DNA from: Chara braunii
Lineage: Eukaryota; Plantae; Charophyceae
Direction: 5' to 3'
Assembly (NCBI GenBank): GCA_003427395.1
Contig: BFEA01000025.1
Location: 3,448,728-3,512,727, forward strand
Length of the DNA stretch: 64,000 bases
Below the pieces are notes generated by a model. That model did no database searches. It had not been told where the DNA came from and worked only from the letters and a program-made list of their open reading frames with translations. The position numbers and the translations under genes are program-made. Shown here one piece after another: positions 1-64,000 of this stretch; positions within the stretch are counted from its first letter, which is position 1; each line of letters starts with the position of its first letter.

Positions 1-120
1 GAAAACTTTCCCTTCTTTTTGAAAGGGCGACGGCCTTGAGATATCATCATCGAACTGATGGGGCCTTTTCAAAAAAAGAGAAAAAGAAAGAAATATTTGA
101 GAATGTTGTAGTGTATTTCA

Positions 121-218
121 CTCATCTGCTTCCAGACCGAGTGGAGTTCGAACTCAGCACCTGGTCTGTATTTCAACAGTTCAGTCCAGGGGGGGTGTAC
201 CAAGTGAGCTAGGCCCAG
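121..218 (-). mobile_element. tRNA-derived SINE, same family as 8178
   Basis: Reverse complement reads GGGCCTAGCTCACTTGGTACACCCCCCCTGGACTG...TGTTGAAATACAGAC...GAGTTCGAACTCC. Confidence 0.7.
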
Positions 219-1112
219 CTATTGGTTGCTCACCACATTTCAATCCCATCTGGAGAGTGCACCCTCCAGACAGTACATAGGTTTAACGGCACCGTCTCAC
301 ACTAAATCTGTATACAGCGACCGTTTCAGGGTAGATACAGATTGGATGGGCCCATGTTTCATTTGGGGGAAGGACGGAAGTCCGCCTAGGGGTTGACAAC
401 CGTCTCCCCCCCCTCCAGAAAGCAATTCAACCCAACCATGAATGTATACAAGCTGTCTTTCAAGCCCGATACATTCATGATGAGGGTGCATTGCATTTGG
501 GGGGAAAACACAGTTAGTCAGCAGTGTTATGAAAGTCCTTTAGCACATCATGAAACACTGGAGCCATACACAGGAGTAGATTTCAGGCCATACTCTCACA
601 GCAGCACTTCCCAGGATGTATCTGGCCGAAAACAAAGCCAGATTCCATCAAAACAAATCCTAGTTTTCGAGTACTATTATGCCTTCACATGGCCCTTGCT
701 TCGGTCCAAACCACCAAACCGACCCCACACCCACACCCACACATGACATGTTTCTTGTGCCATTTTCTGAATTATTTAATTGTTTTGTGGATTAGTATTT
801 TAGAAAAATAATATATGACCACAAGCTCTTCGTAAATAAACAAATCGTTTTCTGAATTATTCAATTGTTTTGTGTTCCTTTTTATCTAAATCGAACCACC
901 ACTGTATCTGCAGACCCAAGGATTTCCACGGGCTATTGGGGTCGGTTGGAGAATACCCACTCTGGAGAATACCCAACGTTCTTTTTTCATCAATCAAATC
1001 AAAGGCTAAGTAACATAAAGGTAATGTATTGGACTGCAAATCCGTCCTTAGCCTACTTACTCGGCAAGTTGACCAAGTTGAGTTGTAGGTACCACTCTGT
1101 CCCACGCCAACC

Positions 1113-1144
<32 letters not shown>

Positions 1145-1256
1145 TACCACCCTCTCACGTAGTAGACAGAATCAAGAAACATTCCACTCGAGGCTACCTA
1201 CCAGCCCATCACCCATCAACGATTCTGCTGTGATTACGACTGCGTGTGACACTGTG

Positions 1257-1369
1257 TCTTACGGCTAACTCCATGTGTGTTTCATCTTACTGCTAACTCC
1301 ATGTGTGTTTCATCTTACGGCTAACTCCATGTGTGTTTCATCTTACGGCTAACTCCATGTGTGTTTCAT
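1257..1369. repeat. 28-bp minisatellite, 4 copies
   Basis: TCTTACGGCTAACTCCATGTGTGTTTCA in tandem. Confidence 0.9.
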
Positions 1370-1389
1370 AAGTTTCCCATGAATGCTAT

Positions 1390-2510
1390 GAACGCATCCC
1401 ATCAACGAACCTGCACATCTTGCCGCATTGCATCACCGAATCTGCACCGAACCTTCCACCGTCGAACCTACACCGCACCTACAGCCAACTTACAGCGAAT
1501 CTGTAGGGCTCAAGTGCATTTTTCCATCACCAAACCGACAGGGCTTTGAGCATTCCATCTCCGAACCTGCTGCAGGGCTCCGTGCATTCCATCACTGCAC
1601 CTGCAGGGGGATCAGTGCCCTCCACCAGCAAATCTCCACAGCTACCGTCTTCCCCCGAACATAACGCACCCAGAAAAGGAGAGTATACAAGATATGTTTT
1701 CGGCCAGATACAGTCAGAATGAGGGTGCGTTGTGTTCGGGGGAAGACGGGAGTAGGCACATTACATCAGCTAACCTGCAGGGCTCCGCGCCTCCCACCAC
1801 CAGACCTCAAGCTTAGGGCTTGGTGCCTCCCCCCACTAATTTAACCTCCAGGGATTTTGATCGTACATCCAATCACCGAACTTGCTGCAAAGGGCTCGGT
1901 GCAAATTCCATCATCGAACCTGCACCTGGTCCTGCTGCAGGGCTTTGTCCATTCTTTCATCACCAAACCTCAGCGCATTCCATCACCTAACCTGTTCGGA
2001 CAGGTACATCCCATCACCGCACCTGCCGGACCAGATGCATCCCATCACCCAACCTCCAGGGCTCGGTACAGTCCATCACCGAACCTGCAGCAGGGCTCAT
2101 CGCAGAGACTGTCCATCAACGAACCTGCAGGACCATCACCGCAATGAGCCCTGTCTGTCCATCACCGCACCTGCAGGACCAGGTGCATCCCACTACCAAA
2201 CCGCCAGGGCTCGCTCCATCCCATCACTAGACCTGCTGCAGGGCTAGGTCCATCCCATCACTACACCTGCTGCAGGGCTAGGTCCATCCCATCACCGAAC
2301 CTGCAGCAGGGCTCGGTCACATTTCATCACCTAACCAGCCTGCAGGGCTTGGTGCAGACCATCACCGGACCTGCAAAGCTCATTGCGAACCATAACAGGA
2401 CTTGGTGCAGACCATCACCTAACCAGCCTGAAGGGCTTGGTGCAGACCATTCCGAAGAGAGCCTGCATGCAGGACTGGGTGCGTTGCATCACAGGACCGA
2501 AGCTTCAGGC
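1390..2510. repeat. Degenerate tandem array, unit about 30 bp (CCATCACCGAACCTGCAGGGCTCGGTGCA)
   Basis: CCATCACC..ACCTGC..AGGGCT recurs dozens of times; interrupted by a family B MITE. Confidence 0.85.
1645..1749. mobile_element. MITE family B copy
   Basis: CCGTCTTCCCCCGAACATAACGCACCC...GGGTGCGTTGTGTTCGGGGGAAGACGG. Confidence 0.75.
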
Positions 2511-2571
2511 CTTGCGCCTTTTTCGGCCCAACATCGAACCCCCTCCACGACTCCATAACGAAACTTGCTTT

Positions 2572-2605
<34 letters not shown>

Positions 2606-2690
2606 GAAACTTGCAGGCTGTATGCCTTCCTGATTCTCAGCACGTGCTGCTTACCACGAATAGATTGGGGCTACTGGCTTTTTTTGGGGG

Positions 2691-2892
2691 GGGGCGGACT
2701 ACGCGGGAGTCACAAAAAAAAAGGAGTTGCAATTGCACTACGGGGCAAGATACACTTTCGAATTGCAGTTCGGGCAACGTATAAAACCCAGCTTTCTGGC
2801 CAGGTGTAGGGTGCCCGAAGTGCAATTGCGAACTATACCTTGACCCAAAATGCAATTGTAACTCGTTTTTGTGACTCTGCTGAAGTTACCCC
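2691..2892. mobile_element. About 200-bp MITE, family A (long imperfect TIRs, GGGG...CCCC ends, possibly Mutator-like)
   Basis: GAGTCACAAAAA..GAGTTRYAATTGCA..CAAGATACA is mirrored at the right end. T runs flank both sides. Confidence 0.8.
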
Positions 2893-3008
2893 TTTTTGTA
2901 AACGAAAGGAAAAAAGAAAAAAGAAAAAAAAAAGTTTCGATAACTCCCTGCCTTCCACCATGAGAAGAGAAGGGGCGAGCCAATGTTTTTTTTTTTTTTT
3001 TCGGGGTC

Positions 3009-3047
3009 AAAATTGGAACGATACAGGGAAAATTAGCATGGCCCCTG
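3009..3047 (+). pseudogene. U6: U6 snRNA internal fragment with A-tail
   Basis: AAAATTGGAACGATACAGGGAAAATTAGCATGGCCCCTG followed by an A run. Confidence 0.8.
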
Positions 3048-3535
3048 AAAAAAAAATACCAAATTAAAAAAAGGTCGTTACGTGGACCTCTTTATTTTTA
3101 TTTTATTATTATTTCTTGAGCGGGAGGAACCTTTTTTTTTTCCTTTTTTTTTTCAGGCAAAACATCAGAGGTGGCAGGGGCGCTGCTGGCGAAGGTGGTA
3201 AGAGCAGGCCCCGGCAACAGCCCCCCCTCCCCCCCCCACCACCACCACAAAAGATGATGGCTGCGATCTATTGGTGGGGGAGCGGGACCACCATTTCTTG
3301 ATCAGCTATAGTGATAATAAAAAAGGCCTGAAAGACAGTCCTGTCCAGATTGACAGGTCATTGAATTGGTTTGGGTTAAGAATTAGCCTTCTGAAGAAAA
3401 AAAATATTGATTTGCACGTGGCCGGCTCGCGCATCGGCCATGCTAAGTGCTCTTCTCTGTGCTGTTCCACTTTTGAATTAATAGATGCAAAAAAAAAAAA
3501 AAAAAGGTAATGGATGCCTCAGAGGACTTAGGACG

Positions 3536-3910
3536 GAAATAATTTCTCGACTTCTGGACTTCTGTCTCCTCAGCCATGTCCCCGTTAAGTTCGAATACAA
3601 AAATTCGAAAAAAAAAAATTCTACCTACCTAAGCTACCTCTTGCTCGGTCGTAATGAATTAATGAATTAATGAATTAATGAATTAATGAATTAATGAATG
3701 GATGAATGAATGAATTGATCAATGAATGAATGAATGACGTGCACCGATCACAGCCATATTTCTCGAGTTCTGGACTTCCGTCTCCTCAGCCACGTCCTCG
3801 TTGAATCTGAAAAAAAATCTGCCTACCTAAGCTCCCTCATACTCAGTCGATACGAATTAATGAATTAATGAATTAATGAATTAACGAATTAATTAATTAA
3901 TTAATTACGT
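3536..3910. repeat. Tandem duplication of about 220 bp, each unit ending in (AATGAATT)n
   Basis: ATTTCTCGA.TTCTGGACTTC.GTCTCCTCAGCCA at ~3542 and ~3757. Confidence 0.8.
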
Positions 3911-4375
3911 ATATCGATTCATTGTCGCAATCACTAGATCGCCTCCTTATGCTCAGACGACATTTTCATTAATGTAGTAACTTAATGACGTACACTGATT
4001 TTTTGTCGCAACTGACTAATTAATCAATCATTATAATTAATTCCATTACTTAACTAACTTCATTAATTCATTAAATTTACATAATTAATTAAAATCTAAT
4101 TAAATTACTTGCCTTGTCGTAATTATTCCGGTGCTAAAAATGCATTAAGTTACATCCCTGTACATCTCAAAGGTTTTGTAAAAGTTGTGTACACATATGT
4201 GTGCAGTGCTCCCTGACCACCACCGCCTATTACCTGGGCCAAGCTCCCACTTGCACGGATTAAGAGATACTGACCGTAGATAGCAAAGATCAACGGCCCA
4301 AATCTCCTAATTTGCCCAAGTGGGACCTTGTCCCCGGGGAGGAGGCAACATCTCTTTTCTGGTCTCGGCCCGGTC

Positions 4376-4466
4376 CACGAGTTAGACCAGGACCGTTAGC
4401 ACGCTGTGGGTTTGTGTACTATACTAGCGGCCGCCATCAGTGCTAACGGTCCTGGTCTAACTCGTG
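4376..4466. mobile_element. 91-bp element with perfect 27-bp TIRs
   Basis: CACGAGTTAGACCAGGACCGTTAGCAC ... GTGCTAACGGTCCTGGTCTAACTCGTG. Confidence 0.75.
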
Positions 4467-4488
4467 TAGGCAGGCGCCCATTTTTGGG

Positions 4489-4697
4489 GGGGAAACTACA
4501 CGGGAGTCAAAAAAAAAAAAAAAAAAAAAAAGAGTTATAATTGCACTATGGGCCAAGATACAGTTTCGACTTGCAGTTCGGGCAATGTATACAACCCAGC
4601 TTTATGTCCAGGTAGGGTGCCTGAAGTGCAATTGCAAACTGTATCTTGCCCCGTACTGCAATTATAACCCGCTTTGTGACTCTACTGAAGTTACCCC
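4489..4697. mobile_element. MITE family A copy
   Basis: Same TIRs as 2691-2892, with an expanded internal A run. Confidence 0.8.
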
Positions 4698-4960
4698 TTT
4701 TTTTTGTCTCTAATTATCAGCTAGAAAGTAAGCCTGCGTGCTGACAGTTCCCAAACCTTTTCTTCTTTTTTTTTTGGTTCCCCATCATTTTTATTATTGT
4801 TGGGTTTTTTTCCCAGCTCTCTTTTACTCACGCGCGCGGGACGTCGGGGCGGCAAAGCTAAGTCTACCAAATACATAGGTAAATTAGCATGGGTCTTGTG
4901 GTGCTCGATTTCCCCTTTTGCTGCCTTTTTTTTTGGGTCTTTTTTTTTTTTTTTTTTTTT

Positions 4961-5040
4961 AGACCATTTCTNGATTTNTGNGTGNCATCCTTGCGCAGGG
5001 GCCNTGGCAATCTTCTCTGTATCGTTCCANTTTTAACGGA
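4961..5040 (-). pseudogene. U6: U6 snRNA retro-pseudogene (lacks the 5' stem, poly(A)-tailed)
   Basis: Reverse complement reads TCCGTTAAAANTGGAACGATACAGAGAAGATTGCCANGGCCCCTGCGCAAGGATG...AGAAATGGTCT. The tail is the T run at 4940-4960. Tn-GGGTCT is repeated on both sides. Confidence 0.9.
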
Positions 5041-5834
5041 AGGNGTTTTTTTTTTTTTTTTTTTTTTGGGTCTTGTGGTGCTCGATTTCCCTTCTTTTCT
5101 GCCCTTTTTTTGTTCCCCATCATCTGTTAATACGGTGGTTTGCATCACGAAGAATGATTAGCATGGGTCTTGTGGTGCTCGATTTCCCTTTTTTTTTTCT
5201 TTTTTCTTTTTTTTGGTGAAATTTCGCACTTGCAGGGACCTGCCGGGAAGGCTTTCTTTTTTTTTTTTTTTTTTCCTAAAGTGACCCAGCCCCCGTCAGC
5301 GTAGAGCTGCTGGACCAATCAGGAGGGGAGGTTGTGAGTTCGAGGCTGGTGGCAGTGATTTCTCTTGGGCCTGAATCTCATGTGCGCATGGGCTCTTGCC
5401 TCAAGCGGCACTCGGAGCCACCGTTAGGCCCAGGGGAGGGGCCCGGCGCAGCCGGGGGGAGGGCCGGGTTGGGGGGGGGTGAGGGAGGTGAGGGAGGTAA
5501 CGTAGTGTCTTAAGCCGATTACAACGCCTGCTCATTATCGCTGTATCTAGACTGAGTGTTGCCCCAAATACAGCTGTAATGACAGGGCGTTCTATTCGGG
5601 AGAACACTGTATACGAGTGAGATAGGGGTGTCTTGGAGGAGCAGTGGTTGGGAGTGGAGGTTTATACCTGAGCTATAATGACCCGGTGTTCTATTCGCGT
5701 TCTGCGGGACCTTAGTGCCGCTCATAGACTTGCCCCACCCCCTTGGAGCTGCCATGAGAGAACATGTAAGGGGAAGAAGGGGGGAGTTGGGGGCAGGGGA
5801 ATCCTAGCGGCTGTTGCAGACACGAATCACGATA

Positions 5835-5869
<35 letters not shown>

Positions 5870-6683
5870 GAAAAGAAAGAGAGAGAAAATTTAAGGACGA
5901 AAGAAGAACTAGGAGCGGTTGTTGCAGCCAGGAATAACGATAACAGAAAGATGGAAAGACACAGAGTGCTGCTCGACGATGCAAAACGAATGATTGCAAA
6001 CCATGCTGGATGACGCAAAACGAAAGGCTGCCACATTTAAATTTTCAAATTTGAAAAAGAAGAATAGTGACAATAATGACAAACAGTGGCCAGACCTGCT
6101 TTTCTTTTTTTTTCTTTTTTTTTTTCTTTTTTTTTTTTTAACCAGACCTGCTTTCAGTACATGCTTCTCAAGCTTTCCATTCCCAATCCGCACGTACAAT
6201 TACTCAGCAACGCGTTGCACATTTTCCTCAATCCTCGACGCCGCGTTTCGACCGCTTGCGCTGCTGCCGTCATCACTCAGGAGACTTTCCACACTCCGCG
6301 CCTTACGGCTCCCACCATGCACGGTAGCACCGACTGAGTGTAGAGGGCGATCGAGGCCTTGCCCTCTATATGCGCAATGTACACCTTCGTCAGCAGAGAG
6401 AAGGAGCGACGGGTCTGGTCTGGCACCTACCGCCCACACGTGCAACAACCCCGTGCATCACTTGCACCTATCGTACTATTGTTGGTGCACGTGCATCAGT
6501 CCGCATCGGCATCAGTGCTTCCCGTTGCTCTGCCTCCGTTCTGCTCACCCACTCAAGCACTCTCCCTTGGGCAAGTGCTCACCACGCGCCCTCTCCTATT
6601 GAAAACCGTGCTGGACGACGCGAAACAAAAAGCTGCCTCGTTTTTTTTTTGTTTTTTTTTTTTTGTTTTTTTTTGTTGTTGTT

Positions 6684-6765
6684 AATGGTCCACGGATCAG
6701 ATATTAAACTGATCAGAACAGATACTACACTTGATCTTACTTAGCCAAAAGGCCGCGAAAGGTAT
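6684..6765 (-). pseudogene. U2: U2 snRNA 5' fragment (retro-pseudogene) with A-rich tail
   Basis: Reverse complement reads ATACCTTTCGCGGCCTTTTGGCTAAG(TAAG)ATCAAGTGTAGTATCTGTTCTGATCAGTTTAATATCTGAT. The branch-pairing GTAGTA is present. Tail at 6641-6683. Confidence 0.93.
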
Positions 6766-7001
6766 TCATTTAAAATTTCAAATTCGAAAACGAAGAAGCA
6801 TAGTGATAAACAGAGGCCATTGACTGTCCTTCGTCCATGCTTCCACAGAAAATTCCATACTTAACCGCATGCACTGAGCTCAGAAGAAACGCGCTCATTC
6901 CCCTGCGCACGTTCAAGCCAGGGAGCGCACCTGGCACTCATCAGTGGCCCTTCTCCGCAGATCCACCTTTTACATTTTATCTCCGCAAGTACAGTTCTCA
7001 G

Positions 7002-7075
7002 CATGAGACGCGCAATTTCCCCATGAGACGCGCAATTTCCCCATGAGACGCGCAAAAATTTCCCCATGAGACGCG
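7002..7075. repeat. 20-bp minisatellite, about 4 copies
   Basis: CATGAGACGCGCAATTTCCC in tandem. Confidence 0.85.
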
Positions 7076-8177
7076 TTGTTTTGGGCCCAGGCTGCGCTCC
7101 TGGCAGTCCTCATGGAGGGCTCCTCCCAAAATCGACTTGCGGCACCCCCCCCCCCTCCCTTTTCGACCATATCGCTGCGAGGAGCTATAAGATCTGTTTG
7201 GCAGAGGAATCGAAATGCGGCATCCTGCTATTGGTGTTCCATTGGAAAAATGGTGAGTAGAAAGCTCAAAAAAAAAAAAAAGAAAAAAAAAAAGATCTGT
7301 TTGGCAGAGGAATCGAAGTGTTAGGGAGATTCCTCTGCCAAACAGATCGCAGAGGAAGCGGAATGTTTGGGAGATTAAAAAAAAAAAAAAAAAAAAAAAG
7401 TTTGGGAGATTTTTGTGCAACCATTTCGCGGTTGCTCAGCAGGAAAGAGGAGCTTAGCTGTACCTGTATGCAGTATGAAGGTAAGAATATTTTTTTCCTT
7501 ACCAACGAGTTGTTCACTGTAATGTCGAGGAAGCCGCGGCTGTGTTGTGCGAAAAACGTTTATCTTTTGGAATCATGCACTTCTTTTTTTCTTTTCTTTT
7601 TTTTCCCCCTTGAACTATTTAGGAATGAAGTTCAATGAACGGTCGAAGTTTTGCCAGTCTTTAAAAACTCTTAAGAATTATGCTGTCCACGAAGAGGTAA
7701 GAGTGAAAAAAAAAACTCTTAAAAAACGAAAAAGAAAACGACAAATTCTGTAAGAAATTGTGTCAGCAGGCGGATCCCCTTCTTAAGCGTCCGCACAGGG
7801 CAATTTTTTTTTTTTATTATTTTTTTGCACAGGGCAATTCTTTTTTTTTTTTTTTTTTTTTTTTTGTGCACAGGGCAATTCTTACTACTACGGGATGACT
7901 TCTCCTTGGTATGGTACCACCGTGGAGTTCTTTCCCCAGTTCCCACCATCTCGGATTCGAACCAGCGATCTCATTATAACCAGAAACAGTGTACCGCTCA
8001 CCAACGGGCCTACTTAGGGCGAGATCCCACTGGCAAAGAGGATTGTAGCGAGTGTCTGAATGTGGACGTGTTTGTGGACGGGTGCGAAAATTTGTGATTG
8101 ATCTTCTTTTCTGCATCTCTGTGTGGAACCCGTCCAGATTCAGACTCTTATTCCAATCCTCTTAGCAAGCGCGATCT

Positions 8178-8294
8178 GGTCCTTAGCTCAGTTGGTACAC
8201 CCCCCCTGGACTGTTGAAATAGAGACTCAAGTTCGGACCCAGATACCTTCAGATGAACAGAGTAAGATTAAAAAAAAAAAAAAAAAAAAAAAAA
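8178..8294 (+). mobile_element. tRNA-derived SINE with poly(A)
   Basis: A box TAGCTCAGTTGG, B-box-like GTTCGGACCC, long A tail. Related copies at 121-218 (-) and 10975-11060 (+). Confidence 0.7.
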
Positions 8295-8398
8295 GAAGAT
8301 CATTCTGAATTGCCTGCCGACGGTCAGTTCAATGATGATGATACTATCTAAGGGCCGTCGCCCTTTTAAACAGAAAAAAGAAGAAACTGAGTCCCGGA

Positions 8399-8559
8399 GC
8401 CAAGTCCCACTAGCAGCGTTGAGCTATCTCAACGCCAGAATCTGGACGTGTTTGTGGAGACGTGCAGTTTCAGGAAACTCAACACCATTTCTGCACATCT
8501 CCGCAAAAGCGTCCAGATTCAGGCGTTGACGTAGCTCAACGCTGCTAGTGGGACTTGGC
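8399..8559. mobile_element. Palindromic MITE (diverged relative at ~8020-8177)
   Basis: GCCAAGTCCCACTAGCAGCGTTGAGCTA ... TAGCTCAACGCTGCTAGTGGGACTTGGC. Confidence 0.8.
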
Positions 8560-9282
8560 CCCCGCTCAACCACACACACGAGGTAGGGATAAATTCCGTA
8601 GAAGCGAACTTGGGCCGCTTTCCAATGGAACACCACTGAGGGAAAAAGGGGAAAAGAAACAGATTTCAGAAGGGGGAAAAAAAAAAAAACAGCCAAAGAA
8701 AAAGAAAAACAAACGCAAGCATAAAAAAAAAAAAAAAAAAAAAAAAGACGTTCGGTGGAGAAGAGAATTAATATACTATAGCCGCGCAGTGCGATGACTG
8801 CGACCATGATAACAGCATGGGTTGGCTATGGAGAGAGAGAGGGGGGGAAGGGAAGAGGGGGGGGGAGGGGGCGGGGGGGGGGGGGGGAATTGGGTAGTCA
8901 TGGAATGAACATGTAAGATGGGGAACGCTCAAGCTGAGGAGGTCCCACTTACACAGATCCTAAGTAGTTTTCAGATTGGACATAAGGAATCTAAATTGCA
9001 ATCCCGTCCCTTCATATTACTGCTAGTTTGATCTACTTGACCAATCTGCGGCCATAAGAGAAGAAGTCGGGAAAGTAAAAAGATAAAAGAAAAAAGAAAA
9101 AAGAAAAAAAAAGGAAATTCGGGAAAAGTTGCACCTCGCCCCCAACCATCAACACGGATTATAACACGGCGCACTTGCCGAAAGCCAAGTCATGGGAATG
9201 CACTTTCGCGCATCTGTATCTGTACAGTAACAGCGAACTGATTCCTTCTGCAATACTCCGCCTGCCTGCCGTTCTGGTCATG

Positions 9283-9359
<77 letters not shown>

Positions 9360-10974
9360 NNNNNNNNNNNNNNNNNNNNNNNNNNNNNNNNNNNNNNNNN
9401 NNNNNNNNNNNNNNNNNNNNNNNNNNNNNNNNNNNNNNNNNNNNNNNNNNNNNNNNNNNNNNNNNNNNNNNNNNNNNNNNNNNNNNNNNNNNNNNNNNNN
9501 NNNNNNNNNNNNNNNNNNNNNNNNNNNNNNNNNNNNNNNNNNNNNNNNNNNNNNNNNNNNNNNNNNNNNNNNNNNNNNNNNNNNNNNNNNNNNNNNNNNN
9601 NNNNNNNNNNNNNNNNNNNNNNNNNNNNNNNNNNNNNNNNNNNNNNNNNNNNNNNNNNNNNNNNNNNNNNNNNNNNNNNNNNNNNNNNNNNNNNNNNNNN
9701 NNNNNNNNNNNNNNNNNNNNNNNNNNNNNCGGAAGCGGAAACATGAGCCCACAGGCACGGCCACGAACATAACCGCAACAAGCGCGAAAGCAACTCTCCC
9801 AATGTAGTCCCGGGCATGGAGAGGGACGTGCTACAACATTCAACTGCAAGCAGTAGGGGACAGGTGGAAGGAGAAAGACGAAGAGAAAATTACGCGAGGA
9901 TGAATGCTAGACAGCAGCAAGAAGAGAAGTAAGAAAAGAGAAGAGAGAGAGAAGGAGAGCGAGGGAGACAGAGGGAGGGAGAGGGAGAGGGAGAGGGTGA
10001 GGGAGAGGGAGAGGGAGAGGGAAGTTTACCATACAAACTGCCCAGCAACGTTCCCGTACTACGTGTCGAACTCCGAAAGCACCGAAGAAGAAGAAGAAGA
10101 AGAAGAAGAAGAAGAAGAAGAAGAATGCCAATCGATGCAGCTGCAGCGACCGGTCCTAGGCAAGCAATCGTCCGGTCGCCGTTCCTGGTCTATCCTCCTC
10201 TCCCGCTCCCTCTCTCTCGCCCTCCCTCAAGCACCGAGGATGGCGCGATACTGTTGACGGTGTCGAGATTTGCGACTCTGAGCCCGTAATCACACTGGCA
10301 CTTTCCTGAATGTATATGACCGCATTCCCGCCCTACCCTGGATGCACCCGGCTTGAATTACGTCCACAGAGAAGTCGAAAAGCTCTTCGTGTTCGTGCGT
10401 TTTTTTATGCCCTGCCTCTGTTCTCTCTCCCCTCAAGCCAAGAAGCCACGAGTTTGGGTCCGTTGACGGTCCTCGGCTACTCCCGCGTTGCTATCCCTTC
10501 CTTTACCCTTCGACCTCAGCGATCGTCAGTTGAAGACTGCGCAAGTCACGTAGATACCCCTACGCAATTTCAACTTGACGCCGCTACCCCTCCATGTTAA
10601 GTACACCCGCTGCCGAGTTAAAAAACGAAGAACCGCGACCACAACATTTATGTTATGGCGGGGCCGTCCCAGATTCGCACAAATCGATTTGTCGATTTGG
10701 GCGGGAAGACCAGGTTTCCGTTTCCGATTCGTTTATAGATATATATAAATACAAGAATACAAGTTGGTTGGTAGGTTGGCCGCCGCGGGCGCTCCCTAAT
10801 AGCCAGAGAAAGGACCTAGCTCCACTACTCAGTGTTCAGTGTACTCACCAAATGTGCAAAATGGGAATGAATTTTATGCTAGAACATGGAAAAATGCACG
10901 GGCATTTTTTTTTTTTTGGTGATTTGTGCATGTCGAGAGTCCTCAAGCGAGGCCTAAAATCGAAAGTGACCAAC

Positions 10975-11060
10975 GGGCCTACCGGTAGCTCAGCTGGTTC
11001 ACCCATGAAGTGTTCAAATGCAGACGCAAGTTCGAGTCCAGCTGCAGTCAGATTGACAAA
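10975..11060 (+). mobile_element. tRNA-derived SINE head
   Basis: TAGCTCAGCTGG...AGTTCGAGTCC; the internal TGTTCAAATGCAGAC resembles the 8178 family. Confidence 0.6.
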
Positions 11061-11108
11061 ATAATCTGCTTTCTGAATTACCTTGGGTGGGCTGGTCAGT
11101 CAAATGAT

Positions 11109-11128
11109 GTATCCTTCGGGACATCCGT

Positions 11129-11160
<32 letters not shown>

Positions 11161-11168
11161 GGCCCCTG
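11109..11168 (+). pseudogene. U6: U6 snRNA 5' fragment
   Basis: GTATCCTTCGGGACATCCGTTAAAATTGGAACGATACAGAGAAGATTAGCATGGCCCCTG, with an intact ACAGAGA box. Abuts a TIR element. Confidence 0.92.
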
Positions 11169-11778
11169 GGGCGTCGACCGACTAGCCAAGCGTTACGCTT
11201 GGAGGCTGGGCTTTCGATCACCGTGTGGCCCGGGGTGACACAAAACGGCCGCCGATTGCCCTCCACATCAACTGTGATGATGTTTAGGAGTCGGGCGAGG
11301 TTCCCGGCTGATGGCCAATTGGAAGTTTTTTTTTTTTTTTTTTGGTGTTTTTGTTGGAATAACAACAACTTTTGACCCATGGGGTGATATCCAAGCTTCG
11401 CGCCAACAGATTTTCGCTTGGAAAGTCTGAAAAAAATGACGAATGGAAGTAATAACGGCGTCGTTTTTGTGCAGTGCCCACAAATAAGGGCGAGAAATGT
11501 GGTGTCAGTGCCCACTCATTGGGCCTTGTATTCATGTCCCTATCACAAGGGCGGGCGCACATGCCCGCAATGTCGGGGTGAATCCATGCATGTATTGGAA
11601 TGAAACGCATATGGTGTAATAATGACGGATGTCAGTAATAATGACGGATGTCAGTCATTATTGCGGGCTCCTTATCAATGGGGGAAAATAAAATGCAGGA
11701 AAACCATTTTTTCCTATTTTTTTAACACATTTCGCATGCCACACACTGTTTTACGCTTGGCTAGTCGGTCGAGGCCCC
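11168..11778. mobile_element. Non-autonomous TIR element (26-bp TIRs)
   Basis: GGGGCGTCGACCGACTAGCCAAGCGT ... ACGCTTGGCTAGTCGGTCGAGGCCCC. Confidence 0.75.
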
Positions 11779-12175
11779 AGGGGGCTAGGCACACAGCCTT
11801 TCGACCCAAGGCACTTTCCGGAAATTGTCAGATGGAATTGGAGAAATGTTGCGCTCGAAAGAAAGGACCCCCCTTAACCACACATACTTTCGAAACCTTC
11901 TTCGAAAGCCAACTTCCGAACCCACCACAACAAAACAAATGGTGGGCGGGAGGTTAGAGAACCCGATGGATGGTCCTCTTCATGGCCCTTTTCCACAAGA
12001 CCCAAAGGCGGCTTTTGAGAATTGGACCGTGACAGGCAGGTGGGAAACGCCTTCTGAAGCTGGGTTCACTGACACCTTTTGACACATTTTCACCGACTGT
12101 GGGTTCGAAAGGCTGTGCGGCGAAGATGGGGTGTCCATTTTTTGTGTTTAAAAAAGGCTGTGGGGCGAGCCCCTG
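11778..12175. mobile_element. hAT-like non-autonomous element
   Basis: CAGGGGGCTAGGCACACAGCCTTT ... AAAGGCTGTGGGGCGAGCCCCTG, with subterminal AGGCTGTG repeats. Confidence 0.55.
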
Positions 12176-13095
12176 AAGAAAGAAAGAAAAAACAAAAAAG
12201 GGGAAGCTACGCGGGAGTCACAAAAATGAGTTATAATTGCACTATGGGCCAAGATACAGTTTCGAATTGTCGTTCGGGCAATGTATATTGTCTACCACGT
12301 GGGCGCGGGGAACGCAACTGTAAGGTAGCCAAAGCAACGAGATNNNNNNNNNNNNNNNNNNNNNNNNNNNNNNNNNNNNNNNNNNNNNNNNNNNNNNNNN
12401 NNNNNNNNNNNNNNNNNNNNNNNNNNNNNNNNNNNNNNNNNNNNNNNNNNNNNNNNNNNNNNNNNNNNNNNNNNNNNNNNNNNNNNNNNNNNNNNNNNNN
12501 NNNNNNNNNNNNNNNNNNNNNNNNNNNNNNNNNNNNNNNNNNNNNNNNNNNNNNNNNNNNNNNNNNNNNNNNNNNNNNNNNNNNNNNNNNNNNNNNNNNN
12601 NNNNNNNNNNNNNNNNNNNNNNNNNNNNNNNNNNNNNNNNNNNNNNNNNNNNNNNNNNNNNNNNNNNNNNNNNNNNNNNNNNNNNNNNNNNNNNNNNNNN
12701 NNNNNNNNNNNNNNNNNNNNNNNNNNNNNNNNNNNNNNNNNNNNNNNNNNNNNNNNNNNNNNNNNNNNNNNNNNNNNNNNNNNNNNNNNNNNNNNNNNNN
12801 NNNNNNNNNNNNNNNNNNNNNNNNNNNNNNNNNNNNNNNNNNNNNNNNNNNNNNNNNNNNNNNNNNNNNNNNNNNNNNNNNNNNNNNNNNNNNNNNNNNN
12901 NNNNNNNNNNNNNNNNNNNNNNNNNNNNNNNNNNNNNNNNNNNNNNNNNNNNNNNNNNNNNNNNNNNNNNNNNNNNNNNNNNNNNNNNNNNNNNNNNNNN
13001 NNNNNNNNNNNNNNNNNNNNNNNNNNNNNNNNNNNNNNNNNNNNNNNNNNNNNNNNNNNNNNNNNNNNNNNNNNNNNNNNNNNNNNNNNNNNNNN

Positions 13096-13127
<32 letters not shown>

Positions 13128-14347
13128 TCCGTTTGTTGATATGAGTGAGAGGGAGAGACAGAGAGCGGGAGAGACAGAGAGCGGGAGAGACAGAGAGCGA
13201 GAGAGAGAAAGAAAGAGAGAGAGAGGGAGAGGGGGGGGGCTACGACACACACACACACGCACAAAGAGAGCGAGCGAGCGAGCGAGAGAGAGAGAGAGAG
13301 TCTTGTTCCACTGCATTTGTTGATATGAGTGAGAGACAGAGACAGAGAGTGAGAGAGAAAAAGAAAGAGAGATAAAGACAGAGGGAGGGGGGGGGTGTAC
13401 CACACACAGAATGTCGAGCGCATCGGTCCACAAAGGGACCCTCCTGGCCGGGTCACGTAGGATTTGAGGGCAGGACTTTCATCCTTTTATCGCGCACAAA
13501 TGGAGCTTTCGTAGCCGGTCCTGCTGAGTGCACTAGCCATACCTCTCGCGAACCCCTATGACAGGATAGGGGTCATGCAAGGTATAACTTACCTCCACCT
13601 GCTCGCATTGACGTTAAACTCGTCGGTTCTGGTGGCGTGCCCAGCTTGGAAGAAATAACGAAGCAAAAATACAATAATAATAGTAAAGATATAAATATCA
13701 ATTACGAAAATAAAAAGAAAAACGGTGAGGCGAGGAGAAAAAAAAATTGCAAATACCACCTCGGCCCTGCGCAACAAAACTATGGGGGATAGCCCCACCA
13801 GACCCTCAACCCCTCTGTTCCTTCGCATTACTCCGATGCTCCTATGTCGCCGCTTGCTGGGCTCGATCCCTGAATCTCCTTTACGAAAGTCAGACACCGT
13901 AACCAGTAGTGTTAGGCCTAATGTTGAGCTTAGTATTACTGGACACTTATATAAGCAAGTGCCACGCGGCGAGCCAGCCTACTGAAGCACTCAAAAGTCA
14001 CCCGTCGGCGCATCCCCTAAGTCAACGGTCGTCAAACCCTGTCACGGTGCCTACCTTGCGACGGCTTCTTCCTCGTGCGTATGTACACGAATCAATAAAA
14101 ATCTGGTCGGCACCACGCCGGCTCTACGATCATCAATAAGACATGATCACACACGCCTTAAATCTGCACGTCCGCACACTCTCTACTTTAGTCAACCATA
14201 TTGTCACCGTACTCAAAACACAGCCACGTCCTCACATGGTATACTCAAATTTTAAACTAAACTTATTTTATGTCACTCGCGAAAACCAGGGCGGATACCC
14301 TTATAAGGGTATTCTCACCGAGCGAGGGAGCGAGCGAGTGAGAGAGG

Positions 14348-14400
<53 letters not shown>

Positions 14401-14505
14401 NNNNNNNNNNNNNNNNNNNNNNNNNNNNNNNNNNNNNNNNNNNNNNNNNNNNNNNNNNNNNNNNNNNNNNNNNNNNNNNNNNNNNNNNNNNNNNNNNNNN
14501 NNNNN

Positions 14506-14594
<89 letters not shown>

Positions 14595-16362
14595 AAGAGG
14601 TTGAATGATAAAATTGAAATATAGGTCAAATTGCGATCGTGATCTGTTTAACGGTTGGAATTATTTGTTTTGATTTATTTAGTGTTTTTCCTGGAAAGAT
14701 CACAACAAAATCTACGATTACCCCAATTTTCAGATTTTTTCACGCATTTTTCTGAGCAGGAAAACTCACTGAATTTTGAGTACTTTTTCAGTTAGCCTAC
14801 ACATGGTTGAGTGGCAAAAATGGAATATGTGTCGAATCGGTGCGACGATTATTTCGCGGTCTAAATGATTTTTTCAAAATGTTATAATATTTTTTCTGGA
14901 AAGAACATGACCTCATCTATGGATTCTCAAAATTTCAGATTTTTCTGCGGGTTCCTCTGACTACAGAAAATTGTCAAAGTGACCTCTTGCAAAACATCTG
15001 TTTTGTTGCGCCTGATCTCTCTGTTTTGAGAAGACGGGCCTCAACGCATGGGCGTGAGAATCCTTTTACAGTTCACATACCCTCACTTCTTTTTGGGGTC
15101 CGTTTTCACTGAGGACCTGTCCAACGCCCCCCACTTCCTTTTAGGGTCCGCTTCCACCCGATGAGTGGTCCTTCCTTTTTTCAAAACTCCCCGTTCTACC
15201 AGAGCTAGCTGTAGGTAGTCTGCAATTTTGCCAAGGACTGGTCCCCCAATTTTTTTTGCCCCCTAAGAACCCACTTTGCGTCCTGCTCGCCCGCCACTGA
15301 AAATACGACACCTTGACATAGACGCCGAAACCCACTATACCGCAGCCTTAAGGTTGCGAACAACCCAACTTTCTGGCCAGGTAGGGTGTCAGAAGTGCAA
15401 TTGCTAATTGTATCTTGCCCCATAGTGCAATTATAACTCGTTTTTGTGACTTGACTGAAGTTACTCAAAAAAAAAACTGGAACATGGACACACAGGAGAA
15501 TGAAACGGATGTGAATGGTATGCACTTATTATGTAAAACTGGCTGGTACAACCCACTGGTCCATCTCAGCGCAAACTTGCAATACGCGGAACTTAAGGAA
15601 AAGGCGATATGAACAAATACAACATACTTATTCAAATACAACACACGTTCATCATATTCAAACAACCCTTATATTTGAATAAAACACATATACGTTCTAT
15701 TCGAATCATCAATTTTTTTGAAAACTCGAATACAGTTCATATGCGTTGCTTTCAAAGGAGGCCAGTAGGACTTTGGGCCTCGCTCCAGTAGTCATGTGTA
15801 CAAAAAACAAAAAAACATGGTTGTGTATTTCCATATTCCAGGGGAAGATTCATTCTCATTTTGCACATTTGGTGAGTAGTCGAGCAAGACCCTTTTTTAC
15901 TTATGGACAACATTGCAATGAAAATGCATTTTGGTCTGACGGTTGTTGTTGTAAGACGCATTTTGGAACATGATAGTGTGAGTACGTCCTCACTTGGTAC
16001 ACCCATGAATTGTTGAAATACCGACATTGGGCATTGTTCCATTAGCATGGCGAAACGTATGGGAGGTAGCTATGCTTGCAGGGGTCCCTATATAGGCTTA
16101 GAAGCAGTGGTAGGGATGTAGTAACAGTGAATGGCATCAGTGGGAACACCATCGACAAAACCGAAGGCATTAAGTGCTACCTTGCACGCACCATGAGGCG
16201 TAAGGAAGACCATGCAACACGCGTGGATTTGCTAGTCCCACAATAGCCTGTGCTATGGGGTTGGTCTATCCAACTGCTTGAATGGGTAGATGGCTAACCT
16301 AGGAGCCCTTCAACAAGCCCAACCAAACATACTCAAACCTAAGCGAACTCAAGACATCTCCA

Positions 16363-16559
16363 TTAAACCACCGGTACTTTGGGTCACTTCTCCGGTGCTC
16401 CAAATGCCCTGCGTGCCCAACTTTGTCAAACCGCCAGCACAATTTTTTTTTCCCCTTTTGGCTGGCACCACCGACCATTGTGGTTTGAGAGCCCTGAAGC
16501 CCGGTTAATGCAGCGCGAGCGGCCGTGATCGATATATGGGCCAAGTACAGGTGGTTTAA
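16363..16559. mobile_element. TTAA-flanked MITE, family E copy
   Basis: TTAA-ACCACCGGTACTT...AAGTACAGGTGGT-TTAA; shares internal GCCCG(G)TTAATGC with 47346. Confidence 0.7.
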
Positions 16560-19127
16560 CTACCTTGAGCACGTTGTGTTGCCACCGTTGAAGTGAGTTG
16601 AAGTTGCCTCCTCCAATGTCAAGTGCAACGTCGGAGACAATGGTTTCGAAGATGAATCAGAGTCACGATCAGTTGAAGTTCACATCACCTTGGTATTTCA
16701 TCATCACGACAGGGGTTACAGCGACGAACTAACATTACGAATCAAAATCAAAAATTTACCGTGGACTTCAAAGTATAGATTGTGGCGACTTATGACTCAT
16801 ATCATGATATCTCTAACCCTCATATTTTGTATCTGGCCCTATCGTAAGCTCATATTCATTATTTCACTTACCTCATATAAAAACTCCCCATATCTGCACG
16901 GACTTGTGCTTTCTATGTTGCTCCCATTTCCTTGTTTTAGTGGTCTTCTGTAATTGACTATGTATTCGGAGCAAACTCACTATTTTTGTGTTATTCTAGT
17001 TCATGATTCTTCTGTATCAATTTTCTCGCTCATTCACGTAAACGAGTATTGGGCTTCCCTAACGCCCCAATGTTCACGGTCAGGTTTGGGTGACGATGTT
17101 TTCTTAGAATATTCGATTCCATAGTTTTTTTGTATTGTGATTTAACATCTGTATGTTTGTGATTTTTTATGTTTCCAGTTGCCTTGTTAGGCCAGATTCA
17201 TCGGGTTTCTATAGTGTATTTTATAAGTGGTCGAAATTTGCATTGTCCTACACATTTTTACTTCCTTCTTCCACTACTCTGTAATTGACGGAGTCTATTG
17301 GATCGGGGAAGTTTTAGGGGTTGTTATGACCATGTGCGCAGGATTATGGGTCAAATACAATTGAATACGTCGTTGTAGAGATAATCAATTTTCTCGACAA
17401 CAGAACACGTGGTTGCGGAATCTGAAGAAGCAATTTTTTATTTTTTATTTTTACTATGGAATTTCGAGAGGGGCTATACCTTTGAGGTAACTGAACTCAT
17501 TCAGAAATCCACATAGACGCTCTAAATACTTAAAGCCCGAGAGTTTTAAAACATAACCAATTCAAAGTCTTTCAAACTATCTTGCTCTCTATCGCACTTT
17601 TCCATGTCTTACTACGGAAAATTTTCTCATAATTAAATAATCATTCTATAGTGAAATTACATTCTAAATTTTAAATTTTCATTCCATCTTAAAAAATGTC
17701 ATTCCAATTTTAAAAATTTTCGTCTTACTTGAAAACTTTCCTTCCAAGAATGAGGTATCCCTTCTTATTTGAACTGCATGCTAGAGATGGAATGAAAGTG
17801 TGGACGAGTTCATGAAATATTTTAATTGCGCTGTCATTCTAACTAAGGATTTTCAGTCATAAATAGGTTAATCCAATCTAAATCAGAAGATATTTTTTGT
17901 AGTAGAATGAAAGTTTAATTAAAACATTTCGTAAAATCGTCCAGACTTTCATTCCATCTTGAACAAATAAATGTAGTTGGAAGGGAAAGGTCACATTTAG
18001 ACGAGAACTTATCAAATAAAACTGAAAATTTTAGAATTTGACGAATATTGGAATAATAATTTATAAACATGAAGAATTTTTTTTTTATGAAATGCTTTTT
18101 CAACTTTCATTTCTCGTGGGAATTTTTTTGTTGTACACCCCCAACCTGCTAAATTACAGAGCAACACAACTCGCCCAAACTTTGACCAGCGTCATTCCAA
18201 CAGCAACTAGCAGTTATGCCTTGGAATGCCCACCCAAAAACATCCCAAAATCTCTCTACTATGCCCCATACCCCGCAATAACAGTTTGCAAGACAAAACC
18301 CAAAACCAACAAGCGTTGTTCTGGCATTGGATAACCTCATTTTATTGAGCAACAGTATCAAAGCAGCCTGAAATGAGTCGTTAGAAGCCCCAAAAATCCT
18401 ACAGTATACATTGGGAGTATTTATGAAAATCAATTAATAAATAAATAATATTATTCAAGGAAGGTGAAAACAGATAATAATAATTTAAGAAAAACTATTA
18501 AAACCATTTTGTACCGAACAAAACTAGGCGAATACCCATACAAACCGAACACAAATCTCTGCCAACATAACCCAGGGTGGGTCAAGTAGTGCACCTGCTC
18601 CCGCAAGTGGCTCTAACAACTATATTCAAATTAAACAGGTACTATTTTTTTTTATATTTCATATTTTTCTCATATTGTATCGCATTAGGGTCCTATTCAT
18701 TTATTCCATTCAGGGTTGGGGATCCCAGCATCCAAAAATCCCAATCCCTGAACTGTCATTGGACCCATAAAAATGGGTATGGGAGACCAGTACGAGGGAA
18801 AATTGTGCTTGCTTTAATCTTTCACAGTAAAAGCGGCCTATCGTTTACTTCGTTTAAGGATTAACGTGTCGGTGCTTGTACAAGAATGGTGAGCGTGACA
18901 TTTAAATATTGGGGTAAACTTATTACGACGTATCAGGTTTTTCAAATACAGCAAACGATGGCCAACAAAATTTGTTTGCTTACAGTGACAAATTGTTCCT
19001 TGATGTCTGCCCGCAAATGATTGGCTTATTGACCACTCCACATTAAAATAACGAGGTCTTGCACCCCCCTAGTGCAAATCTTGCTTGTCAATCTTTCATA
19101 ACAAGAATATTAGAGAAACACTTTAAA

Positions 19128-19191
19128 GTCCTTCGATACATCCGTTAAAATTGAAACGATGCAGAGAAGATTAGCATGGCCCCTACGCAAG
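19128..19191 (+). pseudogene. U6: U6 snRNA 5' fragment with A-tail
   Basis: GTCCTTCGATACATCCGTTAAAATTGAAACGATGCAGAGAAGATTAGCATGGCCCCTACGCAAG, followed by TTT and an A run. Confidence 0.9.
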
Positions 19192-19620
19192 TTTAAAAAA
19201 AAAAAAAAACTTGAATATACTTTTATGCAATGCTTGTGCTCGATCGTTTTTTTGGAGAAGATAAAATGGTGTTTGAAGGGGTGTAACGGATTTGGACTAG
19301 GCGTGAAAATTACAAGTCATCCTATTAGGACACTAAGAGCTCGGTGATCTCTCGATCTATAGTTTTGATACTAATCAATTTGAAATTGACCACAAAGTTG
19401 TCTTATCATGAACATTGTGGTACAATCATTGTGTTTAAGAGAAATAAAAAATAATTTTGAAAGACACTGAAATAGTTGACCTGATCATCTAATTTGTTCG
19501 AACAGAAATCAAAGCACAATGGTCGGACACTAAAAGTAAGATACAAAGTTTTAAGTAAAAAAAATACATACTTGAAACTGTGTATTATACTTTTAGTGTC
19601 CGACCATGTGGACATGTATC

Positions 19621-19694
19621 CAGCAACATAACTTAGTTGGATAGACATACAAATGACATTCAAGAGGTTGTAGGTTCGAGCCCCATGACCGCCT
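19621..19694 (+). mobile_element. Degenerate tRNA-like sequence (SINE head or tRNA pseudogene)
   Basis: TAACTTAGTTGGATAGA...GAGGTTGTAGGTTCGAGCCCC; no clean cloverleaf. Confidence 0.5.
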
Positions 19695-20149
19695 ATGATG
19701 CATTTAGTATCGACCGACTGTAATAATCCGCTTGATACCCTGATCGGTTTTAGTAGGTCTATAACCAACACGGGTGTGAGTTTGAGCGTGAGTAGGTTGT
19801 GTGTGGTGTGTGGCAAAGTGTTGGCCATAACCACTGCTGCTATTCGATGGGGGATTGGGGGAAGAAGATGGGAGATGCAACTACGAGCACAATGTTCAAC
19901 CTTTGAGTTAGTCGTCCCCCCTCAACCGCGCCCCCAACCTACTCCCTAACAATCGCCGATAAAGGAGGGGGAATAAATATGCACCCCCTTAATTATGAGG
20001 GGTAGCTATGCTTGCAGGGGTCCCCTGTATAGACTTATGGGTAATGTTACGTAGATAGTGAAAGGCGAGTCGAGAAAAAAATATAGCCTAGTTTTTTTTG
20101 TAAAAAAAAAAAAAAAACATATAAAAAACAAACAGTTCAAAACATCTCT

Positions 20150-21250
20150 GAAGTATGGTTGGGGGGATCTAATAAGGGGTGCTTGGGTAAGGTGCAATGA
20201 CCAGGGGAGGACGGTACTGAAGAGGCCGTCAAGAAAAACTTTAAGCTTGTCTTCTGTTACTGGTTTTGACCTCAACCAGGGGTTACTCTCATATCTTCAT
20301 AATTATTACCAACCCATTTCCTCCTTCTCAACTAACATTAGTAGATTTACAATGACATTGCTTGGAGGGGGTTTAATTCGGTCTTATTCCAATTTCAAGG
20401 GGGGCAAGGGGAGCTAGTTTTCAATGTTTGATTAAGCGGTTCCTCCGGGGAAGAGACAAACACATAACCCAATCAACTCATGTACTCTCGGGATTATGTT
20501 CAAGGGACGCTGAACCTGATTTCCAACAGGTGCTACTCCGCACCAATAGATGGAGCAGTTGGTCATAAACCTACTAGGGATGGATGTTTTTACCCTTATC
20601 TCTAGTAGGGGCAGACCAAACTTAAACAAACAAACAAACAAACCACCCCCATACTTACGAAAACCAGAATAGACCGGGTTACAATGTAGAGCCACCTCGC
20701 CCCGGCTTCAACCAACATCGCTCTAATTTTAGCCCTCCGCCAACCACTTGAAATGCCCTCCAAACGCTGCTCCAGATCTTTTTTACTCACCTCACACCTT
20801 CATGGTTGGGTTACAGGGTTGAATCGCCTCACCCCGACTTCGCCAAGCACCTTGCATCGATCATTCGTGAGCCGGGTATGGCAACCTTCAGAAAGTCATT
20901 AATAGGTTGTCGGGTATCCTCTATTTTTACTGAAATACAAGAGAAGATCACCCCTTCCTCCCTTTATGCCCCCCTCGGCCCTGTACTGACCCCGCCCAGA
21001 AGCACGACCTATTTTTCATCAGCCCCAGACCAAACCTTTATCCCCCTTTCCCTCATGAGCATACACTTCCCTCCTAAGGCATGCCCCATCGATCCCTTAC
21101 CTTTATCTATATGCACTAGGGTTGATACAAACCTTGCATACCTCCCCTCCCCGCCTCAAAAGAGAGCAACTCCCTAAATTTGTCGCTACCCCTCCAGGGC
21201 GTTCACCTCCCTCCTTGCGAAGCATGTGCATGATAGTGCCCCCCCCCCTC
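20150..21250 (-). mobile_element. Very degraded LINE ORF2 fragment (EN-RT linker), interrupted by a 3'-hairpin element
   Basis: Remnants WRRAKIRA..ARWL and KPVTEDKLK...SPG resemble the region preceding the RT motif KSPGPDG. Weak, by eye only. Confidence 0.35.
20499..20643 (+). mobile_element. Family C element with a (CAAA)n tail
   Basis: GGGACGCTGAACCTGATTTCCAACAGGTGCTACTCCGCACCAATAGATGGAGC...AAACAAACAAACAAAC. Confidence 0.75.
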
Positions 21251-21680
21251 CAACCTGCAAAACACATTTAAGAGATGACCGAATATATGGAGGATGGCAA
21301 ACTTTCTAATTCGTCTTTGCCCACCACGATTACTCTACCTTATAGGCAGATTATAGAACTGAGGTTCGACGCCCTCCTGACAATAAATTTTATCAAGAAT
21401 TCAATATGTAAAAAAAAAATAGATGGAATAAGGAAAAAACTTAATCAAAAGTTAAAAAAAAAATAAAAAATTTCAACTAGTCGAATGCAATAAGAAGTGC
21501 TTAAAAAATTAATGTTTATGGAATAGCAGAAATCCCAAGTGTGAACGTTCATATAAAATTCACATCAAAGCTTAAAAATTCATCCGATTTTCCAACTTAT
21601 AACAAATACCAAAATATCGGGATCAGGAATTAGATTTAAGCTAGCGAATTGAGAGTGACCATTATATTAAATTTATACTA

Positions 21681-21774
21681 CCGTCTTCAACCGAATACAA
21701 GGTACGGGCATTACTGTTGTATTATAAACTCAAAGTTATCCATAATACACTACCTTCTATTCGAGTGAAGACGG
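21681..21774. mobile_element. About 100-bp MITE, family B (Tc1/mariner-pogo-like, TA TSD)
   Basis: TA|CCGTCTTCAACCGAATACAAGG...CCTTCTATTCGAGTGAAGACGG|TA. Confidence 0.75.
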
Positions 21775-23070
21775 TAGTTGATTAGATGCAATCAACAACT
21801 TAAAAATTGAACTTATAAAATTAAGTTAATAATTTGAAATATTCCCACATCGCTCGAAGATTAATTATGAAAAGTAACGGAAATTGTGATCACTTAACAT
21901 ACATTTATAAAGAAATGACAGACAAAAGTAGAGCAGAAGTCAATTAAAAAAAACGTTACGGGTCGGACTCGTGTATCTACATCAAACAATTAAATATAGT
22001 CATATAATGAATTTAACTTAAGCAACGATTAGCGAAGTTACCATAGATACAATCGACTACAAATCAATTTACAGAAAGTCCATAGGAAGATTGGAGTTAC
22101 ATAAACATTTGTAATGATAAAACGTGTAGTGAACTTTGTATTCAGAGAGATTTATGACGACCATAATTCAACCTTGAACACACAACTCCTCTTGCTCAAC
22201 CTCAGATGCTCCTTCAAACTCCTCAAGCTCGATGCGTATTCCGTCCAGCAAACACCATCCAATCACCACTCCACACGAGACCATACTCCTAGGACCCCCA
22301 CATTTCCCAACCACCTGCCTCTTACACCATAGAGAATATGGAGCAGACGACTATCCGAATACACTCGATGCAGTCAAACTTATCATGAAGTCCCGTCGTC
22401 TTTCAAAGATAGTCCTTCCTCTCCTTCCATTTGCTAGTTCATGGCACCACTAGATTGAGGCGCAAAACAGAAGCACCACCGCCCCTATTCAATGATCGAC
22501 CCAAACAAATTCCTCACCATCAAAACCGCTTACGAACCACGCTCCATCGATGTTAAGTTTATGCGCTCAAATTGCAAAGGATATAAAAAACCATCACCCA
22601 ACTTGTACTCCTCCCTGACGTCCTCCCCTCCCCCTTTCCCACTCGCCCTCATCAGCTTATCGTGAGCACACTATTATGCCATCTTCAGCTTGGATCCGCT
22701 TCTCAAAACATGGTCCGTTCAATTTCACGCCTTAGCACACCTCAGTCTTCCGACATTTCGACCCGAGCGGGGTGCATCATTTTCGGTAGCACCGGGGTAG
22801 GGTAGAGTATGTTCTGGTGAACAACACTTGAGTAGTTTGGTATCGGTTCATTCAATACTTCATTAGCCTGCTTATTTCAATCCTGTATAATTAACCTTGT
22901 TAGCTCTTGTTTTTGAATATCTTAGTAGCCTTTTGAATTCTTCATGAATGTTTTTGAATTTTCCTGAATTTCCCTAGTAAGTGTTATAGTCGAAGCCAGG
23001 TAATGGTCCCGACATCTCATATTCCTATCTGTATTTTGATGAGGGATGCTTTTGAGCGCATTGGTCATGC

Positions 23071-23400
23071 AAGGGGACCTCCTGACCGTGGCACGCAGGA
23101 TTTTGTAGGACTTGTCACGGGGAGCGTCGCCACTCCGACCGAGTGCGGCAGCCGTATCTCTCACGAGCCCCTACGATAGGATACGGCCACGTGAGGTACA
23201 ACTTGACCCCACCTGCGGGTTTTGTCACCATCCCTTAAGTGGGCGTATCCCCGCCGAGTTACCGAACCACATGTGAAGGCTTTTCGTATGCAATCACAGA
23301 GGTGACTCTCTGAGGGCGCTTCTTGTTTGTTGTAGCATAGGGAGGACGCACGGTTAACACACGAATCGGATCTGTGAGCAAGTTGTCATCAGAGGCGCCG
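23071..23400 (+). repeat. Dispersed repeat shared with 13433-13600 and 14295-14322, possibly an LTR remnant
   Basis: AAGGGGACCTCCTGACCGTGGCACGCAGGATTT and CCCCTACGATAGGATACGGCCACGTGAGGTACAACTT have diverged matches at 13433-13600. A degenerate PBS-like CA-AGT-TGTCATCAGAG lies near 23380. Confidence 0.4.
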
Positions 23401-23970
23401 ATCTCCCGAACAATCCTGCATCGGTCGACTAAGACAACCAAACTAACGACGCGATACACTTCTCAACTATGACTCAAGTTTACGTGCGAATCACACCTAA
23501 TTCATTTTTCGCCTCGACCTGTAACTGTTCTCATGCTTGAGCGTGCAGATGTCGCACGAGAGATCTTGCATAAATGATTGTCGTGGTGCAAACTGTTTTT
23601 ATAACGACTAGCCATACACGAATACGAGAACATTTATGGTGATGGAGTACTATGCAGTGTCCATAAACTTGTAGTTAACTTTGAATTGTGGGATCACATT
23701 TGACGCTCATACGTCGGTTGACGTGCGCTCTAAAGGGTGAATCATTTAACAAGCGCAGAAGGAAACCGAGCACCCCGCCATCTTTTGCACCCTGTTGTGC
23801 CCAAAAGTGGGGTAGGGCATGATGGCGCTGAGGGTAGAAGGAAAATTGGAGTGGTGGTGAGTTGTCTGGCGCACCACCAACAACACAATGACCCTTCTAC
23901 CCGAAACTCTATCGTTCCACCAAAATAAATTTCAAACAAGAAAAAAATAAAAACCTCGTGTGCTCGCAAA

Positions 23971-24645
23971 CGAGTAAATATTCATAGGCCTTGACCTATG
24001 CTAAACACGTGTGTGCACCGACTACAACAGTCGTGCGCAGGAAAACTGTTAATTCATACACGGTTTTTTTTTGTGAGTGTGCCGACCCATAACCTATTCT
24101 GCGTGAGACTTCAGGCATAGTTCGTGCACGAAAATGCTTAATAGGGACGTGCTTGAGAGATAAATCATAACATTTAGCTATGCTAACTCGCGCTGTCGAC
24201 TTTCATGCGCTGAGCATTCACGCCCTTCCCATCGTAGCACTCTGTCTAAGGGACAGAGGTGCTGCAAGGGTTGAACGACTCTTCCTTCAACCGTGTTATA
24301 TCGTGAAGGATACCCCTTTTATGATACGTCATTTCAAACACTTGAGTGTTATGCACAACGTGGAAGTCCGCAAAGGGTCGAACTATTGTGGGTAACGAGT
24401 GAAGCGTCATCACGACAGTCGACTTCCTGAATTCGCATAACTGAATGTTATGATTCCTCTCGCACGCACGTCCCTCTTAAGCATTTTCGTGCACGAATTA
24501 TGCCTGAAGTCTCCCGTAGAATAGGTTATAGGTCGACACACTCGCAAAAAGGACCGCATGCGAATTAATTATTTTTCTTCGCACGACTGTTGTAGTCGGC
24601 ATGTACACATGCTTAGCATGACCAAGGCCTATGAATATTTACACG
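23971..24645. mobile_element. Fold-back element with diverged inverted arms of about 210 bp
   Basis: 23971-24183 is the reverse complement of 24435-24645, e.g. TTCGTGCACGAAAATGCTTAA / TTAAGCATTTTCGTGCACGAA. Confidence 0.8.
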
Positions 24646-24646
24646 A

Positions 24647-24837
24647 GGCCCTTGTCCAGGATATTCCATGTTCCAAGTTCAATGTTGGTACTGGATTTGA
24701 AATTCATGCAATACCCACGACAACACACGTGCTTATTTTTTTGCTATTTGAATTAATTGCTCGGGCCTTGGTACCGAACCTGAAATTCGAAGCTCTTTTT
24801 TGCTGAGCTAGAACATGGAATATCCTGGATAAGGGCC
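24647..24837. mobile_element. MITE with 27-bp TIRs (possibly PIF/Harbinger-like)
   Basis: GGCCCTTGTCCAGGATATTCCATGTTC ... GAACATGGAATATCCTGGATAAGGGCC. Confidence 0.75.
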
Positions 24838-26173
24838 TCAAATTTTACATTCAGTACCAACGTCCGAGCAACTAATAGCAAAAACATAAGCACGCTCATT
24901 GTCGTCGGTACTGCACGAATTATGCTCACGCACGTTCACTTAAATGTAATGACTACGTGAAATAAAGTGGTTTAATCACTTAAAAAAAAATAAGTTGTAT
25001 GACATTTGGTGATCACTGTCATAAAAATATTGTAGTTTGTCCATCAACATTAAAGCAACACTCAGACAATCACAAAAACTTATTTCATTCTTCCATGCAT
25101 AACTGCGGTCACACAAAATTTGAGCAACAACATCGCACACACTAAGGGAGCCAACTTTACCGTTCTTTCCGACTCATACCTTGCCTTATGCACACAAAAC
25201 CCAACCATTTTCCACCATCCCACAACAAAACTAATCAGTTTTTAAACATGGTCATTAGGAAAAAAGTCTGGATAAAAATCACATAGGGGCTAAGGCCTTA
25301 GGTTGAGATGCAAAAGTATGTAAAGTTGTGTCGTAAACCGACCTGTTATCAATAGATAACAAAAGAGTGACACTTTGTAGCACCAGGTCGGACAAATTGG
25401 TTCTTCAAGCGAATGTGTAGACCTGCATCATTGTACAGGGAAAAAACATCAATGTTGAGTTTTAACACAAATGGAGAACATGCTCCATATTTTAACCTAA
25501 CGCCTTCACTAACTTATTTCTCACCTTCCTCTAATCTATACCTGAGATTGTTGAAAATTTTTGACAGCATCTCCCCCCTAGGGGGTGGATTGTCAATTTT
25601 TCTCTAGCAAAAAATCATCAAACTCTTTAAATTTCAGAAAAATTTAGCAACGCTTCTCGTAAGAAAAATGTTTTTCCATTTTTTTTCTGAACCTGAAAAA
25701 AACTATATATTTTTTTAATTTATAAAAATTTAAGTAGCGCTTCTTGTAAAAAAGACGTTTGTCAAGATTTATACAAAGTTGAAAATATGAAAGCAAAGTA
25801 CAATTATACTTGAAACTAACTTCTGATACTTACCTGATAGTTAGAACTAAGGACAGTCTACACGAACCTTCTTTGAATATGGTATAATGAGTTAACTCTA
25901 GTTTTAAACCCTCAGTAAGATCGGTTTTATCTTATACCAAACTTCCCTCTCATCATTTAATTTACTTTGCCTACGACTCCAACACTCTGCGAGCTTCTAA
26001 GTGACTAAGCTATCGAGAAAGACGCCACAAGAGATAACCCATAAAAAAAATAAAATAAAAATAAAAATAAAAAAAATCTCTCACCAAACCCTCAAGTTGT
26101 TTATCAAACACATAGTTCATTTGTCTTTCGGTTAGATTAAACCCGTATATCCCTTTCTTACATATGACATAGA

Positions 26174-27232
26174 GTTAAACCGCCCCATCCTAGGGGTACG
26201 TTCAACCTGCCTTAATCATAATAAGGTATACAATTAAACTGCTTCATCTTAGAGGTACGTCGAACCCATTTAAACGATGTACATAAAGTGTACGACTAAG
26301 TCGCCCTATCCTATGGGTATTCTTAGTCAGTTTGAACAATTGAGATAAGACTGATAACTAGACCGCCCCATCCTAGGGGTACGTCGAGTATTTGTCTAGA
26401 AACGACGTAAGGCATATAAGCAGGTCACCCCATCATAGGGGTACGCATAGCCGCCTAAACAATCACTTGTGGCATAAGACTAAGCCGCCCCATCCTAGGG
26501 GTACGTTTAGCCTGCCTAGTCAGCAACTTTATGACGTGTGACTGAATCGCCCCGTCCTAAGGGTACGTCCATACTATGCAATAACAACAATATTTAACAT
26601 GTAAAATATACTAGTTCCTTCTCTTTGTTAGCAGACGATCAGACCGCCTTATCCTAGGGGTACGCCCAACCCTGCCTTGACCATATGTAAACTAAAAAAT
26701 AATCAATGTTATACTAACTCTCTGTCTTTTCATGTTATTATGGGCATTGGACTGAACCACCCCATCCTAAGGGTATTTCGAGTCTTTCCGGATTACCATA
26801 AATATTATACTACGAATTTTTCATTTTCTGCTTTGTGTTCTATTTGGCTTATTGATTAGACCTCCCCATCTAAGGGGTACGTCTAACCTGCCAGCATAAT
26901 GAATTTAAATTATATACAGTATAAAATTTTATACTCTTGTTTCGGTTAGGTTCACGACTCATGATTAGGCCGCCCTATCCTAGGGTTACGCCTAGTCATT
27001 GCCATTTTCTCCCTCATAAGGAAAGCGACCTAGATTACCCAAAACCAAAGAAAACAAGGATTTTAGGTTTGCCAACCTAAGATCTCATCCTCCATTATTA
27101 AACCCTCAAAAGAAACATGTGATCGGACCTTCCAACCTAGGGTAGCCCCAACCTCTGAAGACCAAGCAAACAACCCATCATACAAAAAATAAACATACCG
27201 TCGAACCGCCCCATCCTAGGGGTACGTCCAAC
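26174..27232. repeat. CRISPR-like array of 12-13 hairpin repeats (consensus CCGCCCCATCCTAGGGGTACG) with dissimilar spacers
   Basis: Repeat starts at 26180, 26239, 26301, 26363, 26425, 26485, 26547, 26644, 26757, 26861, 26970, (27128, degenerate) and 27206. The first six periods are 59-62 nt. No cas genes in the window. Confidence 0.9.
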
Positions 27233-28420
27233 CTTTAGTTTACGTGGTCAAACGCAAGCAAAAACCATCTTTTTATCTCTTTTTCCACCCTTTCCCCATT
27301 CATTCTCTCTGCCTTCAAACAAACATATGGTTTTTCACGCATAATCCTTTTACCTTAATTAATATTAAAATCCTGGAAACAACTTAACTGAAAATAAATA
27401 AAAATAAAATAGCAATTTTGTCATTCGTTATGTAAAGTAGAAGGTAGTACAACTATGGGAATACGAGACCCCTTTCGAAAAGGAGGTTATAACTGAATGT
27501 TCTCTGCCTCCAGAACCCCACTTGAGCTCTGGCAGAGCTCCCGCAATAGGTGGAGGAACCCCCCCCAAGACCTTGTTGCGGTCTTGCGGGTTGCAATCCC
27601 ACCTGCCACCTTCCTCTCTCGAAGAATAGACTAGAGTGATATTGAAAAAGACAGAGAAAAAAACTTTAGTCTCTCGAGACACAAGGGAAGATTCAACTCA
27701 TACTCGCGGGGAGGGAGCCTTGTTACCTTCAACTCTTGAGGGTCCCGCAATGGTGGCTAATTGCAACGAAACACCTCTAATAACAACACCAATGCTGACC
27801 ATTGCGGTCAACCCAAACTGACAGTAACCTACCGATAGTGATAGCCCAAGGTTACGACAAAATCTTCATTCAACGTCAATCGTTAGCCTTGTAACAACAA
27901 CTTCTTTAAAACATCATTGAGATGAAGGAAGCTACAACGCCCGCTGAAGACTGTACCAACCTCGACCAAGGAACTCAACAACAATGCGTCAGTGTACAAA
28001 AGTAGATGCACTAAAATGTGCAAATATAGTGGCAACAATCTTAATGAAGAGCATCCCCAAACGAGAGCAACGACCTTCCTATCGACCAACAACAATCTAA
28101 CTGTAACAGTCGCAATGACAACAATCTACTGAGAAAATCACCAGTAGTACCAATAACTCAAAACACAACGTTTCACCAACACCAAATAGTATACAATGCC
28201 ATTAATCCTATGACAAAATCACCAGGTCGGGGATGCCACATCAATCTCAAACTTCCAACAATATAGCAACTTCCAACTTTCATCAGCAGTGCTCTGAGTA
28301 CAACAGCCCGCCAAACCGAGGAAACAACTGTTACATTGTTTCCGCCATGAGGACAATAGTGTAACCTTTCGGCTTGAAGTTCATTTACCCAACTTGAAAT
28401 TGCAACAGTAACAAGTTCAA

Positions 28421-28979
28421 GTTGTTGTGAGAGTCGAATCGTTGCTAGTGGCTTTAGGATACTATTGCTGACTTAAGGAGGAAGGACTTTAATTTTATTG
28501 ATACAAATGTTGTGTTTTCAGACAATGCTACTGTGACATTCAAAGCTCTGGTCGACGATAATAAAACAGTTGCAAAATGAGTATCAACACTCGTCCCTTA
28601 TAGGTATCAAACTTAAGAATCCACAATAGAAGTCTGTTGCTGGCAAAAACACATCCCGAACATGTCGGAGCAACCGATGGCGCAACAGTTCCACCTCCAA
28701 GTACTGTAACAACACTTAAAGTATACTCACACTAGGCGCTCATAATCGCAGAATCGCAAAACCAGTAGGTAGATCAAGTCCTTCTGAAAGAAGCCGTCGA
28801 TCTAGTTGTTGATTTTGCGATTCTGCGATTTTAACGGCCTTGTGTGAGTATGCCCTTAAAAATTCACAGTAGCGCTATCTGAAAACACAACATTTGTACC
28901 AATAAAATGATAGTCCTTCCTCATTAAGTCAGCAACAGTATCATGAAGCCACTAGCAACGATTCGACTCTCACAACGAC
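28421..28979. mobile_element. Fold-back element (arms about 115 bp) containing a nested MITE
   Basis: 28421-28535 is inverted at 28864-28979. Confidence 0.8.
28719..28855. mobile_element. Tourist/Harbinger-like MITE with TTA TSD
   Basis: TTA|AAGTATACTCACAC...GTGTGAGTATGCCC|TTA, with an internal ATCGCAGAATCGCAAAA inverted repeat. Confidence 0.7.
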
Positions 28980-29227
28980 CTAATGGTGAGTAGCAACTAC
29001 TGCCGAGACACACCCACTAGCATAGCAATGAGAAGCAGTGACGGATTCCAAACCAGTAGTAGCAACTGCTTGGAACCAATAACGACTGTAGCAGACTGAG
29101 AACTTTAACAAAAGTAGTGATCATGAAACCATCAATTGTTGTAGCAACCCCACAAAAACAGTAGTAGATTGTTGTTGTTGAAGACAATGACAATAGTCTT
29201 TAATCATGCACATAACAACACTTTGCA

Positions 29228-31580
29228 TTTTTTTTTTTTTAGACGCCCTCTTCAGTGTTAGTGGTGCTGATAAAGAAGACACCACTACCACCTGGGGAGC
29301 GACTCCATCTATTGGTGGGGAGCATCACCTACCGGAAAACGGGTTCAGCGTCTCATATACAAACTGAATTCAGAGCATATCAGAACAAAGATTGTGGAGG
29401 ATTCCTGCAGCATTGATTACTCTGGAATCCAGACGATTGACTGGGCAAAATATTGGGGAGAGGGGCGAACCTGTTCACCCTGGAACCGGCGTTAGTTGCC
29501 TGCTGTTACATGCTAGTTCCTCCATCTCCCCGCCATTGATTCCTATGAAATCCAAAGAACCTGCCATTGATTCCTATGAAATCCAGAGAATTATTTGAGC
29601 AAAATACATCATCCTTTTTTTTTAAGAGTGTAAATTATTGGAATAACTCTTGGTGGGGACCACAAACGGTTAACGGGTAGCTGAAAATTCACGAATGAAA
29701 ATTTTGAAGTGAGAGTTTTTGGCAGTATGAAAATCCCGAATGTTCCTGAAGTGGTGAAAGGTCCGAAGACCCTGAAAACCACCTGTTAAGACAGGCTGCA
29801 TCCTGAAGTGGTGAAGTGAGAGTTTTGAGCAGTCTGAAAATCCTGAATGGTCCTGAAGTGGTGAAAGGTCCGAAGACCCGGAAAACCACCTGTTTAGGCA
29901 GGCTGCATTTTGAAGTGGTGAAGGGTGCCCTGAAGTGGTGAAAGGTCCGAAGACCCTGAAACTACTTGTTCAGGCAGGCTGCATCCTGAAGTGGTGAAGG
30001 GTGTCTTGAAGTGGTGATGAAAAATACGACTGTTGTTAACCATCTCTCGTGGGGACCTATTGCTAAGCTACTCAAATAACAATTACCACAAAGGTCCTTC
30101 GAATGCTCAGAACCAATGGACTCCCTGACAAAACACTCTAACATTCACTAACACTGTCTAATTCTGTGTCGAACTCTTCAAGGCGTAGCACCTCCTCACC
30201 CTGAGCCTGACCCCAGATACATTATTGCACACTAGTTCCTTCCCCCCCCTGGTCCCATTTCTTGACTGAGAGTCTAAGCCACCCCCCTTTTCCACTGTTG
30301 ACCAAACCATTGTCTCTCTACTATGGTTGTGGCTACCAACGGGAACATGTATGAGAAATCCTCGGGGTTTTTCATTGGGGTGCTTGGGTCAACTTGCAGC
30401 CAATCGTGAAATCTGAGTTTGTAGTCCTTCACAAAGTCGCTGCCTCCCACCTTATCTCCTTTTTCCTAGGCCAATCTATCAGAGTCATCCTGCCCCCCTT
30501 TTCCCCTCCCAGCCATTTTATGCAGAAGGTGTGAATTTCGTTGATGATGTCTGATTTTTGTGTGAGAATTACCATTTTATCATGAATTCGTTGTCATTGT
30601 GCTCTTATTTTTGTAGTCGCCACTTTCTCTTCCTTCATTCTGGACCCTTTTTGGTCAAAAATGCACCTCCTTGTCCACAAGGTCCACATCATCGTCTTTC
30701 TAGATATGGTAAAGAGGTTACTGGCGACGCCGGATGCGTTTGACCTGCTTCATGGTCGCAGCAGAAGAGCTTCCAATTTCCATGGCCACTCCTCATTCGT
30801 GCCCAATTGAGACCAAATGCGATCCCACCAACGCAACAACAGGGTAGCATCCGGACATTGGAGAAAAATGTGTTCAATTGTCTCACATATTTTTCGGGCC
30901 GGGAACCCTGCATTACAACACTTACACCACGGGAGTGTGATCCCCCTTTGCTCCAGATCCGTCCTGTCTATAATCCAATTATTGGTGGGGAGGCATCTGT
31001 GGCAGATTTGCCACTGTAGGGAGGCAAACTTTGCTGGTTTCTCTTTCACCCCTCTGCAACTTTCTAACTTGATCCCTATGCAGGCTAATGTGTTTCTACC
31101 ATCGTTCTTCTATCCCTGCCCAAATGTCGACCCGGGGTTTGATCATCCTATAAGTGGCTTTTACAGACAACTCAGAGAGGTGCATGGCTTGTCCATTCCG
31201 TCCCCTAACCCATTGCCATTCTAGAGGTCCAGGGCTAAAGCGGACAGGGGGACTTCTGGTAGAAATGCCCGCAATTGAGTCCTCCCTTCCTTATGGCTCT
31301 GTAGGACCCGGATCCGGTAGAGGTTGGTCCTCTCATGCCATTGGATCGAGTTTGGATGGTAGCGAACTACGGTATCATCCCCTCTTCTTTTGAAAAGGTT
31401 GACCATGACCCCTTCCGCTCTGGCCTCAACTACCGTGCCAATTTGCAGGGGGAAGTTTACTACCCTTATTGCTACCCAGTCCTGCTCTTGTAGCATCGGA
31501 CCCTTTCTTAAGGTCACCACCCAGACAAGGGGCATCGAAAATGTCAACTAGTCCAGGGCGTTTGCCAGCCTGTCGTGAGT
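29228..31580 (-). mobile_element. 5'-truncated, degraded LINE copy interrupted by a tandem repeat
   Basis: Poly(T) at 29228 and a 3' UTR similar to 37693-38030. ORFs 30750-31049 (WQICHRCLPTNNW, ETIEHIFLQCP) and 31221-31547. Confidence 0.85.
29700..30025. repeat. Tandem repeat (unit about 107 bp, CTGAAGTGGTGAA sub-repeats) inside a LINE 3' region
   Basis: TCCTGAAGTGGTGAAAGGTCCGAAGACCCTGAAAACCACCTG occurs three times with variation. Confidence 0.85.
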
Positions 31581-33115
31581 AACAACGACTCCCCACACCA
31601 GTTTCCCCGTTGAAAAATAACAATGCAACTTTTGAGTAACAATGACATTTTACTCCTTGTACATGACTCGCAGTCAACGAGAGGTAAGTTTACTTTCCTG
31701 CCTATTTTTTCTGTCTCGATCTCCTTCACTCGCCTTACTCCCTCTCTCATATGAATATGCCTGAACGTTAACACGACTAGGATGTTCAATGAGTTGAAGG
31801 CCATTGGCCCTACAATATACAACAACAGCAGAGGGCACAACTAACAGGAGTAAAAGGTGGCGACCAGCATAGCAATAGAAATGACCACTTCGACTACTAA
31901 GAACACCATGGTAAAGTCGAAAGACGTGAACACTGCGATTGGAATTGCATAAAAAAAAAAAAAAACGGCCTCTCGAAGTACCATGAGCAACACAATCACG
32001 ACGATCAAGTACGCTGTGATCAGGCTGGCGACCACACAGACGAGTACCACCGGGATCGCTGCACTCCGCAATGAATATACCATATAAGAATTGATTTTTC
32101 TTTATCACATGGGAAGATGCATTGCCAATCTCTCATATTACTATGTTTGTCTTTGATATGCCCTACCATATTTTCAGTAGAGGTCTCGCATGCTTTACAA
32201 ATGGAAATTGTTCCTCTCCCGTTTATTATTTTTTGTCACTCTCTCCTTAGTGGCTGAAAATCTCAACCGGGTTTATTCAAATTTCGTAATAATAACGTGT
32301 GTTGTTGACAAAGGTGGCCACATCGAGAACGCGACTCACTAAATGAAGGTGATCATGAAGAATGATGTCGGGATAATGACCAACAAAACAAGGTGAGCAA
32401 CACCATTATCTTGATTTCAGCATGCAATACCACGGTCTTGACAAAGAGCACGAACAACAGCAACATCGTCGATCAGCAGAACCACCATGGAACGACGAGC
32501 AACTATTGATCCCCCACAACTCACTCTAGTATGAAGAGTGAATCTTCCACTAAAATATGGGAAGATACACCACTGTCCACGAACTTTATCTACTACCTTG
32601 GCTCTGCCCTCGTAGCCCTCACACCATGCACCTCCTCTTCTCTCATCGTCCCCCTTTCCCTCTTTCTCTCTTCTCTAGCATGGGTACATAAGGAGCACAC
32701 CAGGGCGTTATTGACAATGACCTTCTATGCTGGGGTCGATATGACACGCACCATGAGATTTGAAGATCATGACCGCAAGCAGCCGCGAATTAGAATAGCA
32801 GTACAATGAATGGGAACATTACCACGAACAACAGTTTGGTTACAATGACCTTGACGAACTTTAAAATGAAGACGACCTCCGGTACGAAGATGAGGACAAT
32901 GACCGTTATCAAGATCTTAGGGACGAGCCGTATCAGCAACAAGACAAAGTTGGCGAGCTTGGTGAGCATGACGAAAAAAATATCGGGGTCACAACGAGTG
33001 TGACGATCACGATGCAAAAGTACCAAGATCAAGGCGTCGCGACCCACATGCTCGGATTACCACCTTCAAAATGTGAAAAATAAGCATAAATCTTATTCTA
33101 GAACATGAGAAGATA

Positions 33116-33464
33116 CATGAACAGCCATTTCGTCAAAACGGACATATTTTATTTTTTGAACGAAATCAAAACTGACTTTTTTTGCGAAAATCCGGTCGGA
33201 ATTTTTTGCCCCTGGGGGTCCGGCGTTCCCAAAACGTCGGACCCCCTACATGTATTTGGTCTATGGTTGAGACCAGATACAATTTTACAATTTTTTTATT
33301 GTATCTTGTCTCAACCATAGACCAGATACATGTAGGGGGTCCGGCGTTTTGGGAACGCCGGACCCCCAGGAGCAAAAAATCCGACCGGATTTTGGCAAAA
33401 AAAGTCAGTTTTGATTTCGTTCAAAAAATATAATATGTCCGTTTTGACGAAATGGGTGTTCATG
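33116..33464. mobile_element. 349-bp near-perfect fold-back MITE
   Basis: Arms of about 168 bp (CATGAACAGCCATTTCGTCAAAACGGAC... / ...GTCCGTTTTGACGAAATGGGTGTTCATG) around a short loop near 33285-33297. Confidence 0.9.
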
Positions 33465-34599
33465 CAGCTGACACAACTTTACGCCAAGTACGTCTCCTAT
33501 CGCTCGAGAGGTACTCACAGTTCTAGATTTTCAGTGTTCGCGGCCATATGCACCTCTCTAAAGCTAGGCCAGATACAAACAGTGAGCCGGAGAAAAAAAC
33601 CATACTTGGAGGCACATAGCAGACCAGGTAGACTCCGTGAATGCGGAGAACGTCGAAAGTCTGGGGTAACCATCTGGGTGCACAGACCGACTACACAGAT
33701 ACTTGACGAGGGCTAGGCAGAGAAAATGGGAATGGAAAGGGGAAGTAAGAGAATGGCGGAGGGATTGGAGGAAAAAGGGCGAACAAAGGGAACTACGCGT
33801 CAACGGGGCACACTGTCTACCTGTCAATTCTTGACCGCATGGAGGCTGGCCGTGCGAGTTCGCGTACTGTGTCTGCACCACCAGTTTGTTGATCGAGCTA
33901 CAAACCAGTCGGAGGAGATGGAGGGATGTCAGAGAGCGGTTTCTTTTGAAAGAAGAGTGAAGGGGAGGGAGAACACGAAGAGAGGAGAAGCAAAGGCGAT
34001 AAATGATGGGAGTGCGTGAGAGACTAGTCTTACGACTAGAACTATGTCAGTAACTGCCCTCCCAGGTAGGAGGGAGGAGAGGAGCATGTGAAGAGAGTGA
34101 GGAAGAAAATAGAGAGCTTGCTACATGCAAATCGAGCACGGCCTGGTGCATGAAGGAGTGCACGAACAGACCAACTGCACATGCACGACTGAACTTCGTG
34201 TGTGCAGTAACAAGGCTAAACTATTCCCAGGTGACTGCTTTTCCGAGTCAAACTGCGCCAGTAACTGCGTTCACAAGAGAGAAGCATGAAGAAGAGAGGA
34301 GAAGTGAAAGTGAGAATTAGTGAGAGCGGACGAGAAAAGAAAAAATGAGAGAAAGAAAAGAGAAAAAAGTGAGGGACAAAGAGCAACGGGACGAGGCGCG
34401 ATGAGACCAACGCGTGAGTCTACGAGAGGGAAAACGAGAAAGTGAGGAGACAAGGACAGAACAAAAGGGAACAATTAGCGCTGTAACCGTTTCGGAGCTC
34501 CACTCTACAAGAAAAAAAAAATGTGGGAAAGAGGCTTTGGTCTGCATGAGGAGAAATATGATAGATAAAGCTAACGGTTAGTCCGCTCAAATTCATTTT

Positions 34600-34663
<64 letters not shown>

Positions 34664-34836
34664 NNNNNNNNNNNNNNNNNNNNNNNNNNNNNNNNNNNNN
34701 NNNNNNNNNNNNNNNNNNNNNNNNNNNNNNNNNNNNNNNNNNNNNNNNNNNNNNNNNNNNNNNNNNNNNNNNNNNNNNNNNNNNNNNNNNNNNNNNNNNN
34801 NNNNNNNNNNNNNNNNNNNNNNNNNNNNNNNNNNNN

Positions 34837-34898
<62 letters not shown>

Positions 34899-37692
34899 GG
34901 AGTGAGTGTGCTGGTACGCGAGGCCAAAAGGGAAAGTGCCCTCAAAGTATTTGCGAACAGGCATGTTTACGGAGGACTAAATATCTTCGGAGCCTGGTCG
35001 AATACGGTTAGTTTCATCTGCATAAGAAGGGGGAGCGTAAGGCCGTCCAAAGGGTCGGCAGGGAGAAAAAGAGAAGACGTAGTGAGTTAGACGAAGGGTA
35101 CGCGAAAGAAAGGAGAGAGCGAGGGAAGGAGGAAAAAGAACGATAGGTCAGGCCGAAGCACGAGAGGAGGGACCAAGAAAGATCGTCGCATGTGCATCCG
35201 AGCTCTTTGATCTGTAAAGTCGACTCGAAGAGACTTTGAGGTGAATATCGTTGGAAGTCAGGAAAATATAAGTTGGGAACCTTTCGACAAGATGTGGTTA
35301 ACAAAGGTCAACATTTAAGATCCGTTGCTCAATCGGAAAGATAATTACTCCAGGCACTAGTGATTACTCGTATTCAAAGCTACTCTTACTGTGAGTTCTT
35401 ATCTCTTTCTGGTATACAGGTTGAGGTACTGGTTGAGGTCTCGAGGATCGAAAAAAAAAAAAGGTATTTATGTTTCTTTAGTTGTACACACTGACTACAC
35501 CACGCATCTCGCAGAGGCAGCGATATCAACTGGTCTCTCTTACGAGGACTCAAATTGGTAGTTTGTCATCTGAGATGCCTTTGAGACATTGATCAGGTTA
35601 CGATCGAATTAGCAGTTCGCCACTTTCATCGATTTTATGGATTATCTAGACGATAGTTGAGAGCTCTTCAACTCCAACGAGGTAAAGATGGCAAAACGAC
35701 ATCGCGGGTTACACACACAAGTTACCTATGTGTCCTCGTCAACTCTACTGGAACCTCTCTCTGCAGCTACATGGATAGAAAATAGATTGATGAACAACAC
35801 TATCTTGAGTGAAAGGGAGTGAGAGAAAAGGTTGACAAGTGTCAGACCAACATGAACGATCATCAAGGCGTTTTTATATAAGCTGATCTCATAGACTCTC
35901 AACTGCAACTTGATCGAGCTTGAACAACTGAAATTAGGTGTGAACTATTTTCGTAAGAGAGGCGGTGTGAAATTCACTCCATTGTAGTTGTTTCTCTGAG
36001 GGCGCTTTGTTGTTTGCTGGGGGGAAAGTGAAAAGTATAAATTTTCAAATATAGAACTCCAGACCCTTACCCTGCTTATGGATGTGGGTAGTCACATGAT
36101 TGTTGGGCACTAGTTGTCACTCTTTTTCCCTGCCTCGCACTGAATTCGAAAGTATGTTGGGAAAACGCCGAGAGGTTTCCAACTCAATATTTAAAATTTC
36201 AGGTGTTTTCTTATTATTTCATTTTCATGTAGTTCCCTTCTTGTTCCAAGCCGTAGAAAAAAATCAATTAACTCTAGGTTATTCGAAAGGGGTGTGACAG
36301 GTTATTTGGACCCCACTCCCTGTTGAACTGTTGAGGATCTTCGAAATGGGCTCAGTGGGTGACAGACACTGTAGCTCCGGACTTCAGCAGTCCAACAAGT
36401 GTCTCTATCCCCGGATTTCCTTTACATCCCTTGGGTTCCTCCGGACCATAGCATTTGAAAAGTTTGTTTGGTTTAATTTCCTGCTGAGGGCGAGGGTGGC
36501 GTGGGTGGAGATACCGCCGGGGGAGCTGAGAGGGGACGCTGAGCTGGGCCTGCAGCGGGGGGGGATCGACTGGCCGTCCGACACAAACACAATGACAGGT
36601 AGAGGTCTTCTTCTTTTTCTTCTTCTTCTGATAAAGCAAATGTCTCAGAACATGGTTTAATCATAGGGGTGACCCATGTGATTGGCAAACAGATCCATTT
36701 GATTCATGACAGGTGACACTTGCTGGAAAACGAGTCAAATGCCAATGAATATGCAACATAATAGCACACATGTCCCTCCCTCCTATCTATGTCAACTTGA
36801 GAAAATTTCTTTTGTGGAGTCCTCTGCTGCTCCTTACCTCATTTCCACCCCTCACCTCTTGAGAGTAATAACCTCCCACCTGATTGTTGGGCCGGGATCA
36901 GTTCAGCGTTTCAGGTAGAGGGGACAAGGGTGCTGTTTTCTCAGTTGGGTGAGAGGTTGAATGGGCTGTTCTACCTTGAGGGGATGGGACAGGATGGATG
37001 GGGGAAATCTAGCTCCGTGGGGCATACTCTAGGGGGAATTGTGTGCTGTTGAGGGAGTAGGGGTGACCGTTTAGGGGACTGTCTTGAACTGGGGCCAATG
37101 AAGAGAAAGGGGCTCCTCCGCTCGGGTTGTTCTGTGTAAAAAAAAAAAAAAAAAAGGGGGGGCTCCTCCTGGCTGGGGCAGTGTAGGGAGAAGGGGGTGT
37201 TTTCTGAGTGAAGGGGGGAATCCTGGAAGATATGCTGCACGTTTTTTCTTTTGGGCTTCCTTCATACACTGGAAGTTCCATAGGAGGAGGTAGTTTTTTC
37301 CCTTCCTCTTCCTCCTTTGGTGGAGGTGAAGGTGTTGGAGGAGGCTCAAGTATTTTTGTGGGTTGTGCAAGTCGGTTTTTCTGGATTCTGATTAAAAACT
37401 GCTAGAAATTTGGTCTGGATCTATATCCTTCAGTGGTTGGAGTTGGCCGGGAAAAAACATTTATGGATAGAATGTGTGCTCCCCACAAATAGATCGGAGC
37501 ATTAAAAAAAGGGGTGAGAATCTTAAAAAACTAAAAAAAAAGCGCTTTGCATAGGGTATGGAACGCTGAGCCCGCTTCTCAGTTAGTGCTTGTTTTCTCT
37601 TTCCATTCTCAGCGATCCTCATAGGTCATGTTCCTTAAACAAGGTGCTTCACATAGAGTACGGGACGCGATGCTGAGCCCGGTTCTCAAGCC

Positions 37693-40005
37693 TTTTTTTT
37701 TTTTTTTTTGAAACGCCCCCGCCAGTGTTAGTGGTGCTGATAAGAGCAGACACCACTAGCACTTGGGGAGAGGCTCCATCTATTGGTGGGGAGCATCACC
37801 TGTTGGAAAACGGGTCCAGCGTCCCATATACAAACTGAATTTGGAGTATACCAAAACAGGATTGTGTGAGGTTCCTACCATCATTGATTACCCTGGGATC
37901 CAGGGGATTGACTGAGCAGGCTATTGGAGAGAGGGGGGAACCTCTTCGCCCTGAAAATGGTGCCAGATCCCAACTGCTACACACAAGTTCCTCCCCCTAC
38001 CAATGAATACTTTGGAATCCAACCCCACATCTTGACAGTCTATCACTAAATCTTGTAGATTAATCCTACTAAGGACCCCCTCCTCCGTACCACTGTTCCC
38101 CTACCGTGACTAAGGCTGGTGGAGGGAAAGGGTCTGGGCGCCATGGTACGTCTGGACATTCATTTGTCCATTCTTGGAAAAGAAGAAGATAATTCTTGTC
38201 GTTTTTCCCTACAATTTCTCCCTCCCCTTCCCAACAAATTTTTGCAATAGGACTCCCCAGGGTCCCCCCCGGGCCCCAACCAGTCGTTGGTGAATTGTTG
38301 AATATACTTCTTGATTTTTGCTTTAAAATGTAGGGATGTTAATTTATCCTTCACTTTTTCCCATTGAATAGTAATTTCAGCTTGCACATGCATCCTGATT
38401 TCTTCGTGCAAGATTTGACCCTTTAGTCGTACCTCTTCCATCTCATAAACGCAACGTCTTCTCCATAGTGCGCAGAGTACTGCCCACCTTCCTAATTTAA
38501 ATATATTATCCTCGAAGGTGGTGGTTTGCTCCGGGTGCCACGTTTCACACAACAGTGTCTTCTTGTCCCACGACCAAGGTGTCGCGGTGCCCATCTGTCT
38601 CCATACCCTCTCCCACCATCTCCACAGCCATACCGATCCCGGGCATTGTAGGAAGATGTGTTCGATTGTTTCTGGTCGACATCGTGACGGGAAGACAGAT
38701 GAACAAAGTTTGCACCATGGCAGAGCAAACCCTCACTGTTCTAAGGTTGTCCTGTCAATCAGTCAATCGTTCGTAGGCAGGCAGTGGTGCTCAATTTGCC
38801 ATTGTAGTGATGCCACTTTCGCCGGGGAAGCCTTGCTCAGCCTAAACCATTTTACAGAGCGAAGGGTCTCTTTCCCCATATTCAGATGCCGCATCCACCT
38901 ATTTTCTACCACTTCCTTCAGGTCCATTTTTGGGCGCAACAGCCAATAAGTTGACTTGACCGACTGTGTATGCAGTTGTCGTTGTCCTTGTTTTCCCCTG
39001 CCCATTATTAGTGTCCAGGTCCAGTTTTTTGGGTTGAAACCAAGGTGTGAGATGGGTGTAGTCGGTTTGTATGCCATCCATCCATCCTTTTCTTTTAAAA
39101 CTCGGATTCTGAATAACTCTGTTTTTTTATGCCATCTCACTTTGTCTCCTTCCGTTCTTGTGAGCCTATCGTCTGAGCCTTTGTGGAAAAGGTTAATCAA
39201 CACTTCCTCCCCTCCCTCTCGTGGTTGGAGTATGCCCACAATATTTCCTACTACTCCCTCCTGTTCCTTTATGTCCACCCAGTCACCCTTTTCCAGTGCC
39301 GGTCGTTTTTTAAGGATGCGAATCCAATATAAGGGGACCGCAAATATAATTGTTTTTAAGGTCTCCCCTACCTTGTGACAATATCTCAGTTTTTCTCTCA
39401 GCTTAGGTTCTGAGATCCAATCTCCCTGCTCATGGTCCCAGATGTCCCCCCCTCTTAAGATACCGTATTTGGTCCATCCTTTCCAGGGGGGGTCTGTGCA
39501 CCATAGCACCCGACTGTTAGAGTCTGTTATCCACCAGTTGCCAAAGAGAGGTTGTCTGTATACTTCCTCCGAGCATCGCGGTGGTATTTTATCCGAGGGG
39601 GGGGGAGTTCCCTCCACGTTTTTATTAGTGAGCTCCAAAAGGCATCATTTTTCAGGTTCCTTCTGGCTGCTTATCTGTCTGCACTTGGTTAATCCTCTCC
39701 CGATGGTGATGGTCTGGGAACAGGCCAGTACTGGTCCTCCAGCCAGGTCGTCGGATCTATGTCCGGGGGGTACAGCGGGGCTAGCCTGCTTATTTGTTGC
39801 AGTGCCAATGCTTTCCGTGGGGTCTGTGGGTCAAAAAGCAGGTGCTTTACCCACTACAAGGCTAGGGCCATCACCTGAGTAGTTGGGTCTATGATCCCCA
39901 GTTCACCTTTGGTTTGGGTTGAACCACCGCTTGCCACGCCACTCTGCTAATGACATTAGGACACTCATGGCTTCCTCTCCACAGGAATGCCGCTACCTGT
40001 CGCTG
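37693..40005 (-). mobile_element. 5'-truncated LINE copy (2.3 kb) with poly(A) and a 20-bp TSD
   Basis: Translates to AAFLWRG...ISRVAWQAVVQPK, RQPLFGN and WQIEHHCLPTND, homologous to the main LINE. TSD GAGCCCGGTTYTCAAGCCTT at 37675-37694 and 40006-40025 (one mismatch). Confidence 0.92.
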
Positions 40006-40774
40006 GAGCCCGGTTTTCAAGCCTTGCTTGCGTTTTCGTCTCAATTCTAGAAGTAGAAGTCGACAGACCCTCGTCTTTTCATAAAATAGTGGGCATAGCC
40101 GGGAATGGGTAGAGGGGCAGGTAAGTAAACGAAGGGAAGAGCCACTGGTGCCCCCCAGTGACTCCCATCGGTATCTGAGCCACGCCGCAGGTCGAGGAAA
40201 AGTGTCAGTTTCTGATTAGTTGTTTAAGCAAAATTTTCTGAGCGATCACAGTCGGCAAGGCCCGACTGGCCACGTCACCGTACCAGGTGGCTTTTGGCCA
40301 GGCTACAGATCCCGCCGCACGTCGCGTGTAATGCTGACGGGGCAGATTCTCTATGTGAATCTATTGGCGAGAAACTAGGAAAACGTTTGGCGTGAAGAAG
40401 CGGGGCGGCGGTTGATACGCAACAAACACGATGCGGCAGGAAAGATGGCAGGTATGATGGCGTCGGATGAAGATCAACAACTGCAAGCGCAAGCATGGTT
40501 GTCCGAGCTGGAGGATGGGAGGCTTCAACTGCAAGAGATTGTGTGGGTGATGTCATCTCCAGCAAACCACCCATCTGAGGTCCGAGGGGGCGGGGCTTCG
40601 ATGATCCTCTGCTTAATGACATCATCGATTGGGAGCAGGAGCGCAGGATCACACACACATACTTCGATCTCTTCAGGGAAGGGCCAGCACTCTCCGATGG
40701 CTACTACAACAGCGGCAGTATAGGAGACACGACAACATCGACGATATCAGCGGCAAAGGCTGGAGTGCAGGTCA

Positions 40775-40777
40775 GCG

Positions 40778-40819
<42 letters not shown>

Positions 40820-40927
40820 TCATTAATAATGACAAGACAAGAGTGCAGGTCTGTAACTACATCGTAAACAACATCATCATCAATAGTGACACGGGGGCAG
40901 GCAGCGATGACGATGGCAACAATGGCA

Positions 40928-40996
<69 letters not shown>

Positions 40997-41225
40997 TTAT
41001 TGATGGTGACGTCAACAGCAACAACAACAAAGACTGCACGTCGGCGTTAATTCCAACAACGGTGGAGACACTGGTTCAGGCAGCTGCATTTTTGACAACG
41101 GCGACAACGACGACTGTGACATCAACAACAATAGTAACAACAATAATGACGAAGACAATGGCGCCTGCACCGCTGGCGGCGACGACGACAGCAGTGACAA
41201 CAGCTGCAACAACAACAATATCATC
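40775..41225. repeat. (AAC)n microsatellite-rich tract
   Basis: Pure CAA runs at 40778-40818 and 40938-40995, with degenerate flanks. Confidence 0.9.
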
Positions 41226-43114
41226 ACAGGGGTAGAGGAGTGGGGACCTGACGAGGACGGGGAGGAGGGGATCAGTGTTGAAAAAACGTTTTATCGCCCC
41301 CTCCCCTCTTCTTTCCAATGTTGAATCGCTCCTTGAGGTCTGGCAGCAGATGGGAGTAGGATAGAAGATGTCCCCTCTGTTGATTGGAGTCATCCAGCCC
41401 TTGGTCTCAGTCAACAAGGAATGTTGACTGCCCCTCAGGTGGGAGGTAGGTTGTTTAGGGTTTTCATGTGTCTGATCTGTTTTGTGGAGTGTTTTGATGA
41501 TTGCTTACTGTGGTGGTTGATGACAATGCTTTTCGTTAGGGTTAGACTTTGATGGCAGGAGGCCAATCCTTCCCTGTCGCTGGGAAGTAATCAATGCCCC
41601 TGCTGTCTAGAGTACCATGGCAATACATCACATTATTGTTAGGGTTTCGTCTTCTGGTTTGATCGATGGGATAAGCTGGATGCCGTAGCTCGTATTGGAG
41701 ATGCAGTAGATTAGTAATCAAATGTGTACTACGGTATTTCTGCACATCATTTTATAAGGCATCTGGACCTGACTTCCAGGTAACACACATCACATCATCG
41801 TAATGATTTCGTCTTGAGGTCTGAATGATAGGTTTGGGCTTGATGCCTCAGCTCGTATCGAGATACAGTAGATTAGGTGGATGGGCTTCTCCCATCATGT
41901 GACATATGCTGACCAACAAACACATATAGACTGCATTGGATGCTGAATAGGAGATAACTACACATCACTGCATAGGGACGCTGGACCCGATTTCCAGCTG
42001 ATACACATTTCATCATTGTACAGGGACGCTGGACCTGATTTCCAGCAGGTGCAGCTCCCCTCCAACAGATGGAGTCTTCTACGCTGGGGCCTACTTATCG
42101 GGGGTGCTCCTATCACCTCGTTAAGTAGGTTTCCTGTATACGAAGTTTCTTAAAAAAAAANNNNNNNNNNNNNNNNNNNNNNNNNNNNNNNNNNNNNNNN
42201 NNNNNNNNNNNNNNNNNNNNNNNNNNNNNNNNNNNNNNNNNNNNNNNNNNNNNNNNNNNNNNNNNNNNNNNNNNNNNNNNNNNNNNNNNNNNNNNNNNNN
42301 NNNNNNNNNNNNNNNNNNNNNNNNNNNNNNNNNNNNNNNNNNNNNNNNNNNNNNNNNNNNNNNNNNNNNNNNNNNNNNNNNNNNNNNNNNNNNNNNNNNN
42401 NNNNNNNNNNNNNNNNNNNNNNNNNNNNNNNNNNNNNNNNNNNNNNNNNNNNNNNNNNNNNNNNNNNNNNNNNNNNNNNNNNNNNNNNNNNNNNNNNNNN
42501 NNNNNNNNNNNNNNNNNNNNNNNNNNNNNNNNNNNNNNNNNNNNNNNNNNNNNNNNNNNNNNNNNNNNNNNNNNNNNNNNNNNNNNNNNNNNNNNNNNNN
42601 NNNNNNNNNNNNNNNNNNNNNNNNNNNNNNNNNNNNNNNNNNNNNNNNNNNNNNNNNNNNNNNNNNNNNNNNNNNNNNNNNNNNNNNNNNNNNNNNNNNN
42701 NNNNNNNNNNNNNNNNNNNNNNNNNNNNNNNNNNNNNNNNNNNNNNNNNNNNNNNNNNNNNNNNNNNNNNNNNNNNNNNNNNNNNNNNNNNNNNNNNNNN
42801 NNNNNNNNNNNNNNNNNNNNNNNNNNNNNNNNNNNNNNNNNNNNNNNNNNNNNNNNNNNNNNNNNNNNNNNNNNNNNNNNNNNNNNNNNNNNNNNNNNNN
42901 NNNNNNNNNNNNNNNNNNNNNNNNNNNNNNNNNNNNNNNNNNNNNNNNNNNNNNNNNNNNNNNNNNNNNNNNNNNNNNNNNNNNNNNNNNNNNNNNNNNN
43001 NNNNNNNNNNNNNNNNNNNNNNNNNNNNNNNNNNNNNNNNNNNNNNNNNNNNNNNNNNNNNNNNNNNNNNNNNNNNNNNNNNNNNNNNNNNNNNNNNNNN
43101 NNNNNTTTTTTTTT

Positions 43115-43278
43115 GGGTCCGGACATTTTTGCACCCTGGGGACCGGTCTGGACTGTCCGGTGTCCGGTGATGTCCGGTGTCCGATGATGTCCGGATCACC
43201 GGACAGTCCGCACCGGTCCAGACACTGGTCCGGAAGACAGTCCGGAAGTGTCCGGTGTCCGGGTCCGCGGTTACCATG
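43115..43278. mobile_element. End of a DNA transposon with dense TCCGG subterminal repeats (possibly hAT-like)
   Basis: Many GTCCGG/CCGGAC motifs ending in GGTTACCATG; the other end is lost in the N gap. Confidence 0.45.
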
Positions 43279-43339
43279 CCAGATACTCTCTCGATTTTCC
43301 TCAGGTGCTCTCTGTCTATTCTCAATTTTCTGAATCATT

Positions 43340-43480
43340 GTACAAGGGACGCTGGGCCCGTTTCCCAGCAGGTGATGCTCCCCACCAATACATGGAGTCT
43401 CTCCCCGAGTGCTAGTGGTGTCTGCTCTTACCAGCACCACTAGCACTGGGGGCAGTTTAAAAAAAAGAAGAAAACAAAAA
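43340..43480 (+). mobile_element. Short retro-copy of the LINE 3' three-hairpin terminus (family C)
   Basis: GGGACGCTGG-CCCGTTT-CCAGC...GCTCCCCACCAATA...GGAG...GTGCTAGTGGTG..CACCACTAGCAC plus A tail. Other copies near 20500 (+), 42020 (+), 44385 (-), 44740 (-), 47610 (+), 48655 (-), 48993 (-), 49442 (+) and 49583 (-). Confidence 0.85.
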
Positions 43481-44195
43481 AAGTGGGGGTGTTGTCCCAG
43501 CTTTCCCTGTGGTGTAAGGGTCACAGAGGCAGGGGGAGTGCCAATTGGCTAAGTTGGAAGAGAAGGATGCATATCACGCGTCCTGCAGATGAAGGGGCTA
43601 GTCGGCAGGATTGAGTTAGGGCATAGCAGCAGTAGAGATGGTGGCTCTGCTGCAATAAGTGTTTCCGAAATAGGGTAAGGGGGGTGAAGTGGGGTTCGGA
43701 GTGTTGAGCTGGGTTGTACGGGCAATTCGGAGCCATGGCTGAGGTGGTGCTTGGTCGCCTGTTCTGCGGTGCTGCTAATGCTGCCATGCTCAGAGGCCTG
43801 CAATGGCTGAGGCCAGAACGAAACTGGCCGGTGCTGGGGTTAGGTCGCGCTGCCCTGTAACCCGAGCAATGTCGGGGGCATGAGGCCTGGTAGAGAGATC
43901 TGGGGAATTGTCGAGGGTGGAAGGCATTCCGGAGTCCATCTGTGGGACGTTATCAAGACGACGCTGGCCGGAGCTGGGGTGGGTCGCTCCGCCCTGTAGC
44001 CTACCAGATGGGGGTGTAGTCTGAGGTGGGTCATGCTGCTTGATAACCTGGCAGGTGGGGGCGTGAGGCCTGGTTGAGACTTGGTAACGCGGTGGGAGGG
44101 CGAGACAGCCTGACTTTTGGGCTGCTGAGTGGCACCTGACATCTAGGTTCTGGGTTGGCAGGCTCTGCATTTGTTAAGTAGCTCTTCTTAGCCCA

Positions 44196-44300
44196 CCTTC
44201 TTCCCCCGAATACAACGTACGGTCATTATAGCTGTATTTGATGTATCTTTCAGTCTAGATACAGCTATAATGACCGTACATTGTATTCGGGGGAAGAAGG
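44196..44300. mobile_element. MITE family B copy (others at ~5503-5610 and 54188-54292)
   Basis: Near-perfect fold-back CCTTCTTCCCCCGAATACAA...TTGTATTCGGGGGAAGAAGG|TA. Confidence 0.8.
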
Positions 44301-44705
44301 TAGTCACACATAAGAAGTGCAGTGGTACCTGCAACCGCTGTCCAGTCAGGTTACCCCCGTTGAGATAACTGGAGGGTGGCACTCCTTTTTTTTTTTTTTT
44401 TTTTTTACCTGAGAATGGCCCTTGCGATATCCCTCTATCCTGGTGGTGGTAAGAGAACCGTCAGAATTGAGGGCTGACCTGTCGACCTGCTCCATCTATT
44501 GGTGGGATGCGACACCTGCTGGAAACTGGGTCCAGCGTCCCATTGATACATCATGTGGCACTGAGATTGGTGTTTGTTGTTTCCTGGGGCTGTGGTTATT
44601 ATTGACTCATCCTGGGGCTCCGTCCCATGGAGCTGCTAGCATCACCCTTCGCTTTTTAGGAGCACCCATTATCTATTTACCCAGCCCTATTTCTTTTTTT
44701 TTTTT

Positions 44706-44742
<37 letters not shown>

Positions 44743-45751
44743 AGAGAACAACCCGATCAGGTGCTAGGTGTGCTGATAAGAGCAGGCACGTCTAGCACCG
44801 TCGGGGAGNNNNNNNNNNNNNNNNNNNNNNNNNNNNNNNNNNNNNNNNNNNNNNNNNNNNNNNNNNNNNNNNNNNNNNNNNNNNNNNNNNNNNNNNNNNN
44901 NNNNNNNNNNNNNNNNNNNNNNNNNNNNNNNNNNNNNNNNNNNNNNNNNNNNNNNNNNNNNNNNNNNNNNNNNNNNNNNNNNNNNNNNNNNNNNNNNNNN
45001 NNNNNNNNNNNNNNNNNNNNNNNNNNNNNNNNNNNNNNNNNNNNNNNNNNNNNNNNNNNNNNNNNNNNNNNNNNNNNNNNNNNNNNNNNNNNNNNNNNNN
45101 NNNNNNNNNNNNNNNNNNNNNNNNNNNNNNNNNNNNNNNNNNNNNNNNNNNNNNNNNNNNNNNNNNNNNNNNNNNNNNNNNNNNNNNNNNNNNNNNNNNN
45201 NNNNNNNNNNNNNNNNNNNNNNNNNNNNNNNNNNNNNNNNNNNNNNNNNNNNNNNNNNNNNNNNNNNNNNNNNNNNNNNNNNNNNNNNNNNNNNNNNNNN
45301 NNNNNNNNNNNNNNNNNNNNNNNNNNNNNNNNNNNNNNNNNNNNNNNNNNNNNNNNNNNNNNNNNNNNNNNNNNNNNNNNNNNNNNNNNNNNNNNNNNNN
45401 NNNNNNNNNNNNNNNNNNNNNNNNNNNNNNNNNNNNNNNNNNNNNNNNNNNNNNNNNNNNNNNNNNNNNNNNNNNNNNNNNNNNNNNNNNNNNNNNNNNN
45501 NNNNNNNNNNNNNNNNNNNNNNNNNNNNNNNNNNNNNNNNNNNNNNNNNNNNNNNNNNNNNNNNNNNNNNNNNNNNNNNNNNNNNNNNNNNNNNNNNNNN
45601 NNNNNNNNNNNNNNNNNNNNNNNNNNNNNNNNNNNNNNNNNNNNNNNNNNNNNNNNNNNNNNNNNNNNNNNNNNNNNNNNNNNNNNNNNNNNNNNNNNNN
45701 NNNNNNNNNNNNNNNNNNNNNNNNNNNNNNNNNNNNNNNNNNNNNNNNNNN

Positions 45752-47040
45752 GGGGACGAGGGCGGGGGAGCGGAGGGGAGAGGGGGGGGTGGCGATGGGG
45801 TCGATGGGAGAGGGCTGAATGGCAGGGGGGGGGGTTGTGATCTGGGAGAATGAGGGGGGGGAAGCCCAGCCTGTGCATGCTGATGCTGCTGACCCTGGGT
45901 CTGGTGCACCTCGATTATTGAGTTTATGAGTTGGCCCGGGGGCGGTGTTGGGAAGGATTCGGGCGGTCTGTATGTCCATAGGTGGTCCTGTGCTGCCCAG
46001 TTCTTCCATGTCAGCNTTCCATCACTGCGCACTTCAGCTATTTTGTGGTTCGGATCTATCCACTTTTCTGTNAAGGTCGNNATCAGCTTTTGCTTACTGT
46101 CTTGGTCNGGGGCTACNCTCNCNTTTTNAATTAAGTCTTTACTAGCTTTCANCNCATTTGCCNTTANCACNTGTATCAGCTCTGCTTTGGCCTGGTGAAA
46201 ACCAAAGACCTCTTCTTGGCGTTCCACTGAGCACCTCATCCTCCAGGTGACCATAAGAATGGCTAGTCTCATGTGCTCGAACAAATTCCGTTGGAAGGGT
46301 GTCCATGAGGAGGGAAAGCTTCTTTTTGCCCCCAGCAGGATAAGTGCGACATTCCATTGAAAGGGTGAGTTTGTGAGCTCGTTCCACATGGCATCCCACC
46401 ATTGCCAAACCTGCATTGCCATGGGGCACGCCAGCAGGCAATGTTCCAAGTCAGCTCGTCTGCGCGGCGCACCGTCACCACAACGGGAACAGATTGGAGA
46501 TAAAATTCCTATTCGTTCTAAGCTAGTGCGTGAGGTTATCCAATCCGGTGTCGGCAGGCAGCGATGTAAAATCTGCCACTGCAGCGCCCTGTGTGAAGTT
46601 GGCATTATATGAGCGTATGTGGTCCAGGGGATGTGGTGTAGCTCCCCTTGTTGTAACGGTGAATCTCTTGTCCACCAAGTTTGGATTACGGAAGTGGAGG
46701 CCGGTGGTTTGTGGATGTGTTTGTACCCCTCGCGTACCGAGTATTGCCATATTGGTGTGGGTTTCCGGCCTTTCCAGACCCATTCATCCGGGTCGAACTC
46801 AAGTGCTTCCACTGGGGTAGACATTTCATATGCAAAATAGCCTGTGTCATTGTCTCCCACCACCCTTACCCTGGTCAGATCTCGTATTGGGAGGCACTTA
46901 TCCAGTTTCGGGTCCCTTTTCAGAGGGGCCCAACGTGCCCCTGGAACTTCTGGTTCATATGCCTGCAGGTTTGGCCCCCTTATTTGATTATTGCTATGTC
47001 TTGTGTCAGTAAACCCTTTACATCCTATTCCCCTTCACAA
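45752..47040 (-). mobile_element. LINE ORF2 3' fragment of a more divergent subfamily
   Basis: TPVEALEFDPDEWVW, LQWQILHRCLPTPDW, ICSRC...LEHCLLACP. The 3' end runs into the N gap. Confidence 0.85.
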
Positions 47041-47345
47041 TATGACAAAAGCTGAACATTCGTATACCTGGGACCACGTCATACCCCCCTTGGAGGGTGG
47101 CACTCCTGAGTTGTAGACATTGAGGTAGGATTGTGGAAGTGGGGGTGCACGAGGAACAAATTACGAGTGCGGTAGGTCGGGAGGGGTCTCATAGGAATAG
47201 AGGCCTCTATACACCATCGGGATAACCGCATGGCCGATTGCCGAAGGTGACTGTCATATGTCCAGAGTCTGACCTCGGGCTTTAGAAAAGTAAGCAAAAA
47301 AAAAGGAGTGCAGTGGTTCTTTTCATTTGCCCATGAGTAGTTGGC

Positions 47346-47497
47346 TTAAACCACCAGTACTTCCCGTGCCCGTTAATGCTACGCGATTTTAGGAAATGTA
47401 CGGGCCACTACAGGAGCGCCCAAATTCATCCAACTGGAAACGTTTGTACTCTATTTTTTTCCACGGCCGATAGCTGGGCCAAGTACTGGTGGTTTAA
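47346..47497. mobile_element. TTAA-flanked MITE, family E
   Basis: TTAA-ACCACCAGTACTT...AAGTACTGGTGGT-TTAA. Confidence 0.7.
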
Positions 47498-47889
47498 TTA
47501 ACAGGTTGACAGTCTACTGGTTCTTTTATGAAATGCTTCAATCTGTTCTCAGATTTTCACATCTGACGCCGGGTATTGGCCCCGGTAGTTTAATGATTGT
47601 AAATTCCAATGGGACGCTGGGCCCGGTTCCCAGCACGTCCTGCTCCTTACGAAGAGATTAGAGCTTTTGTCCCAATTTAAAAAGAAAAAAGGTGTTCCTT
47701 ACCTTTTTCTCCACATATTTTTTTGGGAAAACTGCTCCTCAGTCGCCTTTTTAGCTTGAAATAGGCAAGAAAAGACAAAGTGGTGCCTATGTCATCGCTA
47801 GAGTTTCAGAACGTGCAAGTTTAGGGGGGGGTTGAAACTGTGGCCTGTTTTTTGAAGTGGTGTGAATGCAGACTTAGTGGCGGCTTTTT

Positions 47890-48290
47890 TTGCCCTGTTT
47901 AGAGAACTGCTAATTTAAGTTGCCTATTCCAAACGCTAGGTGTGACCCAGGAGCTGTTGCCCCTATTTTTTTACACTCATCTGAGCCACATCTCTGCATC
48001 CATATAGCCCATGCAATTGCCAACAAGCCTAATTGGAATATATTGCAGTCAAGCTCATGTTTCCTGCCTGTTCTTCCTCCATGGATGGGAAACAGGCCCC
48101 AAGCAATATTGCCTTCCAATCCTGTAGCTCTCCCATTACTTTCGTCCAGACTGCGTCCCACCACACAAGTGGCACAAACCGGATAGATTATCTGATCTTG
48201 ACCCCTGGGTTTGGACTTGAAATGAGCCAATCGCCCCCGCGACCTCTTCCAATGTTTGCCACATTGAACACTAGGCACCAAGCCTAACAA
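47890..48290 (-). mobile_element. Highly degraded LINE ORF2 C-terminal fragment
   Basis: IFQLGLLAIAWAIWMQRC aligns by eye with MFSLGRxSILWTIWWRRC and IFKLGRWAVLCALWRRRC in the other copies. Confidence 0.55.
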
Positions 48291-48319
48291 CCTTGTTTTT
48301 TTTTAAGCCTTCTTTTTCC

Positions 48320-48415
48320 TTTGTGCCAATAAGGGATATGCAGGAAGGATTTTTTGTGCCAATAAGGGATATGCAGGTGGGATTTTTTGTGCCAATAAGG
48401 GATATGCAGGTGGGA
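48320..48415. repeat. 33-bp minisatellite, 3 copies
   Basis: TTGTGCCAATAAGGGATATGCAGG repeated. Confidence 0.85.
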
Positions 48416-48463
48416 TCCAAAACTGGGGGGGCAGGGGGGGAATGAAGGGATCAGTTTTTTGGT

Positions 48464-48650
48464 GGGGGATACAATGTGGGAGTCACAAAAACGAGTTATA
48501 ATTGCAGTATGGGCCAAGATACAGTTATTAATTGCAGTTTGGGCAATGTATACAACCCAGCTTTCTGGCCAGGTAGGGTGCCCGCGTGCAATTGCAAACT
48601 GTATCTTGCCCCATAGTGCAATTATAACCCGTTTTTGTCACTCTACTGAA
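48464..48650. mobile_element. MITE family A copy (partial copies also at 12200-12287 and 15360-15466)
   Basis: GGGAGTCACAAAACGAGTTATAATTGCA...TGCAATTATAACCCGTTTTTGTCACTC. Confidence 0.8.
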
Positions 48651-48991
48651 CAAGGCCCCAATCTATTCGTGGGAAGCAACACGTGCCGGGAACTGGGCCC
48701 AGCGTCCCGTATAAGATTTGTACACATCAAATTGAGTTACGGGGGGCAATGTTGACAACTTGATAGTCTATAACTTAGATGAAGTTGTGCAGCATGGATA
48801 GCCCTACCATTTTTTTTTTTTTTCCCCTTTTTTGTGAACAGCCCGAGCCAGTGCTAGGGGTGCTGATAGGAGTATAGACAAACAACTACAACTGATAGAG
48901 CAGAGGTTCATTCACAAATGCGGTTGGGTGGGCAATCAAGTTAACGGGGTGCGCCTTTTCCGCAAGATCCCAGAGAAGGTAGAAATATAGG

Positions 48992-49027
<36 letters not shown>

Positions 49028-49441
49028 CCAAAGGTGGGAAGTAGAGGGGATGCTGATAAGAGCAGACACCCCGTCTACTCACCCTACTAGAAAGATGGCT
49101 CCGTTCCATTGGTGGGGAGCTGCACCTGCTGGAAACCGGGTCCAGCGTCCCATACATCAGAAGGATTTGAAACAACAAGGAACAGCAGAAGCTGGGAACC
49201 GGGTCCAGTGTCCCATCTTATCAGAGAAGAAGGGGAATGAGAGATTTTTGTCTTGCACCTCTTCACCCTGAACAGGCGCCAAATCTACATGCTTAACTAG
49301 TGCTTCCAATCTCACTACTAAGAGTTAGACGATCTTCAGAACTCGGAAATATAGGCTACTACAAACTCCCAGCAGAATAACTGTATGCTCAACACCACAC
49401 TGCTACCATCTCTGTTAAAGCAACAATTCAGGTTACCCGAA

Positions 49442-49672
49442 ATGTTCAGGGACGCTGGACCCGGTTTCCAGCAAGTGCTGCTCCCCACCAATAGATGGAG
49501 CCTCCCCGAGAATGCTAGCGGTGCCTGCTCCTATCAGCACCCCCAGCACATCGCGGGTTGTTCTTTTCAAAAAAAAAAAAAAGGAGCAGACGCCACTATC
49601 ACTCTCGGGGAGGCTCCATCTATTGGTGGGGAGCAGCACCTGCTAGAAAACGGGTCCAGTGTCCCTGAACAT
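49442..49672. repeat. Tail-to-tail inverted pair of family C elements
   Basis: The + copy (49442-49582) ends in an A run and is followed immediately by a - copy ending TCCCTGAACAT. Confidence 0.85.
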
Positions 49673-49702
49673 CATAGTTGCTTATTTGAATAAACATCCG
49701 AT

Positions 49703-49800
49703 GCCCAGTTGATGTGGCTCAGTGGTTAGAGCACCAGTTGGAAATGCTTATTGTGGCATGAGGTTGCGGGTTCAAAACTCAATTGCAACCTTGCCCATGG
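49703..49800 (+). mobile_element. tRNA-derived SINE head
   Basis: TGGCTCAGTGGTTAGAGCA...GAGGTTGCGGGTTCAAAACTC. Confidence 0.6.
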
Positions 49801-51699
49801 ACACCGGCAGTGCGTTAGATTGACACACGGCTGGACACACTCGCTGCATGGTACTATTACAGACACTGCCTGCACACCACACTGAACAAGGGTTGTGCAT
49901 GGTATTGTATGTTGGTTCTGGGTTTCACATGGGTTGCTTGGGGGTGTTGGTCTTGGGTGTTCTGTTGATCTGCCCAGTCTGGCATATCACACGTTCGTGC
50001 CATTTCCACTAGCCGTTCACAACATGTTTCAATTTCAAGGGTTCGAGCTTGGTTCGGATCTTGGGGGGGTCCTTGTCCAGCTTACCCCGTTCTCTCTTCG
50101 ATATACACACATGATGCTGCCTATACATCTTGATACATTGATTCACAGAGCGCACAGCCTTCGGGCATATACACAGCTTGCGAATTATACATGGCCTACG
50201 GGCTACATACACAAGTTTCCACACATAGTGCTGTCTGTACATCTTCATACATAGAAACAAGAAGCATACACAGCCTTCGGGTATACACATACATTACGAA
50301 CTACACAACTATCAGACTGGGGGGGTCTAGTCACTGGGTGGGGTCTAGTATCTGCGGTAGGGACAGGTATGGGCCACCGGAGTTCCTACTGATATTCGGG
50401 TAGAACTGTCTAGTGGCTATATATAAGGCTTACACCCTGGGGTAAGGGTAGGGGTATAAGTTGCTCAGGCCAGTCCGAGTTCCGCCTGGCCTTGGGTAAG
50501 CTAGGGGAAGGACGGTAAGACTGCTTCAATGGGTGCTACTGTGCCTGAAACCTAGGGCCCAGAGTCTCTTGGGGCCTGTAGTAGATTGTCTGGGCCTGGC
50601 GTCCGAAGTTCCCGTTCGACAAGGCTCGTCCGATTCTGCTTCCACCAGGGCTGGGCAACCAAGTTACCTGCCCATTGGTAGGGTAATGGTCACACTGAGG
50701 TAGGATAGTGGGATAGGGGGTGCGCTAGGAGTATTGACGTGAGGATGGGATGGGAGGTGGTCTCATATTCCAGGACACCCACGGCCTACTGCTCCAGGTG
50801 ATCATTGTGTACTCAGTGACTGGCCTCTACAACACCATGGACGTAAACCACCAGTACCTTTGTCGGTTCGAAAATACTCGGCCTCCGACCTTTCAGGAGG
50901 CCGAAACAAAACGACGGCCGCCGATCAGATTGATCAACGTCGGGCTCGGCCTCCTGAAAGTTCGGGTACTGGCCAGGACTTGTCGAAACCGGATGCCAAA
51001 AAGAAAAAAAAAAAGAATAAACATCCGAATGTGGGTACTGCCAACCGCATGAACCACTCTCAGAGTAAGGAATTGGCCGGTGGAACCCCACTACTACGCA
51101 GTAACCTAAGCGGTTTGCCTACATGACAAGATTAGATAGGTGGGGCCTGATTCTCATTCTTTTTTTTTTTTTTTTTTATGTACAGTATGTGAGCTGGAAA
51201 CCAATTCCAGCATCAGTATGCTATGAGGTGTACAGCCCGTCTGTATATGTTGTTGATTCCTGCAACTCCAAAGAGAGCAGAGGCATTGGTTACTTCCCCA
51301 CGCAGGGGAAGGATTGACCTTCTGCTGATGAATCATATATCCCTATTCAATGATATGAATAGATGTGATATCGCACATATTCTCACTAGCAAAGAAAAAC
51401 GTGATCACCAACAGTCCTTTCATGCTTAAGAGTTGAGGGTTTGAGAGATGAGCAGCGATCAACCCTAATCAACACTATTCAAGACAGTGAAATCATCTAT
51501 CCTATCCCCACCCGATGCCAGAGAGAGAGACACGAATCCGCCTGAGAAAACACCAGGTAGGGGTGGGGGGGAACACGAAGTCTTACCTTCAAAAACAAAC
51601 CCCACTTCAGCAGCCCCAACACGCTACTAATCCCCCCCCACTGCGTGGATGGCGGCATCTCCCCCATGATGCTGATACAGGGCTTGGATGCACACCAAC

Positions 51700-51892
51700 C
51701 CCTCTCTTCCCTCCTGCTTCCGTGGTTGTCGTCGCCGCCATCGTCGTGATTGTTGTTGATCTTGTTGCTGTTATTGTTCTCGTCATTGTTGTTGTTTACG
51801 CCGTCGTTGTTGTTGCTGTTGTTCTCTCCCTTCTCCTCCATCTCGTTGTTGTCGCCGCCGTTGTTGTTGTTACCGTTGTTGTTGTTGTTGTT

Positions 51893-51924
<32 letters not shown>

Positions 51925-51954
51925 CGTCGTTGTCGTTGTCGTTGTCGTTGTTGT

Positions 51955-51985
<31 letters not shown>

Positions 51986-52660
51986 TTTATCATCCTTCTC
52001 ACCCTCGTCGCCAATTTCGCCCAAGCCCAGCTCACCGTCGTCGTCGTTGTCGTTGTCGTTGTTGTTGTTGTTGTTGTTGTTGTTGTCCACATTCCAACCC
52101 TTCTCTCCGATCTCGCCCATTCCTTGCCTCTCCTCCACCACAACTACCACCTCCTCCATGAACCCCTGTGCCACCTCCCACTCACCCACCTGCTCTCCAT
52201 TACACTGCCGCAGATGAGTGACACTGTCTATGTCAGCATTCCTGACGCCGACCTGAGAAGAGCGCGCCATCAGGTTCTCCCACCATTCGCCAGCCCTCCC
52301 CTCATGTTCATCGCCCTTCTCGCCCACGTCGCCAATTTCGCCCAATCCCAGCTCTCCGTTGTTGTTGCCGTTCTCGCCCTCGTCACCAATTTTGCCCAAT
52401 CCCAGCTCACCGTCGTTGTTGTTGTTGTTGTCCACCTTCCAACCCTTCTCTCCGATTTTGCCCATTCCTTGCCTCTCCTCCACCACAACTACCACCTCTT
52501 TCATGAACCCCTGCGCCACCTCCCACTCACCCGCCTGATCTCCATTACGCTGCTGCAGACGAGTGACACCGTCGACGTCAGTATTCCCGGCGCCGACCTG
52601 AGAAGAGAGCGCCATCAGGTTCACCCACCATTCGCCAGCCCTCCCCTCATGTTCATCGAT
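51700..52660. repeat. (GTT/GTC)n low-complexity tract with an internal duplication of about 350 bp; open in several frames
   Basis: 52070-52312 is repeated at 52415-52657. The ORFs here are N/D- or V-homopolymer rich with no recognisable domain. Confidence 0.8.
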
Positions 52661-53403
52661 GTCCCTCACATCCCCTTCACGGTCCCTCTGACTATCTACT
52701 TCCCAATACACACACCCTGCACAAAGGTTATCATAGTAACTGACCATGTCCTCGTCGTTGAGCTCACCATCCTCTGCATAGGAGACGCCGTCTTCTGTGT
52801 AGAAAGAGTATCTCTATGTTGCAACTCCCCCACCAGCTCCATCACATTCCCAAAGAGCTGCGCCCCTAATATGTCCTCGTCTCTCACACAGCTGGCGCTA
52901 CCCCTGCCCGCGCGTCTCGGCGAGCCACGTCACCTACAGCAGATGCCACGTGGCCAATCAAGGAGTCACACACATCTGCGGGGCGCGCGCACAGGCCCAG
53001 CGTCCGAGGAGCTCCCCTCCCCAGACGCTAGTCGAGGCAGGGGAACCGGGTCTTACCAGTCCACCGGTGTCAGGGCGCTCGCGCTAGCGCATTTCCCCGC
53101 CCAGCCTGATTCNNNNNNNNNNNNNNNNNNNNNNNNNNNNNNNNNNNNNNNNNNGGGGGCAAGGGGGTAATCGGGGGAGGGGTGTCCGGAAGCGGTGGGT
53201 TTGTGTGATGTGTTGTGTGATCAGGGTTCCCCATCTGATCAGGATGGGCACGGTGTCACTGAGGTGAAGGGACTACCAGAACTGGTTGTCTTGGTGATTG
53301 TCGGTGGAATGCAGGTAGCATTTTCCAATGCCATCTGCGTTCCTCCGTCCACCAAGGTTTCCATATGAGGTTCCGGTCCCCATCTAACGACGCAATCTTC
53401 CGT

Positions 53404-53441
53404 CTGTCTCTTATACACATCTAGATGTGTATAAGAGACAG
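53404..53441. other. Nextera mate-pair junction adapter (artefact)
   Basis: Exact CTGTCTCTTATACACATCT+AGATGTGTATAAGAGACAG (back-to-back Tn5 mosaic ends). Confidence 0.98.
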
Positions 53442-54123
53442 CCCTAGCACTATTCCTGTTTTTATCTACCCATCCTGCCTTACAGACTCAACCCTAGTAT
53501 CAACTTCATTCTTTTTCATACCGAACACTTGAGACCGAACTCAGCACTGAGGGGGGAACTACCCTAGTCTCAGCTTCATTCATACCCATACCAAGCTCTT
53601 GAGACCATACTCAACGCTGAGGGGGGAAAGGGGTCTGGAAAGTCGGATGTCGAGCTCCAAATCCCCTTGGGACTGCAAGTGGTTCCCAACCCTTACTGAA
53701 GCTCCGTCATTGCAATGTCTCTACCCCCTATCGGAATTGCAGTCCGTCATTCTTGTCTCTCCCCTCCCCTTAGACCTGACAGGCTCTATCAATTCCCATT
53801 TTGTGCAGCCCGACTTTCTGGTCAGTGCTGAGGTACATGCACCCTCTGCCCTGTGGCGGGTCTTTATTCTAGATCCTTTGTCCCTGTGTTTGGCTTTGAT
53901 CGATGTGCTTGTATGGTTCTTCTGATGGTATATCAGAGCACTACCTGGCCCTGTGGTCCTGCTGTCCCCTCCCCTTAGACTTGTCTGGTCCTGTCAGACT
54001 CAGTTCGTGGTGTGAATGCTGTTGTTCCGCTGGTGATATGTCTGATTGGTACTCAGAGCAACTACAGTCCTGTTGATGCTACCATCTTCACCCGAATACA
54101 ACGCCCGGTCATTATAGCTGTAC

Positions 54124-54161
54124 CTGTCTCTTATACACATCTAGATGTGTATAAGAGACAG
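54124..54161. other. Nextera mate-pair junction adapter (artefact)
   Basis: Same exact 38-mer. Confidence 0.98.
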
Positions 54162-54300
54162 GAGCAACTACAGTCCTGTTGATGCTACCATCTTCACCCG
54201 AATACAACGCCCGGTCATTATAGCTGTACTTGGCATAACTCCCAGTCCAGATACACTCAAAATGACCGGGCGTTCTATTCGGGTGAAGACGGTAGTCTAC

Positions 54301-54338
54301 CTGTCTCTTATACACATCTAGATGTGTATAAGAGACAG
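54301..54338. other. Nextera mate-pair junction adapter (artefact)
   Basis: Same exact 38-mer. Confidence 0.98.
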
Positions 54339-55171
54339 CTTCAGCTATTTTGTGGTTCGGATCTATCCACTTTTCTGTAAAGGTCGCGATCAGCTTTTGC
54401 TTACTGTCTTGGTCGGGGGCTACACTCACTTTTNNNNNNNNNNNNNNNNNNNNNNNNNNNNNNNNNNNNNNNNNNNNNNNNNNNNNNNNNNNNNNNNNNN
54501 NNNNNNNNNNNNNNNNNNNNNNNNNNNNNNNNNNNNNNNNNNNNNNNNNNNNNNNNNNNNNNNNNNNNNNNNNNNNNNNNNNNNNNNNNNNNNNNNNNNN
54601 NNNNNNNNNNNNNNNNNNNNNNNNNNNNNNNNNNNNNNNNNNNNNNNNNNNNNNNNNNNNNNNNNNNNNNNNNNNNNNNNNNNNNNNNNNNNNNNNNNNN
54701 NNNNNNNNNNNNNNNNNNNNNNNNNNNNNNNNNNNNNNNNNNNNNNNNNNNNNNNNNNNNNNNNNNNNNNNNNNNNNNNNNNNNNNNNNNNNNNNNNNNN
54801 NNNNNNNNNNNNNNNNNNNNNNNNNNNNNNNNNNNNNNNNNNNNNNNNNNNNNNNNNNNNNNNNNNNNNNNNNNNNNNNNNNNNNNNNNNNNNNNNNNNN
54901 NNNNNNNNNNNNNNNNNNNNNNNNNNNNNNNNNNNNNNNNNNNNNNNNNNNNNNNNNNNNNNNNNNNNNNNNNNNNNNNNNNNNNNNNNNNNNNNNNNNN
55001 NNNNNNNNNNNNNNNNNNNNNNNNNNNNNNNNNGTTCCCCATCTGATCAGGATGGGCACGGTGTCACTGAGGTGAAGGGACTACCAGAACTGGTTGTCTT
55101 GGTGATTGTCGGTGGAATGCAGGTAGCACTTTCCATTGCCATCTGTGTTCATCCTTCCACCAGGGCTTCCT

Positions 55172-56797
55172 TTTTTTTTTTTTTTTTTTTTTTTGAGATA
55201 GGCCCTTGTGCAAGACCTCTATCCTGGTGGTGGTAAGAGAACCACCGGGATTGAGGCTTTGCCTAGCGGGCCGCTCCATCGATTGGTGGGGAGCAGCACC
55301 TGCTGGAAACCGGGTCCAGCGTCCCTTACATACATCTTTACAGAACAATACAATGAGAGTGACGCCAATGTGCTGGAAACCGGGTCCAGCGTCCCATATT
55401 CAGTCTACTCTTCCATACTCAGCCATACCTATCCTGCGGCGCGGTCAGGTATTGGGAGGGGGCCACCAGGGGGCACCAGTGGGGTCTCCCTCCGACCCCT
55501 AGCCTCTGCCATCCACCTGCTCTCCTCCTGGCACTTCGCATATCTGCAAGAGCATGTATTTGAGAACTGAAACAACTGTAGAGTCAGAAAACAACCAAAT
55601 TACAACAAAACACCATAGAAAACGGCGCCGAAAACCGGTGGACTCCGCTGAAATCAACTCAACTGGAATCATCTGCAGCCAGCTACAGACGACTGGCCGC
55701 TGCTGCTGGGAACCGGGCCCAGCATCCTATGCGCCCAGGCCCAAACCAGTCCAAGCCAGTACCACCTTTATTATTGACCTGCCTAACCTACAACACCTTC
55801 GGATAGCCTGCTTCTCCTGCTGCAAGCCGGGTTTCATGCGGCTGGTAAAACTTCGGCCAAGGCCAGCGGGTGGGGTGGGAAGGGATCTGCAAAATCCTGG
55901 GCCGGTCGTAGTGGGACGCCGGGATCGATTGCGGTCCAGTCGTGAAAGATCACCCGGTAGTCTCTTGCTATCTCTATCCTGGGTTCTCCTAGCACTTCCC
56001 TTTCCGGTTGGCGGCCGGTCCATGACACTTTGGCCACCCATCCCTCTCTCTCTCCGCCTACCCAGTCCGTACTAAATGCGGAGATGATCCTGTTCATGTC
56101 CTCCCAGGTGTTCATCAAGTCAAGTTTATCTTTAACTGTCTTCCATTGGGCTGCTATCTCGTACTGAACCAATACCCGAATTTGGTCCAGGGCCTCACCA
56201 TCTTCCACCCTANCCCCTCCTATCTCGAGGCAGCATCTCCTCCACCATATGGTCCACAAGATACTTNGTCTGCCTAGGCTGAACATGTTTCCCTCGAATG
56301 TCTTCTCNGCGATTGGGGGGTAATGTCCCAAGAGAAGGGCCCTCCAGTCCCATGGCCAAACAGCCCCAGGAACAATGTGACGCCAAATCCTGCCCCAGCT
56401 CCTCCATAACAGCACTGATGCGGGACATTGAAGAAATATATGCTCGGTGGTCTCAGCGCTCTTTCTCCCTGGGTAACTCAGGAGGCATTTATGGCACCAT
56501 GGTAGCGCCTTCCCTTGTTGTTCTAGGCGTGTATGGTCGATCAGCCAATCGTTGGTTGGTAGGCATCTATGCTCAATCTGCCACTGGAGGGCGGAGATCT
56601 TAGCGGGTCTTCTGTGGTAATGTGAAAACCACCAGATGGGTTTTAGGAGACTGCGGTCTATATTGAGGTGACGATACCATCTGTCCTCAACACGGTCGCG
56701 CAATCTGCGTTTGGGTCTAAGCATCCGGTAAGCAGATTTGGACTTTAAGTTGCATTACGCCAACTTGTTTGCCTCTCCCTTCCTGGTTGGGAAATTC
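55172..56797 (-). pseudogene. LINE ORF2 C-terminus (zf-RVT-like Cys/His domain), 3' UTR and poly(A)
   Basis: ORF 55834-56724 has LQWQIEHRCLPTNDW...WCHKC...ETTEHIFLQCP. Poly(T) on + at 55171-55194 is followed by the conserved 3' hairpin element. Confidence 0.9.
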
Positions 56798-56876
56798 AGG
56801 CCAGAAAAGGTAGCCGACCACTTTAAACCATCTCTCACTCACCCCTGCCCACCTCATCGACAACGAACGCGTCAAG

Positions 56877-59848
56877 ATGAAGGAAAGGCATCAGCGCGTC
56901 CACAGAAGACTCGATTCGATGCTCCTATACAGGGGGGTGGCGAGGCACTTTACCCAGAACCGCCTACTAGGAAACAGAGGGAAAGCCGGGGAGGCGAAAA
57001 TGGACCTGGATCCCTCGCTGAACCCCGGAATAAATGGCGGGAGGGAAGCACTAAGGGATCAAGCACCAGGAAAGGAGAAGGAGTCGCTTAGCGATAGTCA
57101 CAGGGGATCCTCCAACCCTCAGACCCCCCCCTGCTCACTTGCCTCCTCCAACTCATCTCCCCACGACCACTCGTCTCAGACCTGGGCTGAGCGAGTGAAG
57201 GGACCCCCCCCCCCGGACACCATCACGATTCAACGCAAAACAGAAGAGGGTAGCAAGGGAAGGGAGGAGGAATGGAAAATTCCTGCGAAAAATCTGACAA
57301 CTGCGGGGGTCTTCTTCCTCTCCCGTCTCCTGGCCTCCCCCGAAAAAAAGATCCTGCAGCAAGATGGCAGAACAACAATTGGCAGAACCCTCCCAGGGGA
57401 TGTCGTCAGAACAACGGACACACTGTACACCAGTCACGCGAGTAATTGGGCCTTCCATGACGATGCGGCCTTCAAGTCCACAAACGACAAGGTTGGCTGG
57501 ATCAGCGACCGCTTAGCGGCCTTCAAGGAGTCTCCTGCGAGCGCACGCGAGCTGTTTCTGATCCAACCTGCATCAACCACTGTCATCACGGTCCTGTGTG
57601 TGGCAGAGGAGGACAAAAAAACAATAGATAATTGGAAGTCCCTCCGCTGCGAAAGGTCGGAAGTTCGGATCTACCCCTGGGCTCCCCCGAAACCACAACG
57701 GCCAGAGGATCTCAGGGAGCAGATGATGAGAGAACACTTCTGGGTAGAGTTCCGACATATCCCGGTTGAGATCCAAGCTGCGTTCGTGCAGGACTTCGCT
57801 GAGAAGTATGATGTGGTAGGCTTCATCAACCCACTTCCCCCCCACGTAGCCCGAAGGGATGACTATCTGATGCTAGCCATCAACCTCCCAGATGAACACA
57901 TCTTCTCAGTGGACGATGTTATCCCCTTCTGCGTGGGGGGGAAGGTGTACCGGATCCACACTGCCCACAAGCTTAGGCCGTGGTGCGTCAAATGCCAGGC
58001 CTATGGCCACCTGTACACCGACATGACATGCCCCCGGCACCTCTCACGCACAGTCAAGCCTACCGGGCGACTTAGAAAGGATCCCTTTGATGAGTCCAGG
58101 TGGAGGGCAGTTGACCCGGGCTACGAGGGATGGGTCTACATTGATACCTTAAGTGGGAACGACGAGAAAGTCACCGGTTGGTCTTGGGAGGGACAGGGTG
58201 ACCCGAAAACAGCATTACAACCACCGGCGACATGGATCCCACCCAAACCGCTGGAAGCCCATCTAAAGAACCCCCCGGAAAAACCCAAGAAGCAGGAAAC
58301 GTGGGTAGTTGTGGGAAAGAAAGATAAAGTAAACCCACCGAAAGATTCGTCGGAGGCAGGGATAGACATCAATGGTGGTCGCTTTGCATGTTTAGAAAAC
58401 GGAGTCAAGGCGCAGGGGAGGGGCCACCAGGAGGGGCAGATCCCTGCACTTGTACATCAGGAGGGTCAGGAGGGGCAGATCCCCGCACCCTCAGATGAGA
58501 ACTTGGCAACATCCGACTGGCCCCCGGGAAATTCCCCCCGGGACCATGCATCGGGTTCCGGGGAGAACACAGACGCGGCTGCAACAAGGGGACAGAGAGA
58601 TGCGAACGCGACGGAAGGGGCCGGAGACGAGAGCACGAATGCAACAGAAGGTGCCAAGGAACCAACGACGCACCTTCTGCAAGGCCCTCAGGGGAAAACT
58701 TTGAGGCAGCCGGAACAGGAGAGGCAACAGGAGCAGCCAACACCGCAGGCGCAACAGCCCTCACAGCCCCCCCCCCCGCATCAGCAGGCACAACAACCAC
58801 ACGCCCCGTTGCCCGATGGGCCCGAACAGGAACAGCGACAGTCCCTGACGCCGCAGAAGCCACAACACCTCACGCAAGAAGAGGTGCGATCTCTAGCTCC
58901 TGACTTCTGCTCAGACGCTTTCGGAGCACAGCAGATGGAAGTAGACTCAACACCTCCCCTCCGGACGTGGAGATGGAAAAGCCGCCCAATGATCCGTCAG
59001 ACCCCGACGCCCCTCCGCACGAAATGGGCTTGGATCAGAAAATCCAAATCGTGGCTGACTGGATTCTCAAGCATCTCCAATCGGACTGCCCACATGAGGA
59101 AGAAGAATACTGGGACAAGACTTATGTGGAGCTGGTGGGACTTCTGAACAATAGCCCCTCCCTAAGGACCGCTCTAACGTCCGGTCCCCCCCCCCATTTA
59201 ACATGGGCAGATGCGTTCCAACGGATTCTGGCCGTTGCCCGGGGGCGGTTCCACCCCCCCACACAGAAAGAGAAAGATCAGCCGAAGGCAAAAGGCGCAG
59301 GAACGACCGAAGAAGGACTGACCTCACGAAGACTCAAGCTGAGGCAGCTCATCGAGAGGGGCCTCTTTGAGATGCCATTGTCTAAACTGAATGGGGTCGT
59401 TGTAATCCCCCTTAGGAAGGTGGATGGGAAATGGGAGATGGGTCTTTCCCCGATAGGGGAATATGGGGGCGTGACACTGCAAGGATGGGAGTTCTCACCT
59501 CAAGAAGGCAACAGTAAAGAAAGTGATAGGGCTTTTACAGACCAAATGTCCACCTTCATTCCCAAACACTTTGCCCCCGGAGCCACAGGAGGCATGAGAT
59601 TTGGTACGAGATCTGGTAGCTCTGAGGAGCAGATGGCTAGGAACGACCTTTACCTGCTTTTCGAACCCAATAAATCCGCCGACCTGGGATGGTATAGCCA
59701 CAATGCGCTCCTGGAATTGCAATGCGCAAAAATAAAAGCAGGCAACTACTGGTCCGAGGACGATGTCTGCAAATGCTTATGCCGGATAGTGCGAAAGCGA
59801 ATGCTATACTTGGATAGATGGGACGTTAGGCACTGGCATCCATTATGA
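56877..59848 (+). pseudogene. LINE ORF1 (gag-like zinc-knuckle protein), split by a probable frameshift near 58960
   Basis: ORFs 56877-59147 and 58967-59848 overlap. Motifs FWVEFRHIPVE and WCVKCQAYGHLYTDMTC (CCHC-type knuckle), then a Q/P-rich linker. Lies directly upstream of ORF2. Confidence 0.8.
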
Positions 59849-59883
59849 GATAAGGGGCCAAATGGGGGGGCAGTTATCGAATA

Positions 59884-62800
59884 ATGGACGAACTTAGTAC
59901 ACTGTATTGTAGGAACGCCGCATGGAAAAAATGCGTCGACTCAGCCGACCTAGACCTGCGTTCCATAAATGTCAATGGCTTGGCTTCGTGTTGACCAGAA
60001 AAGTGTCAGGCCATCTGGGACCAATTGCGAGGAATAGGAGGCAGACGCTGGCCGGACGTGATCTGCATACAAGAAACCCATCTACAAAATTGCCCGGACC
60101 ATAACCGGGCCCATAAGTTAGTATGGCCCTATACGACCATTAGGGCCCATGCGCCAAGATCAGGATCTGTAGGGGTGGCAATTTGGATCCCCCCGGATTC
60201 GAGGTTCGATCCTGTTCACTGGGTTGTAGATGAAGTGGAAGGGCGCTGGGCTTCGTTGCTGGGGACGTTAGAACTCGAACGCCTCTGCATCCTTCGCATC
60301 TACTCACCTAACTCTGTTAGGGAAAGGAGGGAATTCTTGGGGACGATTGGTACACAAGTCCCGGAAGGTATCCCGCTAATAATAGCCGGAGACTTCAATG
60401 CAACCCCAGACAAGGGCCTGGACAGATGGAACCCCCAAGAGTCACCCTCCTTCGCAGCACTAGAAGATGAGCAAATGATAGCAGACCTCTGTGAGACTCT
60501 TTCAGTCTTTGACACATTCTGTCGCCTGCACCCCCAAGTACGGGCCTTCACGTGCATTCGGGACGGCAACCCGGCCCGCCTATCTAAATCTCGGATCGAT
60601 CTTATCTTATTGTCCAAGGATCTGGAGGGAGCCCTGCGATGGGCAATGATCCTCCCGCGCAGCCCACACCCGGGCCTTGACCACAAAACATGTGGGATAA
60701 TACTAACAATGAAAAAAAGGCCGGATCAAGGACCAGGCTTCTATAAACTAAACACCTCCCTGTTGAAGGACTTGTCATTCCCACAAATGATCAGACACGA
60801 ATGGGAATTCTAGCGTCAACAAAAGCACCTCTTTGGGTCCTATCTCGAGTGGTTCAACAACGGCCTTGTGTTCTTGGCCAAAAAGTGCAAGGATTTCTCC
60901 AAAGCCAAAGCGGCCCTGCGACAACAGCTTGAAATGACCACCCACAATGAACTAATAACCCTGGAAGAGCAGGCAAAGACACAACACACAGCACAGGAAT
61001 CACTGCAGCTCATGACCTCTATCTCCAATGCCAAAGACCGCCTCCTGCAATATGCACAACACAGATGGCAAGGAATCCGAATCAGAGGGAAAATGGCCAA
61101 ACTCACTCACGAGGCTTCCATGGACACTCAATTTTTCTCCATGGCCACCGCAAGGGCACGACGAACAGTTATCGAAGCACTCTTCGACCCACATGATAAT
61201 ACCATCATTGCTACTGACACGGCCCACTGCACATTAATCACCAGGACGTTCTTCAAACATCTATACACGTCCAAAATCCCATCCCCCCATGGGGAAGAAA
61301 GGATCCGGAAAATTCGGGACTTCCTGCTCCCGATGGACCGAGGTATCTCTTCCCAACAGCGAGACGGACTAGAGACAGAGCTATCCAAAGAGGAGATATG
61401 GACTGCACTCCTCCAAAGGAGGGAGGAAAAGACCCCTGGTATTGACGGCTTCCCTAAAGAATTTTGGGAAGCCATGTAGACGGATCTCAATGCCGACCTT
61501 TGGGAGTATTATCAGAATGTCTGGGAGGCCGGGGAAATAGGGAATACGGTAGGGAAAGGAGTGTTATCCCTCCTATATAAAAAATGCGATAAAATGAATA
61601 TCAGAAACTACAGACCTATCACACTGCCCACAGTGGTATATAAAATGTTGTCTAAGGCACTGGCCAACCGTATGGCGACAGTATTGGAGGAGGTGATTCA
61701 CCCAACCCAAACGGGGTTCATATCCGGCATGAATATTCAGGAAAATATCCTGCTGGTCAATGACGTGGTTCAATTGGCGCGCCGCAAACAGGCGAATGCG
61801 GCCATTATATTTATAGACTTTGAAAAAGCATATGACCACGTGGATTGGGAATTCCTAAACATGTGCTTAGAGAAAATGAACTTTGGACCTGTCTTGCGAC
61901 GCTGGGTCAAGATCCTCCACACAAATGCCGCAACCTGTGTTCAGGTCAATGGGTCAGTGACACCTCCATTTGAACTCCAACGGTTAGTGAGGCAGGGGGA
62001 CCCCATTGCCCCCTATCTCTTCTTGGTAATTATGGAAGCCTTATCAGCGAACCTGCGACAGAACAAAGACCTTACACGCATCAAGATAGCGAATATCCCG
62101 GAAGAGGCAGTGCCTATCTGCTCTTTGTTCGCCGACGATCTAACTATCATGGTTGAAGCAACCGAGGCTAACATGGCAGAAATCCAGCACCTTATGAACA
62201 AATTCTGCCGCCTGTCGGACATGACTGTAAATTGGGGCCAAAAGACTATGGGATGGTGGATGCATCACCAAGGGGGTAGACCTCCTGAAAGCCCGCGAAT
62301 TACATGGTTCCCCCCCGAGGACCCCCTGCGAATTCTAGGGGCACTAATCACTGCTAAAGGAAGGCCAACAACGAACGATGAGTGGCTGACTGGACCTGCA
62401 TAGGGTAAATTTGGGAAATGGAACAATAAGAATACATCCATCTTTGGGCGGGCACTTGTCATTAATAATGTAATCTTGGCCACATTGTGGTATAAAGCCA
62501 TTCTGTGGTCAATGAGTAATGGAGGTCTCAAGACCTTAAAACAACAGCTGGCGGCCTTCCTCTGGAGAGGGGATAGCAACATCACCCACGCCATCAGCCG
62601 AGTAGCGTGGGACTCGGTGATCCAGCCCAAGCACAAAGGCGGTCTTGGAATTGTGGATCCGGCCACACAATTCCGGGCCCTTTCGATTCGCTGGCTTCAG
62701 CTCATTATCTTCTCACCATCCTCCCCATGGGTCCCCCTTGCCCTGACACAAATCTCTGATCTTGCTCCGGAATCTCCACCTGAGATTGACCCCTGCGTAT

Positions 62801-63467
62801 GGCTGGCAGATAGGTACTGGAGGATACCCAGGAAGTACAGCAATGGGGACCCTACTGACAGATATTGGGTGCACCTCATACGTACATGGAGAAAGCTCCC
62901 TCCCTCCGACCGGTCTGGTCCAGAGAGGAGGGAAGAAATCTTGAGGCAACCCCTATTTGGAAACTGCCTAATATCAGACTCTGAAGGGCGTGTACGGTGT
63001 GCGTCAGACTCACCGTGGAAGGGCTGGGTGAAGCACGGTGTACGAAAAGTTGGGGACCTTTGGGACTCCGAGACACGGGAGTGGAAGAGCGTGGAAAGAT
63101 TACGAACAACCCTACGATATTGTCACTTTACTGAAAGGGCACTGGAGCACCTGATTGACAGTTTCCCCCTCCACTGGTACGCCACTCTGAGAAGAGGACC
63201 CTGCGTAAAGGAAGATGACTGGGTAGGGCTGCCGGGTCACGAGCGGGAGGTAGGGTACGTGCACCTCACAAACCACACTCACGTGCTAATTGAAACCTTC
63301 GCCATTCTTACGGATAATAGACTTCAGCGTAACCAGCGACCCTTCGTATGGAAGGAACAAAGGGAAGTTTATCGCATCAAGGTTATTACGGAGGGAAATC
63401 ACCAGAGGGCGTATCGCCCAATGACTCCAATCGAGGACCTCCCCCTGGACCCTGATGAGTGGCAATG
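59884..63467 (+). pseudogene. LINE ORF2: APE endonuclease and reverse transcriptase, disabled
   Basis: EN motifs SINVNGL, DVICIQETHL, IIAGDFNA, SRIDLILLS, GLDH. RT motifs KTPGIDGFPKEFW, NYRPITL, FIDFEKAYDHVDW, VRQGDPIAPYLF, LFADDLTI. In-frame stops at 60811, 61477 and 62401 and a frameshift near 60000. Confidence 0.95.
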
Positions 63468-64000
63468 CTTCCTCTTCTCCTTCTTCTTCTTCTACTTCTT
63501 TTTCTTCCTCTTCTGCGTTTTCCTTCCCCTTCTGTTCAGGACCTCCCCCGTGCGCCGAGCTGCGTGGCCGTCTCCTCCTGGGGCTTTTTTTTTTTTTTGC
63601 CCCTGCTTTTCCTACCTTTTCTTCTTCGCGCCCCTCTTTTTCTTAATGTCCTGTGTGCGCCACGTTAGGACACCTCGACTCTCCTCCTCACTCATCCTCC
63701 TCCGTCCCTCCTACCCTTTTTTACCTCCATCCTCCCCTCCCTTCCTGCCTCAGCTTGGTGCGTGGTTGAAGGATGGCCGAACCTTCCCTTGCTCTACCGT
63801 TCTGTGCTGTCCTTCCCCCTTCCCTCCTCTCTTTCTTTCTCAGAAGAAGCAGTTAAAGTATAAACAGATAATCAATGTAGTCCTAAATCTTCTTTTTCTC
63901 TATTTTTCGCACCTTGTCTTCCTCTCCCGCCCTCGCTTTCTCTCTGATGCCTTGGGTCCTCTCTCGCCCTGACTTACTTCTGATGACAAGGGGGGGGGGG

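What the first reader, a model, noticed from the sequence alone, without database searches (positions are those of the whole stretch)
26174..27232. CRISPR-like array of structured hairpin repeats with dissimilar spacers in a eukaryotic genome
Seen: 12-13 copies of a 21-nt repeat, CCGCCCCATCCTAGGGGTACG (stem CCCC/GGGG, loop ATCCTA). The first seven copies have periods of 59, 62, 62, 62, 60 and 62 nt with mutually dissimilar 38-41 nt spacers; spacing then shifts to 97-113 nt. The core is conserved while the spacers are not, unlike every other tandem repeat in this window. The flanks form an outer stem whose sequence changes but whose pairing is kept: GACTAAG/CTTAGTC (26294/26322), GATTAGAC/GTCTAACC, ATGATTAGGC/GCCTAGTCAT, GTTAAAC/GTTCAAC. 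Several substitutions give G-U pairs on the + strand, weakly favouring + as the folded strand. Inference: a selected multivalent RNA or ssDNA element, such as a protein-binding or packaging array of a retroelement or virus, or a precursor cut into ~60-nt RNAs. No cas or nuclease gene is visible, so I do not call it CRISPR.
Basis: partly seen in the sequence, partly recalled or inferred. Interest (0 to 1): 0.85.

Follow-up and report, generated by a model that had tools for sequence, protein, structure and literature searches.

The report
Diverged tandem repeat with conserved hairpin
A 1.1-kb non-coding stretch of a eukaryotic (reportedly stonewort alga) genome holds 13 same-strand copies of a small hairpin whose top is kept while the rest of each repeat has decayed; this looks like a row of docking sites once under selection, but this copy is silent, low-copy and not CRISPR-like.

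Summary
The array is real. There are 13 same-strand units at 26173-27233, and 9 match the 21-nt core within 3 mismatches where 0 are expected by chance.

1. The spacers are not dissimilar. The 62-nt units align end to end, so this is an old tandem repeat, not a repeat-spacer array.
2. G-U wobble favours the minus strand: 23 cells against 9. RNAalifold finds the two-tier hairpin only on the minus strand, where the loop reads UAGGAU.

Decay is very uneven. The JC distance is 0.27 in the core, 0.71 in the stem arms and 1.42 in the flanks. The unpaired loop and internal-loop bases are among the best kept.

Covariation of the outer stem is only suggestive, because one pair alone is individually significant.

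DNA contigs show a few related arrays with other spacers elsewhere in the genome. Poly(A) RNA-seq shows almost no reads over the array. There is no Rfam hit, no cas or other gene, and no LTR or terminal inverted repeats around it.

Best reading (about 0.45): a silent, decaying copy of a non-coding module that carried a multi-site protein-docking hairpin platform on a single strand.

Rivals are a neutral palindromic minisatellite and a dsDNA binding-site array.

Unchecked notes of this scan report many other hairpin arrays on other DNA of this genome.

The parts
26173..26207 (.). hairpin unit h1 (core 26180-26200, exact consensus)
   Evidence: 63 bits
26232..26266 (.). unit h2, degraded core CTGCTTCATCTTAGAGGTACG
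26294..26328 (.). unit h3, perfect 7-bp outer stem GACTAAG/CTTAGTC
26356..26390 (.). unit h4 (exact core)
26418..26452 (.). unit h5
26478..26512 (.). unit h6 (exact core)
26540..26574 (.). unit h7, the last unit that follows at the ~62-nt spacing
26637..26671 (.). unit h8, first of the long-spaced units
26750..26784 (.). unit h9
26854..26888 (.). unit h10; fully paired 8-bp outer stem on the minus strand
26963..26997 (.). unit h11, outer stem GATTAGGC/GCCTAGTC
27121..27153 (.). unit h12, most decayed (indel in the loop)
   Evidence: 39.5 bits
27199..27233 (.). unit h13 (exact core)
26083..26172 (.). leader before h1; resembles the long-type spacers (TTTGTCTTTCGGTTAG motif)
   Evidence: weak alignment
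27234..27439 (.). non-array tail that shares the few-fold raised DNA depth of the array, so it probably belongs to the same low-copy module
   Evidence: table 2 (58.7 against about 12 for single copy)
26036..26082 (+). A-rich simple repeat at the left edge (boundary marker; may be the tail of an upstream retrocopy)
27384..27416 (+). second A-rich simple repeat, at the right edge

Best explanation
The locus is a silent, decaying copy of a low-copy non-coding module, probably part of a mobile element. It carries a row of 13 small two-tier hairpins that arose by tandem duplication of a ~62-nt unit.

Each hairpin has four parts:
- a variable 7-8-bp basal stem;
- a conserved asymmetric internal loop (CG / UAC on +, which reads GUA / CG on -);
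- a conserved 4-bp G-C apical stem;
- a conserved 6-nt loop (AUCCUA on +, UAGGAU on -).

While the module's lineage was active, the hairpin tops were held constant and the rest of each unit drifted. That is the pattern expected if many copies of one sequence-specific protein dock on the folded single strand. The strand is most likely RNA and slightly more likely the minus strand. Possible roles are packaging, export or stabilisation.

Shown: the array, the homology of the spacers, the uneven conservation, the pairing statistics, related copies in the genome, and the lack of poly(A) RNA.

Inferred: selection, RNA as the folded molecule, the strand, a protein partner, and membership of a mobile element.
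For: - 13 units, all on one strand, and none elsewhere in the window.
- Pairwise identity is 77% in the core, 54% in the arms and 36% in the flanks. The JC distances are 0.27, 0.71 and 1.42. The column permutation p is below 5e-5.
- Unpaired positions are among the most conserved. C30, A33, T38 and A39 are 100% identical pairwise, and A28 and T29 are 85%.
- Outer-stem pairing drops sharply when the partner columns are slid: 75.6% falls to 51% or 43% on +, and 84.6% falls to 51% or 55% on -.
- No shuffle reaches the observed percentage paired or covariation score, 0 of 500 on either strand.
- RNAalifold recovers both tiers on its own on the minus strand: -8.0 kcal/mol, with 5 pairs showing double changes.
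- DNA contigs of the same organism hold core-spacer-core pieces with other spacers. Summed depth is 4-13 times the single-copy level, and the non-array tail is also raised (tables 2 and 5c).
- Unchecked notes of this scan report many hairpin arrays with a constant loop (UAGGUU, UAAGUU) in repeats of this genome. The minus-strand loop here, UAGGAU, resembles them. This is a lead only.
Against: - Covariation is weak. A unit's own arms pair only about 5 points better than shuffled arms, and only one of eight outer pairs is individually significant.
- Tandem units are related, which inflates the shuffle tests.
- The strand indicators disagree. Wobble counts, RNAalifold and consensus-structure energy favour - (-9.3 against -6.4 kcal/mol, Wilcoxon p = 0.08). 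The MFE z-score of the 441-nt stretch favours + (-3.9 against -1.3).
- Almost no reads lie over the array in two oligo-dT RNA runs, of which only 6-12% was read, and there is no RNA contig.
- No LTR, terminal inverted repeat, target-site duplication or transposon gene adjoins the array, so 'mobile element' rests on copy number alone.
- No partner protein is known.
Confidence: 0.45

Rival explanations
1. A neutral palindromic minisatellite. A 62-nt unit with a GC-rich imperfect palindrome expanded by slippage or unequal exchange. The core stays similar because short-tract gene conversion keeps homogenising the stretch that is already most alike, not because it does anything.
For: - Whole units are homologous.
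- Four cores are identical over 21-26 nt, with similarity extending to 37-42 nt. This fits recent conversion or duplication.
- Covariation is weak.
- No transcription was seen.
- Other palindromic tandem repeats occur in the window, for example the 34-nt unit at 1976-2465.
Against: - A five-fold difference in divergence within a 62-nt unit is hard to obtain without constraint.
- The boundaries of conservation follow the hairpin's anatomy: loop, internal loop and apical stem.
- Pairing falls sharply when partner columns are slid.
Confidence: 0.27
2. An array of binding sites read as double-stranded DNA. It would be a dozen copies of a ~21-bp site for one sequence-specific DNA-binding protein, acting as an enhancer, insulator or transposase-binding array, like the 12 Su(Hw) sites of the Drosophila gypsy element.
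For: - A conserved, asymmetric 21-nt core sits between AT-rich variable spacers, all in one orientation.
- Conservation of 'unpaired' bases fits direct sequence readout equally well.
- No RNA was seen.
Against: - This model does not explain the complementary flanking arms, whose sequence varies between units (TA against CG at 16-46, AT against GC at 18-44, 19-43 and 20-42).
- It does not explain the excess of wobble-compatible mismatches on one strand, 23 against 9.
Confidence: 0.17
3. A cluster of small-RNA precursors (snoRNA-, miRNA- or siRNA-like) cut into phased ~60-nt products.
For: The regular ~62-nt period of seven units, each with a hairpin.
Against: - No Rfam family matches, even at E up to 10.
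- The hairpins are about 35 nt, too short for plant-type miRNA precursors.
- I saw no C/D or H/ACA box pattern shared by the units by eye; no formal box scan was run.
- The period breaks to 97-158 nt.
Confidence: 0.05
4. A CRISPR or CRISPR-like adaptive array.
For: Only the superficial layout: a partly palindromic repeat recurring at about 60 nt.
Against: - The spacers are homologous to each other.
- The repeats are only about 80% alike and the spacing is irregular.
- The context is eukaryotic, with U2 and U6 snRNA copies and a LINE.
- There is no ORF of 90 aa or more within 3.5 kb on either side (none between 21177 and 30750), and no Pfam family matched the neighbouring ORFs tested.
- The core is absent from viral, metagenome and prokaryote collections.
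Confidence: 0.01

Closest known systems
Clustered iron-responsive elements (five IREs in the transferrin-receptor 3' UTR); from my own knowledge
   Same: Several small hairpins lie on one strand. Each has a conserved 6-nt loop, a short conserved upper stem, conserved unpaired base(s) between the tiers, and a lower stem free to vary as long as it pairs.
   Different: The sequence is unrelated. IREs sit in an expressed host mRNA with a known partner (IRP). Here there is no transcript and no partner, there are 13 units, and they arose by tandem duplication.
Xist A-repeat and similar tandem modules of long non-coding RNAs; from my own knowledge
   Same: 7-9 or more copies of a GC-rich ~25-nt core that forms a short hairpin, separated by AT/U-rich spacers of variable length that evolve faster. 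It acts as a multivalent protein platform.
   Different: Xist is a mammalian, expressed RNA with a known binder (SPEN). It has no covarying basal stem around each core.
Gypsy insulator: 12 Su(Hw) sites in the 5' untranslated region of a Drosophila LTR retrotransposon; from my own knowledge
   Same: About a dozen same-orientation conserved short cores with AT-rich spacers, in non-coding DNA of a mobile element.
   Different: It works as duplex DNA and has no complementary arms. That the present array lies in a mobile element is itself unproven.
Tandem repeats inside non-coding parts of plant LTR retrotransposons (PMC7004042; PMC3648361; both seen only as titles and abstracts, not read)
   Same: Tandem arrays with short monomers borne by repeats, which can be amplified or decay.
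   Different: The abstracts treat those arrays as sources of satellite DNA. Neither mentions a conserved hairpin core with variable stems.
Hairpin arrays noted by this scan in repeats or LTRs of the same genome (s1-543685, s1-529347, s1-535427, s1-565560; AI notes, unchecked)
   Same: Rows of 7-25 same-strand hairpins with a constant loop and changing stems. Their loops UAGGUU and UAAGUU resemble the minus-strand loop UAGGAU found here.
   Different: Those are mostly reported in very abundant repeats or giant LTRs. This one is low-copy, has a different core and shows no LTR context. I could not read their sequences.
CRISPR arrays
   Same: A partly palindromic direct repeat at roughly 60-nt intervals.
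   Different: The spacers are homologous, the repeats have diverged, the spacing is irregular, the genome is eukaryotic, and there are no cas genes.

Membership tests
CRISPR array | Near-identical direct repeats at a regular spacing | tested here: not met
   The seven short-unit cores are 80% identical pairwise. Spacing ranges from 59 to 158 nt.
CRISPR array | Spacers unrelated to one another | tested here: not met
   The units align over all 62 columns. The left 13 nt are 53% identical against a null of 25%, with 0 of 5000 random sets as high.
CRISPR array | Adjacent cas genes in a prokaryotic or viral genome | tested here: not met
   No ORF of 90 aa or more lies between 21177 and 30750. The neighbouring ORFs tested have no Pfam hit. 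U2 and U6 snRNA copies and a LINE mark a eukaryote.
Tandem repeat (minisatellite) | Head-to-tail units that are homologous over their whole length | tested here: met
   Alignment A1 has 73% mean column identity. Family D1 has 53-nt in-register copies at 60-81%. TRF does not report it, even at a minimum score of 30, because the units are too diverged.
Tandem repeat (minisatellite) | Uniform neutral decay along the unit | tested here: not met
   JC distance is 0.27 in the core, 0.71 in the arms and 1.42 in the flanks. The permutation p is below 5e-5.
Structured RNA element (array of protein-binding hairpins) | Base pairs kept through compensatory change | tested here: inconclusive
   4-5 outer-stem pairs show double changes, and the shuffle controls give 0-1 of 500. 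Only pair 16-46 is individually significant, and the units are related.
Structured RNA element (array of protein-binding hairpins) | The locus is transcribed | tested here: not met
   Depth is 0-0.7 over the array in two oligo-dT runs, only partly read, and there is no RNA contig. Total and small-RNA libraries were not tested.
Structured RNA element (array of protein-binding hairpins) | One strand folds better than the other | tested here: inconclusive
   The minus strand is favoured by G-U count (23 against 9), by RNAalifold and by energy (p = 0.08). The plus strand is favoured by MFE z-score.
LTR-borne hairpin arrays of this genome (the scan's own class) | Seven or more same-strand hairpins with a constant loop | tested here: met
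   13 units; loop columns are 83-100% identical apart from column 31 at 50%.
LTR-borne hairpin arrays of this genome (the scan's own class) | Lies inside an LTR or an abundant mobile repeat | tested here: inconclusive
   No long direct repeat pair, terminal inverted repeat or transposon gene lies around it. DNA depth is only 4-13 times single copy. Other genomic copies could not be fetched.
Known RNA families (snoRNA, miRNA and others) | A match to a curated covariance model | tested here: not met
   Rfam gives nothing in the array at gathering score. At E up to 10 the only overlapping row is a chance-level cyano-S1 match, 22.6 bits against a gathering score of 39.9.
Helitron terminus arrays | A hairpin followed about 10 nt later by a conserved CTRR end, with a 5' TC start | tested here: not met
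   Only one of 13 units (h6) has CTAG|TC after the hairpin. The others read CTTAA, CCTAA, CTTGA or CCAGC.

The most novel reading that the evidence does not exclude
The array would be one family of a genome-wide, undescribed system in this alga. In that system, non-coding modules of mobile elements carry rows of RNA hairpins whose constant loop (here UAGGAU on the minus strand; UAGGUU or UAAGUU in other families noted by the scan) serves as a family-specific address read by a cognate protein for packaging or export. This would be a natural counterpart of engineered MS2/PP7 hairpin arrays.
Probability: 0.3. Interest if true: 0.7.

Novelty: new variant of a known kind. Interest (0 to 1): 0.42.

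Why it matters
If the hairpin tops were indeed kept by selection, the locus is a fossil of a natural multi-site docking platform on a single-stranded nucleic acid. Together with the other arrays noted in this genome, it would point to an unstudied way in which algal mobile elements mark their own RNA. On its own, this copy is silent, low-copy and has no known partner, so its value is as one more, differently coded, example. It also corrects the reading: this is a diverged tandem repeat, not a repeat-spacer system.

Tried and rejected
- **CRISPR-like reading:** rejected because the spacers are homologous.
- **Rfam:** the whole window at gathering score, and 25500-28000 at E up to 10, gave nothing relevant.
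- **tRNA scan:** none found.
- **Exact core in public collections:** 0 hits each in the metagenome, viral and prokaryote-genome collections, so no related loci could be fetched.
- **Covariance model R1 over the window with filters off:** no further copies.
- **Search for LTR pairs, terminal inverted repeats or a second array in the window:** none.
- **Pfam on 20 ORFs:** the only hits are the APE and RT domains of a LINE 33 kb away.
- **Helitron-end idea:** the CTRR end is not conserved.
- **Second hairpin in the spacers (note s1-549854):** two or three of six short spacers fold better than shuffles (z -4.5, -2.3, -1.6), the others do not, and the hairpins are not in register. Inconclusive.
- **Literature:** no paper in the library describes hairpin arrays in Chara repeats.
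- **Notes search for the motif itself:** nothing.
- **Protein search with the 49-aa ORF across two cores:** considered as a route to other copies and left out as too unlikely to justify the cost.
- **Organism name:** Chara braunii comes from the scan's notes. The runs are coded, and I did not verify the name.

Full report
**1. What is there**

Between 26173 and 27233 the + strand carries 13 copies of a ~35-nt imperfect palindrome built around the core CCGCCCCATCCTAGGGGTACG.
- Nine copies match the core with at most 3 mismatches, where none are expected in shuffles.
- A looser scan and a covariance model run with filters off raise the count to 13. Unit h12 is the most decayed.
- Neither search finds a copy anywhere else in the 64-kb window or on the other strand.
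- Start-to-start distances are 59, 62, 62, 62, 60, 62, then 97, 113, 104, 109, 158 and 78 nt.
- Tandem Repeats Finder does not report the array, because the units are too diverged.

**2. The spacers are homologous**

- The seven short units align over all 62 columns with 73% mean column identity.
- In a gapless comparison, the 13 nt to the left of the stem are 53% identical pairwise. Random genomic 13-mers give 25 ± 3%, and 0 of 5000 sets reach the observed value.
- The 13 nt to the right are 32% identical, p about 0.014.
- The long spacers share weaker similarity with each other and with the leader before h1.

The locus is therefore an old tandem duplication of a ~62-nt unit, with a longer variant of about 100-110 nt. 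It is not a repeat with foreign spacers.

**3. Decay is far from uniform**

| Region (13 units) | Pairwise identity | Jukes-Cantor distance |
|---|---|---|
| 21-nt core | 77% | 0.27 |
| Outer stem arms | 54% | 0.71 |
| Remaining flanks | 36% | 1.42 |

- No permutation of the columns gives a 21-column block as conserved as the core (p < 5e-5).
- The best-kept positions include unpaired ones. In the loop, A28 and T29 are 85% identical pairwise and C30 and A33 are 100%. The internal-loop bases T38 and A39 are 100%.
- A structure kept only for pairing would not hold its loops constant. This pattern is typical of sequence-specific recognition.

**4. Pairing and covariation**

The proposed fold has an outer helix of 8 pairs, an asymmetric internal loop, an inner helix of 4 G-C pairs and a 6-nt loop.

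| Measure | + strand | - strand |
|---|---|---|
| All cells paired | 75.6% | 84.6% |
| Outer helix paired | 68% | 85% |
| Paired after sliding partners by one column | 51% / 43% | 51% / 55% |
| Shuffles reaching the observed % paired and covariation score | 0 of 500 | 0 of 500 |

- The margin over shuffled arms is only about 5 points. Most of the pairing comes from a shared consensus palindrome.
- Only pair 16-46 (TA ×6, CG ×4) is individually significant, with Fisher p = 0.015.
- The units are related by descent, which inflates these tests.
- I rate covariation as suggestive, not established.

**5. Which strand folds**

- Mismatch cells are G-U on + in 9 cases and A-C on + (that is, G-U on -) in 23 cases.
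- RNAalifold finds only the inner stem on + (-3.7 kcal/mol). On - it finds both tiers (-8.0 kcal/mol).
- The consensus structure averages -6.4 kcal/mol on + and -9.3 on - (Wilcoxon p = 0.08).
- Against this, the 441-nt stretch has an MFE z-score of -3.9 on + and -1.3 on -.

The strand is unresolved and leans to minus, where the loop reads UAGGAU.

**6. Context**

- The window is eukaryotic. It holds U2- and U6-like copies and a LINE with APE and RT domains at 60-62.4 kb.
- Around the array there is no ORF of 90 aa or more between 21177 and 30750.
- The neighbouring ORFs tested have no Pfam family.
- There is no long direct repeat pair and no terminal inverted repeat.
- A-rich simple repeats lie at 26036-26082 and 27384-27416.
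- A very abundant, A-tailed short repeat abuts the right side at 27440-27618.

**7. Other copies and expression**

Contigs and reads of four runs of the same organism were laid at 85% likeness or more.
- Summed DNA word depth is about 12 in the clearly single-copy stretch 27834-28424.
- It is 45-159 over the array and 59 over the 200-nt tail after it.
- Several DNA contigs join one core to another through 14-38 letters that are not in this window. To my eye these letters resemble the spacer consensus; I did not align them.
- So a few related arrays with other spacers exist. The depth is not a copy number.
- In two oligo-dT RNA runs, of which 6% and 12% were read, depth over the array is 0-0.7. 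A putative RNA contig set has nothing there.
- The neighbouring abundant repeats are well covered in the same runs.
- This copy therefore looks silent in poly(A) RNA.

**8. What it is not**

- No Rfam family matches and there is no tRNA.
- The core has no exact match in the viral, metagenome or prokaryote collections.
- The Helitron-end pattern is not kept.
- The 'second hairpin' in the spacers is seen in only two or three of six units and is not in register.

**9. Interpretation**

The most economical account of an old tandem repeat with these features is past purifying selection on a folded, sequence-specifically recognised element:
- the hairpin top, including its unpaired bases, is five times less diverged than the flanks;
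- the arms are still mostly complementary;
- related copies carry different spacers.

In other words, it reads as a multi-site docking platform on a single strand. It was probably RNA of a non-coding mobile module, and this copy is now silent. I give this reading about 0.45.

A neutral palindromic minisatellite kept alike by short-tract conversion gets about 0.27. A duplex-DNA binding-site array of the gypsy-insulator type gets about 0.17. A small-RNA precursor cluster gets about 0.05. The evidence does not exclude any of these three rivals.

**10. Earlier notes**

The scan's earlier notes are AI-written and unchecked.
- They name the genome as Chara braunii.
- They describe many hairpin arrays with constant loops (UAGGUU, UAAGUU and others) on other DNA of this genome, mostly in abundant repeats or giant LTRs.
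- I could not read those sequences.
- The likeness of UAGGAU to those loops is a lead that fits the minus-strand reading. It is not evidence.
- The motif of this array is named in no other note.
- No paper in the library describes such arrays.

**11. Verdict**

This is a new variant of a known kind: tandem structured modules and repeat-borne arrays. Its interest as a single locus is moderate.

Noticed in passing
window 27440-27618 (+): A very abundant short repeat, with DNA word depth about 39,000 against about 12 for single copy. Other copies end at 27618 and continue into A-rich tails, so it looks like a SINE-like or LINE 3'-end retrocopy. RNA reads cover it in both directions. It may be the motif of note s1-577488.
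   Followed up: partly
window 29213-29400, with an inverted partial copy at 20497-20555: A hyper-abundant repeat (DNA word depth about 255,000) that is strongly represented in all three RNA runs. Many reads break at 29303 and 29352, so a ~50-nt core is shared by many different contexts.
   Followed up: no
window 1522-2465: Tandem repeats with a 34-nt unit (also 68 and 104 nt). The unit holds a near-perfect palindrome around CTGCAG (CTAGACCTGC-T-GCAGGGCTAG). This is a second palindromic tandem repeat in the window.
   Followed up: no
window 25569-25590: An isolated palindrome, ATCTCCCCCCTAGGGGGTGGAT, 600 nt upstream of the array. It shares CCTAGGGG with the core and may be chance.
   Followed up: no
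window 23971-24645 and 28421-28979: Two foldback structures, with arms of 140 nt (85% complementary) and 125 nt (88% complementary). They have raised DNA depth and look like MITE or foldback elements.
   Followed up: no
window 4953-5041 (-), 11109-11168 (+), 19128-19224 (+), 6661-6765 (-): Three U6-like copies and one U2-like copy pass Rfam gathering scores. The U2 and one U6 copy are shortened, in line with the retro-copy note s1-549855.
   Followed up: partly
window 60025-62403 (+): ORFs with an endonuclease/exonuclease/phosphatase domain (E 1e-11) and a reverse transcriptase domain (E 1e-32). This is a LINE split over several frames.
   Followed up: partly
window 25913-26035: One 158-nt contig of a putative RNA run matches perfectly at low depth (2.2) and stops at the A-rich tract. 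It may be a transcript or retrocopy tail just upstream of the array, or DNA carry-over.
   Followed up: no
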